IMG/VR virus record: IMGVR_UViG_2778261165_000013
Length of the DNA stretch: 12,299 nt
Direction: 5' to 3' (one strand)
From: a virus
Lineage: Duplodnaviria; Heunggongvirae; Uroviricota; Caudoviricetes
In this document: one piece after another, positions 1 through 12,299 of the stretch
How the letters are laid out: each line of letters starts with the position of its first letter
How positions within the stretch are numbered: the first letter of the stretch is position 1
The notes under the pieces: generated by a model
The model's input: only the letters and a program-made list of their open reading frames with translations
Told to the model about the DNA's origin: nothing
Databases searched by the model: none
Program-made: the position numbers and the translations under genes

Positions 1-224
1 GCTTGCGGGCGTTCATGCTCAGAAACAAGGTTGGGACAAGCACTTCCAGGCTAACACAGTCAGAAATCGAAACGTACTCTCAACAGTTCGCTTAGGCATG
101 GAAGTTTTGCGGCATTCTGGCTACACAATAACAAGGGAAGACTTACTCGTGGCTGCAACCCTACTAGCTCAAAATTTATTCACACATGGTTACGCTTTGG
201 GGAAATTATGAGGGGATCTCTCAG
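1..224 (+). mobile_element. IS10 (IS4 family), partial copy: inside-end portion, element continues left of the window
   Basis: Terminus ...GGGGATCTCTCAG at 212..224 (reverse complement CTGAGAGATCCCCTCATAATTTCCCC) matches my recollection of the IS10 inside end, including its GATC Dam site. Positions 1..224 are the exact reverse complement of 12076..12299. Confidence 0.85.
2..211 (+). CDS. IS10 transposase, C-terminal 69 codons (5-prime part lies outside the window)
   Basis: Open frame from position 2 to TGA at 209..211 translating to LAGVHAQKQGWDKHFQANTVRNRNVLSTVRLGMEVLRHSGYTITREDLLVAATLLAQNLFTHGYALGKL, recognised as the IS10 transposase C-terminus. Confidence 0.8.
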   Translation, partial: LAGVHAQKQGWDKHFQANTVRNRNVLSTVRLGMEVLRHSGYTITREDLLVAATLLAQNLFTHGYALGKL

Positions 225-1359
225 TACTCAGCATCGACAGTCCTTTAAGTACCCTTATCTGAATTTCCCTCATACTGGCACCATCGCGCGCAACAGGTGA
301 GAAAAAGTCTTCAAGTAGATCGTTATTCTGAAGTGGTGCAACATGTACAGAAGGATATTTCACTTCTATTTCATCAGATTTATTCTGCGCGTAAGCGGAA
401 AGTATACGTACACCTCTGCCAATGACATCAATGGCGGTTCCAGGATCGTTCACTGCGGGGGAAAGGGCTCGGCAGGCTATTTCGGCCATGACGCTAAGAC
501 AAAATCGGGGGTCCTGAGCAAATGAACGTACATCCGAGACAATAATCGTCTCAAGTAAATCGGTGCTGATTGATGACTCCTGGCCCTGACTCAGGTACAA
601 AACTGGCGTGGACGGATGTATGAAACTGCCCGGCTGCGCCACGAGGTATACATGACGGGGATCATTGGTCAGCAGCTTGCTGAGTTTCACCATATCAACA
701 TATTCAACATAGCCAATCTTTTTCGGATAAACTGCAACCGTTCCTTTCGGCTGTTCATTGTTCTCAAGCCATGGATATCCGCCGAGACAGGGATTTCTTG
801 CTCTCGCAATAAATGTTTCGATGGCCGCCTGTTCTACTTTTGCCGTTGTCTCACCAACCCTCCCCAGAGAGGTCAAATGCTGTATCCAGCGAAGCAATGT
901 GATGAGGATTAAGGCAATGACAACCAGTGTTACAATGAATAAAATGACTCTCCCCCTTTCTCCATAAGCTCCCATATTGAGGGCAATAATCCCTACCAGA
1001 CTGAAGAGAAAAGAACCGATGAAGGTGGCCAGTACATTTTGTGTGGTGACGTCTTCAACAACTAAACGAGTAGCTCTGGGAGTCACATTAGTAGTGGCTG
1101 AACCGTAGGCTGTGACCATGATGCTCAGCGAAAATGTGGTCACTGCCAGCATACTCGATGCCAGTATGTTCAGAATGTTATCGACTGCTTCCGCACCAAC
1201 CTTCACGGAAACCGACTCAGGTATCATTGATTTAAAAAGAATTGATAAAAGGGCCGTTATTATTGCGACAATTGCGAATAACGTTGCCCTGAACCATAGT
1301 TTTTTAAATGTCTGCTTCAGCATCCATTTCCAGCGTGAAATCATTCTGCATTCCCTCAT
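190..1359 (-). CDS. Predicted inner-membrane protein (possibly DUF2254/COG4325-like), 3-prime end truncated by IS10; last ~11 codons (ERSPHNFPKA) are IS10-encoded
   Basis: 389-aa ORF with several hydrophobic helices in the N-terminal ~170 aa and a soluble C-terminal region. The ORF crosses the IS10 terminus at 224/225 and stops inside IS10. Start is ambiguous: ATG at 1359, or ATG at 1344 (MISRW...) which has a GAGGGA Shine-Dalgarno 7 nt upstream. Family assignment is from memory only. Confidence 0.65.
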   Translation of the reverse strand: MRECRMISRWKWMLKQTFKKLWFRATLFAIVAIITALLSILFKSMIPESVSVKVGAEAVDNILNILASSMLAVTTFSLSIMVTAYGSATTNVTPRATRLVVEDVTTQNVLATFIGSFLFSLVGIIALNMGAYGERGRVILFIVTLVVIALILITLLRWIQHLTSLGRVGETTAKVEQAAIETFIARARNPCLGGYPWLENNEQPKGTVAVYPKKIGYVEYVDMVKLSKLLTNDPRHVYLVAQPGSFIHPSTPVLYLSQGQESSISTDLLETIIVSDVRSFAQDPRFCLSVMAEIACRALSPAVNDPGTAIDVIGRGVRILSAYAQNKSDEIEVKYPSVHVAPLQNNDLLEDFFSPVARDGASMREIQIRVLKGLSMLSTERSPHNFPKA

Positions 1360-1379
1360 ATTGCAGCCGGGATAAATAA

Positions 1380-1400
1380 ATGCCGCCTCTGTGGCGGCAT
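1380..1400 (-). terminator. Candidate intrinsic terminator between the BCCT transporter gene and the membrane-protein gene
   Basis: Perfect 8-bp stem ATGCCGCC (1380..1387) / GGCGGCAT (1393..1400) with a 5-nt loop; on the minus strand it is followed by TTATTTATC. Confidence 0.45.
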
Positions 1401-1407
1401 GTTGCTG

Positions 1408-3411
1408 TTAACGAACCAGATGCAGGAAGTGCAGGTGTTTTTCGTACTGGTCCAGTATGTCATTAATCAGCTGTTCCTGATTCCAGCCCATTACATCATA
1501 ATTTTGGCCGCCCTCTTTGAGATAGACTTCAGCGCGATAATATCGATGTTGTTCACTCTGCTGCTCATCATTATCCAGCGCAGCGAGCGCGAAGGTCGGT
1601 GAGTTATACCCGCGAAGCCTCACTTCATATATATAATTCAGCTCGTTGCCCAAATCGACTTCAAGGCGAATACGATCCTCGGCGGCGTCACTGATGTGGC
1701 TTATCGTTCCCTGCTTGTTAAGTTCCTCCTGAACCAGCGTCATGGCGGGTTGGATAATGTCGTCCATAAAACGTTTCACAAGAGAGCGCTTCGGCAAATA
1801 CGCGATATTGCGTAACCTTCTCTGCCAGGGAATTGGGTTACGTGCAGCCGTAGGAGCAATAGTCGCCATGCTAAGGCTTTCACGCTTGGTCAAATCCCGA
1901 CGCAGGGCTTTTAACAGTCCGTATATGGATATTAATAAGATAACTGAGAAGGGCAATGCACTCGCTATCGTTACGGTTTGCAACGCACTCAGCCCCCCTG
2001 CGATCAGCAGGGCAATAGCAACAACGCCCATGAGCGATGCCCAGAAAATTCGCTGCCAGACGGGCGTGTTTGCCACCCCACCTGATGCCAGAGTATCCAC
2101 AACCATTGCCCCCGAATCAGCAGACGTTACAAAGAAGACGATGACCATCGCCATTGCAATGAATGACAGCACGGAAGAGAACGGGAAATGCTCCAGGAAA
2201 TTAAACAGGGCAAGCGCAACATCCTGCTGAACGGTATTGGCGAGGTCAGTGGCGCCCTGGTTCATGATGAGATAGATGGCGCTGTTTCCAAACACCGTCA
2301 TCCACATGAGCGTAAAGCCGGCGGGAACAAACAACACGCCAGTCACGAACTCACGAATTGTCCTGCCGCGGGAAACGCGTGCAATGAACATACCTACAAA
2401 CGGCGACCATGAAAGCCACCATCCCCAGTATAATAATGTCCAGCCCCCCAGCCAGTTGCTCGACTTGGGTTCATACGCGTAAAGGTTGAACGTTTTACTC
2501 ACCAGTTCCGACAGATAACCACCCGTATTTTCCACAAATGACTTCAGCAGAAGCACAGTGGGACCCAGGCACAAGACCAGCGCCAGGAGCAACACCGCCA
2601 GGCCCAGATTAAGCTCAGACAGGATGCGTATTCCCTTGTCCAGGCCGGACACCACCGAAATCGTCGCTAACCCCGTGATGACCACGATCAAAATGACCTG
2701 TACCGTTTCATTGATGGGCACGCCGAAAAGATGGTTCAAACCGGCATTCACCTGCAATACACCGTAACCCAGCGATGTTGCAACGCCAAAGACAGTGCCT
2801 ATCACGGCGAAGATATCAACCGCGTGGCCTATAGGCCCGTAAATGCGATCGCCGATAATGGGATAGAGCGCAGAACGCAGCGTTAAAGGCAGACCGTGAC
2901 GGTAACTGAAAAAGGCCAGAATCAGCGCCACGATGGCATAAATTGCCCATGCGTGCAGACCCCAGTGGAAGAACGTCAGGCGCATGGCTTCCTTCGCTGC
3001 CGCAACGGTCTCTGGAGTGCCGACAGGTGGCGAAAGATAATGCATCACAGGTTCGGCAACGCCAAAGAACATCAGGCCGATCCCCATCCCTGCCGAAAAA
3101 AGCATCGCGAACCAGGAGTGGTAGCTGAAATCAGGCTGCGCATGGTCTGGGCCCAGCTTTATATCACCGTAACGTGAGAGTCCAAGGAACGTGACGCTCA
3201 GTAAAATCAGGGCCACAGCAAGTATGTAGAACCAGCTGGCATTCGTGAAGATTTGTTGCTGAAGTAGTTTAAAATTTTTGTCGGCGACATCCGGGAATAC
3301 GGCGGCAAAGGCGACAAGAAGGAAAATTAGCAAAGCAGATGTAAAGAATACCGCTTTGTTAATCTGGCTTGTAGACTTCTTTGGGGTTGTATCATTTTCA
3401 CTCATAATCAT
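1408..3411 (-). CDS. BCCT-family transporter, BetT-like (choline/betaine/carnitine transporter paralog), 667 aa
   Basis: Long polytopic membrane protein with a BetT-like pattern (…GIGLMFFGVAEP…, …WTLLYWGWWLSWSPFVGMFIARVSRGRTIREF…) and a ~170-aa hydrophilic C-terminal tail ending DILDQYEKHLHFLHLVR, as in E. coli BetT. Not identical to my recollection of BetT itself. Confidence 0.88.
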   Translation of the reverse strand: MIMSENDTTPKKSTSQINKAVFFTSALLIFLLVAFAAVFPDVADKNFKLLQQQIFTNASWFYILAVALILLSVTFLGLSRYGDIKLGPDHAQPDFSYHSWFAMLFSAGMGIGLMFFGVAEPVMHYLSPPVGTPETVAAAKEAMRLTFFHWGLHAWAIYAIVALILAFFSYRHGLPLTLRSALYPIIGDRIYGPIGHAVDIFAVIGTVFGVATSLGYGVLQVNAGLNHLFGVPINETVQVILIVVITGLATISVVSGLDKGIRILSELNLGLAVLLLALVLCLGPTVLLLKSFVENTGGYLSELVSKTFNLYAYEPKSSNWLGGWTLLYWGWWLSWSPFVGMFIARVSRGRTIREFVTGVLFVPAGFTLMWMTVFGNSAIYLIMNQGATDLANTVQQDVALALFNFLEHFPFSSVLSFIAMAMVIVFFVTSADSGAMVVDTLASGGVANTPVWQRIFWASLMGVVAIALLIAGGLSALQTVTIASALPFSVILLISIYGLLKALRRDLTKRESLSMATIAPTAARNPIPWQRRLRNIAYLPKRSLVKRFMDDIIQPAMTLVQEELNKQGTISHISDAAEDRIRLEVDLGNELNYIYEVRLRGYNSPTFALAALDNDEQQSEQHRYYRAEVYLKEGGQNYDVMGWNQEQLINDILDQYEKHLHFLHLVR

Positions 3412-3745
3412 TTATTCCATTAATTAAATCCGCACTGGATAGAAGGTACTACCTCTCACAGAGTAGCAAAGTTCAACTGGCTATGCGGGGTTAATCGGAA
3501 TGCATGGTGGAATGAGTGCCGATACAAATCATCCTATATTCTAAGGAGTTTTAAGTTACTCAGCCTGCCAATTACTGGGGCATTTAATTTGTATGATCTG
3601 TATCAAAGCTGGGATATAAGTTAAGTGAAGTATATTAGGCACGAATTACCAGCGTCTGCTCTTGGCACAAAGCGGACAACCACGCTAGCTCTACCCTGTG
3701 CCACAAAATGTCAATTTGCATCTGAACTAATGCACTTTAATCTCG

Positions 3746-4168
3746 TCACTTCAATAAATACCGAACATCCCCCTGATAAAACGACAATATGCGCTGCATA
3801 ACTTCGCTCTTCCGGCACTCGCGACAGATTATGTTTAGGCGACTGTCGTAGCGACGTATTTCTCCGTCAGGTAATGACCAGATAAGGTCCGGATCAACCA
3901 CAACCGGTTTCTTCAGCTTTGCCCTCGATAATTTTTTGCGGGCATTTTGCCAGTCTTTACGAGCCTGTTCAGACGGGAATAACCCGTAGCCAGAATTGTA
4001 TACATCGCCACTGGCAACCAGCTCTCTGGCCAGAACGCTCATCAGATATCTTGTTGCCCCAGTTTTAGCTTCCAGTTGTCGTAACGTCTCGCGCCCACTC
4101 TGGCGTACGAGTTCAAGAACCTGCCCTTTAATTTTTTCCCGCTCTTCTTGTGTAAAAACTTTTGCCAC
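3746..4168 (-). CDS. Hypothetical 140-aa protein downstream of the replication-initiator gene (possible winged-helix/helper protein)
   Basis: ORF with a strong AGGAGG Shine-Dalgarno ~6 nt upstream of the ATG at 4168, co-oriented with and 40 bp downstream of the initiator-like gene. No family recognised. Confidence 0.55.
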   Translation of the reverse strand: MAKVFTQEEREKIKGQVLELVRQSGRETLRQLEAKTGATRYLMSVLARELVASGDVYNSGYGLFPSEQARKDWQNARKKLSRAKLKKPVVVDPDLIWSLPDGEIRRYDSRLNIICRECRKSEVMQRILSFYQGDVRYLLK

Positions 4169-4208
4169 AAGCCCTCCTGAAAATTACCTCATGACCAGAA
4201 ATTAACAC

Positions 4209-5279
4209 TTACCCCCTGAAGCCCGGCGGAATTTCGTTATCCGGTTCAGAAATATGATTCACACAACGCTGGTTGTTCGTGCCGCTTACCGGGAGCAACC
4301 AGGGGTTCTCAAAATTCCGGTCCGGTCCAAAAAACGTCGTCGCTCGCTGAACAAATTCCGTTCCCGTTTTCCCGGTAGCCGCCAAGTATCTTGCGTAACG
4401 CCTCACGCCATCCAGCATGGCCTCTGGTGGCACCCCCTCGCGTAATCTGGCCTTCCAGGCACTGAAAGCGGATTTCTTCGGGTTTGCCCCAGCACGCAAC
4501 GGGTACTCCCGCCAGACCTGTTCGAACACATCCGGATAATCCACTCGTCCCACAGACTGCCCGGTGTTTTCCGGGACTACCCGATCGGTTTCCCGCTGAA
4601 TGGCGGAATCGGCTTCAGGCTGCTGCAGTTGGTGTGATTGCTCCGCCCTTGCGGTCATCACCTGCTGCACAGCGCCCGAATCGGCTTTCAGCGCATACGC
4701 TGAATCGGCTTCCGGTGTCGTGCCTGCTGGCTGACCAAGATTGACGGTCTGAACATCCCCTGCCTGGTTCGTGGCGTTTTTTACGCCATGGACCATAGTG
4801 TTTTGATCTTCTTGATCTGTATCTTTATCTGTATCTTTATCTGTCGTGACTCGTCGTGACATGTGCGTGACATTTCGTGACGCGCCGTGACAATCGCCAT
4901 TTTGTTCCCGCTTTCTTTCCCTCTCTCGCTGCGCCCTCTTGCGCTCTGCAGGAGATTTTGCGGTTTGCGAAATATTGCCGTTGTCCTCTTTAAGCACCTG
5001 GCGTTTTTCCCATCCAGTGATTAAATCACCATCAAGTACCCGCCCCTGCATCGTCTGCAAAATTGAATCAATTACCTCTTCTGTCACGTCGAGCGCACTT
5101 GCCAAATCTTCTGTCGTGACATCAATGTGACCTCGCGTGACATTTCGTGACGCGCTCACCAGGAGGTGGATATACACTGCCATCACTGTTGCAATTGGCT
5201 GTCCTGACACCCTGGCAATTGTTCGCCACTTAGGGTCATTTGGCATGTCATGCCATAATCTGAGCCAGGCGTTAGCCAT
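4209..5279 (-). CDS. Phage replication-initiator-like protein (lambda O analog; position of ydaU in Rac) with origin iterons inside the coding sequence
   Basis: ORF of ~356 aa; the ATG at 5279 has a GAGGTGAG Shine-Dalgarno, while the ORF track starts at an upstream GTG at 5285. Sits immediately after the ydaT-like gene, as O follows cII in lambdoid phages. Contains two clusters of phased CGTGAC repeats, mirrored in the protein as a repeated ASRNVT segment and a low-complexity TDKDTDKDTD linker. Confidence 0.6.
   Translation of the reverse strand: MANAWLRLWHDMPNDPKWRTIARVSGQPIATVMAVYIHLLVSASRNVTRGHIDVTTEDLASALDVTEEVIDSILQTMQGRVLDGDLITGWEKRQVLKEDNGNISQTAKSPAERKRAQRERERKREQNGDCHGASRNVTHMSRRVTTDKDTDKDTDQEDQNTMVHGVKNATNQAGDVQTVNLGQPAGTTPEADSAYALKADSGAVQQVMTARAEQSHQLQQPEADSAIQRETDRVVPENTGQSVGRVDYPDVFEQVWREYPLRAGANPKKSAFSAWKARLREGVPPEAMLDGVRRYARYLAATGKTGTEFVQRATTFFGPDRNFENPWLLPVSGTNNQRCVNHISEPDNEIPPGFRG
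4817..4891. repeat. Candidate replication-origin iteron array 1: tandem 12-mer TCTGTATCTTTA x2, then five CGTGAC repeats phased at 10-11 bp
   Basis: CGTGAC at 4845, 4855, 4866, 4876 and 4886; AT-rich tandem 12-mers at 4817..4840; a polypyrimidine tract follows at ~4905..4945. Confidence 0.6.
5115..5155. repeat. Candidate iteron array 2: four YGTGAC repeats phased at 10-11 bp
   Basis: CGTGAC/TGTGAC at 5115, 5126, 5136 and 5146. The 21-mer GCGTGACATTTCGTGACGCGC at 5135..5155 is identical to 4865..4885. Confidence 0.55.
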
Positions 5280-5350
5280 ACTCACCTCTTTTGATACCGA
5301 ATCTTTTTACTCACAAATTGCCGGAAGTGATCCGGTATGAATATTGCGAG

Positions 5351-5776
5351 TCAATGCACAGCCACAATATTTCCTGCAGGGCCACCACGATTCATCTGGT
5401 TGAAACCAGCGATCGCCACTGCGACAAAATCATCAGCGTCTCTCACCAGTCGTTCCCGCGTCTCCACTAGTTCCCGAAAATAGGCTGAGCTATGGCTGCG
5501 CATTCGGGCCACCAGCAGAGGTGGCATTGCTTTTTCGATAGCTGGTAACAACGCCTGAATTTTTTCAACTGCATCAGGGGTGTCTTTCTCTACCCAGCGG
5601 AAAATTTTCTGGGTATTGCGAGCCAGGGCTTCCGGATGGCTGTCGTCATACAGTTCTGGGAACGTCATACCCAGTTCAAAATAAGCCCTGGTTATTTCAG
5701 CTGCCGGAACTTTTTCACCGTCCGGATGCGCCCAGGCATTCATCGCCATGCGGATGTGTTCATGCTTGATTTTCAT
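5351..5776 (-). CDS. ydaT: YdaT-like protein (CII-position gene of the Rac immunity region)
   Basis: 141-aa ORF with an AGGAG Shine-Dalgarno 9 nt upstream of the ATG at 5776; directly downstream of, and overlapping by 17 nt, the Cro-like gene. Symbol assigned by synteny and size; the sequence was not verified from memory. Confidence 0.6.
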   Translation of the reverse strand: MKIKHEHIRMAMNAWAHPDGEKVPAAEITRAYFELGMTFPELYDDSHPEALARNTQKIFRWVEKDTPDAVEKIQALLPAIEKAMPPLLVARMRSHSSAYFRELVETRERLVRDADDFVAVAIAGFNQMNRGGPAGNIVAVH

Positions 5777-6041
5777 GAATCAAGCTCCTAGAAAGTGGTT
5801 GTGTTAACATTTTGGTATCTTCCAGCTCGGGCCAAATATTCATCCAATCAAAAGGCCTTAGTTGCTGACGTGTAACTTCACCATTACTGGCTCGCTCAAT
5901 AAGGACACATAACGATGCCCCTAACACTTGACCTTTACTCAATGCCTTTCTTAGATAACCGATGCTGGTACCACACTCGCATGCAAACATACGCTGTTCA
6001 TCTGACGAAAGAGAATTGAGAAATATTCTTAATTCTTCCAT
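5760..6041 (-). CDS. ydaS: Cro-type helix-turn-helix regulator (YdaS-like)
   Basis: 93-aa ORF with an AAGGAG Shine-Dalgarno 7 nt upstream of the ATG at 6041; helix-turn-helix-like segment QRMFACECGTSIGYLRKALSKGQ; divergent from the repressor gene across an operator-containing 100-bp spacer. Confidence 0.65.
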   Translation of the reverse strand: MEELRIFLNSLSSDEQRMFACECGTSIGYLRKALSKGQVLGASLCVLIERASNGEVTRQQLRPFDWMNIWPELEDTKMLTQPLSRSLIHENQA

Positions 6042-6070
6042 AGCTACTCCTTAGTAAACACAGCAAAGAA

Positions 6071-6148
6071 TACCCATAGGTAAACAAAAGTCAATACCCA
6101 CAGGTTGTTTACCTTGCAGTAATCGCATCTATTATTTACCTATGGACA
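6071..6148. promoter_or_regulatory. Operator cluster (OR-like) in the divergent ydaS / racR control region
   Basis: Copies of a 12-bp near-palindrome TACCYATRGGTA: TACCCATAGGTA at 6071..6082, TACCCACAGGTT at 6095..6106 (24 bp later) and TACCTATGGACA at 6137..6148, the last overlapping the racR start codon. Confidence 0.6.
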
Positions 6149-6561
6149 AATATGAATTTAGACGACAGCAACTCATCAAAATTCGTGATGAGAAATGCGA
6201 TGGTAAAGCGGTTAACGTGGCCAGAAAGATCGGGCGCGAGCCTTCTTATGTATCAAGAATGTTGTACCCAGAGGGGAAAAAGGGAAAAAAACGGATCGCT
6301 GATGATATGGTGGAGATTATCGAAGAGTCCTTTGGGTTACCCCGGGGATGGATGGATGGTATCGTTTCATCATCAACGAACACAGCCTCCAGTTATGAAA
6401 CAAGGGTTCTAACGCCACGACAACGTATTTTTTTAGATCTCTTAGACGAACTGCCAGAAAGTGAAGCGGATAACTTATTAAAAACTCTTGAAGAGAAAAA
6501 ACAGTATTACAATATGATCTACGAAGAAATCCGTAAAAAGAAAGCACAAAACGCATCATAG
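6142..6561 (+). CDS. racR: Prophage repressor-like helix-turn-helix protein (CI analog, RacR position)
   Basis: 139-aa ORF with an N-terminal helix-turn-helix (GKAVNVARKIGREPSYVSRML), divergent from the Cro-like gene and flanked on both sides by the palindromic operator motif. No in-frame upstream start exists before a stop at 6055. Length differs from the 158 aa I recall for K-12 RacR, so this may be a variant immunity type. Confidence 0.65.
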   Translation: MDKYEFRRQQLIKIRDEKCDGKAVNVARKIGREPSYVSRMLYPEGKKGKKRIADDMVEIIEESFGLPRGWMDGIVSSSTNTASSYETRVLTPRQRIFLDLLDELPESEADNLLKTLEEKKQYYNMIYEEIRKKKAQNAS

Positions 6562-6603
6562 CTCACCAAACAACTAGTCACCAGTTAAGACACCGCAAAA
6601 AGT

Positions 6604-6644
6604 TACCCATGGGTATTTACTTTTTAAATACCTATGGGTATCCT
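6604..6644 (+). promoter_or_regulatory. Second operator pair (OL-like) with candidate promoter for the ydaG-ydaF early transcript
   Basis: Perfect palindrome TACCCATGGGTA at 6604..6615 and TACCTATGGGTA at 6629..6640 (25 bp centre to centre). Possible -35 TTTACT (6616..6621) and -10 TATCCT (6639..6644) with a 17-bp spacer overlapping the operators. Confidence 0.5.
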
Positions 6645-6814
6645 TCTTTTCATACCAACCCACCCCGCCCCACAGAATGCAGGGCAATACTCGAGTTACC
6701 AGGCAGTGGTCAGGGGTTAAGTAGCCAGCCCGAGGCGTAAGAACATGACGGCGGGATTCAAATTTTGCAGTGCAGCAGTTAGTTCCGCCACCCGGCGTTA
6801 AGGGGAGAGATAAG

Positions 6815-6949
6815 ATGGTGCATTACGAAGTAGTTCAGTATTTGATGGATTGTTGCGGTATCACTTACAACCAGGCTGTGCAGGCTTTACGCAGCAACGA
6901 CTGGGATCTCTGGCAGGCAGAAGTCGCTATACGTAGCAACAAGATGTGA
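6815..6949 (+). CDS. ydaG: Rac prophage small protein YdaG (44 aa)
   Basis: Hand-translated: MVHYEVVQYLMDCCGITYNQAVQALRSNDWDLWQAEVAIRSNKM. Shine-Dalgarno AAGGGGAGAG upstream. Length matches what I recall for YdaG. Not in the ORF track because it is short. Confidence 0.7.
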   Translation: MVHYEVVQYLMDCCGITYNQAVQALRSNDWDLWQAEVAIRSNKM

Positions 6950-6959
6950 GATTCGCAAA

Positions 6960-7115
6960 ATGCAAAAAATCGACCTCGGCAACAACGAATCCCTGGTGTG
7001 CGGCGTGTTCCCCAACCAGGATGGAACGTTCACTGCCATGACGTATACCAAAAGCAAAACATTTAAAACCGAAACTGGTGCGCGCCGATGGTTGGAGAAG
7101 CACACAGTAAGCTAA
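6960..7115 (+). CDS. ydaF: Rac prophage small protein YdaF (51 aa)
   Basis: Hand-translated: MQKIDLGNNESLVCGVFPNQDGTFTAMTYTKSKTFKTETGARRWLEKHTVS. Starts 10 nt after the ydaG stop; its 3-prime end overlaps the convergent sieB stop by 4 nt. Confidence 0.7.
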   Translation: MQKIDLGNNESLVCGVFPNQDGTFTAMTYTKSKTFKTETGARRWLEKHTVS

Positions 7116-7600
7116 CGATTAAAACGTCTACTCCTGCTGTTCCAGAATAACTTCATAAAATGGGAGTATTTTTCGGTGACGAGATAATAAGAACAGTTTG
7201 CGCTATCACTCTGATGTTGAATGATGCCCTTCCGTTCTAATTTTTTCATAACCAGGTTACGGCAAGGAGAAGTGATAATAAGATTTCCTGTTTTAAGGAA
7301 ATCTTTAAATACAGCGATTTCTTTCTCAGATAAACGAAGCAATACTCGTTGCTCTGGTAGTAATGAATAATGCTTTTGAATATGTGCTCGCAATCTTGAG
7401 AAGGAAATGGCGACCACGAAAGAAAAGGCAAAAACGATAATCTGAAAGAGCCAAGGTATTTCAGTATAAGCATTGAATGCGACAGTAAACTCTTTCGGTA
7501 TCAGCCAGAGAGTGAGACCAAAAATGATAATCGTATACATAAGTCTTTCGAGTGGCTCGTTAGCAAAAAGTTTCAACAATGGAGTAAATACATCCAACAT
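7112..7600 (-). CDS. sieB: Superinfection exclusion protein B (SieB), 162 aa
   Basis: Sequence from MLDVFTPLLKLFANEPLERLMYTIIIFGLTLWLIPKEF… recognised as Rac SieB; membrane helices present. The ATG at 7600 has a GAGAG Shine-Dalgarno; the ORF-track start at 7723 is an unsupported upstream extension. Confidence 0.85.
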   Translation of the reverse strand: MLDVFTPLLKLFANEPLERLMYTIIIFGLTLWLIPKEFTVAFNAYTEIPWLFQIIVFAFSFVVAISFSRLRAHIQKHYSLLPEQRVLLRLSEKEIAVFKDFLKTGNLIITSPCRNLVMKKLERKGIIQHQSDSANCSYYLVTEKYSHFMKLFWNSRSRRFNR

Positions 7601-7817
7601 ATCAATAACTCTCAACTGTAAGGGTATTGAAATGTTAACACAAGCTCTCGCTGTAGGGGTATAGCCGAGACCACCGAAGCCCGGAGGTGGTGAAATAAAA
7701 CCGGGCACAACACGAAGGCGCATTTCCGATATCCATAAAGAGTCGGTCTTGTCTGTTAAATTTAAATGGTGGGAGTGCGCCTCCGGTTGTAAATAACGAC
7801 ATTGCTGTGTGTAGTCC

Positions 7818-7865
7818 TGGCGGCATCAGTTTTTTTCTTGAAGTTCGGCTGATGTCCGCCCTTTT
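7818..7865 (+). terminator. Candidate terminator-like hairpin in the sieB-kilR intergenic region
   Basis: GGCGGCATCAG (7818..7828) pairs with CTGATGTCCGCC (7848..7859) with one bulge and a 19-nt loop, followed by CTTTTTAAAG. The large loop makes it non-canonical. Confidence 0.35.
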
Positions 7866-8041
7866 TAAAGTGAATTTTGTGATGCGGTGAATGCGGCTAA
7901 GCGCACGTGGCACAGTTAAAAGTCATGTTAGTCCTTATTGGTTTGGGTGGGAAAGCCGACTGTAATTGTTAACTGGTTGCAGTCACCTGGAGGCACCAGG
8001 CACCGCATCAACAAAGTTCATTTGTAAAAATGGAGATAATT

Positions 8042-8263
8042 ATGATTGCACATCACTTCGGAACTGATGAAATACCACGTCAGTGTGTGACTCCTGGCGA
8101 TTATGTTCTTCATGAAGGCCGGACATATATTGCCTCGGCAAACAATATTAAAAAGCGAAAACTATATATTCGTAACCTGACCACAAAAACATGCATTACT
8201 GACCGCATGATTAAAGTCTTCCTCGGTCGTGATGGTTTACCTGTAAAGGCGGAGTCATGGTGA
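8042..8263 (+). CDS. kilR: Killing protein KilR (cell-division inhibitor), 73 aa
   Basis: [73 protein letters not shown] recognised as Rac KilR; GGAGA Shine-Dalgarno 5 nt upstream of the ATG at 8042. Confidence 0.88.
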
Positions 8264-8433
8264 TGACTAAGAAAATAAAATGTGCTTACCACCTTTGCAA
8301 AAAAGACGTTGAAGAAAGCAAAGCTATTGAAAGAATGCTTCACTTCATGCACGGGATTTTATCAAAAGACGAACCGAGAAAATATTGCAGTGAAGCTTGT
8401 GCCGAAAAAGACCAGATGGCACATGAACTTTAA
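8263..8433 (+). CDS. ydaE: Rac prophage small protein YdaE (56 aa)
   Basis: Hand-translated: [56 protein letters not shown]. The ATG overlaps the kilR stop (TGATGACT), suggesting translational coupling. Confidence 0.75.
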   Translation: MTKKIKCAYHLCKKDVEESKAIERMLHFMHGILSKDEPRKYCSEACAEKDQMAHEL

Positions 8434-8507
8434 TTAATTGACTATTCGAAACTGAATTTATGCCAGAAATGGCAGGTATTCGCTCAACCTTAATTAAGGA
8501 GAAAAAC

Positions 8508-8783
8508 ATGATTACCAATTATGAAGCCACTGTTGTAACTACCGATGACATTGTTCACGAGGTGAATCTGGAAGGAAAGCGCATTGGCTACGTAATTAAA
8601 ACAGAAAATAAAGAAACCCCATTCACTGTGGTTGATATCGATGGTCCATCAGGCAACGTAAAAACACTTGATGAAGGTGTCAAAAAAATGTGCCTGGTGC
8701 ATATCGGAAAGAATCTGCCCGCAGAAAAAAAAGCCGAATTTCTGGCAACTCTAATTGCAATGAAATTAAAAGGTGAAATCTGA
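8508..8783 (+). CDS. racC: RacC protein (91 aa)
   Basis: MITNYEATVVTTDDIVHEVNLEGKRIGYVIKTENKETPFTVVDIDGPSGNVKTLDEGVKKMCLVHIGKNLPAEKKAEFLATLIAMKLKGEI recognised as RacC; AAGGAG Shine-Dalgarno 6 nt upstream of the ATG at 8508. Confidence 0.88.
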   Translation: MITNYEATVVTTDDIVHEVNLEGKRIGYVIKTENKETPFTVVDIDGPSGNVKTLDEGVKKMCLVHIGKNLPAEKKAEFLATLIAMKLKGEI

Positions 8784-8788
8784 AAGAA

Positions 8789-8813
8789 ATAGCCTGCGTA
8801 TGGCGCAGGCTAT
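8789..8813 (+). other. Perfect 10-bp stem-loop between racC and recE, with no U-tract
   Basis: ATAGCCTGCG (8789..8798), loop TATGG, CGCAGGCTAT (8804..8813), starting 6 nt after the racC stop. Confidence 0.5.
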
Positions 8814-8884
8814 GAACAGTGTGTATCCGGCAAGATCATTCACTGAACAAAACGAATTTTAATCTGAGTTGAGGTTAAAAAACA

Positions 8885-11485
8885 ATGAGCACAAAACCAC
8901 TCTTCCTGTTACGGAAAGCGAAAAAATCATCCGGTGAACCTGACGTCGTCCTGTGGGCAAGCAACGATTTTGAATCGACCTGTGCCACTCTGGACTACCT
9001 GATCGTTAAGTCAGGTAAAAAACTGAGCAGCTATTTTAAAGCTGTTGCCACGAATTTTCCTGTCGTTAATGACCTGCCCGCTGAAGGTGAGATCGATTTT
9101 ACCTGGAGTGAACGCTATCAACTCAGCAAAGACTCCATGACATGGGAACTAAAACCGGGAGCAGCACCAGACAACGCTCACTATCAAGGCAATACCAACG
9201 TCAACGGCGAAGACATGACTGAGATTGAGGAGAATATGCTACTCCCAATTTCTGGCCAGGAACTGCCCATTCGTTGGCTTGCTCAACACGGCAGCGAAAA
9301 ACCGGTAACGCACGTTTCACGCGACGGACTCCAGGCATTACACATTGCTCGGGCTGAAGAACTACCGGCTGTTACTGCCCTGGCTGTTTCCCACAAAACC
9401 AGCCTGCTCGACCCGCTGGAAATTCGCGAACTCCACAAACTGGTTCGTGACACTGACAAAGTTTTCCCTAATCCTGGTAATTCAAACCTGGGACTGATAA
9501 CTGCTTTTTTCGAAGCATACCTGAACGCTGACTACACCGATCGAGGACTGCTGACAAAAGAGTGGATGAAGGGTAATCGTGTTTCACACATCACTCGCAC
9601 GGCTTCCGGTGCTAATGCTGGCGGCGGAAACCTCACCGATCGCGGCGAAGGTTTCGTACACGATCTGACGTCACTGGCGCGCGACGTAGCCACTGGCGTA
9701 CTGGCCCGTTCAATGGATCTGGACATCTATAACCTTCATCCGGCACACGCTAAACGCATTGAGGAAATTATCGCTGAAAATAAACCGCCCTTTTCTGTTT
9801 TCCGCGACAAATTCATCACCATGCCTGGCGGGCTGGATTATTCCCGCGCCATCGTGGTTGCGTCCGTAAAAGAAGCACCAATTGGGATCGAGGTCATCCC
9901 CGCGCACGTCACTGAATATCTGAACAAAGTACTGACTGAAACCGATCATGCCAACCCTGATCCGGAAATCGTGGATATTGCCTGCGGTCGCTCCTCTGCC
10001 CCGATGCCGCAGCGAGTAACAGAAGAAGGAAAACAGGATGATGAAGAAAAACCGCAACCATCTGGAACAACGGCAGTTGAACAGGGAGAGGCTGAAACAA
10101 TGGAACCGGACGCAACTGAACATCATCAGGACACGCAGCCGCTGGATGCTCAGTCACAGGTAAATTCTGTTGATGCGAAATATCAGGAACTGCGGGCAGA
10201 ACTCCATGAAGCCCGGAAAAACATTCCATCAAAAAATCCTGTCGATGCCGATAAATTGCTTGCTGCATCACGTGGTGAATTTGTTGACGGAATTAGCGAC
10301 CCGAACGATCCGAAATGGGTAAAGGGGATCCAGACTCGCGATTGTGTGTACCAGAACCAGCCAGAAACGGAAAAAACCAGCCCAGATATGAATCAACCTG
10401 AGCCAGTAGTGCAACAGGAACCGGAAATAGCCTGCAATGCCTGCGGCCAGACTGGCGGGGATAACTGCCCTGACTGTGGTGCGGTGATGGGCGACGCAAC
10501 ATACCAGGAAACATTCGCTGAAGAGAGTCAGGTTGAAGCTAAGGAAAATGATCCGGAGGAAATGGAAGGCGCTGAACATCCGCACAATGAGAATGCTGGC
10601 AGCGATCCGCATCGCGATTGCAGTGATGAAACTGGCGAAGTCGCAGATCCCGTAATCGTAGAAGACATAGAGCCAGGTATTTATTACGGAATTTCGAATG
10701 AGAATTACCACGCGGGTCCCGGTATCAGTAAGTCTCAGCTCGATGACATTGCTGATACTCCGGCACTATATTTGTGGCGTAAAAATGCCCCCGTGGACAC
10801 CACAAAGACAAAAACGCTCGATTTAGGAACTGCTTTCCACTGCCGGGTACTTGAACCGGAAGAATTCAGTAACCGCTTTATCGTAGCACCTGAATTTAAC
10901 CGCCGTACAAACGCCGGAAAAGAAGAAGAGAAAGCGTTTCTGATGGAATGCGCAAGCACAGGAAAAACGGTTATCACTGCGGAAGAAGGCCGGAAAATTG
11001 AACTCATGTATCAAAGCGTTATGGCTTTGCCGCTGGGGCAATGGCTTGTTGAAAGCGCCGGACACGCTGAATCATCAATTTACTGGGAAGATCCTGAAAC
11101 AGGAATTTTGTGTCGGTGCCGTCCGGACAAAATTATCCCTGAATTTCACTGGATCATGGACGTGAAAACTACGGCGGATATTCAACGATTCAAAACCGCT
11201 TATTACGACTACCGCTATCACGTTCAGGATGCATTCTACAGTGACGGTTATGAAGCACAGTTTGGAGTGCAGCCAACTTTCGTTTTTCTGGTTGCCAGCA
11301 CAACTATTGAATGCGGACGTTATCCGGTTGAAATTTTCATGATGGGCGAAGAAGCAAAACTGGCAGGTCAACAGGAATATCACCGCAATCTGCGAACCCT
11401 GTCTGACTGCCTGAATACCGATGAATGGCCAGCTATTAAGACATTATCACTGCCCCGCTGGGCTAAGGAATATGCAAATGACTAA
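8885..11485 (+). CDS. recE: Exodeoxyribonuclease VIII (RecE), full length 866 aa
   Basis: 866-aa ORF starting [29 protein letters not shown]… and ending …[13 protein letters not shown], recognised as E. coli Rac RecE. GAGG Shine-Dalgarno upstream; its stop overlaps the recT start in the ATGACTAAG arrangement. Confidence 0.95.
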
Positions 11486-12110
11486 GCAACCACCAATCGC
11501 AAAAGCCGATCTGCAAAAAACTCAGGGAAACCGTGCACCAGCAGCAGTTAAAAATAGCGACGTGATTAGTTTTATTAACCAGCCATCAATGAAAGAGCAA
11601 CTGGCAGCAGCTCTTCCACGCCATATGACGGCTGAACGTATGATCCGTATCGCCACCACAGAAATTCGTAAAGTTCCGGCGTTAGGAAACTGTGACACTA
11701 TGAGTTTTGTCAGTGCGATCGTACAGTGTTCACAGCTCGGACTTGAGCCAGGTAGCGCCCTCGGTCATGCATATTTACTGCCTTTTGGTAATAAAAACGA
11801 AAAGAGCGGTAAAAAGAACGTTCAGCTAATCATTGGCTATCGCGGCATGATTGATCTGGCTCGCCGTTCTGGTCAAATCGCCAGCCTGTCAGCCCGTGTT
11901 GTCCGTGAAGGTGACGAGTTTAGCTTCGAATTTGGCCTTGATGAAAAGTTAATACACCGCCCGGGAGAAAACGAAGATGCCCCGGTTACCCACGTCTATG
12001 CTGTCGCAAGACTGAAAGACGGAGGTACTCAGTTTGAAGTTATGACGCGCAAACAGATTGAGCTGGTGCGCAGCCCTGAGAGATCCCCTCATAATTTCCC
12101 CAAAGCGTAA
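11478..12110 (+). pseudogene. recT: recT (RecT single-strand annealing protein) truncated by IS10 after codon 199; chimeric ORF ends with the IS10-encoded tail PERSPHNFPKA
   Basis: Begins [41 protein letters not shown]…, recognised as RecT (full length 269 aa). Native sequence ends at 12075, where the IS10 inside end begins, and the reading frame runs 32 nt into IS10 to a TAA. Confidence 0.9.
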
Positions 12111-12299
12111 CCATGTGTGAATAAATTTTGAGCTAGTAGGGTTGCAGCCACGAGTAAGTCTTCCCTTGTTATTGTGTAGCCAGAATGCCGCAAAACTTCC
12201 ATGCCTAAGCGAACTGTTGAGAGTACGTTTCGATTTCTGACTGTGTTAGCCTGGAAGTGCTTGTCCCAACCTTGTTTCTGAGCATGAACGCCCGCAAGC
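12076..12299 (-). mobile_element. IS10 (IS4 family), partial copy: inside-end portion, element continues right of the window, inverted relative to the left copy
   Basis: Begins CTGAGAGATCCCCTCATAATTTCCCCAAAGCGTAACC… and is the exact reverse complement of 1..224. Confidence 0.85.
12089..12298 (-). CDS. IS10 transposase, C-terminal 69 codons (partial)
   Basis: Mirror image of the 2..211 coding fragment on the minus strand. Confidence 0.8.
   Translation of the reverse strand, partial: LAGVHAQKQGWDKHFQANTVRNRNVLSTVRLGMEVLRHSGYTITREDLLVAATLLAQNLFTHGYALGKL

Follow-up and report, generated by a model that had tools for sequence, protein, structure and literature searches.

A short-read E. coli contig very probably bounded by two separately inserted IS10 copies in native chromosomal DNA

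Does a stretch of DNA framed by two inverted IS10 ends represent a composite transposon that moved as a whole, or the chromosomal interval between two IS10 copies that arrived separately? The question is raised by the window analysed here, the whole 12,299-bp stretch, which is the entire draft contig NTPJ01000084.1 (GCA_002463735.1) and belongs to the E. coli chromosome. The decision between a composite and separate insertions comes from a test of target duplication and synteny, and we conclude that the window is very probably a short-read contig lying between two IS10 copies inserted separately into native chromosomal DNA. The finding is ordinary and is already present in annotated public genomes.

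The contig and its IS10 ends

The features of the window are as follows; positions of the individual prophage genes were converted to window coordinates from the RefSeq annotation of L001, the locus of the complete relatives described below.

1..224, plus strand: left IS10 (ISVsa5), final 224 bp, matching 1329-bp copies A and C of L001 exactly
2-211, plus strand: 3' end of the transposase gene in the left IS10, stop at 209-211 (from the translation)
about 202-224: inside-end terminal repeat of the left IS10, GATC at 214-217
225..233: TACTCAGCA, 9-bp target into which the left IS10 inserted, 5/6 positions of NGCTNAGCN
190..1359, minus strand: DUF2254 membrane-protein gene, 5' part, cut at 225 (Pfam PF10011, E=1e-92; RefSeq start 1344)
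1408..3411, minus strand: BCCT-family (BetT-like) transporter gene, intact (Pfam PF02028, E=7e-199)
3134-3142: GGCTGCGCA, site of a third IS10 in the complete relatives, without IS10 in the window
3746..8783: early region of a Rac-type prophage remnant (annotated by RefSeq in the identical L001 sequence; Pfam marks)
3746-4168, minus strand: DUF977
4209-5279, minus strand: replisome organizer
5351-5776, minus strand: ydaT
5760-6041, minus strand: ydaS
6142-6561, plus strand: repressor-like ORF
6960-7115, plus strand: ydaF
7112-7600, minus strand: sieB
8042-8263, plus strand: kilR
8263-8433, plus strand: ydaE
8508-8783, plus strand: racC
8885..11485, plus strand: recE (exodeoxyribonuclease VIII), intact (Pfam PF06630, PF12684; annotation)
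11478..12110, plus strand: recT 5' part, native to 12075, then an IS10-encoded tail (Pfam RecT)
12067..12075: TGCGCAGCC, target 9-mer in recT, abutting the right IS10 at its inside end
12076..12299, minus strand: right IS10, final 224 bp, inside end at 12076, equal to the tail of IS C (1329 bp) in L001

Positions 1-224 and 12076-12299 are exact reverse complements, as the earlier note had claimed; an inverted-repeat search of the window gave slightly longer arms (1-233/12067-12299, 98% identity), of which the 4 mismatches all lie within the flanking 9-mers. These terminal segments are the same as the final 224 bp of IS10/ISVsa5 copies that are present at full length (1329 bp) in a complete genome, and hold the transposase 3' end (...HGYALGKL*, the final 69 codons) and the terminal sequence CTGAGAGATCCCCTCATAATTT, in agreement with the earlier reading of an IS10 inside end plus transposase 3' end. 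The ends that face the cargo are indeed inside ends, and the copies are indeed inverted with these ends inward, since RNA-OUT and the transposase start are at the opposite end of the full copies. In L001, each of the three IS10 copies has RNA-OUT (Rfam RF00240) at its outside end, scoring 97-99 bits for a gathering score of 41; copies A and C carry CTGATGAATCCCCTAATGATTTT at that end, and positions 5185-6393 encode a 402-aa DDE transposase (PF01609, E=1.5e-24). The same RF00240 search gave no match in the window, as expected from the absence of outside ends there.

The cargo consists of the DUF2254 gene fragment, the intact BCCT transporter gene and a Rac-type remnant running from DUF977 to recE and the truncated recT, so that the former description of a Rac-type prophage segment plus a BCCT transporter is supported by Pfam and by RefSeq annotation. 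The remnant is lambdoid and of Rac type, with intR-xisR beside ttcA and a recE-recT-racC-kilR-sieB early region (RefSeq annotation of L001 and of the native locus L002; Pfam marks RecT, Exonuc_VIII and SieB/KilR/YdaT). Translation also confirms that both truncated genes, DUF2254 and recT, acquire the same IS10-encoded tail, ERSPHNFPKA*. The truncated recT covers positions 1-148 of the 198 of the Pfam RecT profile, and it is annotated in L001 as a pseudogene without its C-terminus.

The 9-mers next to the two inside ends, TACTCAGCA (225-233) and TGCGCAGCC (12067-12075), each match the IS10 consensus NGCTNAGCN at 5/6 positions, as had been noticed from the window, in which only 0.54% of all 9-mers reach this level; all four 9-mers that flank the IS copies do so. 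Both the NGCTNAGCN target consensus and a 9-bp duplication have been described for IS10 (PMC4574204).

A draft contig that ends in a repeat, with overhangs suspiciously equal at 224 bp, could suggest that the terminal repeats are an assembly artefact, produced when an IS copy was collapsed or wrongly joined, and that there are no real junctions at 224/225 and 12075/12076. The overhang lengths are indeed set by the assembler, because the contig of a second assembly (L004) shares the right junction but ends 136 bp into IS10. The equality of the overhangs is accounted for by the assembler having halted in the repeat, and the contig ends within both IS10 copies because IS10 is highly repeated in the strain. 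The junctions themselves are found base-for-base in two independently sequenced complete genomes, and further draft assemblies carry the fusions (5 contigs for recT and 3 for DUF2254). Together with flanking 9-mers that are good IS10 targets, this makes an artefact extremely improbable. What had been missed earlier is that the terminal repeats are draft-contig ends in a genome where IS10 occupies at least 40 places.

Native synteny and the left IS10

Of 5,426 complete genomes, only 2 have both junctions: those of the chicken E. coli strains Z1323CEC0004 and Z1323CEC0002, in each of which IS10 occupies at least 40 places. Positions 225-12075 of the window are 100% identical to L001 after removal of a third IS10 (IS B) and its 9 bp. 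This third copy, absent from the window, interrupts the BCCT gene of the relatives, where it is flanked by the duplication GGCTGCGCA, and the L001 locus has three IS10 copies within 16 kb. The two complete relatives already differ from the window by this one extra IS10. The literature on the source strains yielded nothing beyond an unrelated mention.

The native gene order, MFS-GGCT-LysR-DUF2254-BCCT-Rac remnant-xisR-intR-ttcA, is kept outside both IS copies. The IS-free chromosome of strain 165 is collinear with the cargo as well as with the outer flank on each side. On the left, IS A is 1329 bp long in L001 and has a perfect 9-bp direct repeat, TACTCAGCA, at both sides; the two halves of the DUF2254 gene, annotated as two pseudogene halves, lie on either side of it, the 3' remnant being the outer of the two. 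In strain 165, TACTCAGCA is single-copy and the flanks joined across IS A are contiguous. The left IS10 is an untouched solo insertion of the simple type, because it has its own perfect 9-bp duplication. Duplications at NGCTNAGCN-like sites are thus seen for the left copy (TACTCAGCA twice) and for the third copy (GGCTGCGCA twice). On the right, IS C is also 1329 bp long and identical in sequence to IS A. Full-length copies of about 1.3 kb beyond both ends, as predicted in the earlier note, are therefore present in the complete relatives, and we infer the same full IS10 length, and the same outer flanks, in the window's own genome.

These observations bear on the idea that a Tn10-like composite transposed whole and brought the prophage and transporter segment to its current position. 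Such an idea is attractive in that the IS10 copies are inverted with their outside ends outermost, and in that neither copy in the relatives has lost its ends, its RNA-OUT or its 402-aa transposase gene, which is intact and identical in the two. Nevertheless, the left IS10 has a duplication of its own, and the 9-mers beyond the two outside ends in L001 differ (TACTCAGCA on the left, TGCTTCGCA on the right), so that the direct 9-bp duplication that might have surrounded the whole unit is absent. In addition, cargo and outer flanks are collinear with strain 165, the exact junctions are limited to one lineage and one locus, and a search for plasmids covering at least 80% of the window found none. 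Since the outer 9-mers differ and the outer genes are native neighbours, the unit has never moved as one piece, and transposition of the composite to this position is barely credible. The mobilisable Tn10-like composite of the earlier note is thus abandoned in favour of its alternative, two independent chromosomal insertions, which is essentially what the duplication and synteny of the relatives show. Two related candidates were rejected. A Tn10-promoted deletion or inversion from inside ends as the origin of the geometry would yield direct IS10 copies and loss of the interior, and here the native interior is complete. A role of IS10 as carrier of a plasmid-borne DUF2254-BCCT module was discarded because the plasmid loci have no IS10 ends.

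The two IS10 copies very probably arrived separately, by cut-and-paste into preferred 9-bp targets in the DUF2254 gene and in recT. The inverted geometry with inside ends inward is then due to chance, as one of four equally likely arrangements. The resulting 14.5-kb IS10-cargo-IS10 unit has the architecture of Tn10 and could move in principle; it shows no sign of past movement. It is very unlikely that the IS10 pair acts as a functional 14.5-kb composite that occasionally mobilises its cargo to new replicons, or that it makes the 11.85-kb segment invertible. The cargo in the mobilisation reading would be recE, the Rac immunity/replication region and the genes for BCCT and truncated DUF2254. 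Inversion would proceed by recombination between the inverted copies, and a short-read contig would be identical in both orientations.

The right IS10 and the adjacent 792-bp deletion

In L001, IS C is flanked by TGCGCAGCC in recT at its inside end and by TGCTTCGCA in xisR at its outside end. These flanks map to positions 17033 and 17826 of L002, and 792 bp of native DNA are gone: the recT 3' end, ralR, rcbA and the first 49 nt of xisR. The protein encoded by the truncated xisR is identical to residues 17-71 of native XisR. The right copy has no duplication because of this adjacent deletion. Hence the expectation that each IS10 would have its own duplication is realised on the left (TACTCAGCA twice) and fails on the right, and the recT 3' remainder anticipated just beyond the right IS10 is not there, since the deleted 792 bp lie beside the outside end.

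The recT site is a recurrent target. The same 9-mer, TGCGCAGCC, was hit by an identical IS10 sequence in TP6-1 (NZ_CP139677.1) and in ET5 (NZ_CP101014.1), and its reverse complement GGCTGCGCA is the BCCT site of the third copy; this 9-mer has been struck repeatedly and independently. Unlike the copy studied here, the TP6-1 insertion points the other way, is flanked by a perfect duplication and leaves ralR-rcbA-xisR intact. In ET5 the orientation matches the one found here, but the rearrangement is on the inside-end side, not on the outside-end side; the outside end there retains TGCGCAGCC and the recT remainder, which is the junction of a putative precursor. ET5 was nevertheless rejected as a clear ancestor, as its flank shows 9 SNPs per 3.3 kb and its other side is rearranged.

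The history of the right copy, which has no duplication to observe, is a reconstruction, and we infer the route of the deletion. A second, directly oriented IS10 would have landed at TGCTTCGCA in xisR, and recombination between the direct copies at recT and xisR is the most likely cause of the loss of the 792 bp. Tn10 and IS10 move by cut-and-paste, and the transposase-made adjacent deletions recovered in one comparison start from inside ends only (PMC2723962). Given this restriction, the position of the deletion at the outside end favours recombination between IS copies. Less likely than recombination of two copies is a rare adjacent deletion made by transposase. Starting from a simple insertion in recT, intramolecular transposition of an aberrant or sister-chromatid kind would remove the 792 bp in one step, with the geometry unchanged and with no recombination between two IS10 copies. 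We consider this one-step route possible though rather unlikely. The endpoint TGCTTCGCA is a 5/6 IS10 target and would fit a choice made by transposase, but a second insertion followed by recombination accounts equally well for it. For the one-step route, the known simple insertions into the recT site are plausible precursors. The two-copy intermediate was looked for, and no genome turned up that has IS10 at the xisR site or two direct copies. Local re-insertion is frequent, as the presence of three IS10 copies within 16 kb shows. Recombination and transposase deletion leave the same sequence, and the choice between them rests on generalisations from the literature.

Searches for relics of the preferred route, recombination between direct copies, gave little. 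The junction of the outside end with xisR was found only in the two Z1323 genomes, which offer no informative intermediate, and the putative junction made of the xisR 5' part, TGCTTCGCA and an inside end was not found. The only full-coverage match to this putative junction, in an O177:H21 genome, was dismissed: it consists of two separate pieces, and IS10 there is in intR with its own duplication, CGCTTTACC.

Comparison with Tn10 and with other IS10-rich strains

The locus has little importance beyond bookkeeping. One in four neighbouring pairs of any multi-copy IS should make the ends of a draft contig look like Tn10. With recT inactivated and with the ralR toxin gene, rcbA and the start of xisR lost, the Rac remnant is probably locked in place. 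IS10 is expanding in a burst in this lineage: at least 40 places are occupied, and close relatives differ by a further insertion.

The locus shares with Tn10 two inverted 1329-bp IS10 copies, inside ends inward and the more active outside ends outermost, as well as the DDE transposase, RNA-OUT, 9-bp duplications and NGCTNAGCN-like targets of the element itself. The interior of Tn10 carries tetR/tetA, whereas here it is 11.85 kb of native chromosome (truncated DUF2254, BCCT and the Rac remnant). In contrast with Tn10, the unit lies in native synteny with no 9-bp duplication around it, and the left copy by itself is flanked by one. The flanking copies are identical here, whereas IS10L and IS10R of Tn10 differ by 19 bases (PMC10044804). 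Also comparable are the heat-evolved E. coli BM28 strains, in which 17 IS10 copies and solo IS10R insertions were described (PMC10044804): in both cases simple, scattered insertions interrupt genes, and copy number rises despite cut-and-paste transposition. Unlike these laboratory Tn10 strains, the present lineage is natural and chicken-associated, and one of its copies is accompanied by a 792-bp adjacent deletion.

IS10 ends and their full-length counterparts

Both termini of the window are IS10 ends, as the earlier note had proposed. By direct comparison, positions 12076–12299 are the exact reverse complement of 1–224, and a repeat search of the window returned inverted arms at 1–233 and 12067–12299 with 98% identity, the 4 mismatches all lying within the flanking 9-mers. 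Complete 1329-bp IS10 copies (PGAP name ISVsa5) of a finished genome end in exactly these 224 bases, which encode the transposase C-terminus (...HGYALGKL, then stop), followed by the terminal sequence CTGAGAGATCCCC... In the full copies the transposase start and RNA-OUT (Rfam RF00240, 97–99 bits) lie at the opposite end, so that the window termini are inside ends, and the inward orientation described previously is correct. Both flanking 9-mers score 5/6 against the consensus NGCTNAGCN, a score reproduced on recomputation and reached by only 0.54% of window 9-mers, and both interrupted genes, recT and DUF2254, do gain the common tail ERSPHNFPKA (then stop). All IS10 features testable here were found: length, ends, DDE transposase, RNA-OUT, 9-bp duplication and target consensus.

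An exact-protein look-up with the recT and DUF2254 fusions identified the window as the entire contig NTPJ01000084.1 (12,299 bp) of the draft assembly GCA_002463735.1. It ends inside IS10 on both sides because a short-read assembler fails to cross a multi-copy repeat, and that the overhangs are both 224 bp long reflects the assembly and has no biological cause. A contig of a second assembly is identical to window 5729–12211 and ends 136 bp into the same IS10. Among 5,426 complete E. coli genomes, only two have both junctions base for base, Z1323CEC0004 and Z1323CEC0002; these were isolated from chickens in South Korea, and each has at least 40 IS10 places. Extension past the window ends in a 26-kb locus of the former (L001) confirmed the expected full 1329-bp copies, A and C.

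IS10 copies in L001
A (left): L001 5078–6406, 1329 bp, in the DUF2254 gene, remnants on both sides; flanks TACTCAGCA and TACTCAGCA, perfect duplication; window 1–224
B (third): L001 9325–10653, 1329 bp, in the BCCT gene; flanks GGCTGCGCA and GGCTGCGCA, perfect duplication; absent from the window
C (right): L001 19596–20924, 1329 bp, in recT; flanks TGCGCAGCC (inside end) and TGCTTCGCA (outside end); window 12076–12299

Copies A and C are identical in sequence, whereas B differs from them at 15 positions, which cluster towards its two ends, so two or more IS10 variants are present, or active, in that strain; IS10L and IS10R are reported to be 19 bases apart (PMC10044804). Removal of copy B and one 9-mer from L001 yields window 225–12075 with 0 differences across 11,851 bp; the strain behind the window is thus very closely related and still lacks this third IS10. 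To the left of the window's chromosomal place (L001 945–4369), the gamma-glutamylcyclotransferase and LysR genes, immediately upstream of DUF2254, are interrupted by two IS3-family elements, which with the three IS10 copies makes five IS insertions within ~20 kb in Z1323CEC0004.

Native order and origin of the IS10 pair

In the IS-free strain 165 (locus L002), the gene order is MFS, gamma-glutamylcyclotransferase, LysR, DUF2254, BCCT, Rac remnant and ttcA, the remnant itself reading DUF977, replisome organizer, ydaT, ..., sieB, kilR, ydaE, racC, recE, recT, ralR, rcbA, xisR, intR. The window interior is collinear with this locus at 99.5–99.8% identity, except for a divergent immunity region. 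The flanks of copy A are adjacent to each other in L002, as are those of copy B, and copy A is a classic example of simple insertion. All genes inside and outside the pair are in native order, L001 resuming with xisR'-intR-ttcA-dbpA past a deletion beside copy C. Of the two interpretations offered earlier, a Tn10-like composite and independent insertions, the second is therefore retained, from the left copy's own duplication and the native order. The 9-mers beyond the left and right outside ends, which would be the same for a composite, differ (TACTCAGCA on the left, TGCTTCGCA on the right). Arrival of an IS10–cargo–IS10 unit by transposition is ruled out by the left duplication, the unequal outer 9-mers and the native order. 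No PLSDB plasmid covers at least 80% of the window. The orientation of the pair is uninformative, because a quarter of independent insertion pairs would have their inside ends facing inward, and at least 40 copies give many neighbouring pairs. The inverted copies could mediate inversion of the 11.85-kb segment, for which the short-read contig would be the same either way.

Several features of the interior deserve mention. The immunity region (window 5565–6433, ydaS and repressor-like genes) gave no alignment to the strain 165 Rac remnant, which indicates a mosaic swap of this module between Rac variants. Nine (C)GTGAC repeats on one strand, spaced by ~10–11 bp, form two clusters (4845–4891 and 5115–5152) inside the 'phage replisome organizer' gene (ORF 4209–5285, minus strand). 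They resemble origin iterons and could be a Rac-type origin; these putative iterons lie within the initiator gene, as the lambda ori lies within gene O. Many conjugative plasmids of E. coli, Klebsiella, Shigella and Salmonella carry the DUF2254 and BCCT (BetT-like) pair (window 225–3678; 3.7 kb at L002 4939–8638) with 99.9% identity. In two plasmid loci (L009 and L010) its surroundings include IS26, a site-specific integrase, relB, ISKpn19 and qnrS1. As no IS10 ends lie nearby, some other route has taken this seemingly chromosomal module onto resistance plasmids.

The deletion beside the right-hand IS10

Copy C has no duplication. Its flanks map to L002 17033 and 17826, and 792 bp of native DNA are absent beside its outside end: the final 212 nt of recT, the toxin gene ralR, rcbA and the initial 49 nt of xisR. 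The endpoint TGCTTCGCA is a 5/6 IS10 target, so the right junction is at a transposase-chosen site and does not reflect random breakage. Two routes would give an identical sequence: insertion of a second, directly oriented IS10 into the xisR site followed by homologous recombination of both copies, or a one-step adjacent deletion by transposase. The deletion adjoins the outside end, whereas adjacent deletions by the cut-and-paste Tn10/IS10 came solely from inside ends in the comparison reviewed, because outside-end cutting yields inviable products (PMC2723962). Recombination between two copies is thus probably the route taken, the one-step deletion being the less probable. Junction searches for precursors and for the outside-end/xisR junction found no intermediate.

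The recT match ends at position 148 of the 198 of the Pfam profile, and from this truncation RecET recombination should be lost. XisR is without its first 16 residues; just past the window's right end (L001 20922–21091), PGAP annotates a truncated xisR whose GTG start spans the IS10 outside-end/flank junction. The outside end carries the outward promoter pOUT (PMC4574204). Here pOUT is directed into xisR'-intR and, speculatively, may transcribe the truncated excisionase and the integrase.

The recT 9-mer as a target, and comparison with Tn10

IS10 has entered the recT 9-mer repeatedly. Strain TP6-1 (NZ_CP139677.1) carries a sequence-identical IS10 at exactly this site, in the opposite orientation and with a perfect TGCGCAGCC duplication, and this insertion is certainly independent of the window's. 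Strain ET5 (NZ_CP101014.1) has IS10 there in the window's orientation, its outside end adjoining TGCGCAGCC and the remaining recT-ralR-rcbA-xisR, its inside end adjoining unrelated prophage DNA. With 9 SNPs per 3.3 kb between the ET5 flank and the window lineage, this insertion is probably independent too. Read on the opposite strand, TGCGCAGCC is exactly GGCTGCGCA, the duplication of copy B. In the window this 9-mer occurs at 3134–3142, 5494–5502 and 12067–12075, two of the three sites being used by IS10 in the lineage. None of the three perfect 6/6 consensus sites of the window (1122, 5483 and 7895) has IS10, which suggests that this 9-mer, or the sequence around it, draws more insertions than the textbook consensus does.

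IS10 bursts are on record, as in heat-evolved BM28 strains with 17 copies (PMC10044804), and RefSeq annotation already records the insertions described here; the present finding is of a known kind, and its content is ordinary. The pair shares the architecture of Tn10, but it lacks the marks of a transposed unit.

Follow-up and report, generated by a model that had tools for sequence, protein, structure and literature searches.

By comparing homologous loci, we show that the 334-bp spacer separating a phage replication module from a transporter gene in an Escherichia coli Rac prophage holds the right-hand boundary of a mobile 3.7-kb cassette, which sits in a cargo-exchange slot. The boundary is a 24-bp dyad site that recurs at the joints of unrelated cargo modules, and the contexts in which cassettes with these ends are found show that they move among lambdoid prophages, P2-like phages, plasmids and genomic islands. 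Exchange would proceed through a trans-acting site-specific recombinase acting at the sites, a reading to which we give a probability of about one half. The wider proposal is a dedicated Enterobacterales recombination system that would use 24-bp sites of two types, A and B, to swap defence, toxin-antitoxin and metabolic cassettes among the same four kinds of replicon; it is tentative, at somewhat less than even odds. If true, phage and plasmid 'hotspots' would find their missing mechanism in such a system, with the gap described here as one of its joints.

The variable hotspots of temperate phages and plasmids are heavily mined for anti-phage systems. In Rac-type prophages, P2 and ~2300 plasmid records, the joints carry a short defined site; it provides a concrete, testable mechanism of movement, allows cassettes to be delimited to the base and offers a handle for finding the enzyme. 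The finding is more interesting than a moron next to a promoter.

Gene content of the prophage segment

The analysed stretch of 12,299 nucleotides, here called the window, covers part of a variant Rac prophage of E. coli integrated at ttcA. Besides the minus-strand genes listed in Table 1 it carries YdaT-like and YdaS-like genes on the same strand, and on the plus strand a repressor-like gene, kilR, racC, recE and recT. A first-pass annotation of the sequence had recognised an initiator-like gene and a 140-aa ORF followed by a BetT-like BCCT transporter and a membrane-protein gene, and all four assignments hold. The initiator-like protein is a replisome organizer according to RefSeq, with no family returned by a Pfam search, and the 140-aa ORF is a DUF977 gene, which carries the same annotation in RefSeq relatives. 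The transporter scores 752 bits against NCBIfam NF007399 over residues 10-667 and so passes the cut-off of 695 for a predicted member of the BetT subfamily. The membrane protein belongs to DUF2254.

Table 1 Features of the window around the phage/cargo joint and at its ends
Feature	Position	Strand	Basis
IS10-family (ISVsa5) end	1..224	.	Perfect inverted repeat of 12076-12299
DUF2254 membrane-protein gene, cassette gene 2	190/225..1344	-	Pfam DUF2254, E=1e-92
Terminator-like hairpin directly 3' of the BCCT stop codon	1380..1400	-	Consensus match only
BCCT transporter gene, BetT subfamily (predicted), 667 aa, cassette gene 1	1408..3411	-	NCBIfam NF007399; Pfam BCCT, E=7e-199
Cassette-internal 5' flank of the BCCT gene (putative leader/regulatory region)	3412..3653	-	Travels with the transporter
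24-bp A-type dyad site, phage/cargo joint, right cassette boundary	3654..3677	+	Homology breaks and pattern match
3' flank of the phage DUF977 gene (backbone side)	3678..3745	-	Homologous to cargo-less lambdoid prophages, e.g. L005
DUF977 gene (140-aa ORF), last replication-module gene before the cassette slot	3746..4168	-	Pfam DUF977, E=2e-28
Phage 'replisome organizer' gene	4209..5285	-	RefSeq annotation of the identical protein
Second, inverted IS10-family (ISVsa5) end, cuts recT	12076..12299	.	Inverted-repeat identity

The DUF2254 gene is intact (1278 bp) in an IS-free relative, locus L001. In the window its 3' end has been removed by an IS10-family insertion, with the IS end at 224/225. 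The hairpin behind the BCCT gene has a stem of 8 bp, 6 of them G-C, and then a T-rich tail (window 1400-1380, corresponding to L001 19176-19156). The two ends of the window are identical over 224/224 positions in inverted orientation, and in strain Z1323CEC0004 ISVsa5 transposase genes are annotated at positions matching both. These inverted IS10-family ends bracket the window as a whole and are distinct from the ends of the cassette.

The order of prophage genes had been described as stopping at the cargo. This is true within the window only, where the IS10-family end at 1-224 cuts off the view; past the cargo, relatives without the IS continue with hokD, nin-type, antiterminator and lysis genes. 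A comparison of base composition on the two sides, suggested as a further check, is uninformative: GC content is 0.494 in the cargo (225-3411) and 0.470 in the phage part (3746-12075), with 0.511 for the BCCT gene and 0.538 for the replisome organizer, and neither GC nor GC3 discriminates cargo from phage.

Homology on both sides ends in a 24-bp sequence

The gap at 3412-3745 is exactly intergenic; its limits are the start codon of the BCCT gene at 3411 and the stop codon of the DUF977 gene at 3746, both on the minus strand. K-12 Rac, which had been proposed as one reference for locating the joint, cannot place it because its homology is confined to 6651-12080 (99.8%); it has no match in 3300-3900, and its immunity/replication module differs. 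The break becomes visible only in comparison with further lambdoid prophages in which the DUF977 module is present. We searched positions 3000-4400 against 5,426 complete E. coli genomes and found the whole stretch in 311 of them. In prophages that combine the same DUF977 module with different genes downstream, the match begins only at ~3654 and continues upward, and in a second class it begins only at 3771. BCCT copies elsewhere have matches reaching only 3514, 3541 or 3678.

On the phage side, the cargo-free prophage L005, which carries QueH, aligns from 3655, with 88% identity over 3655-3900 and 95% over 3655-5811. On the cargo side, homology to the BCCT copy in the fec island of E. coli B stops at 3514, at the start of IS600, and that to a plasmid copy stops at 3541, at IS1. 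The ~90% identical BCCT loci of other genera (Citrobacter braakii, Raoultella and an Atlantibacter MAG) have upstream homology that reaches 3649-3673. Phage-lineage homology therefore begins at 3655, cargo-lineage homology ends at 3649-3678 where no IS cuts, and the overlap of the two is the 24-bp sequence at 3654-3677. A mosaic joint between replication module and non-phage cargo had been suspected inside the spacer, and the break in homology places it here. The deletion joint offered as its alternative does not fit, as the joint is a copy of a recurrent 24-bp cassette-bounding site and not a one-off illegitimate event.

Architecture of the site and its two types

The joint site reads GTCTGCT-CTTGGCACAA-AGCGGAC, with 7-bp inverted arms enclosing an asymmetric 10-bp spacer. 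The pattern GTCYGCT-N10-AGCRGAC has a single match in the window (3654-3677), where 0.01 would be expected by chance. All loci compared yielded 72 unique A-type and 50 unique B-type instances. Both types have the arms GTCYGCT/AGCRGAC and differ at two spacer positions, the spacer being YYTGGCACAA in type A and CCTCGCTCAA in type B. The overall consensus is cAAn GTCCGCT nnT[G/C]GC[A/T]CAA AGCGGAC, or in its core form cAAnGTCCGCTnnT[G/C]GC[A/T]CAAAGCGGAC, with the central GC conserved in A and B alike. Information content drops directly outside the 24 bp, except for an AA located 2-3 bases leftward, and flanks diverge exactly at the site edges in at least seven contexts. The conservation seen among A-type sites is partly by construction, as the search pattern fixed 15 of the 24 positions. 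For the B type it is independent, because B sites were never searched for and yet show the same arms.

As a rule, a module has an A-type site at one end and an inverted B-type site at the other. This arrangement accounts for 38 of the 62 unique neighbouring site pairs, which enclose 0.4-4.1 kb; 14 of the 62 lie back-to-back, with a median distance of 18 bp.

Two other identities for the 24-bp sequence were considered and rejected. A 36-bp similarity to ydfV, which could have indicated a YdfV-like coding remnant, is another copy of the site (inverted, 30/36 identical) and not a gene fragment. A REP-like high-copy element does not fit either, as the site was found in 1,274 of the 5,426 E. coli genomes, where its median copy number is one and never more than five copies are present.

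The transporter cassette recurs with the same ends

The cassette is a 3.7-kb unit that comprises the BCCT and DUF2254 genes between two direct A-type copies. Its left site, GTCCGCT-TCTGGCACAA-AGCAGAC, lies in direct orientation just past the DUF2254 gene in the IS-free L001. In the window's own strain this site is found beyond the IS and outside the window, at L002 4643-4666 (equal to L001 17757-17780). The site map of L001 runs from an inverted B upstream of the MFS gene through an A between the LysR and DUF2254 genes and the A in the window gap to an inverted A inside the annotated ydfV ORF and a variant site past flxA. An MFS-GGCT-LysR module lies between the left A site and the inverted B site (spacer CCTCGCTCAA).

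With the same ends and different neighbours on both sides, the cassette is present in Rac (L001), in a lambdoid prophage with a ParA-like neighbour (L090) and on the plasmids p162.2, pM505-a and AR_0119 unitig_4 (L003, L091, L092). The fec island (L089) and C. braakii (L009) provide the same ends beside yet other neighbours. In ~1,100 further E. coli genomes the DUF2254-side end begins at exactly the same point. The BetT-like transporter is a portable cassette, found also on qnrS1-bearing plasmids, and not a fixed feature of Rac.

Sequence variation within the two end sites follows their orientation. In the left site, the right arm is constant (AGCAGAC), and the left arm and first spacer bases vary (GTCCGCT TCT, GCCCGCT TTT, GTCCGCT GTT or GTCCGCA TCT) among units that are 94.5-100% identical. 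In the right site, the left arm is constant and the right arm is AGCGGAC or AGCAGAC. Constant inner and variable outer half-sites are the pattern expected of hybrids that arise from a crossover inside the conserved GGCACAAAGC. On plasmids L003 and L091 the right site of the cassette is joined to the ydfV flank.

IS elements are abundant around the BCCT copies (IS600, IS911, IS1, IS100, IS3 and ISVsa5). Target duplications flanking the cassette were not found, and its ends are formed by the site in direct repeat and not by the inverted repeats of an IS. The cassette does not resemble an insertion sequence or composite transposon: it has neither terminal inverted repeats nor a duplication, and its genes encode the BCCT transporter and the DUF2254 protein.

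Beside the C. braakii copy, a tRNA-Pro-like 3' fragment was recognised by eye only.

Composition of the spacer and expression of the transporter

The 242 bp on the transporter side of the site (3412-3653) would be the cassette's own leader and regulatory flank, and the 68 bp on the other side would be the tail of the phage DUF977 transcription unit. The 242 bp are common to the BCCT copies in plasmids, C. braakii, Raoultella and Atlantibacter. Across copies, the 130 bp nearest the ATG are 84-97% identical, compared with ~79% for the distal part and 90-94.5% for the BCCT coding sequence.

As the first-pass annotation stated, the gap has no convincing ORF: the longest one reaching into it encodes 58 aa, and those inside it encode 23-28 aa and are without support. 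The AAGGAG near 3543 was also described correctly, being located at 3543-3548 on the plus strand with no ATG, GTG or TTG within the next 12 nt. An Rfam search of 3200-4000 returned no family at E<=1, and a tRNA search of the window and the key loci found none.

The spacer had further been expected to hold the transporter promoter, for which the scans give no support. Against the sigma-70 consensus, 0 sites were found in 3300-3900, and the best hit of a position weight matrix scan on the BCCT strand scored 5.5 bits, compared with a median best of 8.7 in shuffles. A regulatory role for the ATG-proximal 130 bp is still possible given their conservation, and transcription of the BCCT gene might possibly depend on an activator-dependent or sigma-S promoter. 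A sigma-54 promoter reading of TGGCAC was rejected because the spacing to the GC element, checked by hand, is wrong. The predicted RNA fold of the leader is not significant (3412-3653 region, z = -1.8), and its long stem is not conserved in Raoultella.

A prophage slot with exchangeable cargo

The slot occupied by the cassette lies between the replication module, which ends with DUF977, and the hokD/nin region. Comparison of L001 with L005 shows that the phage backbone resumes 236 bp upstream of hokD, so that a block of MFS-GGCT-LysR-DUF2254-BCCT replaces QueH. The same prophage holds a separate insertion made up of an ISEsa1 remnant, flxA and relBE. ISEsa1 was rejected as the vehicle of the cassette, since the remnant is separated from the cargo by the 236 bp of phage backbone.

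We scanned IMG/VR with a 15-mer from the right part of the site. The scan returned 126 matches, 84 of which have the correct left arm, which lies outside the search pattern. The DUF977 flank, whose first 20 bases are 'aaccacgctagctctaccct', is joined through the site to at least 14 unrelated left flanks, and nearly all contigs with this flank have an inverted B-type site 1-4 kb away. Alternative cargo beside DUF977 includes PD-T7-1, PDC-S15 (FRG domain), PDC-S39 and PDC-S06 (AAA_13). Several of the at least 14 alternative modules carry anti-phage genes, and the modules are mostly AT-rich (GC 0.33-0.46).

Related prophages with the same transporter in the same place and continuous homology had been named as the observation that would reduce the junction to an ordinary conserved moron. 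Such prophages do exist, with the transporter at the same place and ~100% identity in 254-311 E. coli genomes, but other prophages that share the replication module have QueH, small ORFs or one of at least 14 further modules at that position, and the outcome of the check is split. The junction itself is confirmed, as a cassette boundary in an exchange hotspot. Searches of IMG/VR for four predicted unoccupied sites, each derived from a different left neighbour of the cassette, gave no match, so a simple insertion event has no direct record there.

The distribution of the site extends well beyond prophages. BLAST with the bare site retrieved 2,308 plasmid records, among them Klebsiella (1,394), Enterobacter (322), Pantoea (136), Escherichia (136) and Citrobacter (96); in the matches listed, the site does not coincide with any annotated feature. 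In the Qin prophage of K-12, flxA lies between two sites.

The sites flank the Z/fun hotspot of P2

The Z region of P2 has been called a hotspot of horizontal transfer (PMC3091744; PMC9122126). A 2026 study of P2/P4 hotspots treats the mechanism of exchange with plasmids as unresolved and finds none of three explanations (transposons, homologous recombination and illegitimate recombination) both satisfactory and proven, reporting that transposons are rare and flanking homology is absent (PMC13586616).

The whole P2 genome contains exactly two sites, one A and one inverted B, and these flank Z/fun between the tail-fibre gene G and the sheath gene FI. The A site lies behind gene G, and the gene annotated gpFI (major tail sheath) comes after the B site. 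The P4 genome has no site. In a P2-like contig from IMG/VR (L217), the slot between G and FI is filled by the same BCCT-DUF2254 cassette, 99.5% identical to that of Rac, together with a second module of 1 kb; the homology of L217 to P2 stops exactly at the A and the B site. Elsewhere, the 1-kb module is a neighbour of DUF977 (lambdoid contigs, L138) or of the cassette (plasmid pM505-a).

The closest precedent is a 2004 paper by Nilsson et al. on the P2 Z/fun locus, which by its title proposes site-specific recombination as a link between P2-like phages and pathogenic enterobacteria and reportedly suggests a site-specific exchange of such inserts between P2-like phages and enterobacterial plasmids or islands. 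The repeats of that study may be the 24-bp sites described here. None of the open papers searched prints the site sequence, and the hotspot papers among them do not mention the site. As far as we found in the open literature, the lambdoid DUF977-hokD slot, the pairing of A with inverted B, the BCCT cassette and the plasmid-wide distribution are new. The possible 2004 precedent caps the novelty.

How cassettes may be exchanged

We propose that cassettes arrive by conservative recombination between sites. Crossovers within the conserved GGCACAAAGC would account for outer half-sites that change with the neighbour beside inner half-sites that do not. The candidate enzyme would act in trans and presumably be encoded by the host or another element, because there is no obvious candidate in P2 or in the cassettes. 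No recombinase gene is consistently adjacent to the sites; only L092 has a small 'recombinase family' gene beside one. Any two replicons with an A/inverted-B pair could trade the modules that these sites bound, much as in recombinase-mediated cassette exchange, and a cassette between two direct A sites could leave as a circle and enter any other A site. Three features favour a recombinase: the perfect dyad arms and central GC common to A and B, the existence of two site types with two spacer differences in a fixed inverted arrangement, and the presence of sites on replicons (P2 and plasmids) without annealing recombinases.

Short-homology recombination at a self-propagating linker, the main rival, is possible, if doubtful, as a way of producing the same joints with no dedicated enzyme. 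RecET of Rac, Red of lambda, Erf or the host RecA would occasionally recombine the shared sequence, and each event would remake the 24 bp at both joints, so that carrier cassettes keep spreading. RecE and RecT are encoded a few kb away in the window, the 24-bp sequence could serve RecET/Red-type or RecA recombination, and the joints look as expected of such events. The lack of a recombinase gene associated with the sites fits as well, and the joint in L003 and L091 can be derived from recombination with the 30/36-identical inverted ydfV copy in the same type of prophage. P2 and the plasmids, however, carry sites yet encode no such recombinase, and a length of 24 bp falls in the lowest range that annealing-type recombination uses efficiently. 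Homology also leaves unexplained the perfect 7-bp dyad arms of both types with their conserved central GC, and the fixed inverted A/B arrangement in 38 of 62 unique pairs.

The position and folding of the site bear on another explanation, in which the motif is mainly a functional signal at the ends of transcription units (an operator, insulator or atypical terminator) and the joints arise by illegitimate recombination. In P2 the A site comes after gene G, the last gene before Z/fun, and the B site before gpFI, and the window site follows the last gene of the replication module. The dyad is capable of forming a hairpin, which reaches -11.2 kcal/mol (z = -7.4) for a perfect B-type site flanked by the consensus CAAT to its left and a supplied complementary ATTG to its right. 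Folding is weak for the hybrid sites that the cassette ends really have, with -3 to -5 kcal/mol and z of about -0.5 to -1.2, no T-run follows the hairpin, and a terminator scan found nothing at the site. Illegitimate joints would moreover scatter, whereas here they fall inside the site in dozens of independent contexts, making this explanation improbable.

An ordinary fixed moron or IS-mediated insertion, captured once and inherited vertically in the Rac lineage with an unremarkable joint, is very improbable: it would account for the identical arrangement in 254-311 E. coli genomes and draw on the six kinds of IS around BCCT copies and the ISEsa1 transposase remnant in the same prophage, but the cassette ends are direct 24-bp dyad copies with no IS inverted repeats or target duplications, abutting IS elements truncate the cassette at differing points (3514 and 3541), the ISEsa1 remnant belongs to a different insertion 236 bp of backbone away, and the same cassette with the same ends occurs in a P2-like phage and on plasmids, so that the recurring contexts, the at least 14 left flanks and the P2-like contig contradict it.

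Comparison with known systems

Several known systems offer parallels. Like phage morons in the concept of Juhala and Hendrix, the cassette contributes a non-phage gene to a prophage and is missing at that position in close relatives. It has its own terminator-like hairpin, by consensus match only. In contrast to morons, its ends are defined and reusable, it travels between phage families as well as plasmids, and in base composition it does not stand out. As for a promoter of its own, the sigma-70 scans gave none, and the proximal 130 bp upstream are conserved. The first-pass annotation compared the transporter to trkG in K-12 Rac. The analogy stands insofar as both are non-phage genes in a prophage and is otherwise loose, trkG being without a convincing flanking copy of the site. 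As with morons, the cassette may benefit the host, through uptake of osmoprotectants or choline.

The pdif modules of Acinetobacter plasmids, which are bounded by inverted XerC/XerD sites, share several traits with the modules described here: one to few cargo genes, no recombinase of their own, short inverted dyad-type sites, arrays, and sharing among unrelated replicons. The site differs from these in its 7-10-7 layout, compared with 11-6-11 for the 28-bp dif/Xer site; the hosts here are Enterobacterales and the replicons include phages. The best register, aligned by hand with the E. coli dif consensus, matches 7/11 positions of the XerC arm and 5/11 of the XerD arm.

Integron cassettes, moved by IntI between attC and attI, are likewise promoter-poor, site-bounded and stacked at a fixed slot, can in principle leave as circles and have diverse cargo including defence genes. 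In contrast to these, the cassettes here occur in either orientation with two site types, and there is no attC structure, slot-side integrase or common Pc promoter. The consensus is without a GTTRRRY core, and no integron integrase is annotated beside the slots. We know of no match of the site to a dif/Xer, attC or hix consensus.

The paired sites also resemble engineered recombinase-mediated cassette exchange with heterospecific lox or FRT sites, which have the same arms and different spacers and flank an exchangeable segment in inverted orientation. An inverted heterospecific pair favours intermolecular swapping over excision. The resemblance is an analogy of design only, and A and B may recombine with each other here.

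Serine-recombinase sites of the res site I or hix type provide a last point of comparison. Such sites are about 26-28 bp long, with two inverted half-sites of 12 bp on either side of a central dinucleotide, and the resolvase or invertase that recognises them is encoded nearby. Accessory sites were not seen, and a small recombinase gene is adjacent in L092 only. Read as T-24 bp-A, the site has a 12-2-12 layout with the central GC in both A and B, and its outer TGTCCG resembles that of gamma-delta res site I.

Defence cargo and promoter-like sequence beside DUF977

Lambdoid prophages have a defence hotspot in the cargo slot between the phage DUF977 gene and the hokD/nin region. In four IMG/VR lambdoid contigs, the alternative cassettes adjoining DUF977 encode known or candidate anti-phage proteins, namely PD-T7-1, PDC-S15 (FRG domain), PDC-S39 and PDC-S06 (AAA_13). 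On the phage side of the slot, 30-35 bp upstream of the 24-bp dyad site, lies a TTGACA motif; if this promoter-like sequence is active, it would direct transcription from the backbone into any cassette filling the slot.

Coordinates of features in the window and in related elements
Feature	Location	Remarks
Alternative DUF977-adjacent cassettes (IMG/VR lambdoid contigs)	L106 7717-9066; L117 8840-10174; L124 3782-5569; L201 1319-3610	
Perfect TTGACA with poor -10 (TAGAGC)	Window 3712-3686	Minus strand
Site pair around flxA, K-12 Qin (L216)	13982-14005 and 14973-14996	
Site pair around flxA, IS-free Rac relative (L001)	11601-11624 and 12592-12615	
Two sites in phage P2 (L093/L219)	15423-15446 and 17021-17044	Flanking Z/fun
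Two A/inverted-B site pairs, Pantoea plasmid pJZ29-02 (L095)	5003-5553	
BCCT cassette features, Citrobacter braakii (L009)	9660-9730 and 12081-12250	
IS10-family (ISVsa5) ends	Window 1-224 and 12076-12299	Inverted copies; 224 bp, perfect

The site in other prophages, phages and plasmids

K-12 Qin has an inverted A-type site within the annotated ydfV ORF and a variant site in the interval from flxA to ydfW. Given these two sites, flxA of Qin appears to be one more cassette of this system, and ydfV may be no more than a spurious ORF overlying a recombination site. Within its first 14 kb (1-14000) the Rac variant L001 retains trkG along with nin-type, antiterminator, lysis and terminase genes lost from K-12 Rac, and it also holds the relBE-hokD-flxA block known from K-12 Qin.

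The P2 genome contains exactly two sites, one on either side of Z/fun, and none in the tin/old region; P4 has no site. This distribution could be relevant to a published puzzle, the lack of cargo exchange between the hotspots of P2 and those of P4.

On the plasmids p162.2 p1 and pM505-a, ydfV'-relB-relE' is joined to the right site of the BCCT cassette (transporter plus DUF2254 unit). An ISKpn19 element lies a few kb from the cassette on both plasmids and qnrS1 is near it on p162.2 p1, while the pM505-a stretch stops short of that point. Given these surroundings, the BCCT cassette is therefore carried about by resistance plasmids. In C. braakii the cassette adjoins phage tail genes and a fragment resembling the 3' half of tRNA-Pro, judged by eye to be an att-site remnant; its DUF2254 gene is cleanly deleted and both end sites are retained in degenerate form. 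On pJZ29-02, two A/inverted-B pairs (B-type sites share the arms but have another spacer), only 18 bp apart, lie either side of a 0.4-kb unit with a small ORF. They have the appearance of an array of cassettes that are minimal or empty.

A further joint and the IS10-family ends of the window

Homology to K-12 Rac (99.8% over window 6651-12080) stops at about 6650, and it is other lambdoid prophages that share the immunity and replication module (3655-6650), at 95-96%. Sequence comparison thus places a second mosaic joint of the window at about 6650. The 11.85-kb Rac segment lies between inverted ISVsa5 ends, an arrangement resembling a Tn10-type composite transposon. These two ends cut short the DUF2254 gene and recT, and in the strain best matching the window a third ISVsa5 copy also breaks the BCCT gene.

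Follow-up and report, generated by a model that had tools for sequence, protein, structure and literature searches.

The segment at positions 4765–5151 of the 12,299-nucleotide stretch of DNA analyzed here (the window) is, judged from comparative sequence analysis, very probably the vegetative origin of replication of a Rac-type lambdoid prophage, located inside the gene of the prophage's own initiator and bound by that protein. Its anatomy, the selection acting on it at the DNA level, the coordinated change of its repeat motif and the conservation of its architecture across a large family of genes are established by the comparisons described below. The original prediction, that iterons and an AT-rich element within the initiator gene form an origin similar to that of phage lambda, gained strong comparative support, with function as the inferred part. 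The span proposed for it, 4801–5160, covered the arrays and the AT-rich tract but left out a conserved palindrome at 4765–4795, to which the origin also extends.

The initiator gene, identified as an open reading frame with its translation, occupies 4209–5279 on the minus strand, starts with an ATG at 5279 and encodes 356 aa. The protein is matched over its full length by phrog_3729, "replication initiation protein" (E 8e-257), and carries the RefSeq annotation name "phage replisome organizer"; weak matches to PHROG "replisome organizer" families were found with phrog_4880 (3.9e-6) and phrog_5968 (2e-4), and a Pfam scan of the protein returned no family at E ≤ 0.01. The surrounding genes follow the order repressor-like (6142–6561, plus strand), cro/YdaS-like (5760–6041), cII/YdaT-like (5351–5776), initiator and DUF977/Ren-like (3746–4168), which places the initiator at the position of lambda O, as had been proposed. 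The window also contains SieB (7112–7723), RecE (8885–11485), a BCCT transporter and a DUF2254 protein. In E. coli 2018-06-4CC, an identical region adjoins intR-xisR-ralR-recT-recE at ttcA, and the element is thus a Rac-type prophage. An Rfam search of 3600–6700 found no RNA family. Upstream of the cro/YdaS-like gene, a promoter-like site on the minus strand (6067–6094) is a candidate analogue of pR and the likely source of transcription through the cII-like gene, the initiator gene and the origin; it was identified solely by its match to the consensus, and the scan found no more promoter-like sites than in shuffled sequences. Another such match, inside the linker-encoding repeat array (4867–4894, plus strand), was rejected, as GTGACA resembles TTGACA and the count was not above shuffles.

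The repeats form two arrays of a hexamer that reads GTCACG on the coding strand and CGTGAC on the plus strand. The origin-proximal array, here called array L (4845–4891, minus strand), consists of five phased GTCACG copies starting at plus-strand positions 4886, 4876, 4866, 4855 and 4845 and encodes aa 130–145. Array N, located ~260 bp upstream (5115–5151, minus strand), encodes aa 43–55 and contains four phased hexamers: GTCACG at 5146–5151, 5136–5141 and 5115–5120, and the variant GTCACA at 5126–5131. Nine CGTGAC copies had been reported; eight of them are exact (plus-strand positions 4845, 4855, 4866, 4876, 4886, 5115, 5136 and 5146), but the copy at 5126 is TGTGAC, with one mismatch, at a place where most homologs have the exact hexamer. 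The copies are spaced one helical turn apart, as predicted (10/11/10/10 in array L and 11/10/10 in array N), and a 21-bp block, GCGTGACATTTCGTGACGCGC, is indeed present without change in both arrays, at 4865–4885 and 5135–5155. The repeat unit is best described as a 6-bp core with weak flanks and a period of 10–11 bp. Counting both strands, the window contains 13 copies of CGTGAC in comparison with 5.2 expected, a number reached in none of 200 shuffles. In most homologs, array N is found at the same position of the reading frame (nt ~129–165) with spacings of 10/10/11.

A single inverted hexamer is located at 5083–5088, where the plus strand reads GTCACG and the coding strand CGTGAC (nt 192 of the reading frame); in the sense of transcription, it follows array N at a distance of ~30 bp. 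It is kept at the matching position in many homologs (reverse-complement positions 186–195). Neither this inverted copy nor the palindrome at 4765–4795 was part of the original prediction.

Array L is adjoined by an AT-rich tract (4801–4844), a candidate DNA-unwinding element that encodes (T)DKD repeats. The tandem 12-mer noted earlier beside this array was recovered as TCTTTATCTGTA at 4810–4844 (period 12, 2.9 copies, 95% matches), and its copy number differs among near-identical prophages. The GC content drops to 0.275 at 4800–4839, and no other 41-mer of the gene is as unstable as the one here (−44.7 versus −58.7 ± 3.8 kcal/mol). Of the three GATC sites in the gene, two are in the tract, and the sequence GATCTGTATCTTT at 4814 resembles the oriC 13-mer consensus with two mismatches. 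Directly after the tract lies an imperfect palindrome (4765–4795) with 13-bp arms and a 5-nt A/T loop, encoding MVHGVKNATNQ. Three homologs that share this type of C-terminal part, with a protein identity of only ~50%, have kept it as GGTTCATGGCGAAAAA.CGCCAGTGAACC; in these, seven of eight same-amino-acid codons are identical in the palindrome in comparison with about one-third elsewhere in the gene, a degree of conservation that rests on four sequences. Homologs whose C-terminal module is of another type lack the palindrome.

On the other side of array L, the polypyrimidine tract that had been counted among the origin elements is real (AT skew of −1.0 at 4900–4939), but it appears to be a coding by-product. 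It corresponds to a purine-rich coding stretch (4896–4940, minus strand) specifying AERKRAQRERERKREQ, a conserved helix at aa 110–126 that is rich in Arg, Lys and Glu and contains invariant Arg residues. As coding for the conserved basic helix explains the tract, it need not belong to the origin and is probably not an origin element in itself.

Repeats inside a gene could merely reflect a repeated peptide motif or a low-complexity protein, an explanation that the original prediction itself had offered. The linker is of low complexity, and the peptide ASRNVT is present twice, at aa 43–48 and 133–138. Against this, the period of 10–11 nt is not a multiple of three, and the hexamer is therefore translated in all three frames: GTCACG on the coding strand is read as Cys-His-(Gly), Ser-Arg and Val-Thr. 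We shuffled synonymous codons within the gene, retaining the protein and the codon pool, and obtained on average 1.56 and at most five copies in comparison with the eight observed; none of 1,000 shuffles reached the observed number, and the same result (0/1,000) was obtained in 21 of the 26 genes tested. In a codon alignment of 28 diverged genes with GC contents of 0.37–0.68, the commonest codon of conserved four- and sixfold-degenerate residues has a share of ~0.25–0.6 outside the array and ~0.8–1.0 under array N. The shares under array N are 0.79 for TCA at S44, 1.00 for GTC at V47, 1.00 for ACG at T48, 0.89 for GGT at G50, 1.00 for CAC at H51, 0.88 for GTC at V54 and 0.92 for ACG at T55; at the inverted copy, they are 1.00 for GTG at V65 and 0.76 for ACA at T66. 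It is unlikely that the codon tests reflect close relatedness of the genes, as the alignment shows free variation at its other synonymous sites. Peptides at the array N site did recur in the linker of the same protein, although the effect was weak (the longest shared peptide averaging 3.67 within and 3.08 between proteins among 136 representatives); it is weak because the frames differ, and the tests at the DNA level are the informative ones. The three reading frames, the shuffles and the frozen synonymous sites together indicate that the repeats are maintained as DNA, selection on them acting on the nucleotide sequence rather than on the peptide. We give the peptide explanation next to no credence.

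To follow the arrays across the family, we scanned one genome per species, which gave 51 loci, and analyzed the 37 of them that encode the N-terminal domain; further loci were taken from metagenomes and phage records. The arrays were compared in 46 homologous genes. The analyzed loci include Escherichia, Serratia, Rahnella, Pantoea, Erwinia, Enterobacter, Pseudomonas, Bordetella, Acidovorax, Aquitalea, Chromobacterium, Gilvimarinus, Marinobacter, Sphingomonas and others. Two sites were scored, nt ~125–185 of the reading frame for array N and nt ~360–530 for array L, and in 38 of the 46 genes a single hexamer type is present twice or more at each of them; array L is conserved in these at nt ~380–460. 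Successive copies are spaced by 10 (125 times), 11 (34 times) or 21 (11 times) nucleotides. The 40 nt following array L are AT-rich in 37 of 38 genes (AT content of 0.69 versus 0.45 gene-wide) and usually take the form (GATAAA)n. A few low-GC lineages lack array N and retain about two copies at the linker site, and array N is thus not universal. Among near-identical copies of the prophage, the hexamers occasionally differ by a substitution (nt 132 and 391 of the reading frame). A scan of viral contigs gave only copies of 97–100% identity, informative on insertions and deletions and not on divergence.

The hexamer itself differs between lineages: it is GTCACG in 27 genes, GTAACG in six, CGAACG in four and GCAACG in one. 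Within one gene, the type is identical at both arrays. The single GCAACG gene, from Ralstonia phage Firinga, has 38% identity and contains five copies at nt 130–182 and four at nt 401–431. This coordinated change of the motif at both arrays is the strongest argument for one protein reading both.

The distribution of the parts among elements shows which of them travel together. O157-type variants have only 4815–5151 in common with the sequence studied here, that is, the arrays and the N-terminal domain, at ~85% identity and with the junction in the AT-rich tract, while Stx phages have only the C-terminal part (4209–4687) in common. In different elements, the N-terminal domain and the arrays are followed by a DnaC/IstB-like gene, a DnaB-like helicase or other genes; here and in phage Evi, DUF977 follows the initiator, and in Evi no helicase-loader gene is annotated beside it. 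On this comparison, the origin moves between elements together with the initiator's DNA-binding half, which is the classical lambdoid pattern.

The same data bear on the identity of the protein that reads the repeats. Phased short repeats in two clusters are also known from plasmid centromeres and terminase recognition sites, and a protein unrelated to the initiator, such as a host factor, the cII/YdaT-like protein, DUF977 or a packaging or partition protein, might bind them. From genus to genus, however, the arrays accompany the N-terminal domain, and it is the neighboring genes and the C-terminal domain that vary; the motif variants follow the initiator lineages. The existence of four such variants would not be accounted for by a host factor that Escherichia, Pseudomonas, Bordetella and Ralstonia have in common. 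We consider a binder other than the initiator quite improbable.

The structure predicted for the initiator accommodates the arrays in places where they would interfere little with the protein. The AlphaFold2 model, computed from 31 sequences, has a mean pLDDT of only 58 because half of the protein is disordered. It contains helices at aa 2–11, 16–25, 29–45, 56–63 and 67–77 followed by a short strand pair, the basic helix at 110–126, a disordered linker at 127–243 and a C-terminal domain at 245–330 with pLDDT above 90, followed by a DnaT-like tail. Residues 1–95 are predicted to form a helical DNA-binding-like domain; structure searches with the N-terminal domain gave no significant fold match. 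Array N codes for the end of the third helix and the loop after it, where pLDDT falls below 50 (aa 47–52) and where homologs bear insertions. Array L lies in the predicted linker, in agreement with the original prediction, and together with the AT-rich tract and the palindrome it encodes aa 130–172. The candidate binding sites thus occupy parts of the protein, a low-confidence loop and a disordered linker, that tolerate sequence constraint. Only the last 24 aa (...SEPDNEIPPGFRG) match the C terminus of the host DnaT; the NCBIfam match (E 7e-4) scores far below the family's cut-off, and PDB entry 6aep gives an E value of 0.003. Related initiators, which carry the name "DnaT-like ssDNA-binding domain-containing" in the sources, contain Pfam PF17948, a domain that the 356-aa protein lacks. 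The C-terminal domain of DnaT forms filaments on single-stranded DNA in replication restart (PMC13377028).

In the mechanism that we infer from these features, early transcription from the promoter on the cro side would produce the initiator and cross the origin. The helical N-terminal domain of the protein would bind the GTCACG hexamers, and the recurrence of these every 10–11 bp would place successive sites on one face of the helix so that the bound protomers could line up. The five-site array L and the four-site array N with its inverted site would probably be bridged by initiator oligomers. The stress caused by oligomerization would help to open the adjacent 44 bp of AT-rich 12-mer repeats, bounded by the small palindrome, and the C-terminal domain, with its tail copying the C terminus of the host DnaT, would bring in the host helicase machinery (DnaB/DnaC), linking it to the opened origin.

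The arrays might instead be initiator-binding sites that serve only regulation, through autorepression, a roadblock to transcription or titration, with replication starting elsewhere. In favor of this, array N is located toward the 5′ end of the gene and well away from the AT-rich tract, the two separated clusters recall plasmid control iterons, and the comparative data show selection on the sites and not their role. This explanation has to contend with the least stable DNA of the gene lying directly after array L, with an AT-rich run at that place in 37 of 38 homologs, and with the palindrome conserved in this subfamily, which fits the canonical origin layout (PMC7466680). In addition, no other combination of repeats and an AT-rich region was seen in the window. 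We therefore regard a purely regulatory role as improbable, if slightly less so than a foreign binder, and favor the arrays as parts of the origin itself. A regulatory contribution within the origin is conceivable, and we propose tentatively that array N may be no spare copy but the regulatory second half of a two-part origin, in which initiator molecules on both arrays would form a loop from ~260 bp of their own gene and so couple initiation to the shut-off of initiator synthesis.

The closest known parallel is the origin of lambda, in which iterons and an AT-rich tract lie in the middle of gene O (PMC7466680, PMC3349717); the lambda iterons (ITN1–4) are 18 bp long (PMC3349717). In lambda as in the arrangement proposed here, the origin occupies the central portion of the initiator gene, where the N-terminal DNA-binding part of the protein gives way to the C-terminal part (here aa 130–172 of 356). 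In both, transcription first passes several direct repeats and then an AT-rich region (here five hexamers and a 44-bp tract). As in lambda and the Stx phages, the repeat number alters the length of the protein, modules exchanged between phages have their junctions at the origin and the gene order is the same. The differences concern the repeats and the proteins. Lambda has four to six iterons of 18 bp, whereas the unit here is a 6-bp core every 10–11 bp, and the second array with the inverted copy, upstream in the region coding for the DNA-binding domain, sets the present origin apart. Between the 356-aa initiator and lambda O, no relationship was detected: Pfam gave no match, and the PHROG families that match belong to other types of initiator. 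No P-like gene follows the initiator, and no helicase or loader gene lies beside it in this prophage.

Origins inside replisome-organizer genes are also known from Gram-positive phages; in phage SPP1, oriL sits inside gene 38. The product of this gene, the replisome organizer G38P, binds oriL, starts theta replication and recruits the helicase loader and the helicase (PMC5615212); according to the title of Missich et al. 1997, as cited in PMC5615212, it binds two separate regions of the genome. The likeness lies in an initiator termed a "replisome organizer" that binds, or in our case would bind, an origin, the PHROG matches under this name being weak for our protein and any homology lying below Pfam detection. 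In SPP1, the two sites are widely separated on the genome; here both arrays are in one gene.

Two clusters of one short initiator-binding repeat also cooperate in, or control, initiation in iteron plasmids and at ori/crr of phage P4. The separation of the same short repeat into two clusters is shared with these systems. Their clusters, in contrast, are intergenic and the units usually 8–22 bp long, while the clusters described here are both part of the initiator's coding sequence; unlike in an iteron plasmid-type origin, we found no exact DnaA box or IHF consensus in 4200–5400.

The origin had also been ascribed to the Rac-type element, with published mapping of the Rac origin, oriJ, as the comparison. 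The prophage is of the Rac type, at ttcA/intR, but its origin is not the oriJ of K-12. OriJ has been reported as an active origin (PMC3945230), and the papers mentioning it gave no coordinates. At this position, Rac of K-12 contains ydaU (DUF1376) and the DnaC-like ydaV and not the gene studied here. Only the last 19 aa of YdaU align with the 356-aa protein, YdaU ending in the same PPGFRG tail. The ydaU gene has internal repeats of its own: there are five GATGTTCAA-like copies, of which the N-terminal part contains one or two, and after the repeats comes AAAGATACAGATAAAGAT. The two prophages thus agree in type, in the position of the gene after ydaS/ydaT and in the presence of internal repeats, and differ in the initiator, in the repeats and in that K-12 Rac has its own DnaC-like loader. 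The origin described here is the counterpart of K-12 oriJ and not the same sequence; as the K-12 module is different and analogous, its published mapping neither confirms nor refutes the present origin.

The module is widespread. Over 4100–5400, which contains the initiator gene, seven deposited phage genomes, among them Evi and Tritos, are 96–99% identical, and given this presence in deposited phages the gene is likely to be functional. The copy analyzed here belongs to a prophage that has decayed; it may be silent, perhaps never firing. A 396-bp origin segment is present in 2,036 of 5,426 complete E. coli genomes. The N-terminal domain defines a family of 2,252 clusters at 50% identity with E ≤ 1e-3, or 1,013 with E ≤ 1e-10, and is found in only 25 phage records, none of which is from a model or characterized phage; none of the family members seems to have been studied so far. 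Literature searches combining GTCACG or ydaU/ydaV with "origin" gave no usable match, and we did not find this origin type described in them. An origin inside an initiator gene is of a well-known kind, while the two-array design with 6-bp helically phased sites and the family-wide coordinated change of the motif appear to be undescribed.

The short and predictable recognition motif offers a handle for annotating origins in many prophages, and the defined origin allows asking whether "cryptic" Rac-type elements still replicate and could serve to construct phage-derived replicons. The arrays are a clean example of coding and DNA-binding-site constraints acting on the same bases, and the four natural motif variants with their matched proteins constitute a natural experiment in the joint change of initiator and origin specificity. 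If the tentative role of array N is correct, the two-part origin, written into the sequence coding for the initiator's DNA-binding domain, would represent in a phage the kind of iteron control known from plasmids (looping or handcuffing). Such an arrangement would have been kept across more than 1,000 protein clusters of 50% identity in Proteobacteria and would change its specificity by coordinated change of both arrays.

Of the three Dam (GATC) sites in the initiator gene, two fall within its AT tract (window 4805-4826), and the sequence GATCTGTATCTTT at window 4814 departs from the oriC 13-mer consensus GATCTNTTNTTTT at two positions. The occurrence of both features in a candidate unwinding element may be a coincidence, or it may reflect a shared unwinding-element grammar. 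The initiator gene also varies in length between near-identical prophages. The variation was seen at nucleotide 435 of the reading frame (window ~4845) in loci L122, L131, L132, L136 and L137, and also among the proteins P0003, P0004 and P0019. Some of these prophages have an additional 12-nt unit within the AT tract, while P0003 has additional hexamers at both arrays. In the 302-aa variant P0019, which may represent an origin-deleted copy, array L, the AT tract and the palindrome have for the most part been lost.

The ydaU gene of the Rac region of E. coli K-12 MG1655 contains internal repeats of its own (locus L002, 5261-5640). We found five GATGTTCAA-like copies, of which three lie in the linker at 33-bp spacing and one or two are N-terminal, followed by AAAGATACAGATAAAGAT, an AT-rich run coding for (T)DKD and of the same kind as the AT tract of the window. 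Given the combination of internal repeats and AT-rich run, oriJ of K-12 may also be located inside its own initiator gene.

At its C terminus, the initiator carries a DnaT-like tail (amino acids 333-356, window 4209-4280) ending in SEPDNEIPPGFRG, and sequence comparison found the C terminus of the host primosomal protein DnaT to be nearly identical to this end. The PPGFRG tail is common to the initiator and K-12 YdaU (encoded at the 3' end of ydaU, L002 5920-5977), proteins that are otherwise unrelated. Its presence at the end of phage initiators with no other relationship suggests that this short tail serves as a docking peptide for a replication protein of the host.

Two genes lie after the replication genes in the window, one for a BCCT-family transporter (1408-3411), the other for a DUF2254 membrane protein (190-1359); at the corresponding place K-12 Rac has trkG. 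In strain 2018-06-4CC, the region runs on into LysR/MFS genes, an IS fragment and Qin-type genes (relBE, hokD, ydfV and flxA). This gene order shows that the Rac remnant is fused both to cargo and to the remnant of another prophage.

Two Pseudomonas aeruginosa records filed as non-mobilizable plasmids, including the 50.9-kb circular CP124671 (L138), are lambdoid phage genomes with CII, NinB/NinG and an S24 repressor; the likely explanation is that circular DNA of a phage was assembled as a plasmid. Both have the N-domain and the arrays, with a DNA identity of 70%, and a DnaB-like helicase comes next. In two homologs, L038 and L047 (Serratia, Pantoea), the N-terminal domain is fused to a different middle part with the motif YVYYV...GIS.NPW.R and the hexamer arrays are absent; this fusion may be of a different kind, with an origin of another design. 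The gene 3' of the initiator is highly variable among relatives (L014, L017, L144 and others), its product being DnaC-like, DnaB-like, a long protein (in some cases with a Walker A motif) or a small unknown protein. Because the downstream gene differs so widely, the N-domain/origin module is combined with many helicase-delivery solutions.

What the first reader, a model, noticed from the sequence alone, without database searches (positions are those of the whole stretch)
6071..6644. Five copies of a 12-bp palindrome TACCYATRGGTA flank the repressor gene on both sides, a lambda OR/OL-like layout
Three sites lie in the 100-bp divergent spacer between the Cro-like and repressor-like genes (6071, 6095, 6137; the last overlaps the racR start codon). 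Two more, one a perfect palindrome, lie just downstream of racR (6604, 6629) ahead of ydaG-ydaF. Pairs are spaced 24-25 bp apart, suitable for cooperative dimer binding. This suggests the repressor controls both the cro-side promoter and a second promoter feeding ydaG/ydaF towards kilR and recE, and possibly autoregulates.
Basis: seen in the sequence. Interest (0 to 1): 0.55.

Follow-up and report, generated by a model that had tools for sequence, protein, structure and literature searches.

The report
Prophage repressor operators flanking its gene
The repeated palindromes are very probably the binding sites (operators) of a prophage repressor and its Cro partner, laid out like phage lambda's OR and OL; this is a real but ordinary lambda-type genetic switch whose DNA specificity has not, as far as I could find, been described.

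Summary
The repeats are real and far beyond chance. Two weaker copies (6095, 6137) differ from it at two positions each.

Relatives show the conserved motif is TACC-N4-GGTA. The 6137 copy on the start codon has no counterpart in any diverged relative.

Ten diverged phages and prophages with a homologous repressor DNA-binding domain and Cro were examined, including phage mEp043. All ten carry an operator pair 25–26 bp apart at a PL-like promoter, and nine also keep the OR triplet. A phage with a different DNA-binding domain lacks the motif.

The sites overlap predicted PR, a leaderless PRM and PL. Homology to K-12 Rac begins about 10 bp after OL1, so the operators travel with the repressor as an immunity module.

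The gene is not racR. It is an unrelated 139-aa repressor with a lambda-like helix-turn-helix domain and no peptidase domain.

Verdict: a lambda-style OR/OL operator system, a new member of a known kind. No binding has been tested. Interest is modest.

The parts
6071..6082 (.). OR1, TACCCATAGGTA. It lies in the spacer of the predicted PR promoter and overlaps its -10.
   Evidence: Exact motif match. TACC and GGTA are invariant in 9 of 9 relatives at the same offset from the repressor ATG. It overlaps the PR -10 and spacer. It is the reverse complement of OL1.
6095..6106 (.). OR2, TACCCACAGGTT. This is the weaker site. It abuts the -35 of PR and ends 2 bp before the -35 of PRM.
   Evidence: The right half is degenerate in 8 of the 9 aligned sequences (GGTT, GGGC, GAAC or GGCC), while TACC is invariant. 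It lies 24 bp from OR1. Its centre is about -41.5 from the predicted PRM start, by my own arithmetic.
6110..6121 (.). It overlaps the -35 and spacer of PRM and is the likely site of negative self-regulation.
   Evidence: One mismatch to TACC-N4-GGTA. It reads TACCTTGCGGTA in 28 of 41 haplotypes of the same module. It is the positional homologue (ATG -32) of the third site in the diverged relatives.
6137..6148 (.). Doubtful fourth copy, TACCTATGGACA, over the repressor start codon.
   Evidence: Two mismatches in the conserved outer bases. The right half is the conserved coding sequence ATGGAC. It is absent from all diverged relatives. It shares the 11-mer TTTACCTATGG with the inverse of OR1 (pair I4). 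Its status is open.
6604..6615 (.). OL2, TACCCATGGGTA, a perfect palindrome directly followed by the PL -35.
   Evidence: All ten relatives have the same arrangement, GGTA followed by TTGAC, TTTAC or TAGAC.
6629..6640 (.). OL1, TACCTATGGGTA, in the PL spacer and overlapping the -10.
   Evidence: In the relatives a -10-like hexamer starts on the final TA of this site. In mEp043 this promoter scores 10 of 12.
6067..6094 (-). Predicted PR promoter for the Cro-like gene: TTGACT, 16-nt spacer, TATTCT.
   Evidence: Promoter scan. A Shine-Dalgarno sequence AAGGAG and the ATG at 6041 follow.
6108..6135 (+). Predicted PRM promoter for the repressor: TTTACC, 16-nt spacer, TATTAT. The -10 ends 6 nt before the ATG, so the mRNA would be leaderless.
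   Evidence: Promoter scan. There is no Shine-Dalgarno sequence before 6142. In seven of the eight enterobacterial relatives with an OR triplet a -10-like hexamer lies 5-8 nt before the ATG. Leaderless repressor mRNAs are reported for racR (PMC9638921), paaR2 and lambda cI (PMC8630535).
6616..6644 (+). Predicted PL promoter towards ydaG, ydaF, kilR and recE: TTTACT, 17-nt spacer, TATCCT.
   Evidence: It scores 8 of 12, below the scan threshold, so it is called by its alignment to PR and by the conserved arrangement in relatives. Homology to K-12 Rac starts at 6651, about +1.
6142..6561 (+). Repressor gene, 139 aa, CI-like: an N-terminal helix-turn-helix domain and a helical C-terminal domain. 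It is not a RacR homologue.
   Evidence: Translation. No similarity to RacR. Matches phrog_5736, 'transcriptional regulator'. The N-terminal 86 residues are 65% identical to phage mEp043 cI. The model has mean pLDDT 81 and its fold matches Xre/lambda-type helix-turn-helix proteins.
5760..6041 (-). Cro-like gene, 93 aa, with a YdaS-like C-terminal half.
   Evidence: Translation. Partial Pfam match to YdaS_toxin and a match to phrog_35. It is 51-73% identical to the Cro proteins of eight relatives that carry the motif.
6604..6650 (+). RNA hairpin formed by OL2 and OL1 plus a T-rich tail. It is a possible terminator of the repressor transcript, as a secondary function.
   Evidence: Terminator scan. 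Folding energy is -24.1 kcal/mol with z = -4.8. No other terminator lies between the stop codon at 6561 and OL, whereas relatives have a separate one.

Best explanation
The palindromes are the operators of a lambda-type immunity switch in a Rac-like defective prophage. The recognised element is TACC-N4-GGTA. It is inferred to be bound by dimers of the 139-aa CI-like repressor (6142-6561) and by the Cro-like protein (5760-6041).

At OR, OR1 (6071) and the weaker OR2 (6095) lie 24 bp apart and cover the -10, spacer and -35 of PR. Cooperative occupancy there would shut off cro, the ydaT-like gene and the replication genes. OR2 sits just upstream of the PRM -35, where lambda CI activates PRM. OR3 (6110) overlaps the PRM -35 and would give negative self-regulation at high repressor levels. 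The repressor mRNA is predicted to be leaderless.

At OL, OL2 (6604) and OL1 (6629) lie 25 bp apart and cover PL in the same geometry as at PR. They would silence the early-left operon (ydaG, ydaF, kilR, recE, recT).

Shown here: the sites, their statistics, their conservation and co-travel with the repressor domain and Cro, and their overlap with promoter-like hexamers. Inferred: binding, cooperativity, activation, and which protein binds which site first.
For: - Enrichment: there are 3 exact and 5 near matches in 189 bp, against 2 and 24 in 100 kb of host DNA.
- Conserved architecture: nine of ten diverged relatives carry an OR triplet at about ATG -72, -47 and -32. The relatives are E. coli phages mEp043 and CharmingMan, a Mannheimia phage, prophages of Serratia, Yersinia, Salmonella, Pantoea and another E. 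coli, a Klebsiella-like element and a metagenome contig. All ten carry an OL pair 25-26 bp apart, 43 to 1918 bp beyond the repressor stop codon. In every case a -35 follows the upstream site and a -10 starts on the end of the downstream site.
- Negative control: phage Tritos shares only the C-terminal part of the repressor, has a different helix-turn-helix region, and lacks the motif.
- Polymorphism footprint in 41 haplotypes of the same module: the outer TACC/GGTA columns vary at 3 of 40 positions, the central N4 at 13 of 20, and other non-coding columns at 27 of 129.
- Promoter scans place PR and PRM on the sites. The PR and PL cassettes are inverted copies of each other.
- The mosaic junction with K-12 Rac lies at 6650/6651, just after PL. 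K-12 Rac has its own operator type in the same 3+2 layout.
- Published analogues: RacR operators O1-O3 were footprinted (PMC9638921). PaaR2 and YdaS bind OR and also regulate a PL promoter in CP-933P (PMC8630535). Silencing racR derepresses ydaG, kilR and recE in K-12 (bioRxiv 10.64898/2026.09.06.749655).
- Of the first 120 viral contigs that hold a pair of these sites, 73 encode a homologue of the DNA-binding domain within 3.9 kb, and 16 more encode a Cro homologue.
Against: - No binding, footprint or reporter data exist for this repressor family in anything I could search.
- PL matches the sigma-70 consensus at only 8 of 12 positions and was not called by the scan.
- OR2 and OR3 are only 15 bp apart centre to centre, unlike lambda, so the occupancy logic may differ.
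- In this window OR3 carries a G-to-A change in the conserved GGTA.
- Sequence alone cannot separate binding by the repressor from binding by Cro.
- The OL pair also looks like a terminator hairpin.
Confidence: 0.85

Rival explanations
1. The two downstream palindromes (6604-6640) are mainly an intrinsic terminator for the repressor transcript. They would form a 16-bp RNA hairpin followed by a U-rich tract, and would not be operators.
For: The terminator scan calls this element: 16 pairs, a 5-nt loop and the tail TCCTTCTTTT. Folding energy is -24.1 kcal/mol with z = -4.8. No other terminator lies in the 43 bp after the stop codon, whereas mEp043, CharmingMan and the Pantoea prophage each have a canonical GC-rich terminator upstream of OL.
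Against: The same pair, with the same 25-26 bp spacing and embedded -35/-10, occurs in all ten relatives, up to 1.9 kb from the repressor gene and after separate terminators. There it cannot serve as the repressor's terminator. The stem has only 5 G-C pairs. The site sequences are those of OR1 and OR2, and OL1 is the exact reverse complement of OR1. Any two similar palindromes will pair, so the hairpin is partly automatic. A terminator role is plausible only in addition to the operator role; I put that added role at about 0.3.
Confidence: 0.05
2. The sites are bound only by the Cro-like protein or by another regulator such as the YdaT/CII-like protein, and the 139-aa protein recognises something else.
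For: In 16 viral contigs that carry the site pair, a Cro homologue was detectable although the repressor DNA-binding domain was not at E < 1e-4. The motif therefore tracks Cro at least as well as it tracks the repressor domain.
Against: At least nine of those 16 contigs encode, divergently from cro, a remote CI-like protein of the same build. In the ten closer relatives the repressor recognition region (REPSYVSRML) is nearly invariant along with the motif. In lambda, K-12 Rac and CP-933P, repressor and Cro share operators (PMC9638921, PMC8630535). YdaT of CP-933P recognises TTGATT-N6-AATCAA, a different sequence (PMC9986795).
Confidence: 0.07
3. The repeats are non-functional leftovers or chance palindromes in AT-rich intergenic DNA.
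For: Each individual 12-mer is short, and the copies at 6095, 6110 and 6137 are imperfect.
Against: The Poisson P is about 1e-9 against the host background. None of 200 shuffles reached the observed count. The outer bases are conserved across genera and across 41 haplotypes.
Confidence: 0.02

Closest known systems
Phage lambda OR (OR1-3) and OL operators with the PR, PRM and PL promoters
   Same: - Three imperfect palindromes lie in the divergent cI-cro spacer, and a further cluster lies at a promoter beyond cI that drives the early-left (kil/recombination) genes.
- The two strong sites are 24-25 bp apart.
- A weaker middle site adjoins the PRM -35.
- The repressor mRNA is predicted to be leaderless.
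- The operators belong to the exchangeable immunity module.
   Different: - The recognition sequence is a 12-bp TACC-N4-GGTA, not lambda's 17-bp site.
- OR2 and OR3 are only 15 bp apart.
- OL has two sites, not three.
- The repressor has no S24 self-cleavage domain, so RecA-driven induction is not expected.
- OL lies 43 bp after the repressor gene with no separate terminator.
K-12 Rac prophage RacR / YdaS operators O1-O3 (W-TAGGC-n3-GCCTA-W; PMC9638921)
   Same: The prophage backbone and gene order are the same. There are three operators in the repressor-cro spacer. A pair of sites and a promoter lie between the repressor gene and ydaG. The flanking DNA is 99.7% identical from 6651 onward.
   Different: The repressor is unrelated in sequence. 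The operator sequence differs, and the RacR motif is absent from the window. In K-12 the third operator spans the ATG; here the conserved third site lies 21 bp upstream of it.
CP-933P PaaR2 / YdaS / YdaT switch of E. coli O157:H7 (PMC8630535)
   Same: A short CI-like repressor without a peptidase domain is encoded by a leaderless gene next to a YdaS-type Cro and a YdaT-type CII. The OR sites are bound by both repressor and Cro, and similar operators at a PL-like promoter are regulated by both.
   Different: The operator half-site differs (GTTTAGTAA) and the site number and spacing differ. A toxin-antitoxin pair follows the repressor there. Binding has been shown experimentally for CP-933P but not for this element.
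Phage mEp043 cI-cro region (GenBank PV340537 and JQ182734)
   Same: The cI N-terminal domain is 65% identical and Cro is 73% identical. The same TACC-N4-GGTA sites occur at the same offsets in OR, and as a pair on PL upstream of gene N.
   Different: Its cI is 228 aa, and its closest database homologues of that length carry an S24 peptidase domain. A terminator and an extra open reading frame separate cI from OL. I found no paper describing its operators.

Membership tests
Lambdoid immunity-region operators (OR/OL type) | Several copies of one imperfect palindrome lie in the spacer between a divergent repressor gene and cro gene. | tested here: met
   Sites at 6071, 6095 and 6110 lie in the 100-bp spacer and are conserved in relatives.
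Lambdoid immunity-region operators (OR/OL type) | The sites overlap the two divergent promoters (PR and PRM). | tested here: met
   A consensus scan places PR at 6094-6067 on the minus strand and PRM at 6108-6135 on the plus strand, both over the sites. This is prediction only; no transcript mapping was done.
Lambdoid immunity-region operators (OR/OL type) | A second operator cluster lies at a promoter on the far side of the repressor gene that drives the early-left operon. | tested here: met
   Sites at 6604 and 6629 wrap TTTACT/17/TATCCT. All ten relatives show the same arrangement, and in mEp043 it lies upstream of gene N.
Lambdoid immunity-region operators (OR/OL type) | The operators travel with the repressor and Cro specificity as an exchangeable module. 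| tested here: met
   The junction with K-12 Rac lies at 6650/6651. The motif is present with a homologous DNA-binding domain and Cro, and absent with a different domain in phage Tritos.
Lambdoid immunity-region operators (OR/OL type) | Repressor and Cro bind the sites specifically. | not testable with these tools
   This needs gel-shift assays, footprinting or reporter assays.
K-12 Rac RacR operator system | The repressor is homologous to RacR. | tested here: not met
   BLASTP against K-12 RacR finds no significant similarity; the best E-value is 2.3.
K-12 Rac RacR operator system | The operator sequence W-TAGGC-n3-GCCTA-W is present. | tested here: not met
   The window has no match near the immunity region. 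Only three 2-mismatch hits occur elsewhere, at the chance level.
LexA/CI-type self-cleaving repressors (S24 peptidase) | A C-terminal S24 peptidase domain is present. | tested here: not met
   The protein has no Pfam match. The model shows only helices after residue 92. Longer homologues do carry PF00717.
Intrinsic (rho-independent) terminator | A stable stem-loop followed directly by a U-rich tract, downstream of a gene. | tested here: inconclusive
   The hairpin and T-rich tail are present. However, the stem is AT-rich, arises automatically from two palindromic operators, and is not a conserved terminator in relatives.

The most novel reading that the evidence does not exclude
In this lineage the 37-bp OL2-OL1 pair may do two jobs. 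As DNA it would be the operator and promoter core of PL. As RNA, at the 3' end of the leaderless repressor transcript, it would fold into the hairpin that terminates that transcript, replacing the separate terminator that relatives keep. The fast-changing central four bases of each operator would then tune both repressor affinity and hairpin strength.
Probability: 0.25. Interest if true: 0.5.

Novelty: new member of a known kind. Interest (0 to 1): 0.3.

Why it matters
It defines the likely operator code (TACC-N4-GGTA) and promoter layout of an immunity group that is widespread in enterobacterial and Pasteurellaceae prophages but has not, as far as I could find, been characterised.

This particular module sits in about 139 of 5426 complete E. 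coli genomes. There it holds the toxic kilR gene, the ydaT-like gene and the recET recombination genes silent.

It also shows that 'Rac' prophages come in heteroimmune versions, so results on K-12 RacR cannot be transferred to these strains.

It does not change how lambdoid switches are understood.

Tried and rejected
- Rfam search of the whole window: no family reached its gathering score.
- Folding of the 165-nt PL leader (6651-6815), to look for a put- or nut-like RNA: no more structured than shuffled sequence, z = -0.28.
- Pfam and NCBIfam scans of the repressor: no Pfam family, and only a sub-threshold C-terminal match to DicA.
- Sequence search of solved structures with the protein and with a profile: nothing significant.
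- Fold search: only generic Xre/lambda-type helix-turn-helix matches; the best was the Rep repressor of a Salmonella phage, at E = 1.3e-3.
- Literature searches for the motif strings and for mEp043 operators: nothing relevant.
- Reading the module as K-12 RacR with its operators: rejected.
- Reading the repeats as CP-933P-type operators: rejected, because the half-site differs (PMC8630535).
- Reading the 6137 copy as a conserved operator: not supported by relatives.
- Not done: genome-wide counting in a complete genome. Only 100 kb of host DNA was sampled.

Full report
**What the window is.** The window is a Rac-like defective prophage of a non-K-12 E. coli. Bases 5700-7200 are 100% identical to strain SLK172 and 16 other listed genomes. 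The annotated order there is a YdaT-family protein, a 'transcriptional regulator', a 139-aa 'hypothetical protein', then a small 'phage protein' (the ydaG position), ydaF, sieB, kilR, ydaE, recE, recT, ralR, xisR and intR. Only 139 of 5426 complete genomes cover at least 80% of that 1.5-kb query, while 3868 match some part of it. This already suggests a mosaic.

**The observation.** Exact TACCYATRGGTA occurs at 6071, 6604 and 6629, where shuffles give 0.00. Allowing two mismatches adds 6095 and 6137 and nothing else in the 12.3 kb. Shuffles average 0.73, and none of 200 reached five.

The intergenic spacer is 6042-6141. The 6604 site is a perfect palindrome, and 6629 is the exact reverse complement of 6071.

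TACC-N4-GGTA occurs twice there, and 24 times with up to one mismatch in the outer bases. The 189 bp of the two intergenic regions hold 3 and 5 respectively, giving P of about 1e-9. The repeats are therefore real and non-random.

**The gene is not racR.** The 139-aa product of 6142-6561 shows no similarity to K-12 RacR and has no Pfam family. It matches phrog_5736 ('transcriptional regulator') over its full length. Its last 50 residues match DicA weakly.

Its first 86 residues are 65% identical to the cI repressor of the lambdoid phage mEp043, which is 228 aa long. Many longer database homologues combine the same N-terminal domain with an S24 peptidase domain.

A structure model (mean pLDDT 81) shows an N-terminal bundle of helices, a disordered linker at residues 77-87, and two C-terminal helices. 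Fold search returns Xre/lambda-type helix-turn-helix proteins, and the best hit is the Rep repressor of a Salmonella phage. No sequence relative has a solved structure.

The divergent 93-aa gene (5760-6041) is Cro-like, with a partial YdaS match. The next gene (5351-5776) is YdaT/CII-like.

**What the motif really is.** Eighty IMG/VR contigs carry the same module with a repressor 99-100% identical. In the 41 distinct haplotypes, variation falls in the four central bases of each site (13 of 20 columns vary). The outer TACC and GGTA are nearly fixed (3 of 40). Other non-coding columns vary at 27 of 129, and the repressor coding sequence at 18 of 420. Central versus outer gives P = 5e-6, and central versus other non-coding gives P = 1.3e-4.

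One of the three variable outer columns is 6118. There the window's A is the minority allele; most haplotypes read TACCTTGCGGTA, a perfect TACC-N4-GGTA.

**Comparative test.** I examined ten diverged relatives whose repressor shares the N-terminal domain:
- E. coli phages mEp043 and CharmingMan
- Mannheimia phage 587AP2
- prophages of Serratia, Yersinia, Salmonella and Pantoea
- a Klebsiella-like element
- a metagenome contig
- another E. coli prophage

Nine of them have three TACC-N4-GGTA sites at about -72, -47 and -32 from the repressor ATG (shifted by about 25 bp in the Mannheimia phage). All ten have a pair of sites 25-26 bp apart somewhere downstream, 43 to 1918 bp after the stop codon.

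In nine sequences aligned site by site (the window and eight relatives), TACC is invariant in all 45 sites. GGTA is invariant at OR1, OL2 and OL1. The right half of OR2 is degenerate in eight of the nine (GGTT, GGGC, GAAC or GGCC).

The centres favour alternating pyrimidine-purine at OR1, OR2, OL1 and OL2 (28 of 36 sites, where 1 in 16 is expected). They never do so at OR3 (0 of 9).

None of the relatives has a site over the ATG. The right half of the 6137 copy is the conserved Met-Asp coding sequence. That copy is therefore unconfirmed, although it shares an exact 11-mer with the inverse of OR1.

Phage Tritos shares only the C-terminal part of the repressor, has a different helix-turn-helix region, and lacks the motif. 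This serves as a negative control.

The Cro proteins of the motif-bearing relatives are all homologous, at 45-80% identity.

Of these, 73 encode a homologue of the repressor domain within 3.9 kb. Sixteen more encode a Cro homologue, and at least nine of those sixteen also encode a remote CI-like protein beside it.

**Promoters.** The scan finds PR on the minus strand (TTGACT at 6094-6089, 16-nt spacer, TATTCT at 6072-6067). It finds PRM on the plus strand (TTTACC at 6108-6113, 16-nt spacer, TATTAT at 6130-6135).
- OR1 lies in the PR spacer and touches its -10.
- OR2 abuts the PR -35 and ends 2 bp before the PRM -35.
- OR3 overlaps the PRM -35.

The PRM -10 ends six bases before the ATG, and there is no Shine-Dalgarno sequence. 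The repressor mRNA is therefore predicted to be leaderless. In seven of the eight enterobacterial relatives with an OR triplet, a -10-like hexamer sits 5-8 nt before the ATG. Leaderless repressor mRNAs are reported for racR (PMC9638921), paaR2 and lambda cI (PMC8630535).

PL (TTTACT at 6616-6621, 17-nt spacer, TATCCT at 6639-6644) matches the consensus at only 8 of 12 positions, so the scan did not call it. It aligns base for base with PR read on the other strand. The two cassettes appear as long inverted repeats, 6066-6089 with 6622-6645 and 6086-6105 with 6605-6624. The equivalent promoter scores 10 of 12 in mEp043, upstream of gene N, and 9 of 12 in CharmingMan.

**Module boundary.** BLAST against K-12 Rac shows 99.7% identity from window 6651 rightwards. 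To the left there is nothing except a 30-bp patch at 5753-5782. The junction falls about 10 bp after OL1, roughly at +1 of PL.

K-12 Rac has its own three operators (W-TAGGC-n3-GCCTA-W) between racR and ydaS. These are described and footprinted in PMC9638921. K-12 Rac also has two further half-palindromic copies wrapped around a strong promoter-like site (TTGACA/17/TATAGT) between racR and ydaG. That paper never mentions ydaG.

RNA-seq after racR silencing shows derepression of ydaG, kilR, ydaE, racC, recE, recT and other Rac genes (bioRxiv 10.64898/2026.09.06.749655). This fits repressor control of the left operon in the sister element.

**Mechanism proposed (inferred).** Repressor dimers occupy OR1 and the weak OR2 together, 24 bp apart as in lambda, and shut PR. 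They likewise occupy OL1 and OL2 and shut PL. Repressor at OR2 is placed to contact RNA polymerase at PRM. OR3 gives negative feedback. The Cro-like protein uses the same sites.

Because the repressor lacks an S24 domain, induction by RecA-stimulated cleavage is not expected. An antirepressor or a dilution route is possible, but I have no evidence for either.

**Rival for the downstream pair.** The two OL sites form a 16-bp RNA hairpin (-24.1 kcal/mol, z = -4.8) followed by TCCTTCTTTT, and the scan calls this terminator-like.

As a sole explanation this fails. The same pair occurs far from the repressor gene, and after separate canonical terminators, in relatives. Any two similar palindromes will also pair with each other.

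As an added function it is plausible. This lineage has no other terminator between the repressor stop codon and PL, and its hairpin is the tightest of those compared.

**Comparison with known systems, and novelty.** The layout works like lambda OR/OL, and like the K-12 Rac and CP-933P switches. It is not a member of the RacR system: both the protein and the motif tests fail.

I found no publication that gives this operator sequence or the operators of mEp043. That search covers open-access text only.

I file it as a new member of a known kind. The finding is real, mostly correctly interpreted, and biologically ordinary. The side observations are the fast-changing operator centres, the operator-terminator overlap, and the swap of C-terminal domains on one DNA-binding domain. 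These are the only parts that might repay further work.

Noticed in passing
window 6075-6078, 6099-6102, 6114-6117, 6608-6611, 6633-6636: The four central bases of the operators are polymorphic at 13 of 20 columns among 41 near-identical haplotypes. Other non-coding columns vary at 21% and the repressor gene at 4%, and several central columns have three alleles. Most variants keep an alternating pyrimidine-purine centre. The cause is unknown; candidates are affinity tuning, palindrome-templated mutation, or conversion between sites.
   Followed up: partly
window 6604-6650: OL2 and OL1 fold into a 16-bp RNA hairpin with a T-rich tail. This is the only terminator-like element between the repressor stop codon (6561) and PL, whereas relatives keep a separate GC-rich terminator.
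   Followed up: partly
window 6142-6561; L003 2501-3187; proteins P0031-P0117: The same DNA-binding domain (54-82% identical among the listed homologues) is joined to an S24 peptidase domain in many enterobacterial prophages and, to judge by its length, in phage mEp043. Here and in prophages of Serratia and Yersinia it is joined to a short helical, DicA-like domain. This looks like domain swapping at the linker.
   Followed up: partly
L002 3620-3700 (K-12 MG1655 between racR and ydaG): K-12 Rac has two RacR-type half-palindromic sites around a strong promoter-like sequence, TTGACA/17/TATAGT, pointing to ydaG. The paper that defines RacR operators O1-O3 does not mention ydaG.
   Followed up: partly
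window 6650/6651: There is a sharp mosaic junction. DNA to the right is 99.7% identical to K-12 Rac. DNA to the left, as far as about 5753 and beyond, is unrelated. This places the exchange point at about +1 of PL.
   Followed up: yes
L003 3551-3575 and L091 3256-3279: Phage mEp043 and a Pantoea prophage carry an extra wide palindrome, TTACCTG-N8/10-CAGGTAA, just upstream of OL2. It has no counterpart in the window.
   Followed up: no
L103, L108, L115, L136, L141 and others: Some viral contigs keep the TACC-N4-GGTA pairs and a Cro homologue, but encode a much more distant CI-like protein with a different recognition-helix sequence (GINQGELSGLL).
   Followed up: partly
proteins P0005, P0012, P0018: Database copies of the repressor have frameshift-like scrambled stretches in the helix-turn-helix region, which suggests decay of the module in some genomes.
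   Followed up: no
L001 1-4500 and 8809-9083 (strain SLK172): In the identical strain the prophage is cut short on the late-gene side: a DUF977 gene is followed directly by host genes for a BCCT transporter and a DUF2254 protein. The racC-position gene is frameshifted and intR carries an internal stop.
   Followed up: no

Follow-up and report, generated by a model that had tools for sequence, protein, structure and literature searches.

The collective evidence of this study is best explained, at a probability of about 0.9, by the insertion of IS10 into recT of a short cryptic Rac prophage, with the effect that the RecET copy located there is non-functional. Mechanistically, a copy of IS10 (ISVsa5) would have transposed into the consensus-like site TGCGCAGCC at recT codons 197-199; the prophage is a short, cryptic one of Rac type, and the E. 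coli lineage that harbours it has undergone a large expansion of IS10. The window, by which we mean the whole stretch of DNA analysed (12,299 bp), carries recE complete and recT cut.

Results

The window is a draft contig bracketed by IS10

The window represents the whole draft contig NTPJ01000084.1 of the E. coli assembly GCA_002463735.1, both ends of which break off within IS10. It stops inside the element because it is the complete contig. The contig ends form a 224-bp inverted repeat, both arms reading CTGAGAGATCCCCTCATAATTTCCCCAAAGCGTAACC... inward; by computation, the arms can be extended to 233 nt at 98%, the extension taking in the similar 9-bp target sites. The left partial copy of IS10/ISVsa5 (positions 1-224, + strand) is inverted relative to the right partial copy (positions 12076-12299, - strand; 224 bp), and both present one and the same type of end, the one nearest the transposase stop codon ("inside"-type). 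The transposase of the right copy reads leftward, and the contig end falls inside the element. Both arms match the transposase-distal ends of 1329-bp ISVsa5 (= IS10) elements in closed relatives.

The stretch between the IS10 ends encodes a DUF2254 protein and a BCCT transporter, as well as a short remnant of a Rac-type prophage comprising DUF977, a replisome organiser, ydaT, ydaS, a repressor-like gene, ydaF, sieB, kilR, ydaE, racC, recE and recT. The DUF2254 membrane-protein gene (positions 190-1359, - strand) has its 3' end truncated by the left IS10 and is likewise partial in the annotation of a relative; its open reading frame ends, as that of recT does, in the IS10-encoded tail ...ERSPHNFPKA. 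The host of this cryptic Rac-type prophage is a poultry-associated E. coli lineage. Only two closed genomes have both window junctions, namely Z1323CEC0004 and Z1323CEC0002. In each of them the BCCT gene is occupied by a third IS10. As this gene is intact in the window, the source strain is understood as a relative of these genomes, not identical to them.

RecE is complete

The recE gene (exodeoxyribonuclease VIII; positions 8885-11485, + strand) is an intact, uninterrupted open reading frame of 866 aa, as the initial annotation had claimed. The N-terminal Exonuc_VIII region (PF06630, residues 2-178) and the C-terminal PD-(D/E)XK nuclease domain (PF12684, residues 615-850) are both present, as expected of a full-length protein, and residues 605-866 match the solved nuclease domain (PDB 3H4R) with E=3e-180. 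The accession of the protein, WP_024232464.1, is common to strain 13C1065T, whose recT is free of insertion sequences, and to Z1323CEC0004, which has the IS10 junction. The overlap of recE with recT, also noted earlier, is retained as in intact strains: it comprises 8 nt (ATGACTAA; positions 11478-11485, + strand), the recT ATG at 11478 being located within the end of recE and the recE stop codon occupying 11483-11485. The arrangement in 13C1065T is identical (recE end 6601, recT start 6594), and the 8-nt overlap suggests that translation of the two genes is probably coupled.

IS10 ends recT after codon 199

The native part of recT, codons 1-199 (positions 11478-12074, + strand), is identical to intact RecT through S199. 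It is followed by the junction codon, 10 IS10-encoded codons and a stop codon (positions 12075-12110, + strand), as established from translation and alignment. The chimeric frame thus runs from 11478 to 12110, with the stop codon at 12108-12110, and encodes 210 aa, compared to 269 aa for the intact RecT of 13C1065T; the two proteins part from residue 200 on. In the DNA alignment, the break occurs after ...GTGCGCAGCC (12075) and the IS10 end CTGAGAGATCCCC... begins at 12076. Codon 200 spans the junction, and the 11-residue tail PERSPHNFPKA is read from IS10, so that the last 70 codons of RecT are lost and replaced by 11 IS10-derived residues. The earlier statement of a truncation by IS10 after codon 199 of some 269 native codons, with 11 residues contributed by the element, is hence accurate.

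The identical junction is present in the two closed chromosomes Z1323CEC0004 and Z1323CEC0002 (chicken, South Korea), for which the RefSeq annotation gives a partial recT without C-terminus, and the chimeric protein is encoded on five draft contigs (that of the window and four others). We considered whether RecT might naturally comprise only about 200 aa, a possibility the initial annotation had named as one that could overturn it. It is ruled out by a single match spanning at least 80% of the 810-bp gene in 1730 of 1810 recT-bearing E. coli genomes, together with the Pfam RecT profile reaching to residue 244.

The full element in a closed relative (locus L001, 17192-18520, - strand) is 1329 bp long and encodes an IS4-like ISVsa5 transposase. 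The 9-bp target TGCGCAGCC (positions 12067-12075; recT codons 197-199) matches the core of the classical IS10 consensus NGCTNAGCN (PMC4574204) in 5 of 6 positions, and so does the 9-mer at the left junction, TACTCAGCA (reverse complement TGCTGAGTA). Scores of 5/6 or better are found at only 64 of the 11,843 window positions. A terminus that directly abuts the gene, a 1329-bp element with transposase and targets resembling NGCTNAGCN are all present, as expected of an IS4-family (IS10) insertion. In Z1323CEC0004 the left IS10 entered the DUF2254 gene by simple insertion and is flanked by a perfect 9-bp duplication of TACTCAGCA; a 9-bp duplication is likewise seen at the recT site of strain TP6-1. 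The two junction 9-mers agree at 5 of 9 positions, which was also considered as a sign of inversion or of a shared duplication, a notion rejected on the grounds that the similarity reflects the target consensus and that the left copy has a duplication of its own. Roughly 37-39 places per chromosome match IS10 in the closed relatives.

The truncated RecT lacks the floor of the DNA groove

The 210-aa product is still matched by the Pfam RecT profile (PF03837; E=2e-38, above the curated cutoff), the match being restricted to positions 1-148 of the 198 in the profile; intact RecT, through its residues 53-244, covers positions 1-187. Residue mapping used the only solved homologue, Listeria innocua RecT (LiRecT; PDB 7UB2), which aligns to E. 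coli RecT residues 15-247 at an identity of roughly 25-30%, and it was corrected for the 3-residue tag offset of the PDB chain. In LiRecT, helices alpha3 and alpha2 jointly line the bottom of the DNA groove; alpha3 holds the inner strand, and its residues K206, R210, N211 and K215 correspond to inner-site residues of RAD52; DNA binding was abolished by K206E and by every double mutant tested among K111, K206, R210 and K215, and W216 and I218, also on alpha3, contribute to the principal contact between subunits (PMC9772228). The E. coli counterparts of the four residues are K219, R223, R224 and K227 in the motif MAKKTAIRRLFKY, and all are located beyond residue 199.

The truncated protein thus retains the N-terminal lobe and the beta-hairpin region; missing from it are helix alpha3, on which the DNA groove has its floor, a portion of the subunit interface, and the tail at the C-terminus. 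A complete core fold including alpha3 is not present in the 210-aa RecT, and its sequence characterises it as a gene fragment of a RecT/Redbeta family member, very probably non-functional as a member of that family. In consequence of the combined loss of alpha3, interface part and tail, the product is very probably dead, and the structural comparison allows us to infer strongly that annealing activity would be lost in RecT(1-199)+11. The alignment of chimeric with full-length RecT proposed in the initial annotation therefore gives a clear result, the alpha3 residues being lost and the profile ending at 148/198, and the suggestion made there of a probably non-functional annealase is well supported, given that the missing part holds elements of both DNA binding and oligomerisation.

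A 792-bp deletion is found beyond IS10 in closed relatives

The gene order free of insertion sequences, as found in 13C1065T, is recT-ralR-rcbA-xisR-intR-ttcA. In both closed relatives the outside end of IS10 abuts TGCTTCGCA in xisR, and there is no second copy of TGCGCAGCC. Compared to 13C1065T, 792 bp are missing (recT codons 200-269, ralR, rcbA and the first 16 codons of xisR), the deletion extending from recT codon 199 to xisR codon 17. The IS10 event in these genomes is therefore more than an insertion. Older work on IS10 describes adjacent deletions promoted by the element at low frequency. The deletion could have arisen by recombination between two IS10 copies of the same orientation or by an IS10-promoted adjacent deletion; IS10 at recT is flanked in the closed relatives by two different 9-mers, and as both resemble IS10 targets, either route is possible.

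A recT 3' remnant, which the initial annotation had proposed to look for elsewhere in the genome, is absent beside the outside end of IS10 in the Z1323CEC relatives, as judged with a synthetic query of the ancestral right junction; the segment is deleted there. The sole full match to this query was strain ET5, which represents a different background.

The closest complete genomes encode a second recE-recT pair

A chimeric query composed of a lineage-specific anchor and a probe, evaluated by counting matching places, revealed one extra locus matching both recT halves in Z1323CEC0004 and Z1323CEC0002. The locus lies in another Rac-like prophage, adjacent to yebY and about 0.6 Mb away. Its recE (WP_096935336.1) encodes 891 aa with both Pfam domains and is 86% identical to the window RecE over residues 40-866; its recT (WP_000166317.1) encodes 269 aa and differs from Rac RecT at S27N, L200Q and N242D; the recE/recT overlap is likewise 8 nt. 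An intact second recT, which had been named as a finding that could refute the proposed loss, is thus present in the two closest complete genomes. The local truncation stands, and the lineage is not necessarily short of RecT.

IS10 has entered recT repeatedly

In strain TP6-1, IS10 is located at the identical 9-mer in opposite orientation, with a clean duplication of TGCGCAGCC and both recT halves present. Strain ET5 has IS10 at the identical 9-mer in the orientation of the window; its recT 3' half is intact, recE and the recT 5' part are gone, and the 5' side is replaced by other prophage DNA. The laboratory strain ET12567, of Tn10 lineage, carries IS10 at another recT position, about codon 243. 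The TGCGCAGCC site has therefore been hit by IS10 in at least two strains other than the source, at least once independently. This recurrent use identifies recT as a gene that contains a preferred IS10 target and whose disruption is recurrent. Nothing specific on IS10 in the recT of Rac came up in a literature search.

Discussion

In the mechanism proposed, the truncated product would lack, with helix alpha3, the basic residues gripping the inner DNA strand and a share of the subunit interface, and also the C-terminal tail, which is thought to bind partner proteins. The 210-aa protein would hence be expected neither to bind or anneal DNA nor to form filaments. The upstream recE is untouched, and full exonuclease VIII is still encoded. 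The RecET copy located here would be non-functional for want of a cognate annealase and by virtue of its normal repression. The complete genomes most closely related went through a further step that removed the recT 3' part, ralR, rcbA and the xisR 5' end, and an independent Rac-like prophage in them still supplies an intact recE-recT pair.

The description of RecET as half-disabled, given in the initial annotation, needs to be qualified accordingly in scope. Locally it holds, recE being intact and recT cut. In K-12, Rac recET is normally fully repressed, and activity requires sbcA-type mutations or capture by lambda (PMC3945230; PMC9504249), so that "half-disabled" would describe a module that is usually silent (PMC3945230). 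Since the immunity region of the window differs from that of K-12, the repression data may not transfer to the prophage considered here. Regarding the overall interpretation offered earlier, the local status of the two genes and the likely annealase loss persist, and the second intact recT, the deletion in relatives and the normally silent state of recET limit what follows from them.

Several other explanations deserve consideration. The window is a short-read draft contig with a repeat at both ends, and a mis-assembly at the repeat might be suspected as the origin of the junction; the likelihood of this is practically negligible, for the junction lies 224 bp inside the contig and recurs identically in two closed chromosomes and four other draft contigs. 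A further question is the state of the source strain beyond IS10. We consider it fairly likely that the strain carries the 792-bp deletion, the only two closed genomes with both window junctions having it. A simple IS10 insertion in the source strain, with the recT 3' part, ralR, rcbA and the whole of xisR beyond the element and the deletion arising later on the Z1323CEC0002/0004 branch only, is a possible though less probable scenario. It draws on the exact site having received a documented simple insertion in TP6-1, and on the BCCT gene, intact in the source and occupied by the third IS10 in Z1323CEC0004, which could indicate that the source is less rearranged. The far-side junction would read TGCTTCGCACTGG in xisR in the deletion state and TGCGCAGCCTGAGTAAAG in the recT 3' part after a simple insertion.

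Other readings concern function and mobility. The truncated RecT might be partly active, dominant-negative or endowed with a new function, the truncation being selected and not the outcome of neutral decay. IS10 occupies one recT site in three strain backgrounds, by at least two independent insertions, and the product still has the N-terminal lobe and the beta-hairpin region. However, the recurrence is explained by the target preference of IS10 (a 5/6 site), orientations and outcomes vary by strain, with ET5 lacking recE and the recT 5' part altogether, and the product has no helix alpha3, on which DNA binding and filament contacts depend; we regard such a function as very improbable. Highly unlikely, too, is the broader conjecture that the recurrent hits at codons 197-199 reflect selection against the annealase while RecE, KilR and SieB are kept, or that the IS10 bracket renders the 11.85-kb recE-bearing block mobilisable; if the selection were real, the cryptic prophage would have been domesticated toward an exonuclease-only or defence role. 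There is, finally, little chance that the 11.85-kb segment between the inverted IS10 copies (recE, kilR, sieB, BCCT) is a Tn10-like composite transposon that has moved, or can move, as a unit. Its geometry is that of Tn10, the two copies being inverted with the transposase-distal end of each facing the segment. Yet the features of insertion as a unit, a shared outer duplication and a foreign location, are lacking: the segment resides in its native chromosomal context, with the same gene order IS10-free in about 250 genomes; a separate 9-bp duplication accompanies the left IS10 in the DUF2254 gene; and the outer flanks, the other half of DUF2254 on one side and xisR-intR-ttcA on the other, share no target duplication. 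An origin as composite transposon is thus largely refuted, and the structure arose in place from separate insertions.

The preferred reading, transposition of IS10 into recT with loss of the annealase, therefore describes ordinary gene decay of a kind already annotated, and all its parts (Rac recE/recT, IS10, pseudogenisation and deletion by insertion sequences) are textbook knowledge. The sole point that is mildly new is the identification of recT codons 197-199 as a repeatedly used IS10 target. The significance is small beyond strain bookkeeping, and the case provides a clean example of how a cryptic prophage decays through an expanding insertion sequence. For annotation, the 210-aa open reading frame is best handled as a pseudogene. 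Predictions of phenotype need to assess RecET capacity genome-wide, since a second module, an intact one, exists in close relatives. The preferred target in recT could be of interest to users of IS10-bearing strains in RecET-dependent cloning (cf. ET12567).

There exist clear relationships to known systems. The element in the window is the same as IS10 (IS10R of Tn10; ISVsa5 in RefSeq) of the IS4 family, as regards the length of 1329 bp, the 9-bp duplication and the NGCTNAGCN-like targets. The recT copy in the closed relatives is an ordinary element of this type, but differs in having no flanking duplication, which is absent because of the secondary deletion. The insertions in TP6-1 and ET5 affect the same gene at the exact 9-bp target used in the window, whereas that in ET12567 is at a different site. 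Tn10 has the same inverted pair of IS10 copies with transposase-distal ends inward; the block in the window differs from it in having been assembled in place at the native locus. The Rac RecET of K-12 shares the gene order racC-recE-recT, the 8-nt overlap and the 866-aa RecE, and its full-length recT is 99.9% identical in nucleotide sequence to the matching allele without insertion sequence in 13C1065T. Compared to K-12 Rac, the recT of the window has an IS10-derived tail in place of codons 200-269, and the prophage remnant is shorter, leading from the DUF977 gene directly into the chromosomal BCCT and DUF2254 genes, with a different immunity region.

Disruption of recT and DUF2254 by IS10

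The draft contig is the whole window, and both of its limits lie inside IS10/ISVsa5 copies, the terminal segments (1-224 and 12076-12299) representing the same end of each of two inverted copies. Both disrupted genes enter IS10 in the same frame, and the tail ...ERSPHNFPKA is common to DUF2254 and recT. On the left, the element cuts off the 3' end of the DUF2254 membrane-protein gene (190-1359; junction 224/225). The closed relatives Z1323CEC0004 and Z1323CEC0002 present this site as a simple insertion with a 9-bp duplication, TACTCAGCA, the 3' fragment of the gene being found beyond the far side of the left IS10.

At the recT IS10 of Z1323CEC0004, a 792-bp deletion has removed the recT 3' part, ralR, rcbA and the xisR 5' part, and codon 17 of xisR adjoins the outside end of the element (L001, the locus of this relative, 17192-18700). 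The RefSeq XisR of Z1323CEC0004 comprises 55 aa, from a GTG start made with the last IS10 base. IS10 has an outward-reading promoter, pOUT, which in the recT copy would face xisR'-intR; the prophage carrying this copy in Z1323CEC0004 is probably locked in place. In Z1323CEC0002, a second Rac-like prophage adjoining yebY (L008, the locus of that relative, 9333-12810) encodes intact recE (891 aa) and recT (269 aa) together with ralR and kil, and its integrase is interrupted by an IS3-family element.

Insertion of IS10 in recT is found in other strains, at the identical 9-bp target TGCGCAGCC in TP6-1 (locus L003, 2089-3436) and ET5 (locus L005, about 14970-16310), and at about codon 243 in the Tn10-lineage laboratory strain ET12567 (locus L004, about 2230-3545). 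The BCCT transporter gene, intact in the window (1408-3411), has a third IS10 inside it in the closed relatives (L001 7028-8236). Searches whose query contained an IS10 end returned about 37-39 matching places per chromosome in these relatives, which points to an IS10 expansion.

Remaining prophage genes and comparison with known elements

The replisome-organiser gene (4209-5285, minus strand) contains two clusters of the CGTGAC repeat, at 4845-4891 (five copies) and 5115-5151 (three or four copies), with a spacing of 10-11 bp; the window has 11 occurrences compared to about 3 expected. The clusters resemble iterons of the origin in a lambdoid gene of O type. For sieB, the longest ORF (7112-7723) has 203 aa, while RefSeq gives SieB of the relatives as 162 aa from an internal start, and the 41 extra N-terminal codons are probably untranslated.

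Compared to Rac of K-12, the remnant in the window is much shorter: the late, lysis and trkG region is absent, and at 3411-4168 the DUF977 (ydaW-like) gene immediately adjoins chromosomal sequence, namely the genes for BCCT and then DUF2254, an arrangement common to about 250 E. coli genomes. The inverted IS10/ISVsa5 pair around the 11.85-kb block has a Tn10-like geometry.
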